From positions 1 to 64,000 of the forward strand of contig ADNK01000014.1 in the NCBI GenBank assembly GCA_000320545.1: a DNA stretch of 64,000 nucleotides, given 5' to 3'. The first letter of the stretch is position 1; each line of letters starts with the position of its first letter. The translations under genes were made by a program, and so were the position numbers. The stretch comes from Bigelowiella natans CCMP2755 (taxonomy: Eukaryota; Protista; Cercozoa). The notes below the pieces were generated by a model that did not search any database, had not been told where the DNA came from, and worked only from the letters and a program-made list of their open reading frames with translations. Shown piece after piece: positions 1-64,000 of this stretch.

Positions 1-26
1 CTCTCTCTCTCTCTCTCCTCTCTCTC

Positions 27-64
<38 letters not shown>

Positions 65-87
65 CAACGTGTAAATTTACATAAAAG

Positions 88-489
88 AACATTTGTAACC
101 GTCATATATTTGAAACGCCCTTGTCTCACCACCACGTTGTGCTCTATGATGAAAGATATGGAGACCTCATCTTCTTGGTTCTCGAATATCTTGGTGACAC
201 TGAAGCGGAGATACAACGAATTGCGATTGGTGAAATTGTACAGGTCATACAGAAATTCTAATTATTTCTTCCAAATCTGCTGACACTGTACTACCCTTAC
301 GATTGACACATGCACATTCATAGATTTCCTGTTCACATATCCAACTCGGTATCAATTGTCTGCTGTTCTGTGTACCAGGATACGAAAGAGAACCAATCGA
401 GCGTTGCGGAGCGACTTCGCTCTGTATCCAGATTGTGTGACGATGCTGTAGCTTCGATTTGGGATGTCATACGCATGTCATTACGTTGA
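88..489 (+). CDS. 3' end of an unknown multi-exon gene (last two exons)
   Basis: An open exon ~88-243 (NICNRHIFETPL...IAIGEIVQ) ends at cag|gt. After an intron to ccag at ~378, DTKENQSSVAERLRS...IRMSLR ends at TGA 487-489, followed by 3'-flank-type sequence. No family recognised. Confidence 0.35.
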
Positions 490-1555
490 TGAAATCAAGG
501 CTTCCGTTTTCACTACTCGAAAGAATATGTAGTGTGCACCTAAACAAAACGCAAAGCGTTGGATGCATGCACAATGTCTAGATGCCATTAACATATCGCT
601 GATATCTTAGCACATGTATCTAGACAAGCTAGCATGCATGAACATTCACATGCATGTGATATATAGTGATGCTATTTCACAGTAGTTGCCAAATCAGCTT
701 TATAGCTTACGTGCTAGCGTGTCTAGCGTGTGCTACTCTAGCTAGTACTGGCTCGATCCTGCCTATCGTATCGCGTGAACGCGTGACCAGCTGCTCTAGC
801 TAGCTAGTGTTCTGTCATCTGATCTACCTCGCAGTTTTAGATGACGCCGCTGCTACGCATCGCATAGCTAGATAACCGTGTACTCTAACTCTAGTACTCA
901 TACTAGTCATCATGTGAGCATGTATATGACAATGGTCAATGGTCTACACACCGACACTTTCGCATCGGCAATCGGCAACCATATTGCACTGACTGACCGG
1001 CTGACCGGTGCATGCTTGCGTAGCGCTAGATAGTCCTGAAGTGCACGCGTGCGCCACGTCAGATATACATGGAGGGCTAGAGGGCGAGCGATGCATCGAT
1101 GCGCAGAATCTCTATTAGACATGGCAAAACGACTTTGGCACAAGCTTATTCTGCTGTACGTGGACACAGCATTTTCTTCAAACTGTTACTCACTCTCGGT
1201 TGTGTATGTGCGCAATAGTGCACGTTCGTTGATTGTAAAATAATAATGTTGATGATAAATAAGTTGTGCGATGACGATGCACATGTACATTTGTTGATGT
1301 TTCTGATACGTGAATATCGTAACCAAATCGTGTAATATTAGCATCTGATGGTAATCAAATGAATTTTAAAGAAACTAATGTAATATCGTCTGGAAATTAA
1401 TTCAAAAAAATTTGCTCGTAACATTTAAGGAACATTGCATCTCTTTTAAGATGTTAAAATTTCATCTCTTAAATAGGATTATAAGAATGAAGGGCTCATG
1501 CTCATTCTCATTCTACTGTTCATCCTAATCCAGCGAAGCAGTCGTTGATTGATTC

Positions 1556-2483
1556 ACCAGTGCCTCTTCAACGTTGTAAGAATGCTGTATTTAGTGGCCC
1601 ATTTCTTGGAGCTCGATAGCAACCTGATAAAGATAATGATATATCAGAATGAATACGGTGGGGGCTGATGTAATTTAAGACATGACTCCTTACTTTTTGG
1701 GTAGGATGCTCTTGGCCTGATAACCTGGAATCCAGTGCTTTTCGGTGTATTGAGTGTTGAAAAAAGATATAATGGAGATCGAGCTCTCATAGTCTGTGGC
1801 TTTGCAATTGTTACACTATTACAAATAGTGTTCCCATTGAAAGTAGGAGATATCGTCCTCTTGAAGATCGATATGCCATTACTGTTACTGGCACATTTGC
1901 TGACACGGCAGTCCGTATAATCTTTCATAGTTTTAGTAAGAGATAAGGGGTCCTCTTTCAATCTACGAGGAGCTCCAGATGACATTTCCTGGAAAAACAA
2001 ATACAAGAGTATGGGTTTAACTTGTCATTTCATATTGCTCAATAAAATTACCTTGTATATCCCTGAAGTTGGCCGGAACGGTAAAATCTGCAAGGGTTCG
2101 GAAAGAACTTTAATAATCGAGACAAGAAAATTAATTGATCACATGTTCCTATCCCATGCTTGACATATTTTTCCAGAGTGCTCGCTCACCCTTCGATTTC
2201 GCCTCATACGCCCAGACCTTCCTTTATGCTCTGATGCACTTTGTCCCGAGCGATCGTAAAGTGAATCTTTCTCACTGTTACATGAACGCAGAGGGGGTGT
2301 ACAGAATGGTGGAGGAGCAGTAGATTTTATAGCAAAGGGAGATTGTGAAGGAGAGGGGGTGGGGCCTCTATGGGTTCGTTGGCGCTTCATCGTTCGGCCA
2401 CACGAATTCTGTATGATTTTAACTGTTCGACTTTGAAAGAACAAAATTGTATTTTGACGGACATATTTGCCGTTTCTAACCAA
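1556..2483 (-). CDS. Hypothetical Ser/Arg/Pro-rich protein, multi-exon
   Basis: Minus-strand ORFs 2139-2483 and 1644-2006 are free of microsatellites and have plausible splice sites (ttccag|GAAATG near 1990; TTCCAG|gttatc near 1724). No homology recognised; start uncertain. Confidence 0.3.
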
Positions 2484-3199
2484 AATATGATCTTTTCTGG
2501 CTTCAGATGCCTCTTGGCAATTGTGGTAATTCGAACAAGATAAGGATTAAGACAACTCAAACCGCAACCTGGTCGCTTTTTTGAACTACCTGAATTATTT
2601 CATTGTCGTAAGAAGAAATCCGCATGTATTACCTCTGTTTGCGAACTATAGGATTTGATGTTTGATGTTACCAAGGCGTTACCCGTCGATCATGGGAAAT
2701 CCCATGTCATTTTGCCGATTTACGAAGATTGCTCATTGAGGGCCCGACCCACCCTCGTTCCCTCGTTGCCTACCCTACAGACCCGCTACCGGGAATTTAT
2801 TTCTGGGAAAACACTATGTTTTCATCGGTGGAGACAAGCGATCGGTTCTGTCGTAAGTACTCCATGGTTGGTCATGGAAGTTCTTTTTTGGAGGGCAATC
2901 CAATTTGGCGCCAACTTAGGTTGAGATTTTCATTATAAACTTTGTGCAGAAATATCCTAGCATTTTAAGCCAATATTCGCTTGGAAGATATGAAATATAG
3001 TAAATAGACATGTATTTTTAAAAATTAATGCAAATCAGAATTATGTTCATAAATCGCGCTATTATGTTTGGCGCCAAAATGTCCCATGTGGCCAAAATGT
3101 CTGGTCCGCGGGTACAACTCTTGAGATTCTCAAGAATCGAGGAATGCCGGGGATTTGAAACGAACCCCGAGGAATTCGATTTTACTCCAATTCATCTCA

Positions 3200-3923
3200 A
3201 TGGCCGACTCCCGATCTGCCGCAATGGGCGAGCAGTACCCTGCGTTTCTAGGCACAGGGGAATGGGCAGAGTCCGGTATTGGGATAGGATTGCAGGCAGG
3301 AGTCATCCTTCCAGCTTGCACACCATCTCTTCCAAACGAAGAAGAGGGGAATGAGACGGGTTCCAGAGATTGGAGACCCAAGCTCGTCGGATCACAACGT
3401 TGTATTCATTTGCGAGTTCATCTTGTGATCACTGTTCATGTCCAAAATTGCATTTACTCTCCATCGGCCGCAATATTATGCGTGCGATTTGAAAGAGATT
3501 ATACAGAACGTACACCTTGCCTCATAATACCGAGCCTTGCACACAACTGCAACAAAAACAGCAACAACTAACGCAGGCGGTCAACAATTGTGCATCGGGC
3601 GAGTGCAGTTATTTCACGACAAAATGTCACTTCAGACAGGTTACGATGTTGAAACTTTCTAGGAGGCATCGTTTAATCCTCACCTACTACTACTCCTCCG
3701 CCTCCTCCTCCTCCTCCTCCTCCTCCTCCTCCTCCTTATTTTGACGGCGAATGAATGACCTCCCTACATCTTGAACCTCCTCATAAATAGGTGCTGCTGC
3801 TGCAGAGATAATAAACCCTTTCTCGCCAACGTGCAGGACTTTGGACCTCGCCATGGAACATACCCAGGCGCATGTATGTGTGTGCATGGATGCTGCTGCT
3901 CCTGCTGCTGCTGTGTAAGATTG

Positions 3924-3964
<41 letters not shown>

Positions 3965-4548
3965 ACGTGTCTGGAAATGTTCCCAAGAGAGAGGGGAGGG
4001 GGGGGGGGGGAGAGAGAGAGAGAGAGAGAGAGAGAGGGAAACTTATAGCTCTTTTGATAAGCGCTTGGTTTTAGCGAGGTTTCTTATTATTTGTTCATGT
4101 GGTTTCTTATTATTTGTTGATGTGCTGTTGCATGGTGTTTTCAGGGGAACACTGTCGTTTCGTGGTGTAGCAGAAGCCGCAGGAGAACCGACGAAAATGT
4201 GATAATACTTTATCATCATACATAGTTAATTATTAGCACAACGGACTTCATTTACTAAATCACACTTGTTATAAATCTGCCAATATTTCGTGGTGCCTAG
4301 CCTGTCGTTGGATATGTCTCTGGTCCAGAGAGCTCGCACTTAGTGGTAGCATCTGGTTGAGGGGAAGGGGGGGAGGGGAGGAGGAGGAGGAGGAGGAGGA
4401 GGAGGAGGAGGAGGAGGGCTACTCCGTGAAACGAGATGATGACGTATCACTGTAGCTGTGATGACACGTTGTGGTCCCACTGAGCCCTGTTAATTGTAGA
4501 TCTTGAGAGTAGAAGAGTCAACTTACCATATTTATTCTAAACAAGCAT

Positions 4549-4586
<38 letters not shown>

Positions 4587-4715
4587 TTATAAAATACATT
4601 TGTTGTTATATGTTTCCACGTACATACTCAATAGCTACGTAGTTTGAGCAGCACGGAGTCGGATATACGTTGTTTAAATCTCGGTACTTATGATAAAACA
4701 CACATGAGAGATGAC

Positions 4716-4751
<36 letters not shown>

Positions 4752-4793
4752 AACGATGACGATGATCATTATAAATCATGTACGCATAGGCAC

Positions 4794-4835
<42 letters not shown>

Positions 4836-5442
4836 GACACAGCCACACATAGGCACAGATAACGGAAAACTCTCATAAAAAACAATTGGAAATGTTATTT
4901 CTTTCAATCCAATATTCTCTCCTCCTTCTCCTCTCCAACTGTGCACATATATATTTGCCAGGCTCTCCGATCTATCAGCTCGAGATGATGGACTACAATC
5001 AGACAAATTGTGCAGCAGCAGCAGCAGCAGCAGCAGGAGGAGGAGGAGGAGAAGGAGGAGGAGGAGGAATAGGAGGGGGGAAAGGGCGAGCACTCTGGAC
5101 GGGGAGCTCCAATTCTTTAGTAGTGGCTCGACAAGAGAGAGGTGTCGTTTTCATGGACGTAAACTTGCTAGGGAGAAGTGGGGAAGATGACGACGATCAG
5201 AAGTCTGCTCGTAGAATTGAAGACGATGATAGTGAAGAAACGCCTGACTCGAATGGACTCCGAGGAAATGTGACACCACCTGAAATCCGGATCATTGATC
5301 GATACCGGTAAGATGCCGATTTGTTATCAGCTGTAGTGTGTGGGGGAGACGATAGAATGTATGTGGTTGGATTAGCCATTCGTAGCGGCGTGGAAGTAGT
5401 AGTTAACTTGCATTGCTAATACTCACACACACGCCCATGAGT

Positions 5443-5486
<44 letters not shown>

Positions 5487-5546
5487 TGTGTGAAAGAGTT
5501 TGCGCAAATGTATTATTGCTTTCAGAAAACTATGTTACTGGAGGAG

Positions 5547-5589
<43 letters not shown>

Positions 5590-6150
5590 AGAGAGAGATA
5601 GAAGGAGAGAGACCTGATAGGTCCGCACATTAAAATATCCTGATAAGTATCTATATCGTACCATCTCAACAATAGCATTCCAGAGGATGAAGCGGAGGGA
5701 GTTGTGGACGTTGCAATAAATCCCACCATCTCCTACCAGGTCGTCGGAAAAGGAGCAGAACAACAACAACCAACACACGCACACACACATACACTCAGAG
5801 AGAGAGAGAGGGGGGGGAGGGGGGGAATCCATAAACACGCACAAGATCCCCACAACACAGTAACTAAGGTAGATTACATATGCAGACCGCGATTTTGAGC
5901 GGCGACGGAAGAGTCAGAATATGGGATGTGAGAAATGCCCCCCTCAATCCGTATGAAGAACGAGGAGGAGGAGGAACAAAGAAAGAGCACAGAAGAAGGG
6001 GGAAGTCTAGCAACACAACAAGCGCACGAGCGAAACGACGGACGATGACCACATTTGATCTCAGTCATATTTCTACCAGGACTAGGATTCCACCGCCTAA
6101 GCGGTAATCAGAGCAATAATGATGATAGTAATAATAATAATAATACGTTG

Positions 6151-6183
<33 letters not shown>

Positions 6184-6981
6184 GTGTGTGTGCGCGCGCG
6201 CGCGCGTGCGTTTTGTGTGCGTTTGTGTGTGTGCGTGTGCGTATTTTCATGCATACGTCGCATGTGTGACGTCATTACAAAAAAGAAGGCATCAATGAGA
6301 TACCTTTTCTGCTGCTTTCGAAAGAGACCAAACACAATTGATCATCATCATCATCATCATCACCATCATCCTCATCATGCCTCCTATGTCATCTCGCTCA
6401 AACACCTCGCGACGACTCATCACACCCCCAGTCAACGCTCCTATTCATACAAGCACGTAGTAGCATATATCAAGGGGGCGTGTTGTATACCTCATACACT
6501 ACACGGAGGTGTCTAGTCTGATGATCAATGTGCACAGGAAAAGACAGCAGCGATTATCTCTGCGCGAGCTCATTATAAGGACCTCCCCTACGGCTGCTGC
6601 CATTTTTGCAGCAGCGACGATGACGCCCAAAGCCAATGGTACTAGTACAACGGGAGGATCATCAGCAGCATCTTCGTCATCACTTTCGTCCTCCTCCTCG
6701 TCATCTTTGCCTCCTGCTCTCACTGCCTGGATGGCCAAAACCATAAGGGAGGTGCTAATCGAAGGTACAACCATACACACGCACACGCACACGCACACGC
6801 ACACGCACCACACAAGTGCGTGATTATTTATAAACATATCAGGACAAGGAAAACATAGGAAGGAGAGCATATTCTTCAAGAGCCGGGAAAAGGAGCTTGT
6901 GCTCGATGCTTCAAACATTCTGTTTGTTCCAAGATAGGAAGAAAAAGAAGAAGAAAAGACATCAATATAACATATACATTT

Positions 6982-7021
<40 letters not shown>

Positions 7022-7560
7022 TGTATATCACTCTTGAACACGCCTTATCTCTTTCTTTGCTCTCGTTCCACCACCACCACCACAATTCCTTCGCCAAAAC
7101 ACTAACGCCCTTCCTCGTCGTCTCCACCCTCGTTGCCTACCCCTCTTCTACTTTCCTTGATTGTGCGCTTCAATGCTCCTCTGCTGCCTTCACTTCTTTC
7201 TTCATTTCTTCTTCATATCTTCCTTCCTCCAAAGATCCCATCCAGTGTATGAGGCTGCGGACCACAGAATGCGTCAGCGGTTTCGGAATAGAGAGGGCCC
7301 TCGGTCGGTGATGATCGATAATCAAACATGGCAGCAGCGGCTAGTGGCAGCAGATAAAGGAACGTAGAACAGGATGAGGAGGGAAAAGGAGACGGAGAGA
7401 TGTAGCAGTAGCAGCAGCAGCATAATCACAGCAGCATCTTGTATTTAACCTTCTCTTCTCTCCGTTTGATCCCTCCCGTTTTTCTTCTTCTTCTTCTTCT
7501 TTTTCTTCGTGTAGGTATTGGTGTTATTTCTGTGACCATGCGGTTGCGAGTAAAGACTGG

Positions 7561-7596
<36 letters not shown>

Positions 7597-8035
7597 ACGA
7601 GGGGGGGGAAGGGAAGTTATCGTTCTCTAGCAAAAACTAGCAGCGGATGGAATCAGTTATAGTGGTGGTAGTGAGGAGGAGGAGGAGGAGGAGCAGTAGG
7701 AAAATTGCGAATACTAATGATGAAGAAGTACATAATGATGATATTTGGGAGAGCACAAGAGGAGGGTAGGCAATCTGTTTCATAATATTCAACGAATATA
7801 GTATATCCTATCGTGTAAATGAATACATTTGTCGTGGTCAATTTGGGGTGGTATTAAGTGCGTGCGTGGTGCTATGACAACAGAGTCAGCACGTGGAGTG
7901 GGAGATGTCCAAATGGAGGGACAAGCGGAGACGGTGACTGTCGTTTATTGCTTAGTTCGCACATTGAGAATGTGCCGCCTTTTGGTTCACTGTCAGCGCT
8001 ACTAGGATTATTATTATCACCCGTCGTCACAAGTC

Positions 8036-8072
<37 letters not shown>

Positions 8073-9336
8073 AATGATTTGGCTCTTCCTCTGATCTTAT
8101 TCCAGCGATTACATTAAATCATAGTAGTAATCAATGCATGATCGACCACGTAGGGATGGGGTCGGGGATCGCAGGGAGGAGAGAACCCCAAGATTTCTCC
8201 AGAAGATGTGGATTGAAAGCAATGCCGAATACCATCATTGTACGTTACGAGACAAGCTGCCTACGACACCATTAACATCGTCATTCGCCGCATTACCTCC
8301 TCATCTGTATGAAAAAATGGAAATAATAACGATGATTCGGCGTTGATCTGCATCTCTCTCCCGATCCAACCTGCCCATTACTCTCTCTTCTCTCTCCGAC
8401 TGTGTGCCCCCCCTCCTCCTCCTCCTTCTCTCATATTCATTCTGTCCTTGTATTACAACCAACAGTACTAGGTGGCCTTGGTTTCAGAGCTACAGATCAT
8501 CTTCTAATGGATGGATATGATACCATCATGAGGCGGCCAAACAACAATAACGACACTACCACTAGCAGCGATCACGCTGGGACGATGCCCCCTCCTCCGA
8601 GCCAGCATCAGCAGCAAAAACATCTTCCTAATGATGCTGTCTCCTCCTCCCCCTCCCCCTCTTCTTCTTCTTCTTCTTTGCCGTTTCACCTGCCGTTGCG
8701 GATTTCCAGATGCACGTTCGCCGCACACCCGCAGGTACGGAGTAGAAGTAAATAGGAAGAAGAAGAAGAAGAAGAAGAAGAAGAAGAAGAAGCACGTAGT
8801 AGCCTTGCAGATTCGTCGTCATCATCATCGTCATCATCATCGTCATCATCATCATCACCATCACCGTCACACCCCGTCGTCACGCCCATCCATCTATCGA
8901 TGACTCTTTCTAATAATTGATGATGCTGCTGCTTGTTTGCTGGTGAATCATGCAACAACAGGAGCTCCTGCTGATGGCCGACAAATCCATCCACAGACTA
9001 GATCTTCGGGACCGCACAAGTCGTCATCGTTGCGGTAGCATTCGCACTACTACAGCTGCTGCTGGTGAAAAGAAAAAGAGATCACCATACTACCGCTCCT
9101 ACCCAGCATCCTCCTCCTCCTCCTCCTCCTCGTCTATTTCCTCGTCGCCATCATCATCGCTGCTTACCCGTGTGATGACTCCGCCATTGTTGGAGCTCGG
9201 AGAGTCGTACCACGCAATAGCAGTCAACACACGGATTCGCCGGTTCCAATTTGCCACCGCGACAACTAGGCATTTATCTCTCTTTGACCAGCGGTGCGAG
9301 TGAATGACTTTTCCTCCCTCATGAAAGAGAGTAGAG

Positions 9337-9379
<43 letters not shown>

Positions 9380-10179
9380 TTCTGTACATTCATCGATAGT
9401 AATAGTAACTCGAAGTAATCATCGGTGACTGCTTTGTTGATGTTGGTAGGTACACAAAGAGGCCGTTACTACGATGGCAGCATCGCTGCGAGCGCCACCC
9501 CCCCACCCATATTCACTTCACGAAGATGCAAAACGGTAATGCTGTTTGATCGTATCCCTTTTGTTTGTTTGTTTGTTTGCTCGGTCATCGCTTCGGAATG
9601 GCAGTTATGCTGAATCGCTGTCTGAGTCTATACTTCGCGCAAACACGCACATGCACGCGCACACACGTGTACAGATTTATTTTACACATAGCACCAAGTC
9701 TACGTTACTACATGCCTCTCCTTTCGTGCTGCCGTTTTGATTTTTTAAAGATAACGAGATGATGATTCTTCTTCGCTCTGTCCCTGAGCATGGGCTCTTG
9801 GCCTTCAGATACCATGACGGTTCTCACGTCTACCACAAACACCCTTCGAAATAACCTTAACATTCACGCTGCATTCATTTGACATAATGTCCTCCACTGC
9901 CCCGTGAGTGTGCGTGTGATGTGTGATGGATGGTCAAAATTCGCTCCGCAGCTTCTTGCTCTGCCGTCTTCTGTTTGTAGCCTTTCGTTTGCTTTCCCCT
10001 CCCTCATTTCATTCCCCTGACACTTGAATACTCGACAAAAAAATGATTTTCTAGGAGGAGGAGGGGGGGGGCTGTATTCTCAGGGATCACCGCAACTAAT
10101 ACGCTTGCAATGTAACGATGATGATTATTGCGATGATGGTGATGATGGTGGAGAATATCGATACTATTATACACACACG

Positions 10180-10214
<35 letters not shown>

Positions 10215-10289
10215 GATCATAAATGAGAGATCCCACTGGCTACATTATTAAAATATCTGGCTTATATTCTTACATATCTGGCTCATATT

Positions 10290-10327
<38 letters not shown>

Positions 10328-10389
10328 ACACATATTGTGACATCTAAAGCTAAGACGACGACCGTGGCCGTGTCACATAAGGGGAACAC

Positions 10390-10428
<39 letters not shown>

Positions 10429-10511
10429 TCTTCATATTAACATCATCATTCTCTGTTACATAAATCTTCGCCTTTCTCATCGCTCAGAGTCGCTCACCTT
10501 GGGCATCTCAC

Positions 10512-10548
<37 letters not shown>

Positions 10549-11645
10549 AAAACACGATACCCATGAATAAAGGCGCTCCCAATGAGGGAAACGGCGATAA
10601 ATGCTACTTCGGCTACTCCACCGTCGAGCCTCCACAAGAAGGGCGAGGTGGAAATGCTGATAATCATAACTACAAAGACCAGAGCGACGATGAGGATTCT
10701 CGAGCAGGATGGCGAAGGTCACAGCCGCAATCATCCGCAAGGATAACGATGCGTCTGCTAACAAACTGCTCAGGAACAATGAGATCTATGGTGAGTCGTC
10801 TCCACTCCACTCTCACACACTTACCGAAGAGGGGGAGACAGGGGGGGGGGGGGGGAAGGTAACAATTAGAGCCACTATCTACTTCTCTAATGGTCTATTT
10901 GATCGTGATAGGACATCCATTCAACGCTCGACGGCACCCCAGCAGGAAATAATACCAACGTTGCTTACAGAAGTAGAAGGGGGGGTCAGGGAGAAGGGGA
11001 GGCTGTTTATTATACACATCAGCAACAAAGGCATCGTAGTAGGGAAACTGCTGCTTTCAGGGAAGAAGAAGAAGAAGAAGAAGAAGAAGAAAGCATGAGA
11101 CCAACGCAGCGCACTGCCTCAAACGACGAGGACAACGGCGACGATGGTGCTGCAGAAGAATCAAACAGGAAGCTCGAAGAACGAAGGCTACTTGTAGCCA
11201 TTGAGAATACCCTTTTCCCTGCTGCTGACCAAGCTATGGACAATAGCACGCACAGCAGTGAAGGGGATTCATCGCTTTCACTTCGAGAGATCTTAGCGTC
11301 TTTTTTCCGTACACCACGGAGCACATTTGAGTTCGGTGAGAAGGTGTCACAACTAGTTGTCGATGATGAGGGAAAAAGATTCTCTTCTTCTTCTTCTTCT
11401 TCTTCTTCATCTTTATCCTCTTCTCGTGGCAAAAAGATTAAGAGGAGCAAGAAGAGGGGGAGAGAAGAGATGACCGAAGGTGTAGTATCTTCGACTTCAT
11501 CGTCTTCATCTCCGCCTGCATTCTCTCTTATTCTCAACTCTACTAACATTCTCTCGAAACTTTCCATATATCTCCATCGGCTTTCTGTAAACAACAACAA
11601 CAACAACAACAACAAAGAGAACACTTCCAAGAGGCATACCACTAG

Positions 11646-11680
<35 letters not shown>

Positions 11681-12033
11681 GGAAAAGGAAGAAGGAAGAA
11701 GAAGAGCAACACGACCCATTCGCTCTCCGCCGTCTTCCCTTTGCACCATTTCTCACCAAGATCGGGTTCGAAGCTCCTTCATCAACGCTATATGACGGAG
11801 AATCGGAAGGCTCCTCCTCCTTGAGAGATGGGTATAGTAATGATGATGACGACGACGACGATGACGATGGTGGTGATGGAGATAAGAGAGCTCGTGATGA
11901 GGATTCTGCAGCTCTAACAACAGTTGGCCCTCATCGATATATTTCTGAGACTTTCATTTCATCGGATGGCGCTGCTGCAGTGAAGAAAGCGCTCGGAATA
12001 AGCGAAGATGTAAATGGTAATACTTTCTCGTAA
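3200..12033 (+). CDS. TAF1C: TAF1C/Rrn6-like RNA polymerase I core-factor (SL1) subunit, WD40-like beta-propeller, ~20 exons
   Basis: Spliced motifs appear in the family order: VVDVAINPTISYQ|TAILSGDGRVRIWD (~5701-5930), CTFAAHPQ|ELLLMADKSIHRLDLRD (~8710-9012), ESYHAIAVN...FQFATATTRHLSLFDQR|YTKRPLLRWQH (~9202-9483). They match remembered TAF1C/Rrn6 hallmarks (DVxFNP; F..HP..L; L.D.R....P.L.W.H). The long low-complexity last exon ends at TAA 12033. Confidence 0.7.
4078..4124. repeat. Short tandem duplication (~23 bp x2) in a TAF1C intron
   Basis: ggtttcttattatttgttcatgt followed by ggtttcttattatttgttgatgt. Confidence 0.85.
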
Positions 12034-12880
12034 AATTAGAAGCCTGTGAGGATTTTGATTTGTGCCTTGAACCAAAATGATATGAATAATGAGATCAACT
12101 CTTGGGAATAACAAGATAATGCTTCCAACATGTGTGCGAAGTACATCGTAGTCACGATACCCGCGTGTACATAGTAGTAACAAATCTACGCGTGTAAATA
12201 GAGCGTTTGCGCGTGCTAGCTCTCAAGTTGTCCTGTTGTATGCTGACGGCCTTTCAGAACTTCGCGTACATAGCATGCAGTTCATGACCTCATGCCACTC
12301 TATTGAGAACAATGCTACTTATATAACTCTTATACGAATGAATACCACACTATCACAATTACTGCACCGTGTGCTATCGCACACAGAAGAGTCTTGATAA
12401 AGATCGATACCTTTTTTACCTAAGAAAGGTGAACGAACGGTGCATGCATGCATGCTTTATCTATTCATGTACAGCACGATGACAAGCTACATGCACGCAA
12501 CTTCTGCAACCTTTTTGCGTCCTAGTAGATTAAAGGTGACGTAAGAGCCTAACAATAGTTTTGACAGGCAAAGTGATGTATGTGCTATGAAGAGTGAAGG
12601 TGCTTTGTCTAGACGGCAACATGGTTCGACAATTTTCGTTAAAACATCACCGTGCTCACAATGGCACCTTTGCAGCGAAAACGCTGGCGGGACGATGATT
12701 AATCATGCAGAGTCGCACACCCACACAAGTTTCTCAGCACACTGCCCTCGCACTCGAAATGTAAATAACATGCGCGAGCAACACTGGAACGCATGAGTAA
12801 ATGAATGAATGAATGAATGAATGAAGCTAGTTCCAATGCTTGATTCGGAAGGGTTGAAGAGAAGAAGAAAGATCGAGCCG

Positions 12881-13395
12881 ATGAGCCGATCGGCTGCAGA
12901 TGCTCCAGGAGAAGAAATTAGGATGTGCGGAAAGTTTTCCATGGCCTTTTCACCCAAATTTACGACATAGAATCCGTTTTTCGAATAAACGCTCTGAGCT
13001 GTGAAAAAAGAGAGAAAAAACACGAGGATCAAAATCATTGTCGTAAGTGAAAAACCAAGGCGTTTTTGGTCTAAAATCCTCGAAGGTGTATCACCCACGT
13101 GCCAGCACGAACGATCCTGGTTGTTTTCTCGTCTGTCATCGTTGTGAGAGTGAGGGAGGAACTACTACTTTTGCATTTTCAACGGAGGCAGGGTCGGGAT
13201 CTGCTAGACGATGGGATCATACACAAGTAGCCTGGAGGATGGATCAAGCAATAACTCCATGCTTGCTGACACAAAGTCAAAATATGGGGCGCGCCTCGAT
13301 TTGCTTGGAATCCTTGGCGTTGTTCAATACATCGGGTAAGCGAGAGTCGCCATTCGAGTTGCTCGCGCACCACATCAACTGGCCTGCCATTTTGT

Positions 13396-13428
<33 letters not shown>

Positions 13429-15577
13429 CTACTACTACTTTTTCTCAGCACGCACCATCGGAATGTCGAGTCGTTATTCACCCACGTGGAGAGTTCGGTA
13501 GACTACGCCAGGTGGGATCCTGTGATGTCAGCTCTTGGCAGCATGAATTTCTAATCAGCTTCGCTCATCTCCACAGCCAAATCGACCCTTATGCCCTCCA
13601 CGATATGCGAACAGCAATATCAAACGGAGATCCAAGGGAACTCAACAAGCTGCTCCCCGAGTGTAGCCCCTACCTGGTAAGCACGTGCTTTACGAAAAAG
13701 CCATCTCGTAAATTCCTCTCTAGTTTCCCAGAGGGTAGGGTCATCGGAGGAACCATAAACTCCTCTTTTTTGAGAAGTGGATTCTTCTTGGCTAAATCAC
13801 AATTCTTATCTAGGTTGCTGCCGCGCTCAAAATGCATTTTAAAGAGATGGAGGTCCCCCCCCCCCCCCCCCCTTATTGATCACATTACGGTAGTGAAGAA
13901 TAGTTCTGAGAGTATATGGTGTATTTCTGCCAGGAACCTATCGTTCCTTTTCGGTATTACGAAGATTTTCTCGCAGCAGGTCGTATTGAGATGAATCGAG
14001 AAACACACATAATCGATGTTGGATTGCACGTCGTCGTCCACATCCCTTCTGATCTCTCAACTGTACTACCATTACCATTTGCGTTGGCCAACAGGGAAGC
14101 GTCTCGCCAACGCTACTGACGATCAAAAGGTAGGTAACCAACTCCTCGATCATTTTACCGAAAGTACAATCTCATCAGGGAGTTGTTCATGCAACGCATG
14201 AGAATATGTGACGGTCTGTTTTTGTTTGGTAGGTGGCCGAATACCGTCGCCTCTTGGACCAGCTACCCACAGTAATCCACAGTTTGTAATAGTTTTGATT
14301 CAAACATAGAAAACCTCTCCAGTGCGATAGTAAATCTCTCCCTCCTCCTCCTCCTCCTCCTCCTCCTCCTCCTCACCCATCGTTCTTGTTGATCAAGGTA
14401 CCGCATGGAACACTGGAAAAGCTAATAAGGTGGTTTCAAACAAATCCAAAGAGGGAGGCTCCTGCCCTCCTAGCATCATCCATGGCGGCATGAATTAACA
14501 AGCCTGAGCGAGAGAAGGCCTATCTTTGAAAATATAGGAGGGCCGAGCCTTTCCCAGCGTTTGCCATCTCCCTACTTCTCTACTATTGCAAAATGCAGTT
14601 ATCACAAGCCAGCACGTTCTCATTTCTCCTCTCTCCGTTTCAGGCTGCTAGATATTCTTGAAAGCGGCGAGTCTCCATACATCCTCGCGTGTGCCTTCGC
14701 TTCCTCTGTTCTACGGTACGTGATCACGTGTTTGCATTTGTGTATATGTATGCTACCTTTGTTCGTCGTATTCATATGACACTACCACAGTACTACCATC
14801 ATCTTTATTATCATCATCACTGTTGCTTCTTTCATATCAAAATGCAATTAAAAATATAATATATATGTTATATACATGCATATCCGGAGTACAGCCCGAA
14901 GCAGACTCCTGAGTCCACCATTCGCATGGTCGAAGACCCAAAGGTAGCTGTTTTATGCCTATGTGCTTTTGCATTGTACAAATATCGTCTTATATTTTTC
15001 ATCTCCTTCTCCTTCTTCTTCTTCTTCTTCTTCTTCTCATTGCATATCTCAGGTCATTCTCCGTGTCCTGCATTTCATGGTGGGCAAAGCAAAGCGTCTA
15101 TTTCCAAGGCCGGGAGATCCAAAGCAATCAAAGAAGAAGCAGCAGCAGCATCAGCAGCAGCCATTGCCACCTCCACCTCCCCCACCGTCATCAAAGAAAG
15201 TGATGACAGCAGTACCACCCTCGATAAAGCCATCGAAACCAAAGCAGCAATCCCCATCGACGCTACAACCAAAGCAGCAGCATTATACAGGCAAAAGAGC
15301 AGAAGGGCGAGGAGGAGGAGGAGGAGGAGGAGGAGGAGGAGGAGAGAAGACAAAATCTGGTGGAGAAGAAGGCAACGGTCGCCGCCCCAAGTAAGAATTC
15401 AGTGAGAGGGGAGGATGAAGGAGTGGAATTGCGAAGAAGTATTAGTAGTAGTAGTAGTAGTAGTAGTAATAGTAGCAGCAGAGGGGTGACGTTGCAGACA
15501 TAGAAGACTGAAGAAAGATTGATGATTAGACTTGTGCAAGATGATGATGATGATGATAATACCTTCTGCTGCTCCTG

Positions 15578-15609
<32 letters not shown>

Positions 15610-16240
15610 GATGCATCATCAGATTCCCAGCCCTGAAGAAACGACAAAAGAAATTTGGCACTCTCACGCCAGGAGAAAACTCGATTCAACGGCTGCAGGT
15701 AGAGATACATGGAATAGCAGGAAGTTATTCGAGTGTAACCTATAACTGTCTCTTTTTGTCAAAGAAATGAGAGAGGAGGGCATATATAGTTGTTGTGGTT
15801 GCTACAATAGATGATAGTTTACGCAGCAGCTCGGTGATGATGCGGTGCCGTCTACCTTCAGTTTTATTATTCGAAACTGATCAACGTCCTCTCCCCATCC
15901 TAATTGTTGTATGCAGGCGTATACAATGCGTGCGAGGATGAACAATTCAGTGAAAAGGTGTGTGGTTCCTGATCCCCCCCCCCCCACTCGCCTAAATGTA
16001 TAGAAAACAGTCAAAATCAATCGTGTTTCTCGCTCGTCAGTGATGGTGGTGACGTTGATGTGTGACTAAAGATAACTTCCGTGAGGCCTAACTCTCTCAT
16101 TCATTCGTTCTTACGTCTGTGTTTTTCTGTTGGAAGGCTGTCGAGTTCTCAAGGCAAGAATGACAGCAACTCGCTCCAAAATGCGGTGAGTACTGCTACG
16201 TATCACAGTTTGGAACCAGTGCTCTCTCCGCCGTCTCAAC

Positions 16241-16317
<77 letters not shown>

Positions 16318-16889
16318 GCATAGATATAGCACTATATGCATGCATGTATCCATCGATCTAATGCCATCTTTTGATCTGCTGATTTTTGAGGTAGATGCGG
16401 CTTTTTGGGTCTCTTTTCCCCTTTCCTTTCTCAGGTGAGCAGGTTGAGGAAAACTGGCATTCGAAAGGCACCAGAGAAGAAAGTGGCGGCGACAGCGTTC
16501 CCATCTTCGTCGAAGACGGTAAGACGATAGCTTTTTGAGCAGGGGGGGGGGGGGGGAATACGTACCCGGGAATTATTGTCCTACATCTCTAATAAGTCGC
16601 GCAAACTATCACGATTTCAATGCTACTCTCACAACTCTGCTGATATGATTCCTCCGGATACAGCTTTGCTACCCCATCTTCCTAATATGATGTTCTTTGC
16701 TCGCGTAAGCAGGCCAACAACAGCCATACTACGGTGGGAGCATCAAGGGCTGCATCTAACAAGCCGCAGCACGATGATCCAGGGAAAGAGAAAAAGAAGA
16801 GAGTGATGAAGAAGGAGGCAGCGACAGCGATCACGACGACAAAGGAAACTAAATCGCCTGTCAAGAAACCGACGATGACGACAACTTCG
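12881..16889 (+). CDS. RhoGAP-like domain (degenerate, no arginine finger) with Pro/Gln/Lys-rich tail; probably the 5' part of one gene with the Costars domain
   Basis: Manual splice: SKYGARLDLLGILGVVQYIG|THHRNVESLFTHVESSVDYAS|QIDPYALHDMRTAISNGDPRELNKLLPECSPYL|VAAALKMHFKEME|EPIVPFRYYEDFLAAG|KRLANATDDQK|VAEYRRLLDQLPT|VPHGTLEKLIR|LLDILESGESPYILACAFASSVLR|PKQTPES...|VILRVLHFMVGKAKRLFP. PY.VA..LK..F.E..EP+VPF..Y..FL is the RhoGAP core. Confidence 0.75.
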
Positions 16890-17289
16890 GTCTGATATTC
16901 TGAAAATTTTATTTTGGCCCTTCCATGATGCCGCGATAAAACCGCTTATTATTCAAAAATGTACATGATACAATATAATATACACATATATGTAGTAGTT
17001 TGTAGATTTTGTGTATAATTTAGCATTATCTAATGTTTGCTCTGCCTCATCCTCCCCTTCTGCCCGTTGTCTTTTTTCATCTTTTACGATCGATCTTCAT
17101 GTTTTGGACGATTTGGGTCCCCCCCCCCCCTCATTCCCCCCTCTCTCTCTCCAACCTTTCGCATGTGCTTTGATTAACAAACGTGTGCGACTATTGCAAC
17201 TGCAATCCATCGCCTCCCACCACGATCATCATACTATGCCAGTCTTGGTTTCGGCCTGCCCCCCCCCACCCCCGCCGCACCATAGGCAG

Positions 17290-18481
17290 AGCAGATCCCT
17301 GAAAGATTTCCGTCCAGATGCTAATAGACGCAAGCAGAAACAGTTGCTGCAGCAGCTGCAGCAACACAACCTGCACCGCTCATTTCCCTCCTCGTCATCA
17401 TCCTCTGTCTTATATAGACGGGGTGGTGGTGGTGATGATGATGATGGGGGGGCAGCTGCTAGTTCTGAAGATGACGAATATGTCGATTCTGATGACACTG
17501 ATGAACAGGAAGCAACGATGGGTTCAAAGAACAATCAACAGCAGCGACAGCCACAGGGCGCAAAGAAAAAGTAGTATGTCGATAGAGGCACATATTACCA
17601 CACGCACACAAAGATGTATCTTGTTAAGTTTGCACCTACATCTTGAATGAATATCACGTATGCAGGGGGTAATAAAGAGTCCTTGTTTCGAGATATCGTG
17701 GCTGCCACCGTCATTAGTTTATGATATGTGCCTTGTTGAAAATACCAGAAACAGGAAGGCTTTGGTGTCGATGTGGGACGAGAAGGTGGGGAACCGATCG
17801 ACCTCATAGCTTACACCATCTTCTCCAAAACCAATCCAATCAACATCTAACACTACCGCTACTTGTTCGTCACTGCTTACGGTTCAGTCTTACGATATCA
17901 TCATTGTAATAGAATCGGGAGCTACATTGAAATACTTTATGTACCCCGTACTATGCCACCAAAGTTCATTCGATTGACTTATGCACTTTACTGCCTTCTC
18001 CTCCTCTTCCTCGTCCTCCTCCTCTTCTCCCACGAGCAGGCAAAAAAGGCTGCGGCACAGCAGAAGCGGAATGTGTTTTCAAAAGACTACGACAGCAGCA
18101 CACACGCAAAGGGCAAGAATAAACCCGGACAAAAGGGGTCAGTTCGGCGCCGCGCAGCATTCGCAACGACGCAGTAGCGATCGCAACACAGAGGGAGGAA
18201 TGGAGTAAAGTCAAGTAGCGTTTTATGTTGGAAAATATCAGGCTATGGAACACACAATAGCTAATTCCTCTTTTTCTTCTTCTTCTTCTTTTCCCCCAAC
18301 TTGCTAGTTATGGAAAAGCTCCGGAAGGCAGCAAGAGTGCCGCAAGGGCGGCGAAGGTACCGAATAATTAGCAAGTAGAACCAATAATGACTGTCGAAAA
18401 ATGCATGGGGGGGGGGGCGGAGGATTAGAGGAGCAGACCAAAAGCTGACTCATTGACTTACTCTTCGGATATATTTAATGG

Positions 18482-18534
<53 letters not shown>

Positions 18535-19409
18535 TTAGACATAAATATGTGTGTGTGTGTGTGTGTGTATGTGTGTGATTTTAGGCCAAGCTGTGGGTGA
18601 AGCAGCAGATTGGACAGCTTATATCCGTCATCAAGAAGGTGCCTTTGTCATGTGTGATGATTGATGACGAAGAGAACTGCCGGAAGAAGAGAAGAAGAAG
18701 AAGAAGACGACGACGACGACGTTGAGAGAAGGAGAAATGAAGAATGACAAAAGCACACCGTATACCACCTCACAGAGGAGGAGGAGGAGGAGGAGGAGGA
18801 GGAGGAGGAGGAGGAAGATAACTAATTGGTCTTTTTATTTCTATCAGATTGGCTCTCAGAGTTCCCAAGGCAGATACGAGGTAGTAATGAGCCCCGCACA
18901 GCGTAATATTCTCATGATGTAAGAAGGTCTGCTTGTGACTGTTTGCAGGTGACTTTCGGAATCATCTTCGTTGCATATCAGGACATATCCGACACCTTGG
19001 TTGGAATCCTCAGAAGGTGCTGCCACTGCCAGTACCAATCGTCCTACTTGCTGCTAAGTACCCTACGACGACGAAGACTTCACATATCTGGAATAACCAT
19101 ACTCACCGATGATTTCAAGATGGCATGCTTGCCTTATTTCTCTTGCTGACAGGGAATATCCAAGAAAGTGAATTGATGTTACCCCTCCCCGGTTTTCCCA
19201 AATTGATGTTTTTAGGGCCAGGAAGTACGGATGCGTGGAGTTTGAGGGCGACATGCTGTATGATTGTTGCTAACTAAAAGTTAAATAAATCTTTAGATCA
19301 TGGATGTAAATCTATATTTTTCATCAGGTTCCAAGGCCAATCTGACAATGTTATCATTTCTCTCACAGCAAAAGCTGACACGTGGAAGCATATGCCACCT
19401 GCAAAATAG
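17290..19409 (+). CDS. ABRA: ABRA/STARS-like actin-binding region with C-terminal Costars domain
   Basis: Spliced: RNRKALVSMWDEK|AKKAAAQQKRNVFS...GQKG|YGKAPEGSKSAARAAK|AKLWVKQQIGQLISVIKK|IGSQSSQGRYE|VTFGIIFVAYQDISDTLVGILRR|ARKYGCVEFEGDML|FQGQSDNVIISLT...* (TAG 19407-19409). This matches the ABRA C-terminus YG.P.EG.K...RA...VTFG.LF..Y..ISD..VGIL.RARK.G.V.FEGEML.QG..D.V.I.L. Confidence 0.85.
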
Positions 19410-20048
19410 TAACTGAATCCTGGCTAGACTGTATACGATAACGGCTGCATGTGCGATGTTGCTCTGCACAATTTTGTTACAAAATAAAGTAAGTGTAGTG
19501 GGTAGAACTTAGGCTCATCATTCATCATGCCATGCTGCAGCTAGATCGAGACGCATAGGAAATACGGCTGCCTGCCACATGGACGAACTATGTTCTCTAG
19601 TTCTAGTAATACGTTTACTACGATTACGAGCTAGCGAGCCTAGTCTTCACTAGATCATTATTTGTGTCAGACGGATTCTGCGCTACACTTGTAGAAGGCG
19701 CGCACATGGACAATGTTAATTATGACACAAAGACACACACACACACACACACACAATACATATCTATATAATCTAGGTTTAGGTTGTTTTTTTATATTCT
19801 GTACATTTGACGCAATCACGCAAGATAACAATAACGATATTTGTGCTTGAATGCTAGAATGTCTCATATACTGCATGATACCTTTTACGATATTTGGGAA
19901 AAATTCAGTATAATTTCAACGGTATGCATGAATAATGCTGAGAAAATTGTTTATCACCGGACGTATTGCTTGACACCACTAGTTGAAAGATAAAGATTTG
20001 CTTTCAACATAGCAGCAAACCTGCTTCTATAATACAACTAAATAACAA

Positions 20049-20900
20049 CTAGCTTTGCGTCCAAGAATTTTGGTGCACAACAACATCTGTTTCCATTCTA
20101 CTTTTTGTGCTAGGGCAACGAAAACCGTATCGTTCAAGCGTAACTTGTCTGAGTCGATACTTCTTGATAAGGTGTATAACCTTCTCTCTATTGTTTACAT
20201 TCAATGACTGTGAAGTAGAAAAGCAACAAATAATAACCATTATTATCGGATCACTAAAACTGTCGTGAAACGGGATAAAAAATATATATGTGTGCAAATA
20301 TTCAATATGTTAGCTTTGATGTAAATTATGGAACGACGCCCATTTTCTGTGTTTCTATTCATGGAAAAATGTGCTAACGAAGTGTAATTATGACCATCTG
20401 CCGTATTTGTCGCATGAGATCGTCTAAAGACTCCGGTTTTGGATCCATTCTAGACTTTTTTAATCTAAACGGAAGTTGTGAACGCACACATTTGTTGGCT
20501 TCATCGTATCAAACGAAGAGTCTCTGATATGAATCTTCCACATCTTATCCCTCCCGTGTTGAACAAAATCGAAACAGACCTGGACTTATTTTCTTGGACA
20601 GAGGAAGGAAAGAATCGATTCTTCGTCGCGAGAGAGGTACGAGTAAGTAGATAAACGTGGGTCGAACGATAACCACGTGGAGGGAGGGGATATCCGTTGG
20701 TTAAGAAGTCAATTTCGAGATTTCGAACTAGATTGGAATTTCGAAGGCGAAAATATCAATAATTTCCGGAATACGTCAACATTTATGACATGACGGAGGT
20801 CTGAAATCACGAGGGTTTTCGCCTCGTTGAATATCATTTGGAAACGAATCCCTCTGACGAATTATCAATAGAGGAGATCAATTCGGATATTGTTGTCGTA
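20049..20900 (-). CDS. Possible small hypothetical multi-exon gene
   Basis: Microsatellite-free stretch with short minus-strand frames (MDPKPESLDDLMRQIRQM|gt near 20395-20448; ...NREKVIHLIKKYRLRQVTLERYGFRCP...* at 20049). It would be divergent from LRRC9 and convergent on the ABRA-like gene. Confidence 0.2.
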
Positions 20901-21147
20901 GGGTAAATTTGCATGGTATTCCTGGGAAGGATCGATACATGAAAATTTGGATAAAAGTGGATACCGGAATTGTCTTACAAATATCCTCATTATGTTCGTA
21001 TCATATTTTGATATGACCTATCTGTATGCAAGTACTGTTTATAAATATTTCAATATTATGATATTTTATCAATATAATTATGTCCAATCATTGCTGAAAC
21101 GGATGTGTAACTGGCGAGCCTAGCCTGCCAGCATGGACGAGTAGAAG

Positions 21148-22753
21148 ATGGCAGACGATGGAGGAGATGCGGAAGCCGCTTTGGCTTTGTCTACGCTTTT
21201 AGTTGAGGAGAGCGGGAGTGATGATATTGACACTAACGATATAAAAGATGAGCCTGGCAGGGCCAGCGACGAGGATTCCAAAGAGACTGAAACTCAAAAA
21301 AAGAAAGAGAAGAAACCCAAGAAGAAAGTCACTTCCTCCCCACGTCCCAATCAGCCTTCTTTGTGCAATTCGATACGTGTCATTTATTTTCTACTTCTGC
21401 ATTCGAAGATTGTTTGCATTTTTGCACTCGTCGTGCTGATCCACCAAAATCGCTTGTTTTTCAGAGTAAGGAGGCTTTGTACGCAGAGCTCTCAAGGAAT
21501 CCCGATGCGTTCAAAGTTGCCTGTATTTCCAATGGCTGCAAGCCGGTTAGTACCCATTAGTATTTCGAAGAAATCAAGTAGAGGCTGTATCTATTTTTGG
21601 GTATATTGATACTTATTTTTATTCTTATTTTTTTAGCAAGATGCACGCTCCTTATCAAAAGTGGAAATTTTTATGACAAATTACTCGAAGATGCGTGGAC
21701 TGGAACCTTTTGTCAATTGTCAGCATCTGGAGATCTTACACCAACGTAAAATCTAATTCAATGATGCAATGGGAATAATTCATTCCTTTCCCTGCTCCCC
21801 CATTCAATTTAAGATTAGGTGCTCAATAAATATAGATCTGCAAGTTCTTAATTTGAGTTCCTTCTTTTTGTTTTTTGACTTCTTCTCCTCCATCCCTCTC
21901 TAAATGGAAAAAGCGATTAAAGCTATTGAGGGCCTGGAACGGATGCCATTCCTGGAAACAGTTTGGATATGCCATACAAAAATTGATAGAATATCTGGGC
22001 TTGAGCGCAACTCATGCATTAATGAGCTCCATTTGGACTTCAACCAGATTGCCAAAATTGAGAACCTGGACCATCTGGAACACCTCTCTGTGTTGTCCAT
22101 TACTGGGAACAAAATCACCAAGATTAGAGGCCTCAAGGAGCTGAAGAAACTCCGAGACTTGAACGTAGCGGGAAACTCAATTAGCGTCATATTTGATAGC
22201 CTTGAGGAGATGGAGGCCCTTGAACATCTCAACTTGGCTGGGAATCAGATTACCTCATTCTCGGAGATAAAGTGGCTCAAAAGATTGCCGAACCTGAAAA
22301 GGTTTGTTTTCGTCAACAACCATCCATCGCCGTCTCTTCCTCTTCCTCCCTTTCTCTTCTATCGGTTGCCATGTCCAATTTTCGATCTATTGCCCCAAGA
22401 TGTAGTACACCAGGAAAGAACACGTTATTGTATGATGCCGTGTAATGGTATTGAGAAAGATGATACACACTCGGAGAGAGGGGATTGCGATAAAGCGAGA
22501 GAGTTCTATGCTCTTGCTGCACGAATCAACAGTTTTCTTCATCTTGTGACTGCAGGCTTTACCTGAATGATCCACACTACGGTGACAACCCAATCTGCAA
22601 CCTCTCGAATTATCACACATATTCTCTGTACCATATGTCGCACCTGGAAGTCCTTGATTGTGTAAAGCTGGGACCACAGGCCGTCCGCCTCGCAGAAGCC
22701 ACCTACCAGAAGAAGCAGATGTAGGCCGTCCTTTTTCTCTTTCTCTCATCTCT

Positions 22754-22789
<36 letters not shown>

Positions 22790-24161
22790 TCCTCTCTTCT
22801 TGCATCTGCCGGTTGCTAGTAACAGGAAGCTGACTGAGGAAGTACATGACAGGTTTTACGCGATGCACTTGCGAAGAATAACTAGTATAAGGAGTGACAT
22901 TCTGACGGCCGGCGCAAATTTGGTGCGTGAGCTTGTCAACAAGGTCGATCTTCTGCTGCATCCAGTTATCAAATCGATGAAAACGCTGGTCGTGGACGAG
23001 CTGCGAAAGACGCATGGAGTCCAACTCGGTGACAGAAGGATGGTATCTAGGGAGCTTGCAGCCGTGCAAAGCGAGATCGGCGATCACATCGACATTGTGC
23101 GGGCTCTGGAGGGCGAGCTCTACACGCTAACCCACGTGATCAATAGCGCGGCTTCCCAGCTCTCCGCCAAGCTAAAGATGGAGCTCGACACTGGTGGCAA
23201 CTTTCAGCTGGTGCACAGGACGGAAAGGGAACAAGCATGGTTCAAGAGCTGCGTAAAGTTCATGTCGCTGCAATACAAGAAGGTGCCTGGGGTCGACCTA
23301 CGGATTCAAGACGTCATCAAGGTGGAAAACCAGTTCGTTCGCAACCGCTTCGAGGAGACCCTGCAGGCATTACCAGTGTTCAATCCGGTCAGGATCGACT
23401 CGCCAAAGCCTCAACTGCACTACATGTTTCTTTGCGCAGAGCCGCACGAGTAAGTCCTCGAAGCAGATACGCACACAGTAAATAGTACAGCGAGAGTATT
23501 GTCGTCGTCATCATCACCATCATGTATTATATCTTTAGGTACAACCTAGAGGTCGTGCTGCGGAAGGGATTCGGAAAAGTGGCCGGTGGGCGAGGTATCG
23601 TAACACTGACGGACTCAGTCAACTTAGCGCTTGAAAGAAAGTTGGGAACCAAGTAAGATTTTGCCAACATCATTCACGTACTCTACTTGAATGGTGATAA
23701 TGGATAATATTAAATATCGATGGTGTGTATTGACACATTACACTCACGCTCAAAATCACACCGTTGGAACTCTGTCGCACCTGCCCCCCTCGCCTATAAC
23801 AGGCTCTCGTCAGGATACAATAAAAGCATCTTGAGGAAACCCCAGCTGGGTTCTCTGTTAGTCGTGAAGGTCTATCTCGGGAACAATCGCTCCATCAGCC
23901 AGAATGAGGTGCCACCGAACCTCACTGACATGTGTGCGACGTTCCGAGACTACAACTCCATTTCTGTCTCGGTGGATGACGAAGATGCAGCAGCGAAGCA
24001 GAAGGTGACGACATCTAGTGTGACGCCTATGCGAATCTTTTTGTGATCTTGTCCATTTTTTCATTGAAACAACCACGACGACGTCGAAAATTTGCTAATT
24101 TTTTTTTTCCCCTTTAATGAGAAAGGAGTTATGAGAGGAAAAGAGAGATAGGTGAGGTGAT

Positions 24162-24200
<39 letters not shown>

Positions 24201-24556
24201 ATTTCCTTCCGTCCTAATGTTGTATGTTCCCAGGAAGAAGAGGGGCAAAGAGATGGCGACAAGGATGATGAAGATCGGAATAAAAATGCAGAAGGAGAGC
24301 AGGGCGGGGGTAAACCGAAGCGAAAGGTCGTTGCAAGCCAGTACTGGTATGTATTTGATACGGCGCTCATCGTTCCCGAATACATCATCGAGTACAAAAT
24401 TGGCGAGAAGAAGGTGACCAAGCATTCCAAGGAAGACGACGAATCCAAAGAGGTCTGGATCGAAAAGTTCATCATGAGTAAAACAAACGACTCGCTACTT
24501 TCCTTCTTTTATTTCTGGGAGGCAGGAAACTTCAGCGAGGAAGTAAAGAGGGGAAT

Positions 24557-24596
<40 letters not shown>

Positions 24597-25485
24597 AGAA
24601 TGTTGGTGAAAACCCTCCTTCAATTATTTATAGAAATGTGATGATTTCTATTTTTACACACACACACACACACAACAACGCGTACAACATTTAGCCCGGG
24701 ATAGTCCCGAACAGCATGATATCTTTTGAGCCTCCGGCGTCCGACGAAGCACTTCAGCTTGCAAGGACGTTTTCCACTCTCGCCAAGCCGTACGATGAAT
24801 TTCGGGAACGACTCGCTAAAGTGAAGAAGATTATCTCGCGCAAGGACACAAAAGGCGCTTCCCCTCGAATCGTGTCTTCGCGTGATCACGAGAGGGAGGA
24901 GCTGCACATCAGCCCCAACCAAATATTTGTCGACGCGTTTTCCAGGAAACTCCTCATTACGCCGGTGCTTCCAAATTCTAAGGTATGAAAGTAATGAACA
25001 GTTTGATGATGATAAAAGTTATTAGTATTGGTGCTTTGTTGTAGCATCCCCCCCCCTCCCCCCCCCCCCTTCTCAATCTAGAAGTTAACTTATGCGCTAT
25101 TGAATGGCTATAAGGTGCTAAAGACGCTCATTTTGAGTTTCAACCGGCTGAACTCCATTGAGGAACTGGATGGGATAGCGCTACCTGCCCTCACCTTCAT
25201 GGACTTGGCATATAATGAGATCAAAACACTAAAAGGCTTCCCTTCCGCCCCAAATCTGAAGTCGCTTGATGTGTCACATAACCTACTCACGGGGCTTGCA
25301 GAGATTGACGCTATTGCTAAGCAGGTCGTCGTTCACAGCTCTCACCATTTATGTTCTTATTCAGCATCATCGATAGCCTTATAATTCCCCTTACTGTTTC
25401 GTATCATTGCCCGTGCATTGTTTGAGAAGAAGGTAGATCATGCTAGACTACACAGCAGCACTACCGCCTCGCAAATTAGACAACT

Positions 25486-25516
<31 letters not shown>

Positions 25517-25932
25517 GGTTCCCGACCTCCTCGAAGTAAATCTACGCGGAAACTACTTTTGCCGGTCCCTTCTGTACAAGACCAAAGTGCTATCATGCTT
25601 CCCAAAGCTGATCGGCTTCGATCTGCAGAAGGTTAGCCATCGAACTCGCAAGAGGATCAAGAAGCTCCCTTCTGTGCCCCTCTCGGAGAAGGTGCTGCTG
25701 CAAAGCTCCGATCTTTGCGGCGCGCAGTTCCTATCACGGATGGGATCGGCCAGCAAGATCCAGACGGAGATGAAGGAAATACTCGGGGAAAACGGCGACA
25801 GCAAATGGTAGGTCTTTCTCATCTCCTCCCTCCCCCCCTCCCACATCCGAAAAGAATGGCTTCTACTGCGATATTTGTGTGTAATTTGATGGTTTACTCG
25901 ACATAATGTTGATGATGATGTTTCCTGTCGTG

Positions 25933-25963
<31 letters not shown>

Positions 25964-26650
25964 CCCTCTCCAGGAGAGAAAGGGTTACGGAGCTGAAGCT
26001 CGGGAGTATGGGATATAAGCCATCGTCCAAGTTGCTGACAACTTTCCCGAACCTTAAGACGCTGCAGCTGCCCAACAACGACATTTCAGATGCCGACGAA
26101 TTGCAGCTCTCAAACTGCAAATGCCTCCAGGTAATATGCGTAATGACTGGCTACGATATAAATACTCCCACGTCATTTATCATACTCATTTTCCTCGTAA
26201 CGCCCACACTGGACAAGCACGCACGCACTTGTATGGGCTTGAAGTATGCTCATCACGGGCAGCCTCATCGTCATCAGCATCATCATCATCATCATCATCT
26301 CATCATTACCTCCCCCCCTCTCCCTTCACCCCCCCTTTGTTGTCTATGATCCAGGCCCTCGATCTTGACGGAAACCGTATATCTCGCATCCCTGGCTCCT
26401 TGCCTGACTCGCTAATGTCGCTATCACTCGCCAACAACTTAATCTCCCGCATGGAAAAACCCAGTGGTTGGACTGCATCGCTTACACGCCTCTGCCTTGA
26501 GAATAACCAGATCTCCTCTCTGGAAGGCTTCTCGAGCCTTACAGCGCTTATGGAGCTTTATCTTACGAGAAACAAGTATAGTAGAGTTGTCTTTAGTCTT
26601 TCGTACTATTTGGTCACCACACGAACACACACACACACACACATTATATG

Positions 26651-26705
<55 letters not shown>

Positions 26706-28042
26706 CGCGTGTGTGCTGTTCTTAAACGTATTATGTATGTGCGGCACTCAGGTTGAGCGAATCCAAGGAACTTATGCATCTCAAGCGCCTACCCCAGCTC
26801 CTCATCTTAGATTTATCCCAAAACGACGTACGCACGCACGCGCTGCTGCACACATGTTCGGCACCCCATCTTATGAATACAACGCCACTCACCCAATCGT
26901 ACAATGACGTGCTACCTCACTCTCTAATAGTACCTACCACCTTCCTTCAGGTTGTTAAAGCAGATAATTATCGGAATTTTGTCATCTTCCACTTGAAGAT
27001 CATCAAGGTGTCGTCAAGAGATGTTTGTCTACTACACTCTTCTTTTCCTACCGCTACTACTTTCACCACCATCACTACCACCACCACTACCTCGCAACCA
27101 TTATTCTTAACCTGCTGCTCTACTCTCCTCGATCGACTGCTTAGGTGCTTGATGGCATATCAATTCATACTAGCGAGCAGATAAAAGCGAGAGATATGTT
27201 CTCAGGGAAGGTACTTCTACACCACACTGTTTTTCTCTCTTCTACTATCTGCCTCTCTCTCTCGCTGACCCTCTTTTTGTGTCCTCATCGGCCAACATTA
27301 TCATCATGACCCACCAGCTTACGGAAGAGCAGCTCTTGGAGAGAACAGGCAAGAACACTAAATAAGCGACACACGATAACATCCTGACTGCAGCACTACC
27401 AATTACATCGCCCATCGAATGATAACCACGATGTATATAGTCCATCATAGTAACATCGTCACCTCATTGCTTCTTCATCTTTACCATCACTGTCATCATC
27501 ATCATCCTCATCATCATCATGATCCAATAATCATGATCTAATCATCATCATCTAATCATCGATGTCCATCCAGGAAAGGAGAGCACTCACACAATCCGCA
27601 GCCTAGACCTCACTGACGCAGGAGTAAAGAAGCTCGGTATCATTGATGCGAAGCGCTTCTCCAACCTCAGGTTGCCACTGCTACGCCTAAGCGTACAAGA
27701 AGAGGAGAGCGAGAGACGGGAATATACATATATGTAAGATATATTGATAGAGGATGAGAGAGAGGGAGAGAGATGTGAGTTTGGTAACATGATAGTCTTT
27801 CATCTTTCATATCTTCCCATTCCTCCGTAGAATCTTAAATCTCGACAAAAACCGCATTTCCGAGTTGATCCATTTTCACCCGCTTCCGAGCCTCAGGTGG
27901 GTGGTTTTGGTGCTACTATGCCCTGTGTGGGGATAAAGAAAAAGGGGGAGGGGGGGGGGTGATATTGAGAAGGAAGGTTATGGAAAGAGACGTAGTTGTA
28001 ATCGCAATCTCACTCCTCCACATCCCAGCAGGCAGCTGCTTG

Positions 28043-28112
<70 letters not shown>

Positions 28113-28524
28113 TGCGATGATTGCAACCTCTCCCCCTCCATTCAGCATTCTCCGTCTCAACGACAATCGCATCGTGTCCATTCCCATGTCCAAGAAGAAC
28201 CCAGATATAGGTCAATCCTCGCAGCACGCTCCTCCCTCTCCTCCTTCTATTCTCCTTATCCTTCTCTCCCCCTGCGACGATAGCTTATGCTGTAGGGAAA
28301 CAGAGCAGCGATGATCGATCTTATGCCTGTGACTCGTTCCTTACATATGCGTCTTCGCTCATTTCATGGCCGTCTTTTTTGTTTAAGATACCGCTGCTCA
28401 TACTTGTGTACTACTACTTCTACCACGTCGAAAATAGGCCTGTTAGCAGAGCTTTTCCCAAAGTTGGAGGTGCTAGAGTTGGGACACAACCGTATTAGGT
28501 GAGATCATCGCCATTTCTATGAAG

Positions 28525-28564
<40 letters not shown>

Positions 28565-28701
28565 CCCAACATCCTTCCTCGGTCTCGGTCTTTATATATG
28601 TGTTCTTGATTCCAAAGAGTGAGTTTTCTCCCTTCCCCTTTTCTTCCAAAATATTGAAGAAGACCTCACTGAGCTTACATTACACCCCCCTTGTTGTTTA
28701 C

Positions 28702-28737
<36 letters not shown>

Positions 28738-29129
28738 ACACACTTATCGTCTTCTTCTTCTTCTTCTTCTACCACGTAGTTCTATATCGAATGTGCGGCT
28801 GAGCGGTCTACACAACCTCAAGGTGCTTGCTTACCGATTGATAATCATATATGACTGGAGAAGGCTGAAAACGAAGACAACGACGACGACTTGTATCTGC
28901 GTATTCATTTGATGATCGATATTAAAATTCCTCCTGCATCATTTCAGGTCCTATCGCTGGATTCTAATGATATCGTGGTCGTCGAGGGACTCAATGGTGA
29001 GTTGGCGTCTGATGATGCTTTCTGGCAGCATATTGTTCTGTGCTTTATGTGCAAATAGTATCAATTGTTGCTGGAATCATCGATATAATCGTGTAAATCT
29101 TAATTAGGTATCCATCCCCGCCTCCCTCC

Positions 29130-29172
<43 letters not shown>

Positions 29173-29335
29173 CTCACTTTGTGATTTATTCCGCCCTCCC
29201 CTGTTCTTCAACCGGTGTAGATCTCGTGAAGCTGCAGCAGATAATTCTCTCCGACAACAAAATTAAAAGAATAGGTGATAAATACGCCAATTTAGCTAAT
29301 ATTCCTGCTGCGGCTGATGCTGCTACTCTGATAAG

Positions 29336-29369
<34 letters not shown>

Positions 29370-29440
29370 ATGTCCCTGCAGAACAAAAGATGATGAATCT
29401 TCTTTTTCCTCCTCTTTTGGTTCACTACTACTGCTATCGT

Positions 29441-29472
<32 letters not shown>

Positions 29473-29653
29473 TATCTTTGCCATCATCGTTTGCAATCAT
29501 TGATCATACAAATAGACCGAAAGTCTTTCCGCGGCCTGACCCATCTTCGTGGGATCCAGCTGGATGGTAGTAGAGTAGGAATAGTCGTAGTAGTAGTAGT
29601 AGTAGTAGTAGCCTCCAACGCACAGTGATGATGATAATGATGATGATAATGAC

Positions 29654-29686
<33 letters not shown>

Positions 29687-30014
29687 ATCTAAGCGACGAT
29701 ATGAATTGCATCTGTATGCTGGCGACGGTGGCCAATCACCATATTCATTCATTCATTTATTCACTTACACACTGTAAACAAAGGGAACAGCTTGCGCTCC
29801 CTGCTGAACATCGGCCCTTTGCCAAACCTGCGTACATTATTCGCGTCGTTCAACCGTATCAACGACTTTGGCGAGTTGGACTACCTCAACTCCAACCTGC
29901 TGCCTACATTGGCCAAGGTAGTGTATATCCGCCATCGTCAGCCCTCCGTATACAGCTCATCTCACCACGTTCTCTACCGTATCTTCGCTTCAAATACCTG
30001 TCTGTCTTTTGTGG

Positions 30015-30057
<43 letters not shown>

Positions 30058-30170
30058 ATATGGGTTTCTCCTAATCCCTTCTCCTCCTTGTTATCGCCTC
30101 TTTCTGCAGGTATCTTTCAAGGGAAACCCCCTGGCAAGAAAACCAGGCTATCGAGAGAAAGTAATAGCAG

Positions 30171-30204
<34 letters not shown>

Positions 30205-30516
30205 CAGCAGTAGAAGTAAGTAGAAGTAACAGAACGTCTCCCATCTACCCACTCTCCCCTCCAACATCCTTTTCGTCCTACCTAATATCGTTGTCTTATT
30301 CATGGTATTTATATTGTTGATGGCTATGTTATGGTAGGTGATTGTACGTATAGCGAACATGGTCATTCTTGACGGAACCGTCATCACGCCCCAGGACCGC
30401 CAAGAAGCAATGTAAGCTGCTTGCCTCTCCGACTATAGCATGTTCAGCTTAGTGCTGCTTGAAAGATGATGCATCAACATTAATTGAAAACGAGTCATTT
30501 ATATGCAATGGCTTTC

Positions 30517-30553
<37 letters not shown>

Positions 30554-31039
30554 TGCTCTCTCTGGCGAATTTCATAGTTTAATTCGTAGCTGTACTGCGA
30601 TGAGAACACACACACACACAGAGTACTGCTACTCCTCCTACTACTTCTACTACTACTACTACATATATTATACCAACAGATACTCGACGAATTCCACCAA
30701 CATGTTCGGGCAGCAAGCTCTATCACAAGACTTCGTGGAATCCAGCATGGTTTTTCAATCCAGAGCACGCAACACCAGCATTCATCTCCCGTCTCTATAT
30801 CACCGCTCTCTCTCATTTGCCCTTTTTCTACTTCTGCTTCTTCTAAATGCCCCTGTGCGCCTGGATCTTGATTCCTGGTCATCGTTCTCATCAATCAGGT
30901 GACGAATAACGGAGGAGGAGGCCTCCACCATCAAATGCACATGCAGCAGGCGGCCACACCCGGGATTTTGATGAACCACGGGGCGGCCAATAGCGGATAC
31001 TACGTGCGCGGTGGAGACAACAAGAATGGGCGACGGTGA
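21148..31039 (+). CDS. LRRC9: Leucine-rich repeat-containing protein 9 (SDS22-like LRRs plus central PARP/ART-like region), ~30 exons
   Basis: N-terminal LRRs (IEGLERMPFLETVWICHTKIDRISGL...LNLAGNQI) are followed by LYLNDPHYGDNPICNLSNYHTYSLYHM...ATYQKKQM|FYAMHLRR and MELDTGGNFQL...WFKSCVKFM...IQDVIKVENQFVRNRFEE, all LRRC9 hallmarks. Many further LRR exons lie at 25100-30410; stop TGA 31037-31039. Confidence 0.88.
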
Positions 31040-31389
31040 CGTCATCACTCTTGAAGCTCCTCGACAACAGTTGTTGCCCCTAGAATATAGAACTAGCATC
31101 GTGCTTATGCCGATTATAGCCAGAAATTCATCCTCACCCCACTCAAATTTACATGTTACGTAACCGCACACACACGCACACACACGCAAAACACACACAT
31201 ATAATATTATTAATCTCTTATCCCCGTAGCTAATCATCATACATAGTGTACATACGACTCATGCGAATGGTATGTTTTTGGATTATATTCTACTGTAGCC
31301 GTCATCCTGCATATATTTAAATATAAGTACATATATATTAGCTATATTAGGATGACAATTGAACAAATTTAATACATTCATTACATCCG

Positions 31390-31424
<35 letters not shown>

Positions 31425-32405
31425 TATATACATATATGGTTTCGCGGGCGCAATGACCACAATGTATTCGCAAACCTGATGCATGCAATCGCAGAAGCTA
31501 ACAAACACAATGTCAGCGCTGTAGCCGCCGCATTGCATAGCTACATTAGTGACGGAGGATGGCAATTGAGAAAAATTATTCATTTCATTACATCCGCCGT
31601 CTCATGCATGTATCTGCTTTTCTTATACCAACATACAAACTATTAGCACTAGGTCAATTCAACATCGGTAACATACCTCATTCCTCGATCCCATGCTTGT
31701 ACATTTTAGTCGACATTTAAATGTTGTGCGCATGCCACACACGTACATGCGTCATCGTGCAGCTAGGATTACATGTACTTGCGTGAATGCATCCGTGTTG
31801 CCATTGTACAATCGCATTGTGTGTGCTGCCACGAATTGAATTGCGTCAGTTATTCGCACTTGTGAACAATCTTGTGCAATAAAGCATGTGAATTGCACAT
31901 CTTGACCGAGTCCATAGTATGCATATCTAGCTAGCTAGGCGTTGCATCCGCGTAATTTTTTATGTGTGGCTACGTGGCATCGCCAATATCAATAACGCGA
32001 TCATTAGCACCATGCTGTTTGCTCTAGATCGATTGCCCTTAAAGAAGTGTCCACGAGCCAGTGCCTCACAAGGCGTGCAGGCTGTCTAGCTGTGGGCGAC
32101 GTGCGCGTGAGCGGTTATAATAAACAAGCAATCATCTCGACGCTAGTTGAAGAATAACTCTACGGCTACGACTCCCGCGGTATAGCAAGTTTCATAGCAT
32201 TGCAGAGGTACAATGTGTATGGTTAGAATGCTGTCAAATATAATTTTATGTCGGCATGGATTAGCAGTAGTTTCTCTAAATGCGTATTTTATACTTGGTA
32301 CAGCACGTACGTAGCAATATCTTTAAAATATTGGCTTTTGAGTCGCACGAGATCTAGTGTTATTCATGCAATCAAAAGCGGCTGCGTCCCTGCCCCTTCC
32401 TGCGA

Positions 32406-32957
32406 CTACCTTTCTGTAAAGACGGCGAATTCAAATCCTTGATCGGATATGTTCACTTTTCCGTTGCTGTTTTTCGAGGGCACGCCTCTTGCCCACAGCG
32501 TCTTGGAGACCACGATGGAGTTTCTCCGCACACTCGCAAGGTTCCGCAGGTCGGTGAGCTGCCCATCAACCTGCCTCGCATTATCAAGCATACACGCAAA
32601 ACTTGTCATCTTCCTTGCTGGTATTTACACACCTGGCTCCGCACTGTGACATTGGGTAACACGTCTCATTCCACCCTACCACCTCCCCGCAATAACGTTA
32701 TCATGTGCACACCACCTGGGAGAGGGCAATGTACTTCTGCACTAGAAAGGCTGCTGGCTCCTTCTCCACCATCGGCTTCACTTTGACGAATTCGTCTCTG
32801 CTCAGCTTGGGACCTACCCACACCGCATCACCACCTCGTCCATCCACACGTTTAACCACCTGTGTTAGCCATCAACAGCATGAATCATGGTATAGTAGTA
32901 GTAGTAGTCATAGTAGTGCAAGATAACTCACAAATCATAAGGGTGAGAGTCTAGCGG

Positions 32958-32988
<31 letters not shown>

Positions 32989-33090
32989 ACACACGCGCGC
33001 GCGAATACTACAAATGGCCACCTCTATAACAGCTACTAATGCGATATTCAGATCATCTAATAATGGCTTCCTTCCTCGCTCATTGTGCAC

Positions 33091-33127
<37 letters not shown>

Positions 33128-34055
33128 CTGAGAATAGACAACGACTCATGCTGCAGCAGCAGCCGCTTCTCCATCACCAATGCATGCTGGGAATCTGGGT
33201 CATCAAACACCGCCCGGAGTAGTTCCGAGCGTTTCGGCTCTTTGAGTGAGAAGGAGAGGGTAGGAATCGTCTTGAGAATAGGCTCTTCGTTTAAGTAGAA
33301 TCGAGTCAGTGTGTCCATATAGCAGCAGAACTGCTTGTCCCCGAGGAAATCAAACCCTGGGCCGTTTACAATCTTGACCAAGCCGTTAAAGTATGCGTCG
33401 AGGATGCCGGGAAACCTGCGTCACCGTCACCATCGCCATCCATAATCACCATCTCGATAATTAGCAGCAGCAGCAGCGCCGCTATCCAATGAGAACTTAC
33501 TAACGTTCTCCGTCGTCATCGTCATCGCCATCATCATCATCATCATCTTATATGATATACTACTACCACTACTACCACTACTACCACTACTGCTACTACT
33601 GCTGCTACTACTACTACTACTACCACTACCCTTGTCTTAGCATATCCTTCAGATCATCCTTCCTTGTAGACCGTAGATACCTCCTAATCTTCTCCAGCCT
33701 ATGCTTTTTCCGGCTGTTAGTGTAGGCTTCAATGAGCCTTTGAAGTTGCGCAGCGTTCCTTTCTTCGCTCTCCACCTTCCTACCCAATTTCTTCGCCTGT
33801 TTCCCTTGCTTCAGCTTCTCCGCATAGGCCTTTCGCAGACATCGAGCTCTGGTTTCGTGGCTTTCTTGCCAGTACTTGGCCTCCTCCAGGATACCTGTAG
33901 AAGGAGGGGCGCGAGGCGAGGGAGATGAAAAGAGGGGAAAGGAGGAGGAGGAGGAGGATGATATGAAGCAGGAAAAGAGCATGATTGATGGTGGTGTTAC
34001 ACAAGTAGATACGATGATAATGATTGAGGATGATGATGATGACGATGATATGATT

Positions 34056-34089
<34 letters not shown>

Positions 34090-34513
34090 GGTTTTGCTAC
34101 GTACTCTTCATTCGCACGGTACTATTAGCCGGGTCAACATCGTAGATTTCGGCATCTATCACGATTAAGCCAACGCGAGTTCTTTTCCCCTTCTTGGAAG
34201 GGCTCTCGCTCCCATTTCGTTTACTTTGCCTTCTTCGCGGGGATTTTCCTGACTTTTGCGAGAGTCTCCCTGATTTCCTCTGTTTTTTCTTCTTCACCAA
34301 GTAGACACCATTCTTCTCAATCTATAGTAGCAATATGGACGAGGAGGAGGTAGAGGAGGAGGAGGAGGAGGAGGAGGGAGATAATACCATGTTTATGGGT
34401 AAACGAAGCAGAATCTGTTTTATTGAAGAAGAACATAGTGCTTGCAGGTATGAAGTGTCAAAACAACATAACGCAAAGGGGACCAGTCGGCATCTGTCGT
34501 TGCTATCGTCGTC

Positions 34514-34546
<33 letters not shown>

Positions 34547-35732
34547 AGATCACCTTGAGCGATATAGCGTCCTTTGAACGAAACCCTGGGATAGGAATCT
34601 CTACCTTTGTTAAACCGCGAGACTCGAATAAACGTATCACCTGAGAAGAAGTGGATAAGGCAGGAGGAGGAGGGAGGAGTGAGGGAAGGAGCAGGAGGTA
34701 AATGAGGGTGTGTGGGAGAGGACAAGAGAGGACAAATGACGTCGATGCCAGTAGTAGAAGGGTTGGTGATTGGGTACTACTCTCTCTGAGGCAGATTGAC
34801 ATGACACTGCGTATCTCTCTATATCGGATTACTACTACTATTATCATTATTATCACTATTATAACCCTCTTCTCCTCTTTGTCAGGCCACATCCAACGCG
34901 GGTAGCACAAGAGCACCACCGCTTCTCCATGTCTTAACACACCACGCACGGCCATTCATTGAGTCGTCGTCGTCATCAACACGTGGCCAACGATGAGGAA
35001 AAGAGGCGCCAACAAAAGAGAAGCAAAAGAGGGGATGACGAAGGGCATGTAGAAACAGACACACATGATGGTCAGAATAGTTATAACGGTAAGAACAAAA
35101 AACGGGGCGATTCATGACATAACGACTCACTAATCTTATATGAGAATGTGTAAAAATGATCAACCAAGTACATGCAGAGGGTGCCCCGCCTCACCGGACT
35201 GCACCCCTGTAGTCGTCAACGAGCGCGTCATAAAACGCTCCCGGCATCTCTTGAGTATCGCTAAAGAGTGAATACCATCGAATAAGTATCCGATGATCGA
35301 TATCGTTGCCAAGATTAATAATAATATCATGCGAGTGAGGGGGGGGAGGAGGAAGGAGAAGGAGCTTAAATGTGCACATAATGCGTCGGCAAAATGGCTT
35401 GTTTGCCACACTACTGTAAGCAGTCTCCATCACTCACCCTTCCTTCTCGTATTGTGTAGGGAAGAACAGGGATCGATATGTAGAACTGGTGTATTTCTAC
35501 TACTACTACTACTACTACTATTACTACTATTACTATTACTGCTACACCTTGTGATGTGCGGAGAGTATTCAGGGAACGACGACAGGATGCTCTTCCTTGC
35601 AATCTCCAAGTCACCCTATTTTGAGAGGGAGAGAGGGAAAAGAGCCACGGAGAAGAAACCCAAGAACGAAGAGGTCGGTCCATCATCATTGTCATCATTA
35701 TTATCATCATCATCATCGACAGTGTGCGTGCG

Positions 35733-35776
<44 letters not shown>

Positions 35777-37890
35777 GACAGGAGGATAGATGGATGATGG
35801 TGGTAGAGGGCTGTTTGTGTGTCGTCATCACACCATGCCTCCCACGTATCCGAGATTGTCCTCGCACACATAGAACTCTCCGCTCGGTGCACGTATAATA
35901 TCAGGGCCATACCTACGATCACGGCGACGGCATTCAATTTTATCTCAGTGCGGTGAAAGAAAAGCTACTAGCAACAACCATTTCCTTTGGCAATTTTCGA
36001 GTTCCTTGCTGCTGTTCAGAAATCCACTATTTGCCCCTCCTCTCTCTCTCTCTCCCCTCCCCACCCCCCGGTGGTTCTCGAAAAGGGTTGTAATTAGTGA
36101 ATATTAATGTAGTACCAGAATCCCCACGTGTCCTGCATCGCTGTTCTCCCAGAGGATTTAAGTAGCTTCTAAACACGACGACGACGACGACGAATAACAT
36201 CGACTCAGTAGCAATAATAATGGAATTTTCAAAGACGTGCACATTCACACATCCACGCACAGGCACGCAAGTCCTCCATCATCTTCATCATCGTCATCGT
36301 CATCATCGATTATCTAGCTGTGTACATGTGTGGTGAGGGTGGAGGACTGCCTCCTCTATTCGCTGCTCAATCTACTACCTTTTCTTCGTTTCGAGCGATG
36401 ATATTCTTGAGGATTGCCTTTGGGAATATCTGATAATGATGATGAGATGTTGTACAAGAAGAAGAAGGAGAACGATAGTTTTTTAGGGGGGGGTGGGCAC
36501 AGCACAGCTTAATTATGTAGAGAGGATCATGATGATGACGAGGTGGAGGAGGTGGAGAAGGAGGAAAGTAAATATCCATAACAACGTTAGAAGGGACAGA
36601 GATGAGGGAAAGAGGAAGAGAGAAAGAGAGAAATCATGGAGAATATCATCAGTTTTCTTCTCTCCTTTTATGTCGTCGCCAACGTTATGACACCACTACT
36701 TACTACCACCTTTTTATTCCGATATGTTGGCTTCTTTGACTTAGCTGAGTAGTGATCGCGGAGGAATGCCTACCCCGCACCAATCACCATCACCAATGCT
36801 GCCTTCTTCATTGTTGTTGTTGTTCTTCTTCATCATGATCATCATGATCATCATCATCATAAGACTGTGACTATCATTGTCCTCCTAATAGCAGCAATGC
36901 TGACATAGGACTCCTCGCTTCTTCCAAAACAGCAAGCAACGAGCACCTGAATCGTTCTGGCCCTCTGGTGCACTCCTTTGTGCAGTCTCTCTGCCTCCTT
37001 CCTCGTGAGCATGCGCGGGATGTGGTAAAGCCGGTTATCGCTTGCGAAATCCTGCAAGGATGATGATGATGATGATGTTGAATGATGAAGTCTATTTATA
37101 CTACTGCTAAAGCTACTGCTACCTTGAGGCTTTTGTCCTTAAACTCTTCGATTCGCCTCGGAGACTTGCTCTCGATCTCAGACACAATCTTCTCTATCGC
37201 TCCATAGGCCTAGAACAATGCCGACAATAGTTGCGTTGACGAGAACGATGAAAGGAGAGGGAGGAAGACAGGAAAAAAAAGCAGGTGCATGAGAAAGGAG
37301 AGGGAGGAGAGGGAATAGAGAGAGAATGGAGGAAAGTTTAGCGGAGTGACTCAACTGGACGGACTGTCCCTTTGGCATCGTACATTTCGTCGAAAAATGC
37401 GGAGCCATCCTTCCAGCCCTTGATGATGCTCTGCACACTGGATTCCATACGGGTGGTAACATCGAAAGAAGCGATCATTGGGTCTTCTGAAGCGTCGGTT
37501 TCTAAGGCCTGCTCGATCCATTTGCTGTCCTGAATGAAGGGGGAAGGGTAATTTTACTTAAATTGTGTTTGAAGAACTGCCTTCTTGATGAAATCATAGA
37601 TCGACAACTACTTCTTCATCTTCTTCGTTCACGTAGTAGTCGGCAAACACATCCATCGGGCTGTTTGTCTCTTCCTTGGACATGTGCTTTTGATCCTTGT
37701 CGCCGCCGTTGTTCCCCCCATCATCCGAAGGCGAGCTTGGAGAGAACGGTGAATGTCCTGAGGGATACGGACTGCATGTGCGATAAACAAAACAGACTGC
37801 ATCAATGAGGACAAATTCATTCGTTTTAGAGATCTACAATAAAATCTATTGAGATAATTGGACTGCTCGTATCTTCATGGTGTAGAATAC

Positions 37891-37930
<40 letters not shown>

Positions 37931-38474
37931 ACACACACACACTCACACACTCACTCACATGTGTATACTATACATATTTTTGTATACGATACGTATTCTT
38001 CAAAGTCGTACTATTCTCACCCGTCGGATGTCGGTGTAGAGACAGCTGCAGGACGAGGAATCTTCTGATTTGTATTATTGATGGAACCGACGACGTGCTC
38101 GTCAAGCCCCAGCCGCTCAATTCCTTTCAAGATTTTTCGCATTTGAAGTGGGGGAATACGTAGCGCCTTGCCATCATCCTCCCGCAAGAACCTATATTCG
38201 GTTTCAGGCAAAATCATCACTAAGATTCGAGCACAGGCACCCAGCGATGTGATGACATTATTTGTATGCGTTGGTGCCTGACTGGAGATCTTTTGGCTTC
38301 TCCGCTCCGAATTCCTTAAGCGCTGCAGCATAGCGTTCAAGGCCGGCGTCGATGGAGGTCAGCACCTGCGCAATCCCCCCTTCTGACATCGGTCTGAAGG
38401 TTCAAGGCGTGCTTCCCGATGGTGAGTGGTTCGTCGTCAGATACAACAGATACAATAGAGATATCTCGAGACAT
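32406..38474 (-). CDS. SAM domain fused to a circularly permuted type-2 ATP-grasp amidoligase (CP_ATPgrasp_2/DUF404-like), intron-rich
   Basis: The N-terminus MSRDISIVS...VLTSIDAGLERYAAALKEFGAEKPKDLQ|FLREDDGKALRIPPLQMRKILKGIERL is SAM-like. It is followed by YHIPRMLTRKEAERLHKGVHQRARTIQ|AFLRDHY, YGPDIIRAPSGEFYVCEDNLGY, FPGILDAYFNGLVKIVNGPGFDFLGDKQFCCYMDTLTRFYLNEEPILKTIPT, VVKRVDGRGGDAVWVGP...FLVQKYIALSQ and TDLRNL...ARGV...GKVNISDQG. These are collinear with bacterial CP-ATP-grasp motifs. Confidence 0.85.
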
Positions 38475-38678
38475 GTAAGGCGAGGGGAGTTTTCAGCTGC
38501 GACAAGAAGGAGAATCGAAAAATATTGGTACGAGTAGGGCATTTTTAGGAAGTCGAAGGGGTAAAATGGCAAGGATTTGCGTTCTTCTTACCCCACAGGG
38601 ATACCCATCTCATGCGCTCTTTCTGACAGGGAAAACAAAAATTGCCGACAGGCGACGAGCGCACTCTTCACACTTGGA
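38475..38678. promoter_or_regulatory. Probable compact bidirectional promoter region (CP-ATP-grasp / 7TM)
   Basis: About 200 bp separate the two inferred, divergent ATGs (38474 on -, 38679 on +). Confidence 0.5.
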
Positions 38679-40188
38679 ATGGCTTCGGAAAACTTTGGGC
38701 TGGATTGTCTCGTGGCTGGCATCCATGCAGGCCTTGGCGCTGTGGCGGCAGCGAGGATTCCCCATTCCTCTGAAAAGGGCGGAATGTTCCTTCGGTAAGG
38801 AAGTCTTGTCTGTCTGTCACCCTGTCTTGCTCTCCTCGCAATATTTACATTTATCTAGGCTGGTCAGTTTGCACGCTATTGTCCTGATCTTAGCAAACTT
38901 ACTCCTGCCTCGCGGGCCTGTCCAGGGTCCATGGCAATTTATTCTCATAATGAAAATGTTTGTCAACGTAAGGAGAATTAAGTGTCGACCTTATCCGAAA
39001 TCTCACTCGTTGCTGTCTTCAAAATTTGTCCCAGATATTTGGCATACTGCTAACCTTTGGGTTTCTACACAAAGTCACACAAGCTGAATTCACCGCCAGG
39101 AATCTTCGGCCTCTCCCGTGGGAATTTCACTACGTCTTCATCTATTTGACCAGCTTCTGTGTCATAATCGAATTTATTGCGAAGATGGGTGAGTGCTCCT
39201 AACTTTTTGCAAATATTGATACCCTTATTGATTATTGGTCGTGTATATTGCTTTTATGTGTTATTGGTTGGGTTGTGGGTTGATTTTCTCTCTTCCTCTT
39301 TCTATCTCTCTTTCTCTATGTGGCCTGTGTGGATTCGTTCTGTTCCATATTACGAACATGAAAGTCGTTCTTGGCACAAATGAGCAGCAATTTGAGGCTT
39401 TTTCGTTCGGAGCTATAGCAGGTGGGCTGTTGCTAATTTACCCATACATACTCCGTCAACTTTCGTCCTTGCATAAATACGTCCAAGAACAAGCATTGTT
39501 CTTGAAGCGGAGCAATACTGAACGCTCAACACGGTCGGTCAGCAATCGAGCCCGTAAGACAGCCGATGTAAAAACTATGGGATCAACAATGACATTACCA
39601 CATTTTGACTCGAAACGGGTACTATCACCAGTCAAAGATCTTGAGAAAAACTTGCCGTCAACGCCTCCTGCTGAGAAGGAACGATCCATGCACGAGATTC
39701 CTGCTGTCCAATGCCCTCTCAAACATCCGTCCGATGAACATCCTAGTATAAATCTCAACAATGTTGCTGGAATGAATAGCATGGATTCTGTAAGGATGAC
39801 AAGTTTTGCATCTCAGTCACCCAACATTGGAAGCCCTTCTGGCAAATCAAAACCGCGTGCGCAGAGATCAAAGTCGCGGCAGTTTGTTAAGAGGATGAGA
39901 ATCGAGGAGGAAGAATACAGAGATATTGGTAGAAAGATCATGCTTGTTATGATTTGGATAAGTGTTCTGACCAGCATCGGGCTCGTTGTAAACATATCGG
40001 AAACAGTTTTGGCTGCAACAGATCGGAGATCGCATGAGCAGTGGTTACAAGACTCGCACCCGAATACTGGCATGCCCTCACGTCCTGTTGGACTCACGGT
40101 CTTCTATTTGTTGTTCGAAACATTTTTTATTTGGTATGGGGGTGGTCCCTGGCGAAGCTCTCCGCGGCGTTCGGCGAATTATCATTGA
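38679..40188 (+). CDS. Orphan seven-transmembrane (GPCR-like topology) protein with long third intracellular loop
   Basis: Spliced exons give seven hydrophobic segments: CLVAGIHAGLGAVAAA; LVSLHAIVLILANLLL; WQFILIMKMFVN|IFGILLTFGFL; FHYVFIYLTSFCVIIEFIAKM|VVLG; FSFGAIAGGLLLIYPYIL; then a long S/P/K-rich loop; IMLVMIWISVLTSIGLVVNI; VGLTVFYLLFETFFIWYG. Confidence 0.55.
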
Positions 40189-40651
40189 GTGATGTGTGCA
40201 TCATTTTAATGCATAATTATTTCTAGATGTACACATCTAGACATAGCTAGATAGTGCGTCCATTTCTTTGTTCTTGTAGCACAGTATTCGTATCAAAATT
40301 GCGAGGAAGAGTCGGCATTACGGCATGCAAGATAGGATATAGGAATTTAAATTTTTTTTTTGATTTCCTGATAAGTGTATTACACTATAATGCTATTTTT
40401 ATTTACAACGTATGCTGTGCGCTATCGCGCGCGCGCAATGTGAAGCTACACATGCTGCCGTAGTCCATGGGCATTCTCATGCAAATTGTGAAGATATTAA
40501 ATGCAATGCTTTTGTTTTCATGCTTGTAGTGTGTAGATGTTCATATTATTTCTACTCTAGATTTTTTTCAAGCAACTGTTAGCGTCATGCTTCAGCTAGG
40601 GCCAATGGTTATCTTAGTTATATCAACCATTTAATATTAGCTTGTGTATGT

Positions 40652-41653
40652 CTAATCAAAATCGAAAATGTGAATGACAACCCTGACTGAATATACCAGG
40701 GTGCTGAAGATGAAGAATACTCTTAGGCTACAAAATATGACTAAAAAGCTGCACAGAAGGATTCTTGCGATGGAATCGAATATCATATTATGAAATCTTC
40801 GAATTCTTTCATTGTCGATTGGATTGTATCCCCATTCAAAACGAAGGTAATCAAGTTCACGGAATTTCGCGTCTGAACGTGAAGTGATTCCATTTAATTT
40901 GTGGATTTCTAACAGCTGCATTAAAACTCTACGAGCTACAGAACACAACACATACCTTCTTCATTTACGGGGATTCGAGAAATCCCGTAGGCAAGAATGA
41001 CAAACGTGGAGAATGCCATTATCCAAACCACTTTTAGCAGCCTTATTAGGACTATCATTTCTAAGGGGTAAAGGCACCTGATTTTAGTAACAAACAATTT
41101 TTAGAAGGTTTCGTCTGTCTGAACATGTTGTCCGGTAGGAAACTCGTCGGGGTATCCACTGTTCCCGCCTAAGACTTGGATTTACCAGTTCGTGAACGCC
41201 CCTCCGAAAAGACAGAATAATCTGAATCCTAGCAATGATACAATAGCTGTGCAAGTTTGAATGAGCTTTGTGTTTCTTGAGGCACCATGACAGATCAGTA
41301 GCCGTATTCGATGGAATTTCGCAGCGATCCGTTGGCATGGACGAACTTTTCCGCACCTCTGCTCGGGCATTCCAAATCGGCTCACGGGCAACATTGCTCG
41401 TGATCGATCGATTTGGGCATCTCCATGGGCTGTGTTCGTGTCGTTTTCTTTCGGGTGCACCATGCGATTTGTACGATTTCTTCTGTTTCGCTGGGTTGCC
41501 GCAAGAGGGCAGCAGAGAGTGCTCTTGAACAATGATGACATATTTAGCAGGATCAGCAGTCTCTGGAGAGTCTCTCCAGCAAAGCGACGATGACGTAAGA
41601 ACATAAACAGCCTGAAATTTATCTTTACGACAATGCAGAAAAGGCAAATGCAT
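40652..41653 (-). CDS. Possible hypothetical protein
   Basis: Non-repetitive minus-strand ORFs 41084-41653 and 40652-40951 lie between a convergent 3' flank and the MFSD5 promoter. No recognised motif. Confidence 0.25.
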
Positions 41654-42328
41654 GTTATTTAACGTGGTCTCCAGTAAAAAATCAAGAGCGACATCTCCAA
41701 CTGGTTGTCGCCGGTAACAGAGGTATCCAAATTACTGCCACGTGGTTGCCAGCTTGGGGTGCGAGACAATGATTTACACAATCGAGGAGGCGTAAACAAT
41801 TGTGCTTTTCAACCAAGTCAGAATCCACGTAAATATAAGATGTTTTCGGGGTAAAAAAAGGACACTTTGAAGAACAAGAGAACAGACCGAGCGAAGAGAA
41901 CGACGAGACGATGCTCGGTGATGCCCCCCTCCTCCGAACTTCTTTCCCGGGCAGCGAACACTGCTTCGATCAGCCCATGATTCACTTCTTGTTGGCCCCC
42001 TTCCTACATTTCTGTTTATCCTCTCCTCTCCCACCACTTTACTTTCGATATTACACGGCTAGACTATGTATGTTGGGGGGAAGGGTTCGTGTTGCAATGA
42101 TCAGTGGTAACATCACTGCGAGCGCACATGCATTTTTGTTCTGGACTCTTGCGAAGCCTAGAACACAAGTTTATTCAATTGCAAGAAAGTTGGTCTAAAT
42201 CTTGTGACATGTTGCCAAGATGTGCATCGTCCATGTCGTGTAATGCTCCGTCGTCATCGTCATCGTCATCGTCGTAGTTTGCGTTGCCTAAACTGCCTTC
42301 TCTTGTTCATCCCCACCCCTGTGTTAGG

Positions 42329-42478
42329 AGCCTATGACTTCTACTACATCCTATGGTTTGGAGTGGTGGCAGGAGTGGTGTACTATGTGCGAAAGCAAGC
42401 TAAAGCCACTCAGGACCAGACGCTCGTTACCGAGGACTTCAAACGATTCCAACGGTAATGATGATTGTCCTTCTGCTT

Positions 42479-42519
<41 letters not shown>

Positions 42520-43133
42520 AGTCACTTCATAGGAAGCTAGTAATATGGAATACTTATGCGCTCTACTGTTATGCTATGAGTGAAAGAAAAGAGAATCCAC
42601 GTTTGTGCGCATGGTGAGCTCATTTGCTGTGGAGCGCGACAGCATTCCTTTCGAATGGCGTCCTCAAATCGTCATCTTTCATGGCCAAGTTGAAGATTAT
42701 GAAATCAACAACGAATTCTTTTCCTCAACGCGACAAAATTCACTCATGTATTGGTTTCTACCCCGAATCTCATTGGATACGGTTTCGTCCTCGTGATATG
42801 TTGCATTAATCAATGCTTGCACCAAATGACTGTCATTTCTATTTGTCAATATCTCGCAGGTCTTATGTAGTTATATTCCTACTTCTAACCGCCGCGGATT
42901 GGATGCAAGGGCCATACCTGTATGCGCTCTATGACTCATACGGGCACAGTAAACACATCATCGGGTAGGTGGATGATGATTATCTATGATGATGAATACG
43001 ATGGTGATGATTACATACCTTACCATGTTGTCTTCACTATTACGCTTCTTTAATTAGGCGCCTGTTCATCCTTGGCTTTGGAAGCGCTGCTGTTTGCTGT
43101 GATACAAAAATATATACCAACAAAGAATACAGT

Positions 43134-43164
<31 letters not shown>

Positions 43165-44023
43165 CATACACACACTCACACACATACACACACTCGCACA
43201 CATCTATGTACTTGCCAAGCTGTGGGTGTAAAAACGTTCATTGTTGGTATTTGGATGTGCCACTACGTGCAGCTACGTTTGTGGGTTCGCTTGCCGATAA
43301 GTATGGGCGTAAGAAGCTTTGTCAGGTCTTAATTGTCATACCCCCCCCCCCCCCCTCTCCCGGGGAAATATTGTCATTCCTCTGTTTTCTCTTTTGGCGT
43401 ACATATCTCATACATGTTGAAAGGTGCATTGTGCGCTGCTGATCATGTCGCTCCTGACGAAGCACTCGTCTAGCTTCTTCATCCTCGGTCTGGGGCGCGT
43501 CCTTGGCGGTATGTGCTAGACAGCGACGAATGATGATCAGCATACCATCATACGGTTGTCTTCTTAAACAGGGGCATCGGCGTCGATCTTGGTTTCATCG
43601 TTTGAGTCGTGGATGGTTCACCAGCACCTGTTTCTCAGGTTCTCGGATCATGATTGATTGCTAGCTAGTTCTTGCTGCTGCTGCTGCTGCTGCTTTACTC
43701 GTGCTACTCCTGCTAGTGATTGATGATGATGACGATGACGATGACGATGACGATGATGATGATGATGATGATGATGACGACGACGATGATGCCTCTGAAT
43801 TTTACTGCTCTTTTGCATCGGCGTCTACATGGAAAAACAGCTATCCAGATCACTGGATGAGAGGAACCTTTGAAGTTGTGGCTTCAGGCAAGAACAGAGA
43901 AGAAAAAACGGCGAGAGAAAAAAAAGACCATGCAAGAACTCTACCGATGACATATTTCATTACATGCATACGTACATACATACACAGTGAGGGGGGGGAG
44001 GGGAGAAGGAAGAGAGGGAGAGG

Positions 44024-44076
<53 letters not shown>

Positions 44077-44205
44077 ACGGGGTTTGCTTGTGTCTACTTC
44101 TCAGTATATTCGCGCGCGCGTGCGTGTGTGTGTATGAGAGAGAGGGAGAGGGAGAGAGAAAGCATAATATGAAAAGTTGAAAGGCAACCCCATCGTCGTT
44201 ATCAT

Positions 44206-44247
<42 letters not shown>

Positions 44248-44451
44248 ATATATATAAAAGGCACGGGCGTGGTAGCAATGGTCAGCGGTCTTGTCGCAAC
44301 GTACGTGTGTAACATTATTTGCAATATAATATCCTTGTGTGGGGGGGGGGGTTGAGAGCCCACGCGTTTTAAGTTATCGCCCCTTTTCTTCACCATCTCC
44401 TCCTCTCCTCCTTTACTTCTCTACTACAACAATCGTGTTGGTTGGTTGGTT

Positions 44452-44489
<38 letters not shown>

Positions 44490-46684
44490 GTTTATCTTCT
44501 CCCATTTTGGGCACGTGGCACCTTTCGACCTGGCAATAGTAATGATGAGACAGTCGTCTTTTTACCTACTTCCCATCGAAGACAACTCGAATTCGCATAC
44601 GATTTCCTCCTCCCTCCTCCCCCTCCCCCTCCCCTCCTCTTTCTCTCCCTTTTCCTTGCCGTCTCCTCTTAAAAACTTCTCGTACTAATACTCAACGCAT
44701 TTCCTTGTCTACGGCTACTATTACCATTCTTGTTCTACCCGCTTCTTCGTAGGTGTTGGCGGCATTGGGCCTGATGCTTCTCACACGCGCGTGGCCCGAA
44801 AACTACGGAGATAGCGATATTTCCGTGCTGCAGACTCTCGAAAATTCATATGAGTCGATAAAAGGAGGTTGGTACCTACATAGGCTGACCGCTTAGTTGT
44901 AGTTGTCGTTAATCATTGATTGATTGCCTCCATTTCATGGCCGCATCGGAGATCAAACCGAATTCCTCCTCTTCCTCCTCGTCCTCCTCTTCCTTCTCCT
45001 CCCCCTTCTTCTTCTTCTTCTTCTTCTTCTTCTTCTTCTTTCTTCCTCTTTAGATCCCGTGATCATGCTGCTGGGCTTGTCGCAGGCGCTGTTTGAAGGT
45101 GCTGCTCGATGCTTTCTTTCATAATTCCAGAAAATCCGCTTTGATTGCATTGTGGATTTTAGTTATTCGATTCTCCGTCGCTGAACATCGTGTCTCGTGT
45201 TGCTATCATCTTTTATTTGTCCTGCTATTTGTTACTGCTCGTTGTTCATTCATTCATGCATAATCTGTGCACACCATCAGCTGGGATGTACATATTCGTG
45301 GTTATGTGGACTCCTACCCTAGATGAGACATCGACAACCCCGGTAATGACGACCAAAGCATCATGATCATCATGATCATCATCGATTTGTTTGGTTGGCA
45401 TGATCTCCACTATTCCTCTCATCATTCATTGTCCTCCTCCTCCTCCTCCTCCTCCTCCTCCTCCTCCTCCTCCTAAGGTATCCCACGGATGGGTCTTCTC
45501 CTCGTTCATGGTCAGTATGTGTATTTAATATTGGCGGGTAGTACGACGATTGTGTGTGTGTGTGTGTGTGTGTATTATGTCGTCTCGTTCACCATTTGGA
45601 TTTCTTCCTCTGCAGCTTTGTATCATTCTCGGCGGGACGCTGTACAAGCAATACCTAGCATTTGGAGGTAAAAATAAACTAATAACTTCGATACTCATCA
45701 CCATCACCATCATCATCATCAATATATACCGAAATCATCCTTAACAATATCTTGTCATCGTCAACCGGGCCGTCATTTGTGCTGTGTGGGCTGCTGCTGC
45801 AGGAACTGTGGAGAAGCTGATGCTGTTTGCTTGCGCCGTCGGTTCCATAGCACTCGCTATCCCGTGCGTGGTTGGTCTTTTCTTTTTTTTGTTCCGCTGA
45901 ACAACACTGCACTACTTTACTGCCCCCCCCCCCCCCCCTCAAACTACCCAATAATACCTCTTTCTTTCCCTCCATGACGACAACGAAGAACGCAGTATAT
46001 GAATAGAATCTTTGGTCTCTTCCCCCCCTCCTCCTCTTGTCTTTCTTCTGCTTGCAGGTCCAGGAGCATACCTTACAGCTAGTAAGCTTCCTCGTGTTTG
46101 AGACGTGTGTGGGCGTGTTCTGGCCGTCGGCGTCCTCCCTAAGAAGCATGTACTTTCCGGAGGAAACACGTGCATCAGTCATGGTAGTAGAGTCGTTGGC
46201 GTCCACACCTCTATTAATGTAACATATATCATGATGGCGACGAAGATACGGCAGCTGGCGATTAGCAGTGTCTTTGTTGCTACCGGTGTTATCATCACGA
46301 CCGTCGTTTTTCTTATCGTTGATCGTTGTCGGCATGGTCCATCAGGCAACCCTCCGTGTACCACAGAATGTGCTGATAATACTCGTCCTCGCAGTGGTAC
46401 GTGCGAACGTGCTACCTTTTGCTGTTACGACGCGTGAAATTGTCGGTCGAGAGTATGAGTCAAAGTAGCAGCAGTAGTAGTGATAGGAGGAGGGGGAGGC
46501 AGAGGAGATATAATCATATCTATATGTTATGTGAAATATGCCAGCACACGATTGTATTTTTTTGTAATAATTTGTGTTTGTTGCGGTGTCTAGATGGGGC
46601 AGGTCTCGCACAGTTTCATATTCGGTAAGGGATCCATCATGGACGATAACACAACAACCCATCCACATATCCGCCGTCATCATT

Positions 46685-46721
<37 letters not shown>

Positions 46722-47190
46722 CCTTGCTCGAATGGACATTGCAGGAGTGAGCTTCTTATTCCTAGCATCGGCGACAGCTGCCCAATGGTAGCAACAGTAG
46801 CGTACATATAATACTGACTACGACGAAACCGCGACGTCAATTCTTTTGTTACTTTGCAATGGAAGAAACACCGAAGAAGAAGAAGAAAAAGAAGAAGAAG
46901 AAGAAGAAGGAGAAGGAGTAGGCACTGCTGCTGCAAAGAGAAAAATGATACAACCCCTGCAATTATGAGGCCGCTCGATGATGTAGCGAATATGAGAAGA
47001 CAACAACCATTTAACTACGTGTATAGGTACTTCATAAAGATCACTTCGGGCGAAACCGACGTCATCGGTGAGCCAATTGTACTTCTTGCTACTGCCCCTT
47101 CTCCTTCTCCTTCTTCTTCTTCTTCTTCTTCTTCTTCTTTTTCTTGTTGCTGGAATCTCTTACTTCCCCTTCCCTCCCTCCCCGCCGTTT

Positions 47191-47269
<79 letters not shown>

Positions 47270-47619
47270 TGATTATCATCACCTGCGTCTATATATCATC
47301 ATCCTTCACAGAGGAGCTAGGCATGGTGGACGAGAATCTTTCAAACGTGGGTCTCCCGATCCCGCTCTCCAACGAAGAAGCCGCCGCTGCCGCCGCATCA
47401 CCACAAACGTCCGGAGTCAATTCTCACGAAGTTGAAATGATCAGCGCTGATAGCGCTGATGCTCCTAGTTCTAATAGCAGCAGCAGCAAGAAGTATAGGA
47501 GAAATATAGGCGGTGGCAATAGCAATAGCCTCAAACTCACTGAGATAGTGACTGAGAAGGAGGAGGCAGAGGAGGGCAAAACGGCTGATGCCAAACGAGG
47601 GACAAGCGGGTATTCGTAG
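42329..47619 (+). CDS. MFSD5: Molybdate-anion transporter MFSD5/MOT2 (MFS; DUF791), multi-exon; first exon not located
   Basis: Spliced: FKRFQR|SYVVIFLLLTAADWMQGPYLYALYDSYG, FVGSLADKYGRKK, GRVLGG...SSFESWMVHQH, GHVAPFDLAI, WPENYGD, LLGLSQALFE, MYIFVVMWTPTL, FLVFETCVGVFWPSASSLRSMYFPEETRASVM, YRVPQNVLI. Confidence 0.92.
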
Positions 47620-48434
47620 TAGCTAGGAGGAGGAGACGTATGCACGGGGAGACAGAGGGGGGGGGGGGGGGCATGGTATAGCAATACAGATCATGATCAT
47701 GATCGTCATATGGGTTTTTAACTTTAAGTGGTGTATCGTATATTGCGAGTGTAGGCTATAAAAGAAGATGCTGGTTTTGGGGGGGGGGTTGAGTGAGTTA
47801 TGTAGCGTTTGATCTATGACATTAGATGCTGAACTGTATTTTTCGTTCTCTTTATCTCCGCTCTCCCTCCTCCCCCCCCGCCCCCCCTCACGTGGTATGT
47901 CTTGTTCCAACAACGTATCATTGCTGCTGCCGGTCTCCTCCGTAGGAACTATGCTATGATGTAGGCTGAGCGCTTTCGATAACAGCAGTTCAGCAGTTGT
48001 AGATGCTTGCTTGCTCTCTAGTGGCCAAAGCCTTGACACATGAGGATATGTAGTCAGAATATGCAAAGCAAAGAGACGTTAATCGCCTGATTGTTCGTCT
48101 TAGGGGCGCAGTTAGACGATTTCGTGCTGACGTTTCCTTTATAGCGTGGATCCTTCCTGTAGTTGTCCAGATTATTTGATAGCCAACAAAATACGGATTC
48201 TTTGCTGAGTTTATCCGGTTCCAACCATTATACATTATTATTATGATTGTTATTATTGTTATTATTCATTGTTACGAGTTGTATCGCGTACAGTGGCGAC
48301 GCATGTATTTATGGTCGCGACGTTGTGAGGCGGCACGATGTGGTGCAGCTGTCGTCGTCGATCAGGTGCGTGTGCGCTAATAATGCAGGAACGCATGTAG
48401 AAAATATAGCACTTGGCTGCAAGGATCGCTGTTT

Positions 48435-48489
<55 letters not shown>

Positions 48490-48776
48490 TGCGTAACTTT
48501 AGTCAGCTGCATGTGCGCGCAGTTTCAAAGGGCATATATACTGACAATTAGCTTGCGGCGCCAAAACACGTCATGTGGCGATGGCTATGCGCAAACATTG
48601 GCATTCATGACTTGCCGCAACGCCAACTTATAGGCAAATTGACGACAAATTTGCGATCGATACATTTATGCATACGTGATGCAAATGAATATGGCATATC
48701 AAATGTACACGTCGTGGCTCCCGGAGCAGTCAAAGTCCGGACGCTGTCATGTGCCACAGCGACTGCAGCTCTTTCG

Positions 48777-49387
48777 TCATGCTGCCGGAGGGCGGATATG
48801 ATCGACTGTTTGCCGACGCAATAGCTTGATGATGCCAGAAGCGGTGTTGTTGCCCTTACCACGACCACATATCCGTGCCCATTGGATAGGTGTATGGCTA
48901 CGCCAACCGAAGCTTCCTTCAATATTGACGTCGGCCTTCGACTCCAGCAGTATCTTAACCAGTGATTCGTGATTCCAATACACAGCATGGACTAGGGGGG
49001 GAGATTGTAAGCCCCGAGATATATTCACATTTGCGCGCCCCGTCTTGATGAGTGCCTGGGCCACAGCCGCATGGCCTCTCTGCACTGCATGTGTCAAGGG
49101 TGTCGCCTCCTCAAGATCCGCCACATCCACATATGCCTTTTCTCGGAGGAGAAGGCTCACAATGCCCACGTGGCCGGCCATCGACGCCAGGGTGAGCGCA
49201 GTCTGCCCGTAGCTGTTGAAGAGATGCACGTCCGCCTTTCGTGATATCAAGAAGGCTGCCGTCTGGCTGTGACCGTACATCGCTGCTAGCATCAAAACTG
49301 AGGTAGAGGGTGGACAATAGGTAGAACACGATGAATAAGCAATAACGAGGATTGAACGTGATATCCGCTCACGCCGCCCGCGCGCAT

Positions 49388-49423
<36 letters not shown>

Positions 49424-51286
49424 TAAGATGAAATAGAATTTGAACACCGAACCCCCCTACACTCTTCTCCTCGCCGCCAAACGCACTCTACAGATACAAA
49501 TCATTTCTTCCTCGTCGCTCCACCCGTCGTTCGAAGCGGTACTACTGCGAATGGCTGCTACGGCAAGGGAGGGCAACCTACTACCTGTGTTGCCACGCCT
49601 GGCGCTAGTAGTCCCTCTTATATCACTTCTGCTCTTATCATCGAATGGTTGATAATTTATCACGCAACACTGCTCTGGTTTCCCTTTAATACCATCAAGA
49701 GCTGTCTTCAATTCCTGTAGTCTCGCCGTCCTAGCAGCGTCACGAAACGCTTTTAGCACCCGCCCCTTCCCCCCCTCCTCCAGCATTCGCATTATCGAAG
49801 CAGAAGCGGGAAGATTGTGGTGTTGGCCGAGTTGATCGTGGCGGGTGCGGAGAGCCATGACGACGTCCTTTAGTTCTGCTGACGCCGTCGAGTCACGATT
49901 CGAAGCTATATCCTGTGCACAACTATGGTCGCGACCACGATATGCCACCTTCGCTTTGGCCGACCGTATCAAGTAGAGGCTTGACTCATAAGACATCATA
50001 GCAATAGAGATGATCAACGCGGTGTCACCGATGCAGTTGCGGGCATTGACATCTGCTCCTCCATTTTCAACGAGGAGCCTTGCTATCTCCGAGGAAGCTC
50101 GAGGCCTCTCTACGGCCAGCATGAGAGCCGTCATCTTGTGTCCAGAGGTCCTCAAGTTCGCATTCGCCTTTCTCTCGATCAAAACACCTACGATCTCCGC
50201 ATTACCATTGGCAGCTGCAACCATCAATGCTGATCTCGACGCTTTGCCGGTTTGGTTCACGTCGACCTTGTAGTCATCGAGAAGCGCTACGACAACGTCT
50301 TTGTGACCGTTGATGATGGCATGATGGAGAGGGGGTACCCCATGTTTATCGGGCGTTCTAAGCATAATTAGCGATGCTGACGATGTTGATGCTGGTGAGT
50401 GACTAGCGCTTGTACTACTACTTTTGTAGTGCGTGGCTACAAAACTTCGGAGTTCACTGAGTTGCCCTTTTTTGCAAAATTGATAGACATTTTGGACATG
50501 GCTGCCTATCTCTTTTCCCTTCTCCGATTTACCCTTCTTCTCCCCATCATTACCATCCTTAATCTTCTTCTTCAGCATCTCTATAATATCCTGAGGATGG
50601 TCCCGCCGTACATATCTGAATGCTGTGAAATTGTACTCTTTCGACTTGTAGAAAGCATCAGCTTTTGCTTCTTGCACAAGATGCCTCACTATGCTGAAGT
50701 GACCAAAACATGTGGCGAGGATAAGGGCCGTATCGCCCGAGCAGCCCTCCCTATTAAGGTATGATTGAAGCTTTTCAGCGTCCATACGCGCAACACCTGC
50801 GGCAGTTAGGGTCTTCACAACATGTAAGTGCCCAGCTCCACAAGCAAACATGAGCGCTGACCAGCCCTCCGTGCTTGTTGCATCCAGGCTGGCCTTTGAT
50901 TCAATGAGGAAGTTCACAGTCTCTTGTTGTCCTTCACTTGCAGCTACCATGAGAGATGTGAGACCTAGGCCTTCATTCCTGGAATCAATGTCGACACGAG
51001 ATGATATTAGAGTTCGTAGAAGTTGGACATTCCCAACCGCCGCTCCCTCCATCCATTGAGTGGGGGCTGCGTATGGAAGCTTATTTTGACACTGATGCAC
51101 CCCCTCCTGAGAAATATCTATGGTTGTGCTGTAGACATCGTCCAAGTATGCGTACATATCAAGCTTTTCAATTGGGGCGAGGCCCGTGGCAATGGCCAGT
51201 TTATAGGGATTGCTCATCTGCACACCATTCTCCACATCATCGTCATCAAGCTCTTCGTGCTCGCTGTCTTTACTTGTCAGGCTCAT
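48777..51286 (-). CDS. Ankyrin-repeat protein (two exons: 51286-~49585 and ~49297-48777)
   Basis: Repeated G.T.LM.AA..G...V..LL...A.VN motifs. The splice ACAG|gtagtagg...cctcag|TTTTG rebuilds the consensus RRGNTVLMLAAMYGH. Confidence 0.9.
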
Positions 51287-51535
51287 ACGAGATCTCCCCC
51301 CTTCTCCGCTCCGTTGGACAGTCGGAAGTCGTATGTCACAGGGAAGGGGCTAATCTAAGGAGCACAAAAAGTGTTGTCGTAGCACAAAAATTACCTACGT
51401 TCTCCACACTTCTTTCTTCGACAACTCGACCCGCGCTAAAACAAGAAAATCCCATGGTATTATTTCGTAAAATCCGTAGTTTATCTTGTCGCATTATTCA
51501 AAGGCCGAAAAGCCCGAACGACGATCGCTGCGCTC
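51287..51535. promoter_or_regulatory. Probable compact bidirectional promoter region (ankyrin / RPAP2)
   Basis: About 250 bp between divergent ATGs; free of microsatellites. Confidence 0.5.
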
Positions 51536-53896
51536 ATGAACTATGGGCGCCCGGAGGGAGAAGCGGCGCGGCAGACAAAGCCCACGCCTGCCGTGAAACA
51601 TGCCATCAGGGAGAGGATGGAGCAGTACCTCATCCGAAAAAAGGTTGGTGTCTGTGAGGGTCGTGATCTTATTATTCCCAGGGTGAGCATTGGCTGCTTC
51701 GTCAATTCGAAGAAGCGGGGAATGCATGCATGTGTTCAGCCGCCACGATGTGAAATATCTCTTTTGGTACAAAGGAGACGGAAAATTACATTAAACATGG
51801 ATACGTTGTAGTTGTTAAAAAGAGTTCCCTCCTCTTCTTTCTTACCTTTCTTCCACCTCCCCACCCCCCCTCGGCAGATGAGGTCATTCCTCTTCCAAGT
51901 CAAGACTCGCTTAGCTCGCCCCGAAACTACCAAAAGCGACCTTAAAAGGTGGTGGTGGTGGTGATGATGATTATGATTGGGTGAGGGCGTGAAAATGAAA
52001 GCATATCTTTATAAGATAATACATAGACACAATACGTGTATTATTTGTGTGTGTGTGTGTGGAAATGCATGATGTGGATTATATGCCTTCGTATTTACGT
52101 GTAAAAGAACTCACATTCCCCGATTTTAAAGAATAGAAACTTCTGATGATCCTTCATGGTGTGCTGAGTATGTGTGCATGTGGTACCGCATATATGTGGG
52201 GGCCGTGGTGTAGATGCCGCCATTTGCTCCGCCCCATTCACTACGATGAGGTTCTCGAGGAGAGGCAAAGTCACCACATTTGCAGCTACCCCGGCTGTCG
52301 TAAGACCCTCCCAGAGACACAAAGCAAGTCAACTGCTAAGAAGAGTGCATTCGTGCTTCTGAAGGTCCTCGTTTCCGAACAGCTAATGGAAGAAGATCAA
52401 AGGGGAGAGGGAGGAGGAAGATGATGGAATAGGGACGAGGGAACAAAAAAATGGAGAGCCATCAATATATTGCTAGAAACTTTTTTTGTTATTTATTTGT
52501 TGCTTACACGTGCTATGGTTTCCTCCCATGACAATTTATATCTGGTTAGCCGCACGTTGTGGAGGATAGGAAGCGTGTGTCCGCAATCATCGAGAAGCTG
52601 AGATCGAGCGGTTTCTCAAGCAAGTATGCTTGATTGGTGTTTGCTACAAAAGAGGAGAATAGAGTGGGGTGGGGGGGAAGTAAGGGGAGTAAGGGGAGTG
52701 AGGGATTGAGGGAGGGTGCAGTTTGTAAGCTAATGTATGACGATACCTTTATTTCCCCTCTCCGTTGGGTTTGCCTTGAACCTTTCATTAGAATTGTGCT
52801 TCAGTCCCGCCAGATCCTTCCTCGCTCGATAGCGTCTGAATTGTGCCGCAGTAGCAGCAGTAGCAACAGCAATAGCGTGGAGCAGCTTGTGTCAGGAGAG
52901 AGCATTGCGATGCTCGTGACTTGGAAGAAGGTGAAAGCGGAGGAGATGAAGAACAACAACAAGAACAACAAGAAGACGAAGAAGAAAAGAGACGAATATG
53001 ATACTAGGTCAAAGATTAGAGATAGTCCTGATGAAAAGGAGGAAAAGAGTATGGATTATAATGACAACGACGACAAGCCTTCTGCTGGTACTACAACTAC
53101 TACCACTACGGAAGAGTCTGCCCTCGCTGCCATCAAAGAGCTGCTCCAGCTCGTAGGGCCGGAGGATCCAGAAGTCGCCAGAAATACAGCGCCGCATTCT
53201 CTAAGAGCAATCTACGGAGAGACTATAGCGAAAAACGCAATCTACTGCAGCAAGGTGTGTGTGTGTGTGTGTGTTGGGGGGAGGGGGGGGGTGGAGGTAT
53301 ACTGACAATGGTGACGACATTCACTGTTCATAATAATATTTATAATAAATGCTGATGTGTGTCGTCAGGATGTAGCACAGCGGGATCGAGATGGGAGGCT
53401 GTTTTTTGGGCAATACTTCCGTGCTGATGGCCGTGTTCTTCCAATTGGCGGGTATGATATCTAGTAACACTCTCTACCTTTATGTGCTTTCTATTGGGGG
53501 GTATAATCCATCACTACTCTCTGCTTTTACTGCGGAACATTTCCTTGTGATGATGGGATTTGGGCGTCACAGGCAGCAGCACCTCGACTCATCTAAACTT
53601 CTGAGGAGGCCTGACACCGTATATAAGGTAGTAGTAGTAGTAGCAGTAGCAGTAGTAATAGTAGAAAGAGGGAGGAGGGGGGGAGGATTAGAAGCTGCTA
53701 AGAACCAAAGAAAATGCCCTTGAAAAGCCCAAACAAACTACTGCTGTTCATGAGATGATAACAACCCCCTTTTGTCTACTAACACCAAACAGGTCGATCC
53801 TGCGAAAAACCTTTGGTTTGATGTGACGGAGGGAGAGCGCTTCTGCTGCGCCGACTGTGCCACTGACTCTGAAATCTTTAAGGTAAGAGTTTATAT

Positions 53897-53937
<41 letters not shown>

Positions 53938-54015
53938 CAACCGCTAGTTTCTCTTCGTTGATAGCAACTTAAATACAATAATGATCACAATAAGCATTTC
54001 CTGTGTATATGCATG

Positions 54016-54050
<35 letters not shown>

Positions 54051-55746
54051 TGTGCGTGAGTTAATAGCATTAACACACACGCGTTTGTTTGTTGATACTT
54101 TGCTATTCTGAGCACTCAGCATTTATTTGTTGTTTTTCTTTAGCGAGGATTGAGTGATGAGCCTGTGCACCTGCGGCCTATTGCAAGCAAAATTCTCAAG
54201 ATGCTCAAAATGCAAGATTCTCGGCATGAGAAGGAAAAGATTACCCAAAGGCGAAAGACCGATATCACGAGTGGTAGTAGTAGTAGCAGCAGTAGTAGCA
54301 GCAGTAGCAGCAGGAAGAAGACGATCCTGTCCAATAAAGAGTTTGAGGCAAAACTCACCATCAACGAGTTGAGGCCAGTCTTGCATGGAAAGGGAAACGA
54401 AAACGGGGGAAATGGAGATGACACACCATCACCATCATCAAAACCACTTGCTGCTACTGCTACTGCTGCTGCCCAAGTAGCAGATGTAGGAGGAGGAGGA
54501 GGAGGAGGAGCTGAACAGAGAGTAGCATCTCCTACCCAGTCAACTCACCCCTCTTCCATTACGCACAACAAGAAGAAGAACAATAACAACAACAATATCA
54601 CCGCAAAGGCATCAGCACCTCCACCACAAGCAAAGCAAGTTGCAGCTGTAGCAGCGGTGACATCGAACAGAAGTCGGAATATTAGCAATACTCCGACTAA
54701 TGCCGGTGATAGTAGTAGTAGTAGTAGTAATAGTAGTGGTGGTAGAAGTAGTAACGTGAAGCGAGTGCTACGAGCAAGTCTGTCCGAAGATGGAACGCAT
54801 TTGACTATGGAGAACACCACTGTACCATCGTCATCATCGTCGTCGTCATCACCGCCGTCAACGACTATGATGAACAACGCGACAGCGCCTGGAAGAGGGA
54901 GGATGAGTGAGAGGAAGGACGAAGGGAAGAAGAATGCTAGTAAAGGAGGAGGAAGGAAGGGAGTCGTCTGTCCTCCATGTAGTACAACTGTTGATAGTAG
55001 GACGCAATCGCAATCGGGTGGTGGCTTTCTGAAAGGAATCTATCAATTTCCAGGAAGGAAACAAGATGCTACTGCTGCTGATAATGATGATGGAAAAAGA
55101 AGAAGTGATAGTAGTAGCAACGGTAGAGCTGTATGGAGTGTGGGCGCTACCCTTGAGGATGCACTCGCAAGCCCTTCGAGCGATAAGTTTTATAGTCTCC
55201 TCGACGATGACGACGACGACGACGACAAAGAAGGATGCCATCAAGGGGGTTCAAGCAGCGATGGTGGTGGTGATGATCACGGTGAGGAGGACGATGACGA
55301 CGAAGATGGGGAGGCGGCGAAGGCCAGGAGGTGAAATATATGTATATATATTTTTATATTATATTTGACGACCTTACATTTGTTTCCCTGCCGTCCTATT
55401 TCCAGCGTTGTAGCACTCTATGATGATATGTTAATGGTGACTTATCCTGTAAGCAAGAGCAGCGCGGGATGAAAGGACCGTCGTGTTTGCGTTGGTTCCC
55501 GGATCTTATTATTATGTTTATTACCTGTAAGGAGAGCATTCTACGAAGGGCGACGACAGAAGCTTCTGCGCAGGTCTCATCGCCTCATACAACCCTGACG
55601 TCACTGTCGTAAACTGATGACGATGCTGAGAATTGACACCGCTTCGTCTCCCTTCATCTTCATGTGGGCCTGTATCATTCTCCGCTGAAGCCGAGGGAAA
55701 ATAACTCAATTCTTTTCTTTTTTTCCCCCCCCCCCCCCCCCCCCCC

Positions 55747-55790
<44 letters not shown>

Positions 55791-56088
55791 GGGTAACAAG
55801 TTTTATGTCGATGACGACTGACAAAACGGCAGCTTTCATAAGTCCGAAGCGTAGCGACGACGAACGCTACGACGATGTGAAAAGGCAACAAGGAAAAGAC
55901 ATTTTCGACATACGGGTCCAGTCTTATTTCTTTCAATATATTTACCGCAGCTCCGAAAAATCAATAATGACGATGGTGATGATAATGATGATGTGGTGTG
56001 TGATACGGCTATTTCTGCAAGCTGCCGCGGCTTAATGATATTGATGTCGGCATAGCTTCATGTCGCGCCGCCTCTACTATTAGCAACA

Positions 56089-56128
<40 letters not shown>

Positions 56129-56679
56129 CCCCTCTCTATAGGATCGTGGAATTCGATCGAAAGCTCTGGCAGAGTACCTGCAGCCTCGTATCATAGATAT
56201 CGCTGTGAGGCAAGTCGGCGTCCCGCGTCAGATGGTGAACAGGATCATCGAGCTCATGATGTATCTCATCCATACGTTCCGCCTACAGGTCAATCAACGT
56301 TGTGCACTGACTTTGCTTTGATAAATTGAATTGATGAAGAGTCTAGGATGTTCTTCCTCTTTGCACGTCATATCATTCTCGCCCCGCTATGCAGCAGCAG
56401 CATCGGCAGCAGCAGTAGCAGCAGTAGCAGCTCGAGTATTTTTCTGAGATGTCCATCTGATACGTCGCATTTCGAACACAGACCATCCCAGGACTTGAGG
56501 AGAAAGAGTGGAAACGGATGGCATACGTGGTTTTGACGCTAATTTCGTATCGAATCCCGAAGGTACGCACGCTTCTAGTTGCTGTTGCAGAGTCAGGCTT
56601 CCAGAAGCTTGATCCAGATCTTAAGGTTTTCAATACTGAATTCAAAGTCGAAGCTTTCATAGATTCTATCCTTCGCTGA
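51536..56679 (+). CDS. RPAP2: RPAP2/Rtr1 RNA Pol II CTD phosphatase homologue with an inserted NDP-kinase-like domain
   Basis: HLLRPIHYDEVLEERQSHHICSYPGCRKTLP (52213-52317) is the first half of the Rtr1 zinc finger. VYK|VDPAKNLWFDVTEGERFCCADCATDSEIFK|RGLSDEPVHLRP is the second half. The C-terminal LIHTFRLQ|TIPGLEEKEWKRMAYVVLTLI matches the RPAP2 tail; stop TGA 56677-56679. Confidence 0.85.
52340..53410 (+). other. Group II (NME5/7-like) NDP-kinase-like domain nested in RPAP2, catalytic His absent
   Basis: KSAFVLLK|PHVVEDRKRVSAIIEKLRSSGF...VEQLVSGESIAMLV...LLQLVGPEDPEVARNTAPHSLRAIYGETIAKNAIYCSK|DVAQRDRDGRLFF, compared with the consensus T+.++KP....GF.I...SGP...GP.DP..A....P.SLRA.YG....NA+HGSD...RE+.+FF. 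Confidence 0.85.
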
Positions 56680-57461
56680 GCAAAAAAGTCTAGTGCTCCG
56701 TACGTAGGGACTCCAGTGTGAGAGGATCAGTCCACACGCGATTCGGAACCAAGGCACCAGTAATTAATCATAAGGCTCTCCGCCATGTACAAATAACTAT
56801 AATTGTATGTAGCACTGAATCTAATCCGCACTCCCATCATAGTGCTAGATGGGTGCTGCCGCATCCATTCTAGACACCGCTATATGGGATTATGTACGAT
56901 TTAGAGAACAAAATGATGATACGAGGTAGCAGTCAGCATGCATACGGCTTTGTGATTTATTGCCATTCATGCATAGTGTTGTTTTTATATGATGAGTATA
57001 TGATGTGAGTTTTTGTCGAGCAATGCCTTGCGCTTACGCATGCCATGTATGGCGAAGGCTTTAGCTGCTATATTGTGCAATTTTGATCGTATTGCTTCTA
57101 TTATTATTGCTGTAACTGTTATTGGCGTGTGCTGTCCTGCAAGATCGACATGTGTCTACTATGCTAGCGATGGCACGCTGCTCCTATACTGCATTTGTCA
57201 GCTCGGCCGCTAAGCATGTATAAAGGCACATGGCACTAGCTATAGCACAGCACATTCCGTCTTGTAAATAGCTGTCTTTGTTTTAAAAAATGCACAACTT
57301 CACTCACGCGCAATACGAGCTACATCTTACTACACGTATGCATTAAGACATACACATATAATGTAGTAAAATATATGTGCTATCTGGTCACCCAGAAAAT
57401 CTTTTCTTAATCATGTGTTAAAACGCACTTCATCTTCTTCAACTATTCTAAAGTTGTGAGT

Positions 57462-58995
57462 TCATTTCTCTGACAATGGGTGCGATATGCAAGATTCGAG
57501 GTACTTGACGATTTCTTCAAAGCCTACTATCTGCGAAGCCAAATCTTCGATATAATTTCCTAAATATATTTCGGCCATTCCCTGGTCGAGTCCGTCAAAG
57601 TGCCTGAAAAATTATTTATGCTTTTTGAGTCGTACGTAGAAGAAAATATCAGTTTCGAGCTACCGTTTAACGTTGGGCACGTATTCAGCTGCCTTCTTTG
57701 TAGTCTTTTCCGAGGGATTGCACCACATCTCGTAAGCAGTTTTCTTAATGTCTGTCTGTGAAAGGAAAGAAGGAGCCTCGGATTCAACCTGTTCCAGGTA
57801 TTTATTGTGCTCCTTAATCTCGTGGGACTCTTCATAAATTTCAAATGGGCACGCAGTCGTGATATTTTCTCCAAATCTATAGAGACTCTCGTATCTCGCT
57901 TGTTTAAGCTCCGTGACATACGACAGAATCCTCTCCTTTGGCAGGATGGCTTTTATGAGCTGTCGCAAGAATTCAGAGATTACTCGGATTGTTTCTACAA
58001 AGCCCCAATCTACATCCACTGGGAACGACTCGAGCCATGCTTTATTTGCACCATGAACAGTTTTTGATGCAGACCAAATATTTGCTGAAATCGAGGTTTT
58101 TGATATAGTCTCGACACGATGGAACCATAGAGGGGGGACATATAATAGATCGCCAGCACTCAGAGTCACAGTCATCATTCCCGATGAAGGGTCACTAAAT
58201 AAAGATTTGAAAGTCTTCTCATCCTCTAGGTCTGCAATTACATTTCGGTGTTGATGATGAAATTTGGGATATAGTTGAAGGCGTGCCCAAGCGCTTGGTG
58301 GGAGCAACGTGAAGGTTTTTGAGCCGTAGATTTGCACGAAGAAATTATGCATTTCATCAAAGTGCGTGGGAGTGACCACTCCTTTGCTTCCTATCCAAAG
58401 ATGAGCTTTTAAGATCACATCTCCAGCTTCTTTCGCCGCATCTATAGGGACCTCTTTCATGTCGAACATATCAAGGTTTATTTCCCGCCCCGCCCATACC
58501 TTTCCAAAGTGGCTAAGAGGACCAGAGAAGTATATGTACTCTTCTTCCGACCCGGCTTCGCAGCGCTCGATTGCCTCTCGAAGTTCTACACGATGCAAAG
58601 CACAACAACCCATGTGAAACACGTTTCCTGTCGAATTCTTTACGGGAATTTTGGCCTTTCCAAGCATTCCGGAAAGTGTGGTTGGAGTCCATTTAGCGCT
58701 CCGCCATCCGTTTACAGGAGAATTCTTAATCAAGGCTGGACGCATCGGCTGGGAGATGTATTGTCGGATTGAGTCACCACGTTTCCATTCGAATATAGCT
58801 AGTTGTGTATTTGCAGCTTCCTTGTTGGGGCTTCTTTCTCCTTCGACTGCTGATCAATCACATCGAATTTCAGGCGGGGGAAAGCGAAGCCATGCAATCG
58901 CACAAACCTGTCGCTGTTGCGTGAGCCTGAAGACTCGGGAAGCTTATATGGCTCCAGAGCGTCACTGCGAACATTATCGGCACCCGAGCAACCAT
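57462..58995 (-). CDS. JmjC (Cupin_8; JMJD5/FIH/HSPBAP1-like) 2OG-Fe(II) hydroxylase with putative N-terminal signal peptide, 3 exons
   Basis: LWIGSKGVVTPTHFDEMHNFFVQIYGSKTFTLLPP...LSAGDLLYVPPLWFHRVET gives an intact HxD...H triad. First exon MVARVPIMFAVTLWSHISFPSLQAHATAT (58995-58908). Last exon HFDGLDQGMAEIYLGNYIEDL...SEK*. Confidence 0.88.
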
Positions 58996-60280
58996 ACTGA
59001 TCCCCCACCTCGCTTACGAGCTGCACCTCGGTGGTGGTGGTGGTGTTGGCCTGGTCCAAATACTAGTGGAGAGATGATCGATCTCCTGCAAATCTCGGGA
59101 GTTGCTCCTAACATTTTTCGCTCACAATTCACGTGTAGATCTAGTTCTCATCATAGCCGTGATGACCTTTTTATGTACCGTACATGTACAAACCGACCAG
59201 CCGTTATCTTTCTGTGGTGACACATATTTCCTACGAACTCCACAGTCGGGAAAAAGGGAACAGTAGTGGCCCGATTTTTTTGGGTTTGTTTCTGACCAAA
59301 TGCAGTCGGGTCTTAGAGAGCAGAAGTCAATTCCCAGCAGTACAGTCGTAAAGATATTAATGGAGACGTACTCGTTGTTACCACAGATACGTGTAGTTTT
59401 AGATGATTTCCTGGACTTTTTTTGTCATACAATTTTGAATTTGCCAAACATTATTTGTCGGGGACACAACTTCACTACAACTTCATATGTATTCTCAGAT
59501 ATCAGAGCGGAAGATTAATCTTGGAAAGAAGGCAGGATAATTCAAGAATATGGAAAACATGGAGAACGGTAAACGAAAATACGTTGATTTTTTTTGCATT
59601 GGCCTCTGAGATTTGTCTTTCGATAGCTCGGAAAGATTTGCCCATTATTTATATTCAGTCAAGATGTCCGTCTTTGTAAGCGATTCGGCAGAAAAGTTCA
59701 GTAGTAATAGAGACCATTTTAGTTGATTTTTATCCAATAGAAACACCAATAAAAGAACGGAGGAGTGGTTTTCTGACGTAGGAACCCTTTTCATTGAATG
59801 CTACGACAGGTCATCAGTGGTGAAAATTGAAATATAGACTTCTCTTTTGTAGAAACTGTGGAAGTGATACAGGCCTGTAGCAAACTACAGAGCCTTAGAT
59901 AAATTTGAAGATTTTCTTAGGAGAATAATCTGATTTTTTTACTTCTCTTTTTTGTTTGCATCAGAAAAATTCAGAGTAAAACCAGGAATCTGTAGGTTTG
60001 CTTAACTTAAACTTTAGGTGATTTATCAATGAGAATGCATTTTCTGAATGTCTTCCCTTAAAATTGCCGAAAATTCAAAGCACCGACTTAGCGATAAGTT
60101 TTCAACATCGATTGCTTCAACCTGTGGCAATAACACAATACGATTTTCCCGCCACCCTCCTGCGGAAACTCTTCCTTGAACACAGTTCAATTTTTCTCCA
60201 AACTACTCTTGAAAGAGTATTTCTAACCCATCGTATACAGCTGGATAGTGTATAATTGTATACGTTCGAGTTTCTCGAAA

Positions 60281-61030
60281 ATGGAGGTTGTCCAAAGAAT
60301 GGAAGAAGATACGCTATCTCCATCCCCACGAGACGAAGTTGAGGTAAATAAGATAAAAATCTCCACGTCTCAAGGGTGCGCACTTCAGGAAAACTTTAGC
60401 ACACCTCCAAAGGATCGCAAACAGCAGTCAGTGACCAATTCTGTTTCATCCCAACTCATCGACTCTTCGGAGGACATCGAGATGAACGCAGTTGCAACCC
60501 AAGATGATGTTGAGGCCAAAAATATCTGCAATAGGCCCAACCTCCCTAGCGAGGTCTTGGACGTGATTTACTTTCTTAATTGTATCGAAAAGAGACTAGA
60601 GGGATGCAAGTCTCAAGGAGAAATGACGAGCTTTCATTCAGTCTGCCGTCCATCAATCAGTATTGGCGAATACGTCCGTCGTATTGCTGACTTCGCCAGA
60701 TGCAATCCACAAGTATTTATCCTTGCCATCATCTATATGGATCGCATCGTAAGGGTCGACGACACCCTAATAATCAACCATCTAACAATACATCGTCTGG
60801 TTCTTAGCGCTGTGGTGGTTGCGTCTAAGTACCTTGAGGATAGATACCATAGCAACGCCACCTTCGCACGGATTGGAGGGACATCTGGCGAGGAATTAAA
60901 TCTTTTGGAATTAGAATTTGTGTTCAGATTGAAGTTTGAGCTACATGTTTCTACAAAGTGCTTTGAATCGTACGCTAAGCACGTCAGCGAGTTCCGAAGG
61001 AACGCACCTAGCAGTCAACATACCTGCTAA
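60281..61030 (+). CDS. P/U-type (PHO80/CYCU-like) cyclin
   Basis: FHSVCRPSISIGEYVRRIADFARCNPQVFILAIIYMDRI...TIHRLVLSAVVVASKYLEDRYHSNATFARIGG...ELNLLELEFVFRLKFELHV. Single exon. Confidence 0.92.
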   Translation: MEVVQRMEEDTLSPSPRDEVEVNKIKISTSQGCALQENFSTPPKDRKQQSVTNSVSSQLIDSSEDIEMNAVATQDDVEAKNICNRPNLPSEVLDVIYFLNCIEKRLEGCKSQGEMTSFHSVCRPSISIGEYVRRIADFARCNPQVFILAIIYMDRIVRVDDTLIINHLTIHRLVLSAVVVASKYLEDRYHSNATFARIGGTSGEELNLLELEFVFRLKFELHVSTKCFESYAKHVSEFRRNAPSSQHTC

Positions 61031-62249
61031 AAAAGAAAATATTGTAGTCTCCTACTGACCTGTAATATAAGTTGAATGTTCAATTTAAGGGATAAATCAA
61101 AATATGAAAATATTGAGAAAAGTGATGACGTGTCGTAAAAGATTTAAGGAGAGACGTCTCATTATATTGGTCATGGAAAATTTATCATTTGAAAGGTTGG
61201 TGTTTCAGTTCCCTAGAAGTATCAGGGGGGTTAGCGGCATGGAAGATATCTGCCCAAAATCAGTTAAAACCTAACCCTGAAATGATATCGTGTCCAGCTT
61301 AATGATAAACCAGCAAATAAGTTAGTCTGATATAGATACAGTTCGAATGTACAGCAATTTATAGAACATGTTTTCCCATGTAATCGTCACTTCATTAGAT
61401 GACCCGACAAGTACGTCGGACTCTGACATAGCCATTTGGTAATGTACAAGTGTACACAGCAGTCGATCGCATGTATTGAGCACAAATTATGCAGCTCGCT
61501 TGTACATATCCTCTATCGTTTATGCCGTCATGATCTAGCTACTTTGCATACTATCTTTTCAGTAGATACACATGCTCATGCCAAAATGCACATGCTGAAC
61601 ACTGCTATACTGCACTGGCGATGACTGCAATGGCAACGTGATGTTCCGTATAGCTTTGTCATGCAACTCAGCTTAAGCTAGCTAGCGCGCATAGCTATAG
61701 GCCCACGATAGTTGTGCGTACTAGCATAGTCGATGCAGACTGGTGGAGCATGTTAATCATTGTGTAATTTTGTGCGTAGGTGGAGCTAGCTCTGGAGCTC
61801 TAGAGCTGTACTAGTGTATAGCAGCGTGCAATGCTATGAGCTACGATGCGTCACACATGGGTGTGCATTCCGCACACACGCATGCACACAATATATCAAG
61901 CTCCTACTGTCTATAGCTGTGCAGCATGGCAGTTGCGCTGGCATGGACCATGCGCATGTAGCATGTAGCGTGCAATTGGTAGCGAGTGTTCGATACTGAC
62001 TACGTGGCGTATATGTAATCATTTACTAGATTTAGCGATTTAGCACGCCACACTCGTCATGTCTATAGTGCACATATAGATGTACATTGATTGCGACCGT
62101 CCACGACAGCTATGACATCATATGTACATATATAATACGTACATCTGTTCATCATACATATATACTATACATACAAGACATGCAAAGCCACACGGACACA
62201 AATACTTTATTTTATGTATATACACATGTAAATATATATATATCTTGCA

Positions 62250-62289
<40 letters not shown>

Positions 62290-62313
62290 TTTTTTATGCA
62301 TGTATGTTTTTAT

Positions 62314-62366
<53 letters not shown>

Positions 62367-62621
62367 TATGTGTGTGTGCTGTCGACTGGTGCTGCGACGG
62401 CTGGAACAATATGCACAATATCACACTACAGCCGATCGATCGATGGACGCATAAATTGATTCGCATCGGCTATGCATGAATGTGTGGCGAAAGAGTCCTA
62501 TAATGCATATTAATACAATGATGGTATAAACAAAACGTATCTATGACAGCTATGAATATCGAAAGTTTTTGGCGTTTGATTTTATTCAAGTCATAATTTT
62601 TCTTTGAACTCTTCACGTTCG

Positions 62622-63303
62622 TCATGGTGATGAAACATGACTTTCTTTATCTTTATCGGACCCTTTATCGGATTCTCCCTTTTCCCACATGTATGGATCG
62701 AAGGACATATTCAAATCACAAGAATCAAAAGATCGTTTTTGTCGCAATTCTAAAGTTTCATTGCTTCCAGTATCCGTTCCTCTTTTCTTATGGTTCTGTT
62801 CACTTTGCTTGTTGTCCTCGTCTACCTTCATCCATTCGCCTTCCTCGATTGTATCTATTTCAATATTGAAGCTCCATTTTATAATTTCAGGCTCATGTCT
62901 GCTAAATGCACCAATTAAAGATTTGATAAGGAAGCCGAACGGGGAGGTGATGTAAAGGGTGAACGGAGAGTATCTTGATTTGCAATCTAGATCCTCATCA
63001 GAACCTATTTTTAAGCGGACCAAATAGGCACCGCATTAGCAAGTGAATATATACTAACAACCATCGAATTATAGTGTAAAATAACATGTACTTGAATGCG
63101 AGGGATGATCTGCTTCTATTCCCTTCGAATCCATAGGGTCGGCTTCTTCCATCTCGACGATAAATGCCTCAAGATGACACCGAGGAGATAATATGCTGTA
63201 TTCTCTTCCGTTTTGCTGGTGCGACAACACCGAAACAGAATTTCCAGCAAATACAAATTTGTTCCCAGAAAGTTCCCAGGCGGGAACCGTTCTTCTTGCG
63301 CAT
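62622..63303 (-). CDS. Possible hypothetical acidic protein, convergent on the cyclin gene
   Basis: Non-repetitive ORF 62622-63023 with an aaatag| acceptor near 63005, plus an upstream frame EAFIVEMEEADPMDSKG... ending at a gtac donor. No family recognised. Confidence 0.25.
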
Positions 63304-63759
63304 GGGAGGTTTTCCGTACAAAATCTAACAATATTTCACTACAGCAACAGCAGGTTGACGAGGAATCTCAATGTTCATTTTTTTCCGAAATATTTTTTTC
63401 ATATTTTACGAAGTTTTAGGGTTTAATTTAGTTCGTTCTACTGCAAAAAAATCAGCGCTTGCTCACATCACACGCTCATCCAGATCGGCACGAGACGCAG
63501 AACAACTTGTACACACCACGGAATGAGGCTCTTAACACACAACATGCTCATCAACCCGAGGTAATCTCCATTCATCTTCTACGTTTACGCTTAGACATAC
63601 GTTGAGTACATGTTCAAGTAGAACGTGTGAAGCAAATAATTGACGCACTTGTGTTGCGTGTCTGCACCTGTGTATGTATGTATGTGTGTATGTGATTTGT
63701 GACTTGCCCCCACCCCCTCCCCCCCCTATGTGTGCGTGCGTGCGTGCGTGCGTGCATGC

Positions 63760-63800
<41 letters not shown>

Positions 63801-64000
63801 TTCTGTGACCGGAATGGTCCTGAAAAGCGAAAGGAATAAGAGACCTGCTTTTATTTTCAGGAAAGGGATGGAAAGCGCATACCCACTTAAACTTTTCCCG
63901 ACTAAAGTTACAAAGGTGAATGTTTCATAATTTTTTCCTTTCTAGTAATCATAATTATGAGCATTCCCACGATCGCCTTCGTCTCAAACTCCGCAAACAT

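What the first reader, a model, noticed from the sequence alone, without database searches (positions are those of the whole stretch)
32406..38474. Bacterial-type circularly permuted ATP-grasp peptide ligase domesticated in a eukaryote and fused to a SAM domain
Seen: more than 15 spliceosomal exons rebuild the collinear CP-ATP-grasp type-2 motifs (IPR..E..R+..G..QRA, D++R...G.F.V.EDN, PG+..AY..G.V.+.N.PG....DK, Y+.EEP+L, VVK.VDG.GG, DLR, VN.S..G) behind an N-terminal SAM-like domain. Known: this family is mainly prokaryotic and sits in operons with alpha-E proteins, transglutaminase-like enzymes and Anbu proteasome-like peptidases, where it was proposed to ligate peptides or tags. Inference: an old horizontal acquisition, now intron-rich. 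A eukaryotic interaction module could target an undescribed ATP-dependent peptide-tagging or small-peptide synthesis activity.
Basis: partly seen in the sequence, partly recalled or inferred. Interest (0 to 1): 0.87.

Follow-up and report, generated by a model that had tools for sequence, protein, structure and literature searches.

The report
Predator-bacteria-type ATP-grasp ligase gene in alga
This is a real, expressed, intron-rich gene of the alga Bigelowiella natans for an amide-bond-forming enzyme whose nearest bacterial relatives are secreted proteins of predatory bacteria. The enzyme's substrate is unknown, and the claimed SAM domain at its front end is not supported by sequence tests.

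Summary
A minus-strand gene (CDS 38389..32409, stop 32406-32408) encodes a circularly permuted ATP-grasp ligase (Pfam CP_ATPgrasp_2, 124 bits). It is the public JGI model Bigna1/125546 of Bigelowiella natans.

- **Expression:** spliced transcript contigs from two studies run from the first exon to the last, so the N-terminal exons are co-transcribed. They also correct the model: exon 4 is 9 nt longer, and the 27-nt exon 15 is absent (19 exons, about 787 aa).
- **Enzyme:** 42 of 43 family-wide conserved residues are kept. The best structural match is the bacterial family member 3N6X, not glutathione synthetase.
- **Origin:** the gene is not a private acquisition. It belongs to a "long-form" clade found in Vannella, dinoflagellates, other chlorarachniophytes and a giant-virus-like contig. 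That clade nests inside Bdellovibrionota/Myxococcota proteins, most of which carry signal peptides.
- **Partners:** this long form has no Alpha-E/transglutaminase/Anbu context, in bacteria or in this genome.
- **SAM claim:** weak. There is no Pfam hit, a targeted HMM gives p about 0.07, and AlphaFold confidence is low. Only the ESM Atlas model resembles SAM, and no relative has this N-terminus.

The substrate is unknown. This is a new variant of a known family, of moderate interest.

The parts
38283..38389 (-). Exon 1: start codon at 38389; first half of the SAM-like helical N-terminus.
   Evidence: joint 38191/38283 in three runs; transcript contig begins at about 38416.
38021..38191 (-). Exon 2: second half of the SAM-like region and the start of a low-complexity linker.
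   Evidence: joints 38191/38283 and 37771/38021.
37612..37771 (-). Exon 3: acidic, low-complexity linker (AlphaFold pLDDT 30-40).
37356..37529 (-). Exon 4: start of the conserved ligase region (FDEMYDAKGTVRP). The transcript-supported end is 37356; the JGI model stops at 37365 and so loses VRP, including the family-conserved Arg.
   Evidence: joint 37209/37356, 146 nt skipped; donor GTTGAG; consensus G..R.AY.
37123..37209 (-). Exon 5.
36947..37051 (-). Exon 6: motif IPRMLT..E..R..KGV.QRA.
36710..36769 (-). Exon 7.
36379..36429 (-). Exon 8.
36116..36168 (-). Exon 9.
35834..35912 (-). Exon 10: YGPDIIR...FYVCEDN, the invariant E337-D338-N339 triad (inferred metal/phosphate site).
35548..35615 (-). 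Exon 11.
35195..35260 (-). Exon 12.
34866..34932 (-). Exon 13.
34554..34640 (-). Exon 14. In the transcripts it is joined directly to the exon at 34105-34321.
   Evidence: X1 record 2: 114 nt upstream of 34322 = 87 + 27 nt of exon 13.
34388..34414 (-). 27-nt micro-exon present only in the JGI model (ILLRLPINM). It is not in the transcript contigs and is probably a prediction artefact.
   Evidence: depth of bin 34280-34479 equals 43 covered bases in X1, X2 and X5, and the records are 27 nt shorter than the model; the sister protein P0160 has a 9-residue gap there.
34105..34321 (-). Exon with the Lys/Arg-rich loop (model residues about 462-495) and the VGLIVIDAE strand.
33630..33894 (-). Exon encoding the long helical insertion typical of the long form (helices 521-552, 558-584, 587-609).
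33178..33415 (-). Exon with PG..AY..G.V.IVNGPG....DK and YL.EEPIL. It is the best single Pfam-matching exon.
32716..32859 (-). Exon with VVKRVDGRGG (invariant K694 and glycine loop) and ..VQKY (Q732).
32406..32570 (-). Last exon: DLR (D746, R748), W..RG, GKVNIS (N779); stop codon TAG at 32406-32408.

Best explanation
The locus is an intact, transcribed nuclear gene of Bigelowiella natans (19 exons in the mRNA). It encodes a cytosolic or nuclear 'long-form' circularly permuted ATP-grasp amidoligase of the Pfam family CP_ATPgrasp_2.

Chemistry (inferred from the fold and the conserved residues). The enzyme binds Mg-ATP, phosphorylates a substrate carboxylate to an acyl-phosphate, and lets an amine attack it to form an amide bond. 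This is what its structural relatives do: glutathione synthetase, glutathionylspermidine synthetase and the E-64 ligase Cp1B.

The long form as a sub-family. It carries an extra helical insertion, and the eukaryotic members also carry a basic loop. It works without the Alpha-E/transglutaminase/Anbu partners of the short form.

Distribution. The long form is found almost only in three places:
- predatory Bdellovibrionota and a Myxococcota genome, where most members carry a signal peptide;
- scattered protists;
- a giant-virus-like genome.

Origin. The eukaryote and virus sequences form one clade nested among the bacterial ones. The most likely history is one bacterium-to-eukaryote transfer, followed by spread or patchy retention among protists and later intron gain.

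Open points. The N-terminal 170 residues, including the 'SAM-like' 65, are a lineage-specific appendage of uncertain fold. The substrate is unknown. I lean slightly towards a peptide or protein carboxylate, because the terminal extensions vary by lineage and the eukaryotic basic loop is conserved. That part is inference only.
For: - **Family membership.** Pfam CP_ATPgrasp_2 scores 123.8 bits against a cut-off of 32 on the public model, and single exons hit it too. The only PDB sequence match is 3N6X, E 7e-23.
- **Structure.** In the AlphaFold model the catalytic part has pLDDT about 90 and pTM 0.73. The best Foldseek hit is 3N6X (TM 0.78, E 3.5e-20), ahead of glutathione synthetases at TM about 0.57.
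- **Catalytic residues.** 42 of 43 columns that are at least 90% conserved across short, long and eukaryotic members are kept, including EDN337-339, K639, K694, Q732, D746, R748 and N779.
- **Gene model and expression.** 20 model exons, all GT-AG, translate exactly. Spliced contigs of 2488 and 2578 nt from two studies run from exon 1 to the last exon.
- **Copy number.** One place in the 91-Mb genome.
- **Eukaryotic relatives.** Vannella (two paralogues), Lotharella, Gymnodinium smaydae, and eukaryote-like contigs with split enolase or RhoGEF/G-patch genes.
- **Viral relative.** A 911-kb contig whose Rpb1 is nearest to an 'uncultured virus' protein.
- **Phylogeny.** The eukaryote+virus clade has SH-aLRT 99-100 and is nested in the bacterial long form.
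- **Bacterial relatives.** 35 of the 41 relatives among species genomes carry Bdellovibrionota-type names, and one is a Myxococcota genome.
- **Signal peptides.** Signal-peptide-like N-termini in about 24 of 32 bacterial loci, counted by eye.
- **No partners.** No conserved neighbours. No Alpha-E in 5 of those genomes or in this genome.
Against: - No biochemical datum exists for any member of CP_ATPgrasp_2, so both the substrate and even the ligase activity are inferred.
- The trees are 'quick' IQ-TREE runs with SH-aLRT support only. Most eukaryote-clade rows are unnamed transcript or metagenome proteins, and relationships inside the clade do not follow species phylogeny.
- Presence in three eukaryotic supergroups could also mean an ancient gene with many losses.
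- All solved structural neighbours are small-molecule ligases, which argues against the protein-substrate leaning.
- The analyses used the public model P0159, which differs from the mRNA by +3 and -9 residues.
Confidence: 0.8

Rival explanations
1. A genuine SAM interaction domain was fused to the ligase and targets a peptide-tagging activity to partner proteins or oligomers.
For: - The N-terminal exons are in the same spliced transcript.
- Residues 1-64 of the ESM Atlas model align to a SAM_1/SAM_2 cluster (TM 0.65 and 0.76), and SAM proteins make up half of the ten nearest structure rows.
- The targeted HMM alignment is in register, positions 20-61 on both sides.
- AlphaFold places helices at 5-26, 33-39, 50-62 and 67-77.
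Against: - No SAM-clan Pfam hit at E<=0.1 on the model.
- The locus is absent from 39 and 33 SAM_1/SAM_2 matches in the own genome at E<=10.
- An HMM built from 19 B. natans SAM domains gives 1.8 bits, and 217 of 3000 shuffles do as well.
- AlphaFold pLDDT is 37-60 there.
- HhH/NusA-like helices match the Atlas model about as well.
- No other protein shares this N-terminus, and the sister P0160 has a Cys-rich N-terminus instead.
Confidence: 0.3
2. It is a small-molecule synthetase. Like glutathione, glutathionylspermidine or E-64 synthetases, it would make a low-molecular-weight amide (a thiol, polyamine or dipeptide-like metabolite) and would not modify proteins.
For: - Every solved structural neighbour after 3N6X is a small-molecule amide ligase: GSS, homoglutathione synthetase, GspS, trypanothione synthetase, YgiC/YjfC and Cp1B.
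- Cp1B is the E-64 amide ligase (PMC12568646).
- The gene stands alone, without protease or 'eraser' partners.
Against: - Lineage-variable N- and C-terminal extensions and a conserved basic loop in the eukaryotic members are unusual for a housekeeping metabolic enzyme.
- The bacterial relatives carry signal peptides, which does not fit cytosolic metabolite synthesis.
- The distribution is patchy.
Confidence: 0.4
3. It is an ancient, vertically inherited eukaryotic gene that was present in the last eukaryotic common ancestor and lost many times, not a horizontally transferred one. On this reading the bacterial long forms were acquired from eukaryotes.
For: - Members occur in Rhizaria, Amoebozoa and Alveolata.
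- Two Vannella paralogues suggest old duplications.
- Predatory or host-associated bacteria sometimes take up eukaryotic genes.
Against: - With short-form outgroups, the eukaryote clade is nested several nodes deep inside diverse Bdellovibrionota lineages.
- No named animal, fungal or plant protein appears among the hits.
- Only about 20 eukaryote-clade clusters were found in 5.8 billion proteins.
- The parent family is overwhelmingly bacterial.
Confidence: 0.12
4. It is bacterial contamination, or a dead relic that is not a functional host gene.
For: None beyond the bacterial affinity of the family.
Against: - 19 GT-AG introns and eukaryotic neighbours on the same contig.
- Full-length spliced transcripts in several studies.
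- An open frame with 42 of 43 conserved residues kept.
Confidence: 0.01

Closest known systems
Short-form CP_ATPgrasp_2 / CP_ATPgrasp_1 proteins of bacteria (about 470 aa; structure 3N6X, Mfla_0391 of Methylobacillus flagellatus)
   Same: Same Pfam family, same order of motifs and same invariant residues. It is the best sequence and structure match.
   Different: - The short form is described with Alpha-E and transglutaminase-like genes (PMC3495828, citing Iyer et al. 2009) and with Anbu (PMC5666114, title and abstract as listed; full text not read).
- The long form here adds about 100-150 residues (helical insertion, basic loop) and has no such partners.
- The two forms are separated by the longest internal branch of the tree.
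Long-form CP_ATPgrasp_2 proteins of Bdellovibrionota and a Myxococcota genome (e.g. P0165 from a Bdellovibrionales genome; loci L036-L070)
   Same: Full-length similarity of 30-34% over about 600 residues (E to 5e-98). They share long-form regions, stand alone as genes, and are the nearest bacterial branch.
   Different: The bacterial proteins mostly begin with signal peptides, have no introns and lack the Lys-rich loop. The algal protein has a 170-residue N-terminal extension and no signal peptide.
Eukaryotic glutathione synthetase, glutathionylspermidine/trypanothione synthetases and the fungal E-64 ligase Cp1B
   Same: Same circularly permuted ATP-grasp architecture and, presumably, the same acyl-phosphate amide-ligation chemistry.
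   Different: Only 7-11% identity and TM 0.35-0.62. There is no Pfam GSH_synth_ATP, GSH_synthase or GSP_synth hit on the protein. It is not a member of those families.
Tubulin tyrosine ligase-like (TTLL) protein-tagging ATP-grasp enzymes
   Same: They are the functional analogy behind the peptide-tagging idea: ATP-grasp enzymes that add amino acids to protein carboxylates (PMC3495828).
   Different: TTLL is not circularly permuted, and no sequence or structure match was seen here. The analogy is conceptual only.

Membership tests
CP_ATPgrasp_2 (PF14403) / CP_ATPgrasp_1 (PF04174) | Score above Pfam's gathering threshold. | tested here: met
   123.8 bits (cut-off 32) and 101.3 bits (cut-off 23.1) on P0159. 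The exon at 33178-33415 alone scores 38.8 bits in the six-frame scan.
CP_ATPgrasp_2 (PF14403) / CP_ATPgrasp_1 (PF04174) | Family-wide conserved (presumed catalytic and nucleotide-binding) residues, in the permuted order. | tested here: met
   42 of 43 columns that are at least 90% conserved in 54 short, long and eukaryotic members are kept; the one change is A263 to T.
CP_ATPgrasp_2 (PF14403) / CP_ATPgrasp_1 (PF04174) | Fold like the solved family member 3N6X. | tested here: met
   Foldseek rank 1, E 3.5e-20, TM by target 0.78. The model's catalytic part has pLDDT about 90.
Alpha-E / transglutaminase / Anbu 'peptide-tagging' gene system | Co-occurrence or linkage with an Alpha-E (PF04168) gene. 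| tested here: not met
   No Alpha-E match in the own genome (exon fragmentation could hide it) or in 5 bacterial genomes with the long form. No conserved neighbour in 32 bacterial loci.
Alpha-E / transglutaminase / Anbu 'peptide-tagging' gene system | A linked transglutaminase-like peptidase. | tested here: not met
   Five Transglut_core matches in the genome, all on other contigs. None lies next to the bacterial or eukaryotic homologues examined.
SAM domain (SAM_1 PF00536, SAM_2 PF07647) | A significant match to a SAM profile. | tested here: not met
   No hit at E<=0.1 on P0159. The locus is not among the genome's SAM matches at E<=10. The targeted HMM gives 1.8 bits, empirical p about 0.07.
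SAM domain (SAM_1 PF00536, SAM_2 PF07647) | A compact five-helix bundle fold. | tested here: inconclusive
   The ESM Atlas model matches a SAM cluster for residues 1-64 at TM 0.65 and 0.76, but also HhH/NusA rows. AlphaFold gives four helices at pLDDT 37-60.
Eukaryotic glutathione synthetase (PF03917/PF03199) | A Pfam match and closest structural similarity. | tested here: not met
   No Pfam hit. Structural matches are at 8-10% identity and TM 0.44-0.62, well behind 3N6X.
Horizontally acquired bacterial gene | The eukaryotic sequences are nested within a bacterial clade in a rooted tree. | tested here: met
   The eukaryote+virus clade (SH-aLRT 99-100) lies inside Bdellovibrionota/Myxococcota long forms with short forms as outgroup. 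These are quick searches, without bootstrap or AU test.

The most novel reading that the evidence does not exclude
The long-form enzyme began as a secreted effector of predatory bacteria that modifies prey molecules. It was captured once by a protist or a giant virus and passed among protists. It now acts as an ATP-dependent ligase that adds an amino acid or small amine to protein or peptide carboxylates. Lineage-specific end modules would aim it at different targets: the SAM-like one in Bigelowiella, Cys-rich ones in its sister and in dinoflagellates, and a C-terminal module in dinoflagellates. That would make it a protein-tagging system distinct from the TTLL enzymes.
Probability: 0.15. Interest if true: 0.75.

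Novelty: new variant of a known kind. Interest (0 to 1): 0.45.

Why it matters
No member of the CP_ATPgrasp_2 family has a known substrate. This analysis splits off a long-form branch that does not use the Alpha-E/transglutaminase/Anbu partners on which the only published functional prediction rests.

That branch has an unusual range: secreted proteins of predatory bacteria, scattered protists and a giant-virus-like genome. It offers two tractable entry points for finding the family's chemistry, a cultivable alga with a sequenced genome and Bdellovibrio.

It is also a clean case of a bacterial gene that gained about 18 introns and lineage-specific appendages after transfer. In addition, the work corrects the public gene model in two places.

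Tried and rejected
1. **Pfam on single exons for SAM**: nothing.
2. **SAM_1 and SAM_2 six-frame scans of the own genome at E<=10**: many SAM loci were found, but not this one.
3. **Own SAM HMM from 19 B. natans SAM domains**: not significant.
4. **Search with residues 1-200 of the model**: only the protein itself. The tool sees only proteins of 436-1388 aa that share 5-residue words.
5. **IMG/VR scan with the clade alignment**: no viral contig, so the giant-virus link rests on one metagenome contig and its two close relatives in the tree.
6. **ESM Atlas search with the insertion, residues 430-612**: no informative match.
7. **Neighbourhood clustering of 32 bacterial loci**: only unrelated housekeeping genes (trypsin-like peptidase in 5 loci, PgpA, histidine kinase, AlaRS, RecA).
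8. **Literature**: no paper on eukaryotic or long-form members. The key paper, Iyer et al. 2009 (PMC3268129), is not held, so whether it already mentions eukaryotic members is unchecked.
9. **Contamination, pseudogene and glutathione synthetase readings:** rejected (see rivals).
10. **Joined spliced model:** Exons were searched by reference, and whole-protein analyses used the public model P0159 as returned by the search tool. The corrected 787-aa product was neither assembled nor searched.

Full report
**What is there**

Two single exons already match Pfam CP_ATPgrasp_2 and CP_ATPgrasp_1. Six-frame scans of the whole 91-Mb genome with both models find this one place only.

A search of 1.84 billion representative proteins with one 77-residue exon gave 233 hits. 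The best were 45-95% identical. A follow-up search returned a 793-aa protein named jgi/Bigna1/125546 (P0159). Its sequence maps onto the window as 20 exons with exact translation, and every intron is GT-AG. So the organism is Bigelowiella natans, as earlier notes of this scan also said, and the gene is already in the public annotation.

**Expression and the true gene structure**

Runs labelled with one organism hold about a third of the stretch's words, roughly in line with the exonic share of about 40%. When these runs are laid on the locus, single contigs of 2488 nt (study P2) and 2578 nt (study P3) run spliced from about 38416 to the last exon. The N-terminal exons and the ligase exons are therefore one transcript. 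Thirteen junctions are listed explicitly and agree with the model, with one exception.

- **Exon 4.** The intron after exon 4 is 37210-37355, so exon 4 ends at 37356, not 37365. This adds Val-Arg-Pro and restores the family-conserved Arg of the G..R.AY motif.
- **Exon 15.** The records are 27 nt shorter than the model between exons 4 and 16. The depth of bin 34280-34479 equals exactly 43 covered bases in three runs. X1's record 2 has 114 nt upstream of 34322, which is exon 14 plus 27 nt of exon 13. From this I infer that the 27-nt model exon 34388-34414 is not in the mRNA. The sister protein has a 9-residue gap at that spot.

The mRNA thus has 19 exons and should encode about 787 residues. Whole-protein analyses used the public model, which differs from it by +3 and -9 residues.

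**The enzyme**

- **Family.** P0159 scores 123.8 bits on CP_ATPgrasp_2. Its only PDB sequence relative is 3N6X, a bacterial family member deposited as 'putative glutathionylspermidine synthase' (E 7e-23).
- **Model.** An AlphaFold model built with an 18-sequence alignment has pLDDT about 90 over residues 175-793, apart from two loops, and pTM 0.73.
- **Fold search.** Foldseek ranks 3N6X first (TM 0.78, E 3.5e-20). Eukaryotic glutathione synthetases, glutathionylspermidine and trypanothione synthetases, YgiC/YjfC and the fungal E-64 ligase Cp1B follow at 7-11% identity.
- **Conserved residues.** Of 43 alignment columns at least 90% conserved across 54 short-form, long-form and eukaryotic members, the algal protein keeps 42. 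These include E337-D338-N339, K639, K694, Q732, D746, R748, R767 and N779.

I infer an active enzyme with the usual ATP-grasp chemistry: ATP, then an acyl-phosphate on a carboxylate, then attack by an amine to give an amide.

**A distinct long-form branch**

Trees of 187 and 50 sequences split the family into the familiar 470-aa short form and a long form of 520-900 aa. The long form has extra segments. In the algal model these are three long helices (521-609) and, in the eukaryotic members, a Lys/Arg-rich loop.

Scanning one genome per prokaryotic species found 41 relatives. Thirty-five carry Bdellovibrionota-type names (Bdellovibrio, Bacteriovoracaceae, Bacteriovorax, Pseudobdellovibrionaceae, Oligoflexia). 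The best single hit is a Myxococcota genome (34% identity, 5e-98).

About 24 of 32 of these proteins begin with a typical signal peptide. Most of the rest are truncated ORF calls.

Their gene neighbourhoods share nothing. Five of the genomes have no Alpha-E gene, and the algal genome shows none either. Transglutaminase-core genes exist in the alga, but on other contigs.

It cannot be carried over to this gene.

**Where the algal gene came from**

The eukaryote-type sequences form one clade with SH-aLRT 99-100. Its members are:

- Bigelowiella and an unnamed sister, P0160;
- two Vannella paralogues;
- Gymnodinium smaydae and related dinoflagellate-like proteins;
- a protein on a 1.2-Mb contig with RhoGEF, G-patch and Ras genes;
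- one on contigs with intron-split enolase and DJ-1 genes.

Fragments from Lotharella globosa and a 95%-identical metatranscriptome piece also belong here by similarity.

One subclade (P0161, P0009, P0031) includes a protein on a 911-kb, intron-free, gene-dense contig. That contig carries Rpb1, XRN, Ras-like GTPase and kinase genes. The nearest named relative of its Rpb1 is from an 'uncultured virus' on a 1.6-Mb contig. I read this as a giant virus, although IMG/VR held no relative.

With short forms as outgroup, the eukaryote+virus clade sits several nodes inside the Bdellovibrionota/Myxococcota long forms. The simplest history is one transfer from such a bacterium, then spread or patchy retention among protists, with intron gain in Bigelowiella. 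The homologues on the eukaryote-like contigs are called as single ORFs.

Two cautions apply. These are quick tree searches without bootstraps, and most rows are unnamed. No named animal, fungal or plant protein appeared among the hits, so eukaryote-wide vertical orthologues were not found. Orthologues outside Bigelowiella clearly exist.

**The SAM claim**

Splicing exon 1 to exon 2 gives a 65-residue helical stretch whose pattern looks SAM-like. It fails the sequence tests:

- no SAM-clan family at E<=0.1 on the model;
- absent from the 39 and 33 SAM_1/SAM_2 matches of the genome even at E<=10;
- 1.8 bits against an HMM I built from 19 SAM domains of the same genome, equalled by 217 of 3000 shuffles.

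AlphaFold gives four helices at pLDDT 37-60, then about 100 disordered residues. The only positive result is the ESM Atlas's own model. Its residues 1-64 superpose on a SAM_1/SAM_2 cluster (TM 0.65 and 0.76) and on several SAM-containing proteins, but also on HhH/NusA rows.

No other protein shares this N-terminus, and the sister protein has a Cys-rich one instead. I put a true SAM fold at roughly one in two, and a targeting role at less than that.

**Function**

- **Shown:** family membership, intact signature residues, expression, and stand-alone status.
- **Inferred:** amide ligation through an acyl-phosphate.
- **Unknown:** the substrate.

All solved structural neighbours are small-molecule ligases. 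That supports a metabolite product.

Three features lean the other way, towards a peptide or protein substrate. The terminal modules vary by lineage, the eukaryotic members share a conserved basic loop, and the bacterial members are secreted. I hold the two options at about 45:40.

**Verdict**

The gene is annotated and belongs to a named Pfam family. It represents a long-form, partner-less branch that is not described in the literature I could search. That branch links predatory bacteria, protists and a giant-virus-like genome. Interest is moderate.

Noticed in passing
L037-L070 (bacterial loci), N-termini of the matched ORFs: About 24 of 32 long-form proteins of Bdellovibrionota start with a classical signal peptide (by eye). 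An ATP-dependent ligase exported by predatory bacteria is odd. It may act inside prey.
   Followed up: partly
L003 and L004 (911-kb JGI metagenome contig and a 41-kb Logan contig), gene at 10001-11701: A long-form homologue (P0161) lies in an intron-free, gene-dense region with Rpb1(-Rpb6), XRN, an Arf/Ras GTPase, kinases and a collagen/Peptidase_G2 protein. The nearest named relative of its Rpb1 is from an 'uncultured virus', so this is probably a giant virus.
   Followed up: partly
L005:7333-12851: A bacterial contig carries two divergently transcribed long-form paralogues (760 and 732 aa) next to a small AstE/AspA (M14-like) deacylase. This may be a ligase/hydrolase pair.
   Followed up: no
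L006:6592-11803: A bacterial long-form gene (P0166) lies about 1 kb from an 800-aa Amidoligase_2 protein and a BPL_N protein, so two unrelated amidoligases sit in one neighbourhood.
   Followed up: no
window 37356-37364 and 34388-34414: The public JGI model Bigna1/125546 appears wrong in two places compared with transcript contigs. It uses a donor 9 nt too early in exon 4, and it has a spurious 27-nt micro-exon.
   Followed up: yes
window 36277-36479: Contig depth peaks at 70-330x inside an intron, with many loose ends. The stretch is a GAC/GAT-type trinucleotide repeat, so the depth probably comes from unrelated transcripts that carry the same repeat.
   Followed up: no
P0015, P0016, P0163, P0021 (dinoflagellate-type homologues): These carry a large extra insertion of about 100 residues in the middle. 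Some also have a conserved C-terminal module of about 100 residues. P0021 and P0160 have Cys-rich N-terminal motifs. The end modules thus differ by lineage.
   Followed up: no
window 25100-27200 (+) and 39235-40188 (+): The neighbouring genes are a leucine-rich-repeat protein downstream and a multi-pass membrane-like protein that is transcribed divergently from about 0.2-0.8 kb upstream of the ligase start. There is no functional link to the ligase.
   Followed up: no
It lies outside the transcript contig, whose 5' end is at about 38416, so translation should start at 38389.
   Followed up: yes

What the first reader, a model, noticed from the sequence alone, without database searches (positions are those of the whole stretch)
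52213..54185. A whole NDP-kinase domain is inserted inside the zinc finger of RPAP2/Rtr1
Seen: in-frame splicing gives the first Rtr1 Zn ligands (CSYPGC), then a complete NDK-fold sequence (AFVLLKP...GPEDPEVARNTAPHSLRAIYG...NAIYCS...LFF), then the remaining ligands (FCCADC) and the normal RPAP2 tail. Known: in RPAP2/Rtr1 the two Cys pairs are only about 30 residues apart; the protein acts on Pol II CTD Ser5P and on Pol II biogenesis/import with GPN GTPases. Inference: a domain-in-domain insertion I do not recognise from other eukaryotes. It could couple nucleotide sensing or oligomerisation to Pol II maturation.
Basis: partly seen in the sequence, partly recalled or inferred. Interest (0 to 1): 0.88.

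Follow-up and report, generated by a model that had tools for sequence, protein, structure and literature searches.

The report
RPAP2/Rtr1 gene with inserted dead NDK domain
This alga's only detectable copy of RPAP2/Rtr1, a conserved helper of RNA polymerase II, is a real, spliced gene with a nucleoside-diphosphate-kinase-fold domain lying between the two halves of its zinc site; the domain has lost its catalytic histidine, so it is probably a binding module, not an enzyme.

Summary
Transcript contigs from three studies run as one spliced RNA through the Rtr1 N-half exon, the NDK exons and the Rtr1 C-half exon.

The insert lies where human RPAP2 has K108/L109, just after the C-x4-C knuckle. 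That leaves 264 residues between the Cys pairs, against 30 in human.

One other sequence shares the design. It is a 629-aa ORF on a 2.3-kb JGI contig (P0136), colinear with the window's exons.

The insert is a group-II (NME7/NME5-like) NDK fold. In both proteins the catalytic His is Tyr, and the Arg88 and Tyr52 equivalents are also lost. It is therefore a pseudo-kinase, most likely a non-catalytic binding module on a Pol II biogenesis factor.

No other Rtr1 gene was found in this 91-Mb genome, and no paper describing the design turned up. I rate it a new variant of a known kind, of moderate interest. Its function is inferred, not shown. The scan's other note on this stretch is the same first-reader finding.

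The parts
51536..51643 (+). Exon 1: first ATG of the transcript and 36 codons. This N-terminal extension is absent from orthologue P0136.
   Evidence: Transcript contigs begin at 51509/51517 and join 51643 to 51878. Frame and GT donor checked.
51878..51948 (+). Exon 2: N-terminal helix (MRSFLFQVKTRLARP...), 48% identical to P0136 residues 1-23.
52214..52364 (+). Exon 3: Rtr1 N-half (RPIHYDEVLEER...CSYPGC), a linker, and the first NDK strand (SAFVLLK).
   Evidence: Pfam RPAP2_Rtr1 positions 2-38, 36.6 bits. Aligns to human RPAP2 residues 78-110.
52281..52298 (+). First zinc knuckle, C-S-Y-P-G-C, equivalent to human RPAP2 C100 and C105.
   Evidence: Alignment; direct reading of the sequence.
52344..53407 (+). 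NDK-like pseudo-kinase domain, interrupted by introns 3, 4 and 5. It runs from SAFVLLK to GRLFF.
   Evidence: Pfam NDK match; NME7 and NME5 matches in the PDB; the orthologue's equivalent region folds as NDK (pLDDT 87-98; Foldseek TM 0.8-0.85 on target length).
52550..52623 (+). Exon 4: NDK helix 1 (PHVVEDRKRVSAIIEKLRSSGFSS).
   Evidence: Joints listed; 45% identical to P0136 residues 82-103.
52792..53254 (+). Exon 5: the body of the NDK-like domain.
52925..53116 (+). Low-complexity Lys/Asn/Asp/Thr loop of about 64 residues inside the NDK fold, after the strand GESIAMLVTW. It contains KKTKKKR, is absent from P0136, and is kept in the mRNA.
   Evidence: Contig pieces 52792-53246 lie on it with no gaps; alignment.
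53243..53245 (+). TAC (Tyr) codon at the position of the NDK catalytic histidine (NAIYCS against NAVHCT in NME7).
   Evidence: Alignments. P0136 has NAMYCS at the same place.
53369..53451 (+). Exon 6: last NDK helix (DVAQRDRDGRLFF) and the start of the return linker.
   Evidence: Joint 53451/53573 listed; frame checked.
53573..53627 (+). Exon 7: return linker, ending in TVYK, the start of the Rtr1 beta-hairpin.
   Evidence: Equivalent to human Y117-K118 by way of the orthologue alignment.
53793..53882 (+). Exon 8: Rtr1 C-half (VDPAKNLWFDVTEGERFCCADCATDSEIFK).
   Evidence: Pfam RPAP2_Rtr1 positions 48-71; 50% identical to P0136 residues 248-277.
53844..53858 (+). Second zinc-ligand pair, C-x3-C (C-C-A-D-C), equivalent to human C136 and C140.
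   Evidence: Orthologue alignment to human RPAP2 combined; direct reading of the sequence.
54144..55330 (+). Exon 9: conserved RGLSDEPVHLRPIASKIL, followed by a long low-complexity middle region.
55532..55573 (+). Exon 10.
   Evidence: Joint 55330/55532 seen in three runs.
55789..55915 (+). Exon 11.
   Evidence: Contig pieces; frame checked.
56142..56288 (+). Exon 12: C-terminal helical region.
   Evidence: Contig pieces; frame checked.
56482..56679 (+). Exon 13: conserved C-terminal tail (..MAYVVLTLISYRIPKVRTLL..) and the TGA stop. The acceptor at 56481 is inferred, because the reads were laid only to 56400.
   Evidence: 37.5% identical to P0136 residues 577-624. The contig's remaining length fits this exon.

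Best explanation
One expressed 13-exon gene encodes the only detectable RPAP2/Rtr1 orthologue of this genome. Earlier notes of this scan call the organism the chlorarachniophyte Bigelowiella natans; I did not verify that. A complete group-II (NME7/NME5-like) NDK fold was inserted into the surface loop that follows the first zinc knuckle (human K108/L109) and precedes the beta-hairpin that touches the RPB1 jaw in human RPAP2. The Rtr1 core on both sides is intact, so the protein should still sit between the RPB1 jaw and RPB5 of Pol II. The inserted domain has Tyr for the catalytic His and has lost the Arg88 and Tyr52 equivalents in both known orthologues. It cannot work as an NDP kinase. Most likely it serves as a non-catalytic module, an added binding or steric surface at the polymerase jaw/cleft side of the factor. 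Shown: the gene structure, its expression, the insertion point, the fold of the insert, the residue losses, and conservation in a second organism. Inferred: that the zinc site still closes, and that the insert acts by binding rather than catalysis.
For: Spliced contigs from three studies cover all exons, with one contig spanning 51509-54421. Every intron is GT..AG, and the frame is open over 931 codons when checked exon by exon. Pfam places the Rtr1 halves on exons 3 and 8 and NDK on exon 5. PDB matches are to RPAP2 and to NME7/NME5. P0136 carries RPAP2_Rtr1 (E 1.7e-16, two stretches) plus NDK (E 2.3e-10) and is colinear with the window's exons. Both halves of P0136 abut at human residue 108. 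The NDK core is about as conserved between the two organisms (57-61% identity) as the Rtr1 core (50-53%), which argues for constraint on the insert. His->Tyr, Arg88->Leu/Met and Tyr52->Cys/Phe are shared by both. The AF2 model of the orthologue's insert has pLDDT 87-98 and Foldseek TM 0.8-0.85 to NDKs. This is the only PF04181 locus in the genome. Group-II NMEs are mostly non-enzymatic structural proteins (PMC13256974). The region between the ligand pairs already differs between yeast and human and contacts the RPB1 jaw (PMC8140126).
Against: No experiment or model shows that the zinc site forms with 264 residues between the ligand pairs; the AF2 model of the Rtr1 part was below pLDDT 50 for lack of alignment depth. 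Lys12, Arg105 and Asn115 equivalents remain, so nucleotide or phosphate binding is not excluded. Contigs drop rare isoforms, and the one raw RNA run gave only 8 reads. Only two organisms are known to carry the design, so the conservation rests on a single comparison.
Confidence: 0.7

Rival explanations
1. The insert is a working nucleotide sensor or local NDP kinase that couples guanine-nucleotide state to Pol II maturation. For example, it could act on or read the GPN1-GPN3 GTPases that RPAP2 tethers.
For: Human RPAP2 senses the GDP or GTP state of GPN1-GPN3, and its N-terminus crosslinks near them (PMC13486763). Lys12, Arg105, Asn115 and Ser120 equivalents are kept.
Against: The catalytic His is Tyr, and the Arg88 and Tyr52 equivalents are lost in both orthologues. 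NDK catalysis needs the phosphohistidine (PMC13256974). In human RPAP2 the GPN1-binding part is C-terminal, not the Pol II-binding N-terminal domain.
Confidence: 0.12
2. The insert is switched by alternative splicing. Skipping exons 4-7 (675 nt, in frame) would leave 39 residues between the Cys pairs, close to the canonical 30. The cell could then make both a plain Rtr1 and an NDK-bearing form.
For: Exon 3 ends and exon 8 starts in phase 0, and exons 4-7 sum to 675 nt, which is 225 codons.
Against: No 52364-to-53793 joint appears in the contigs of three studies. The orthologue's mRNA also carries the insert. A skipped form would keep a stray NDK strand and lose the TVYK start of the hairpin.
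Confidence: 0.08
3. The insert is a tolerated passenger in a permissive loop and has no function of its own.
For: The loop between the ligand pairs is variable across eukaryotes (PMC8140126). This genome's proteins often carry low-complexity expansions, as in exons 5 and 9.
Against: The NDK core is as conserved between the two orthologues as the Rtr1 core, and the fold is predicted with high confidence. A passenger should decay.
Confidence: 0.08
4. The NDK exons belong to a separate nested gene, or the model is an assembly or annotation artefact.
For: None found.
Against: Single contigs span Rtr1-N, NDK and Rtr1-C in three studies. An independent mRNA contig from another organism has the same single ORF.
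Confidence: 0.02

Closest known systems
Human RPAP2 / yeast Rtr1 (Pfam PF04181; PDB 7B7U, 7F4G, 5C2Y, 4FC8)
   Same: The helical N-terminal domain has the P-x-H-Y-x-[DE]-V-[VL]-x-E-R motif, the C-x4-C knuckle, a Y-K-[IV]...[YF]-[DN]-[IV]-[ST]-E hairpin and F-C-x3-C. The acidic residues that contact RPB5 in human (D89, D92, E93) read E, E, E here. A long disordered middle and a conserved helical C-terminus follow.
   Different: There are 264 residues between the ligand pairs, against 30 in human (212 in P0136), because an NDK fold sits at K108/L109. The C-terminal region shows no detectable sequence match to human RPAP2.
Group-II NDK/NME proteins: NME7 (CFAP67) domain B, NME5, TXNDC3/6
   Same: These are the best sequence and fold matches. 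They share the motif L-x-G-P-x-D-P-E-x-A-R...S-L-R-A-x-[YF]-G...N-A-x-x-C-[ST], and they are often non-catalytic and used as structural modules in larger assemblies.
   Different: In those proteins the domain is free-standing or in tandem, fused to DM10, Dpy-30 or thioredoxin, and works in axonemes. Here a single copy is nested inside a zinc-binding domain of a Pol II factor, with Tyr for His.
RP2 (XRP2) C-terminal NDK-like domain (from my own knowledge)
   Same: An NDK fold without kinase activity, used as an accessory domain of a regulator that works with a small GTPase.
   Different: In RP2 the domain is appended at the C-terminus rather than inserted. I tested no sequence relationship here.

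Membership tests
RPAP2/Rtr1 (PF04181) | Profile match above Pfam's gathering score | tested here: met
   Exon 3 alone scores 36.6 bits against the 33-bit cut-off; exon 8 adds positions 48-71. The orthologue P0136 scores 60.7 bits.
RPAP2/Rtr1 (PF04181) | Four zinc ligands: C-x4-C and C-x3-[CH] | tested here: met
   CSYPGC at 52281-52298 and CCADC at 53844-53858 align to human C100/C105 and C136/C140.
RPAP2/Rtr1 (PF04181) | About 30 residues between the two ligand pairs | tested here: not met
   The count is 264 residues in the window and 212 in P0136, against 30 in human RPAP2.
RPAP2/Rtr1 (PF04181) | Acidic residues that contact RPB5 (human D89, D92, E93) | tested here: met
   In the alignment these positions read E, E, E. 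The contact residues are taken from PMC8140126.
RPAP2/Rtr1 (PF04181) | Zinc site actually folds; binding to Pol II | tested here: inconclusive
   The AF2 model of the orthologue's residues 1-330 gives pLDDT below 50 for the Rtr1 part, because no Rtr1 sequences were available for the alignment. Binding cannot be tested with these tools.
RPAP2/Rtr1 (PF04181) | C-terminal GPN1-binding helical domain (human residues 359-389 and 490-608, PMC13486763) | tested here: inconclusive
   The C-terminal exons are conserved with P0136 but have no PDB or Pfam match.
NDK (PF00334), group II | NDK fold | tested here: met
   The orthologue's insert has pLDDT 87-98 and Foldseek TM 0.8-0.85 (on target length) to NDKs. 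The window's exons align colinearly to it.
NDK (PF00334), group II | Profile match above Pfam's gathering score | tested here: inconclusive
   Window exon 5 alone scores 21.7 bits, below 27, but it holds only part of the domain and the joined protein was not searched. The orthologue scores 40.9 bits.
NDK (PF00334), group II | Catalytic histidine (H118 of NME1) | tested here: not met
   The window has Tyr (TAC, 53243-53245) and P0136 has Tyr, aligned to the His of NME7 and other NDKs.
NDK (PF00334), group II | Phosphate and nucleotide contacts K12, R105, N115, S120 | tested here: met
   LLK|PH, SLRA and N-A-I-Y-C-S are read. The residue list is from my own knowledge of NDK structures.
NDK (PF00334), group II | R88 and Y52 equivalents | tested here: not met
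   The Arg88 position is Leu in the window and Met in P0136. The Tyr52 position is Cys in the window (read by eye against P0136) and Phe in P0136.

The most novel reading that the evidence does not exclude
The dead NDK fold keeps a phosphate or nucleotide pocket (Lys12, Arg105, Asn115, plus the new Tyr). It could use that pocket, from its place beside the Pol II jaw, to read a phosphorylated or nucleotide-bound partner: the GDP/GTP state of GPN1-GPN3, or the phospho-CTD. Pol II release or import would then be gated by a module that no other known RPAP2 has.
Probability: 0.1. Interest if true: 0.7.

Novelty: new variant of a known kind. Interest (0 to 1): 0.42.

Why it matters
RPAP2/Rtr1 is a universal and much-debated Pol II factor, variously described as an import adaptor, an initiation checkpoint, or a CTD phosphatase. 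A natural variant that tolerates a 230-residue folded domain between its zinc ligands shows that this loop is permissive. It points to the surface that faces away from the polymerase. It also offers a natural experiment on what can be added at the RPB1-jaw side of the factor. In addition, it is one more example of an NDK fold reused as a non-enzymatic module outside cilia. The effect is lineage-restricted as far as I could see, so the interest is moderate.

Tried and rejected
- **Joined model left out.** All Pfam, PDB and BLAST work was done exon by exon by reference, and split codons were checked one at a time.
- **More orthologues.**
  - Three word-index searches with P0136 (whole, residues 1-300, residues 228-320) returned only P0136 itself plus thioredoxin-NDK proteins.
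  - The ESM Atlas gave only generic NDK clusters with scores below 0.8.
  - The metagenome scan with LVGPEDPE / [RK]NA[MI]YCSK returned one contig (L006), a thioredoxin protein with several NDK domains and no Rtr1 domain.
- **Short high-identity NDK fragments.** P0123 lies in NME7-like two-domain genes. P0120's 1.85-kb contigs show no Rtr1 motif.
- **Second Rtr1 gene.** Two weak PF04181 hits on other contigs (E 0.04 and 0.5) contain no Rtr1-like ORF.
- **Fragment alignments.** MAFFT alignments of exon fragments against P0136 (A1, A2) misplaced pieces and were not used for residue calls. BLAST of single exons and the alignment A5 were used instead.
- **Zinc-site closure.** The AF2 model cannot answer this, because the Rtr1 part has low confidence.
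- **C-terminus.** Exon 13 has no PDB match.
- **Odd joint.** Joint 54847 to 55972 (AT..AC, one run, 21-nt side) is treated as a low-complexity artefact.
Full report
**What is in the sequence**

The region is eukaryotic, with short GT..AG introns. Exon 52214-52364 translates to CRHLLRPIHYDEVLEERQSHHICSYPGCRKTLPETQSKSTAKKSAFVLLK. It matches Pfam RPAP2_Rtr1 positions 2-38 of 75 at 36.6 bits, above the family cut-off on its own. Exon 53793-53882 (VDPAKNLWFDVTEGERFCCADCATDSEIFK) matches positions 48-71. Exon 52792-53254, between them, matches NDK positions 61-116 at E 2e-4. Against solved structures, the NDK exon matches NME7 chains at E 4e-10 and also NME5, TXNDC6 and a bacterial NDK. Exon 3 matches human RPAP2 residues 78-110.

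**Is it one transcript?**

I laid Logan contigs from three different studies, plus one raw RNA run, on 50900-56400.

- The contigs lack the introns, so they come from spliced RNA.
- Joints 51643/51878, 52364/52550, 52623/52792, 53451/53573 and 55330/55532 are listed in all three runs, each GT..AG.
- One 1718-nt contig (X2, record 13) covers 51509-54421. The record coordinates between its listed pieces fit exactly the exon lengths I derive for the joints that the tool dropped at microsatellites (53254/53369, 53627/53793, 53882/54144).
- No joint links exon 3 directly to exon 8.
- The raw run gave only 8 reads and adds nothing.

**The gene model**

Phase arithmetic and a script that translated each exon separately give 13 exons, 12 GT..AG introns of 114-265 nt, 2796 coding nt and 931 codons.

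| Exon | Coordinates |
|---|---|
| 1 | 51536-51643 |
| 2 | 51878-51948 |
| 3 | 52214-52364 |
| 4 | 52550-52623 |
| 5 | 52792-53254 |
| 6 | 53369-53451 |
| 7 | 53573-53627 |
| 8 | 53793-53882 |
| 9 | 54144-55330 |
| 10 | 55532-55573 |
| 11 | 55789-55915 |
| 12 | 56142-56288 |
| 13 | 56482-56679 |

The last acceptor (56481) is inferred, because the laid stretch ended at 56400. The contig's remaining 445 nt and the match of exon 13 to the orthologue's C-terminus support it.

Three boundaries are off by one base. The intron 53452-53572 was missed. The gene extends both upstream (two exons) and downstream (four exons).

**Where the insert sits**

Human RPAP2 reads ...C100-GYPL-C105-QKK108[28 protein letters not shown]136-SNF-C140. 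The orthologue P0136 aligns to residues 65-108 with its N-part and from residue 108 onward with its C-part. The window's exons are colinear with P0136.

The NDK fold plus linkers therefore replaces the short loop after the first zinc knuckle. That loop lies directly before the two-strand 'insertion' (residues 116-128), which contacts the RPB1 jaw in the Pol II-RPAP2 structure and which differs from yeast Rtr1 (PMC8140126).

Between the second and third ligand there are 264 residues in the window, 212 in P0136 and 30 in human. The residues that contact RPB5 in human (D89, D92, E93) read E, E, E here.

**What the insert is**

It is a complete NDK fold of the group-II (NME7/NME5) type. The equivalent region of P0136 is modelled with pLDDT 87-98. 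It superposes on NDKs with a TM-score of 0.8-0.85 normalised to the target.

It is not a kinase.

- The catalytic His (H118 of NME1, which carries the phosphohistidine of the ping-pong reaction; PMC13256974) is Tyr. The codon is TAC at 53243-53245, giving NAIYCS, aligned to NAVHCT of NME7. P0136 has NAMYCS.
- In the alignment, the Arg88 equivalent is Leu in the window and Met in P0136.
- The Tyr52 equivalent is Cys in the window (read by eye against P0136) and Phe in P0136.
- The Lys12, Arg105, Asn115 and Ser120 equivalents remain.

The window's copy also carries a low-complexity loop of about 64 residues (52925-53116, containing KKTKKKR). This loop is present in the mRNA and absent from P0136.

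**Conservation and distribution**

A HMMER search of 1.84 billion representative proteins with exon 5 returned mostly multi-NDK proteins. Among the single-stretch, high-identity hits, P0136 (629 aa) carries RPAP2_Rtr1 in two stretches (E 1.7e-16) and NDK at residues 76-217 (E 2.3e-10). It is a full ORF on a 2298-nt contig of JGI sample 3300017015, and so it looks like an mRNA from another organism.

| Window exon | Identity to P0136 |
|---|---|
| Exon 2 | 48% |
| Exon 3 | 33% over 57 columns including a gap; 50% over the 28-residue core |
| Exon 4 | 45% |
| Exon 5 tail | 61% |
| Exon 8 | 50% |
| Exon 13 | 37.5% |

The insert is therefore as constrained as the host domain, and the His-to-Tyr change predates the split of the two organisms. 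Further searches found no third instance. None of these searches is exhaustive for eukaryotic transcriptomes.

In the window's own 91.4-Mb assembly this is the only PF04181 locus; two weak hits are spurious. The nearest NDK paralogue is only 44% identical over the motif, so the insert is not a recent copy.

Earlier notes of this scan name the genome Bigelowiella natans. I did not verify that.

**How it probably works**

- *Shown:* a single expressed gene; an intact Rtr1 core on either side; an NDK fold without its catalytic residues; conservation in a second organism.
- *From the literature:* RPAP2's N-terminal domain binds between the RPB1 jaw and RPB5 and blocks downstream DNA (PMC8140126). 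Its C-terminal part binds GPN1-GPN3 and prefers their GDP state (PMC13486763). Most group-II NMEs lack NDPK activity and act as structural parts (PMC13256974).
- *Inferred:* the insert is a non-catalytic module that projects from the loop next to the jaw-contacting hairpin and adds a binding or steric surface.

Whether the insert still binds a nucleotide or a phosphorylated partner is open; this is the most novel reading, and I give it about 10%. Exons 4-7 sum to 675 nt between two phase-0 boundaries, so an in-frame skipped isoform is possible. No contig shows it.

**Novelty**

No paper in the library holds RPAP2 with nucleoside diphosphate kinase. The one paper holding Rtr1 with that term is an unrelated proteomics list. 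Bigelowiella occurs in none of the eight papers listed for Bigelowiella, RPAP2 or Rtr1; all eight hold only the other two terms.

The design does exist, unnamed, in one database protein with both Pfam domains precomputed. I rate it a new variant of a known kind. It is a curious, lineage-restricted decoration of a central Pol II factor, with an untested function.

Noticed in passing
window 49457-51286 (-) and 57660-58745 (-): Both neighbours lie on the opposite strand: an intronless 609-aa ankyrin-repeat ORF upstream and a Cupin_8/JmjC ORF downstream. Contigs over the ankyrin gene reach 51358 and the RPAP2 contigs begin at 51509, so the two divergent genes share a spacer of about 150 nt.
   Followed up: partly
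window 53255-53275, 53899-53936, 54018-54048, 55727-55786, 56092-56126: Microsatellites sit at or beside splice sites. (GT)n starts exactly at the donor of intron 5. Poly-C followed by (CT)n runs up to the acceptor of exon 11, and (CT)n lies just upstream of the acceptor of exon 12. These repeats made the reads tool drop several joints.
   Followed up: no
window 52925-53116: A lineage-specific Lys/Asn/Asp/Thr-rich loop inside the NDK fold contains KKTKKKR, which looks like a nuclear localisation signal. P0136 lacks this loop but has a Lys/Thr/Asp-rich linker before its NDK domain.
   Followed up: no
P0111, P0090, P0120, P0121; L006:1060: Other NDK-like domains in unrelated architectures also lack the catalytic His. 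P0111 has NAIYGS in a 528-aa protein rich in Ser/Pro. P0090 has NAVYCS. P0120 has NAIYGS. P0121 has NAVFCA. The first NDK domain of the thioredoxin-NDK protein on L006 has NAIYCS. P0090 and P0121 share a similar C-terminal tail. His-to-Tyr NDK pseudo-kinases may be a wider, undescribed subgroup.
   Followed up: partly
window 54827-54853, 55067-55096 and 55969-55993: Many contigs break or run on into unrelated sequence at low-complexity coding repeats. One run shows an AT..AC 'joint' from 54847 to 55972 with a 21-nt side. These are probably assembly chimeras between transcripts that share repeats.
   Followed up: no
window 51536-51643: Exon 1 adds 36 residues in frame before the Met that aligns with the orthologue's start (exon 2, 51878). 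Which ATG is used is not known. 51536 is the first ATG in the transcript contigs.
   Followed up: partly
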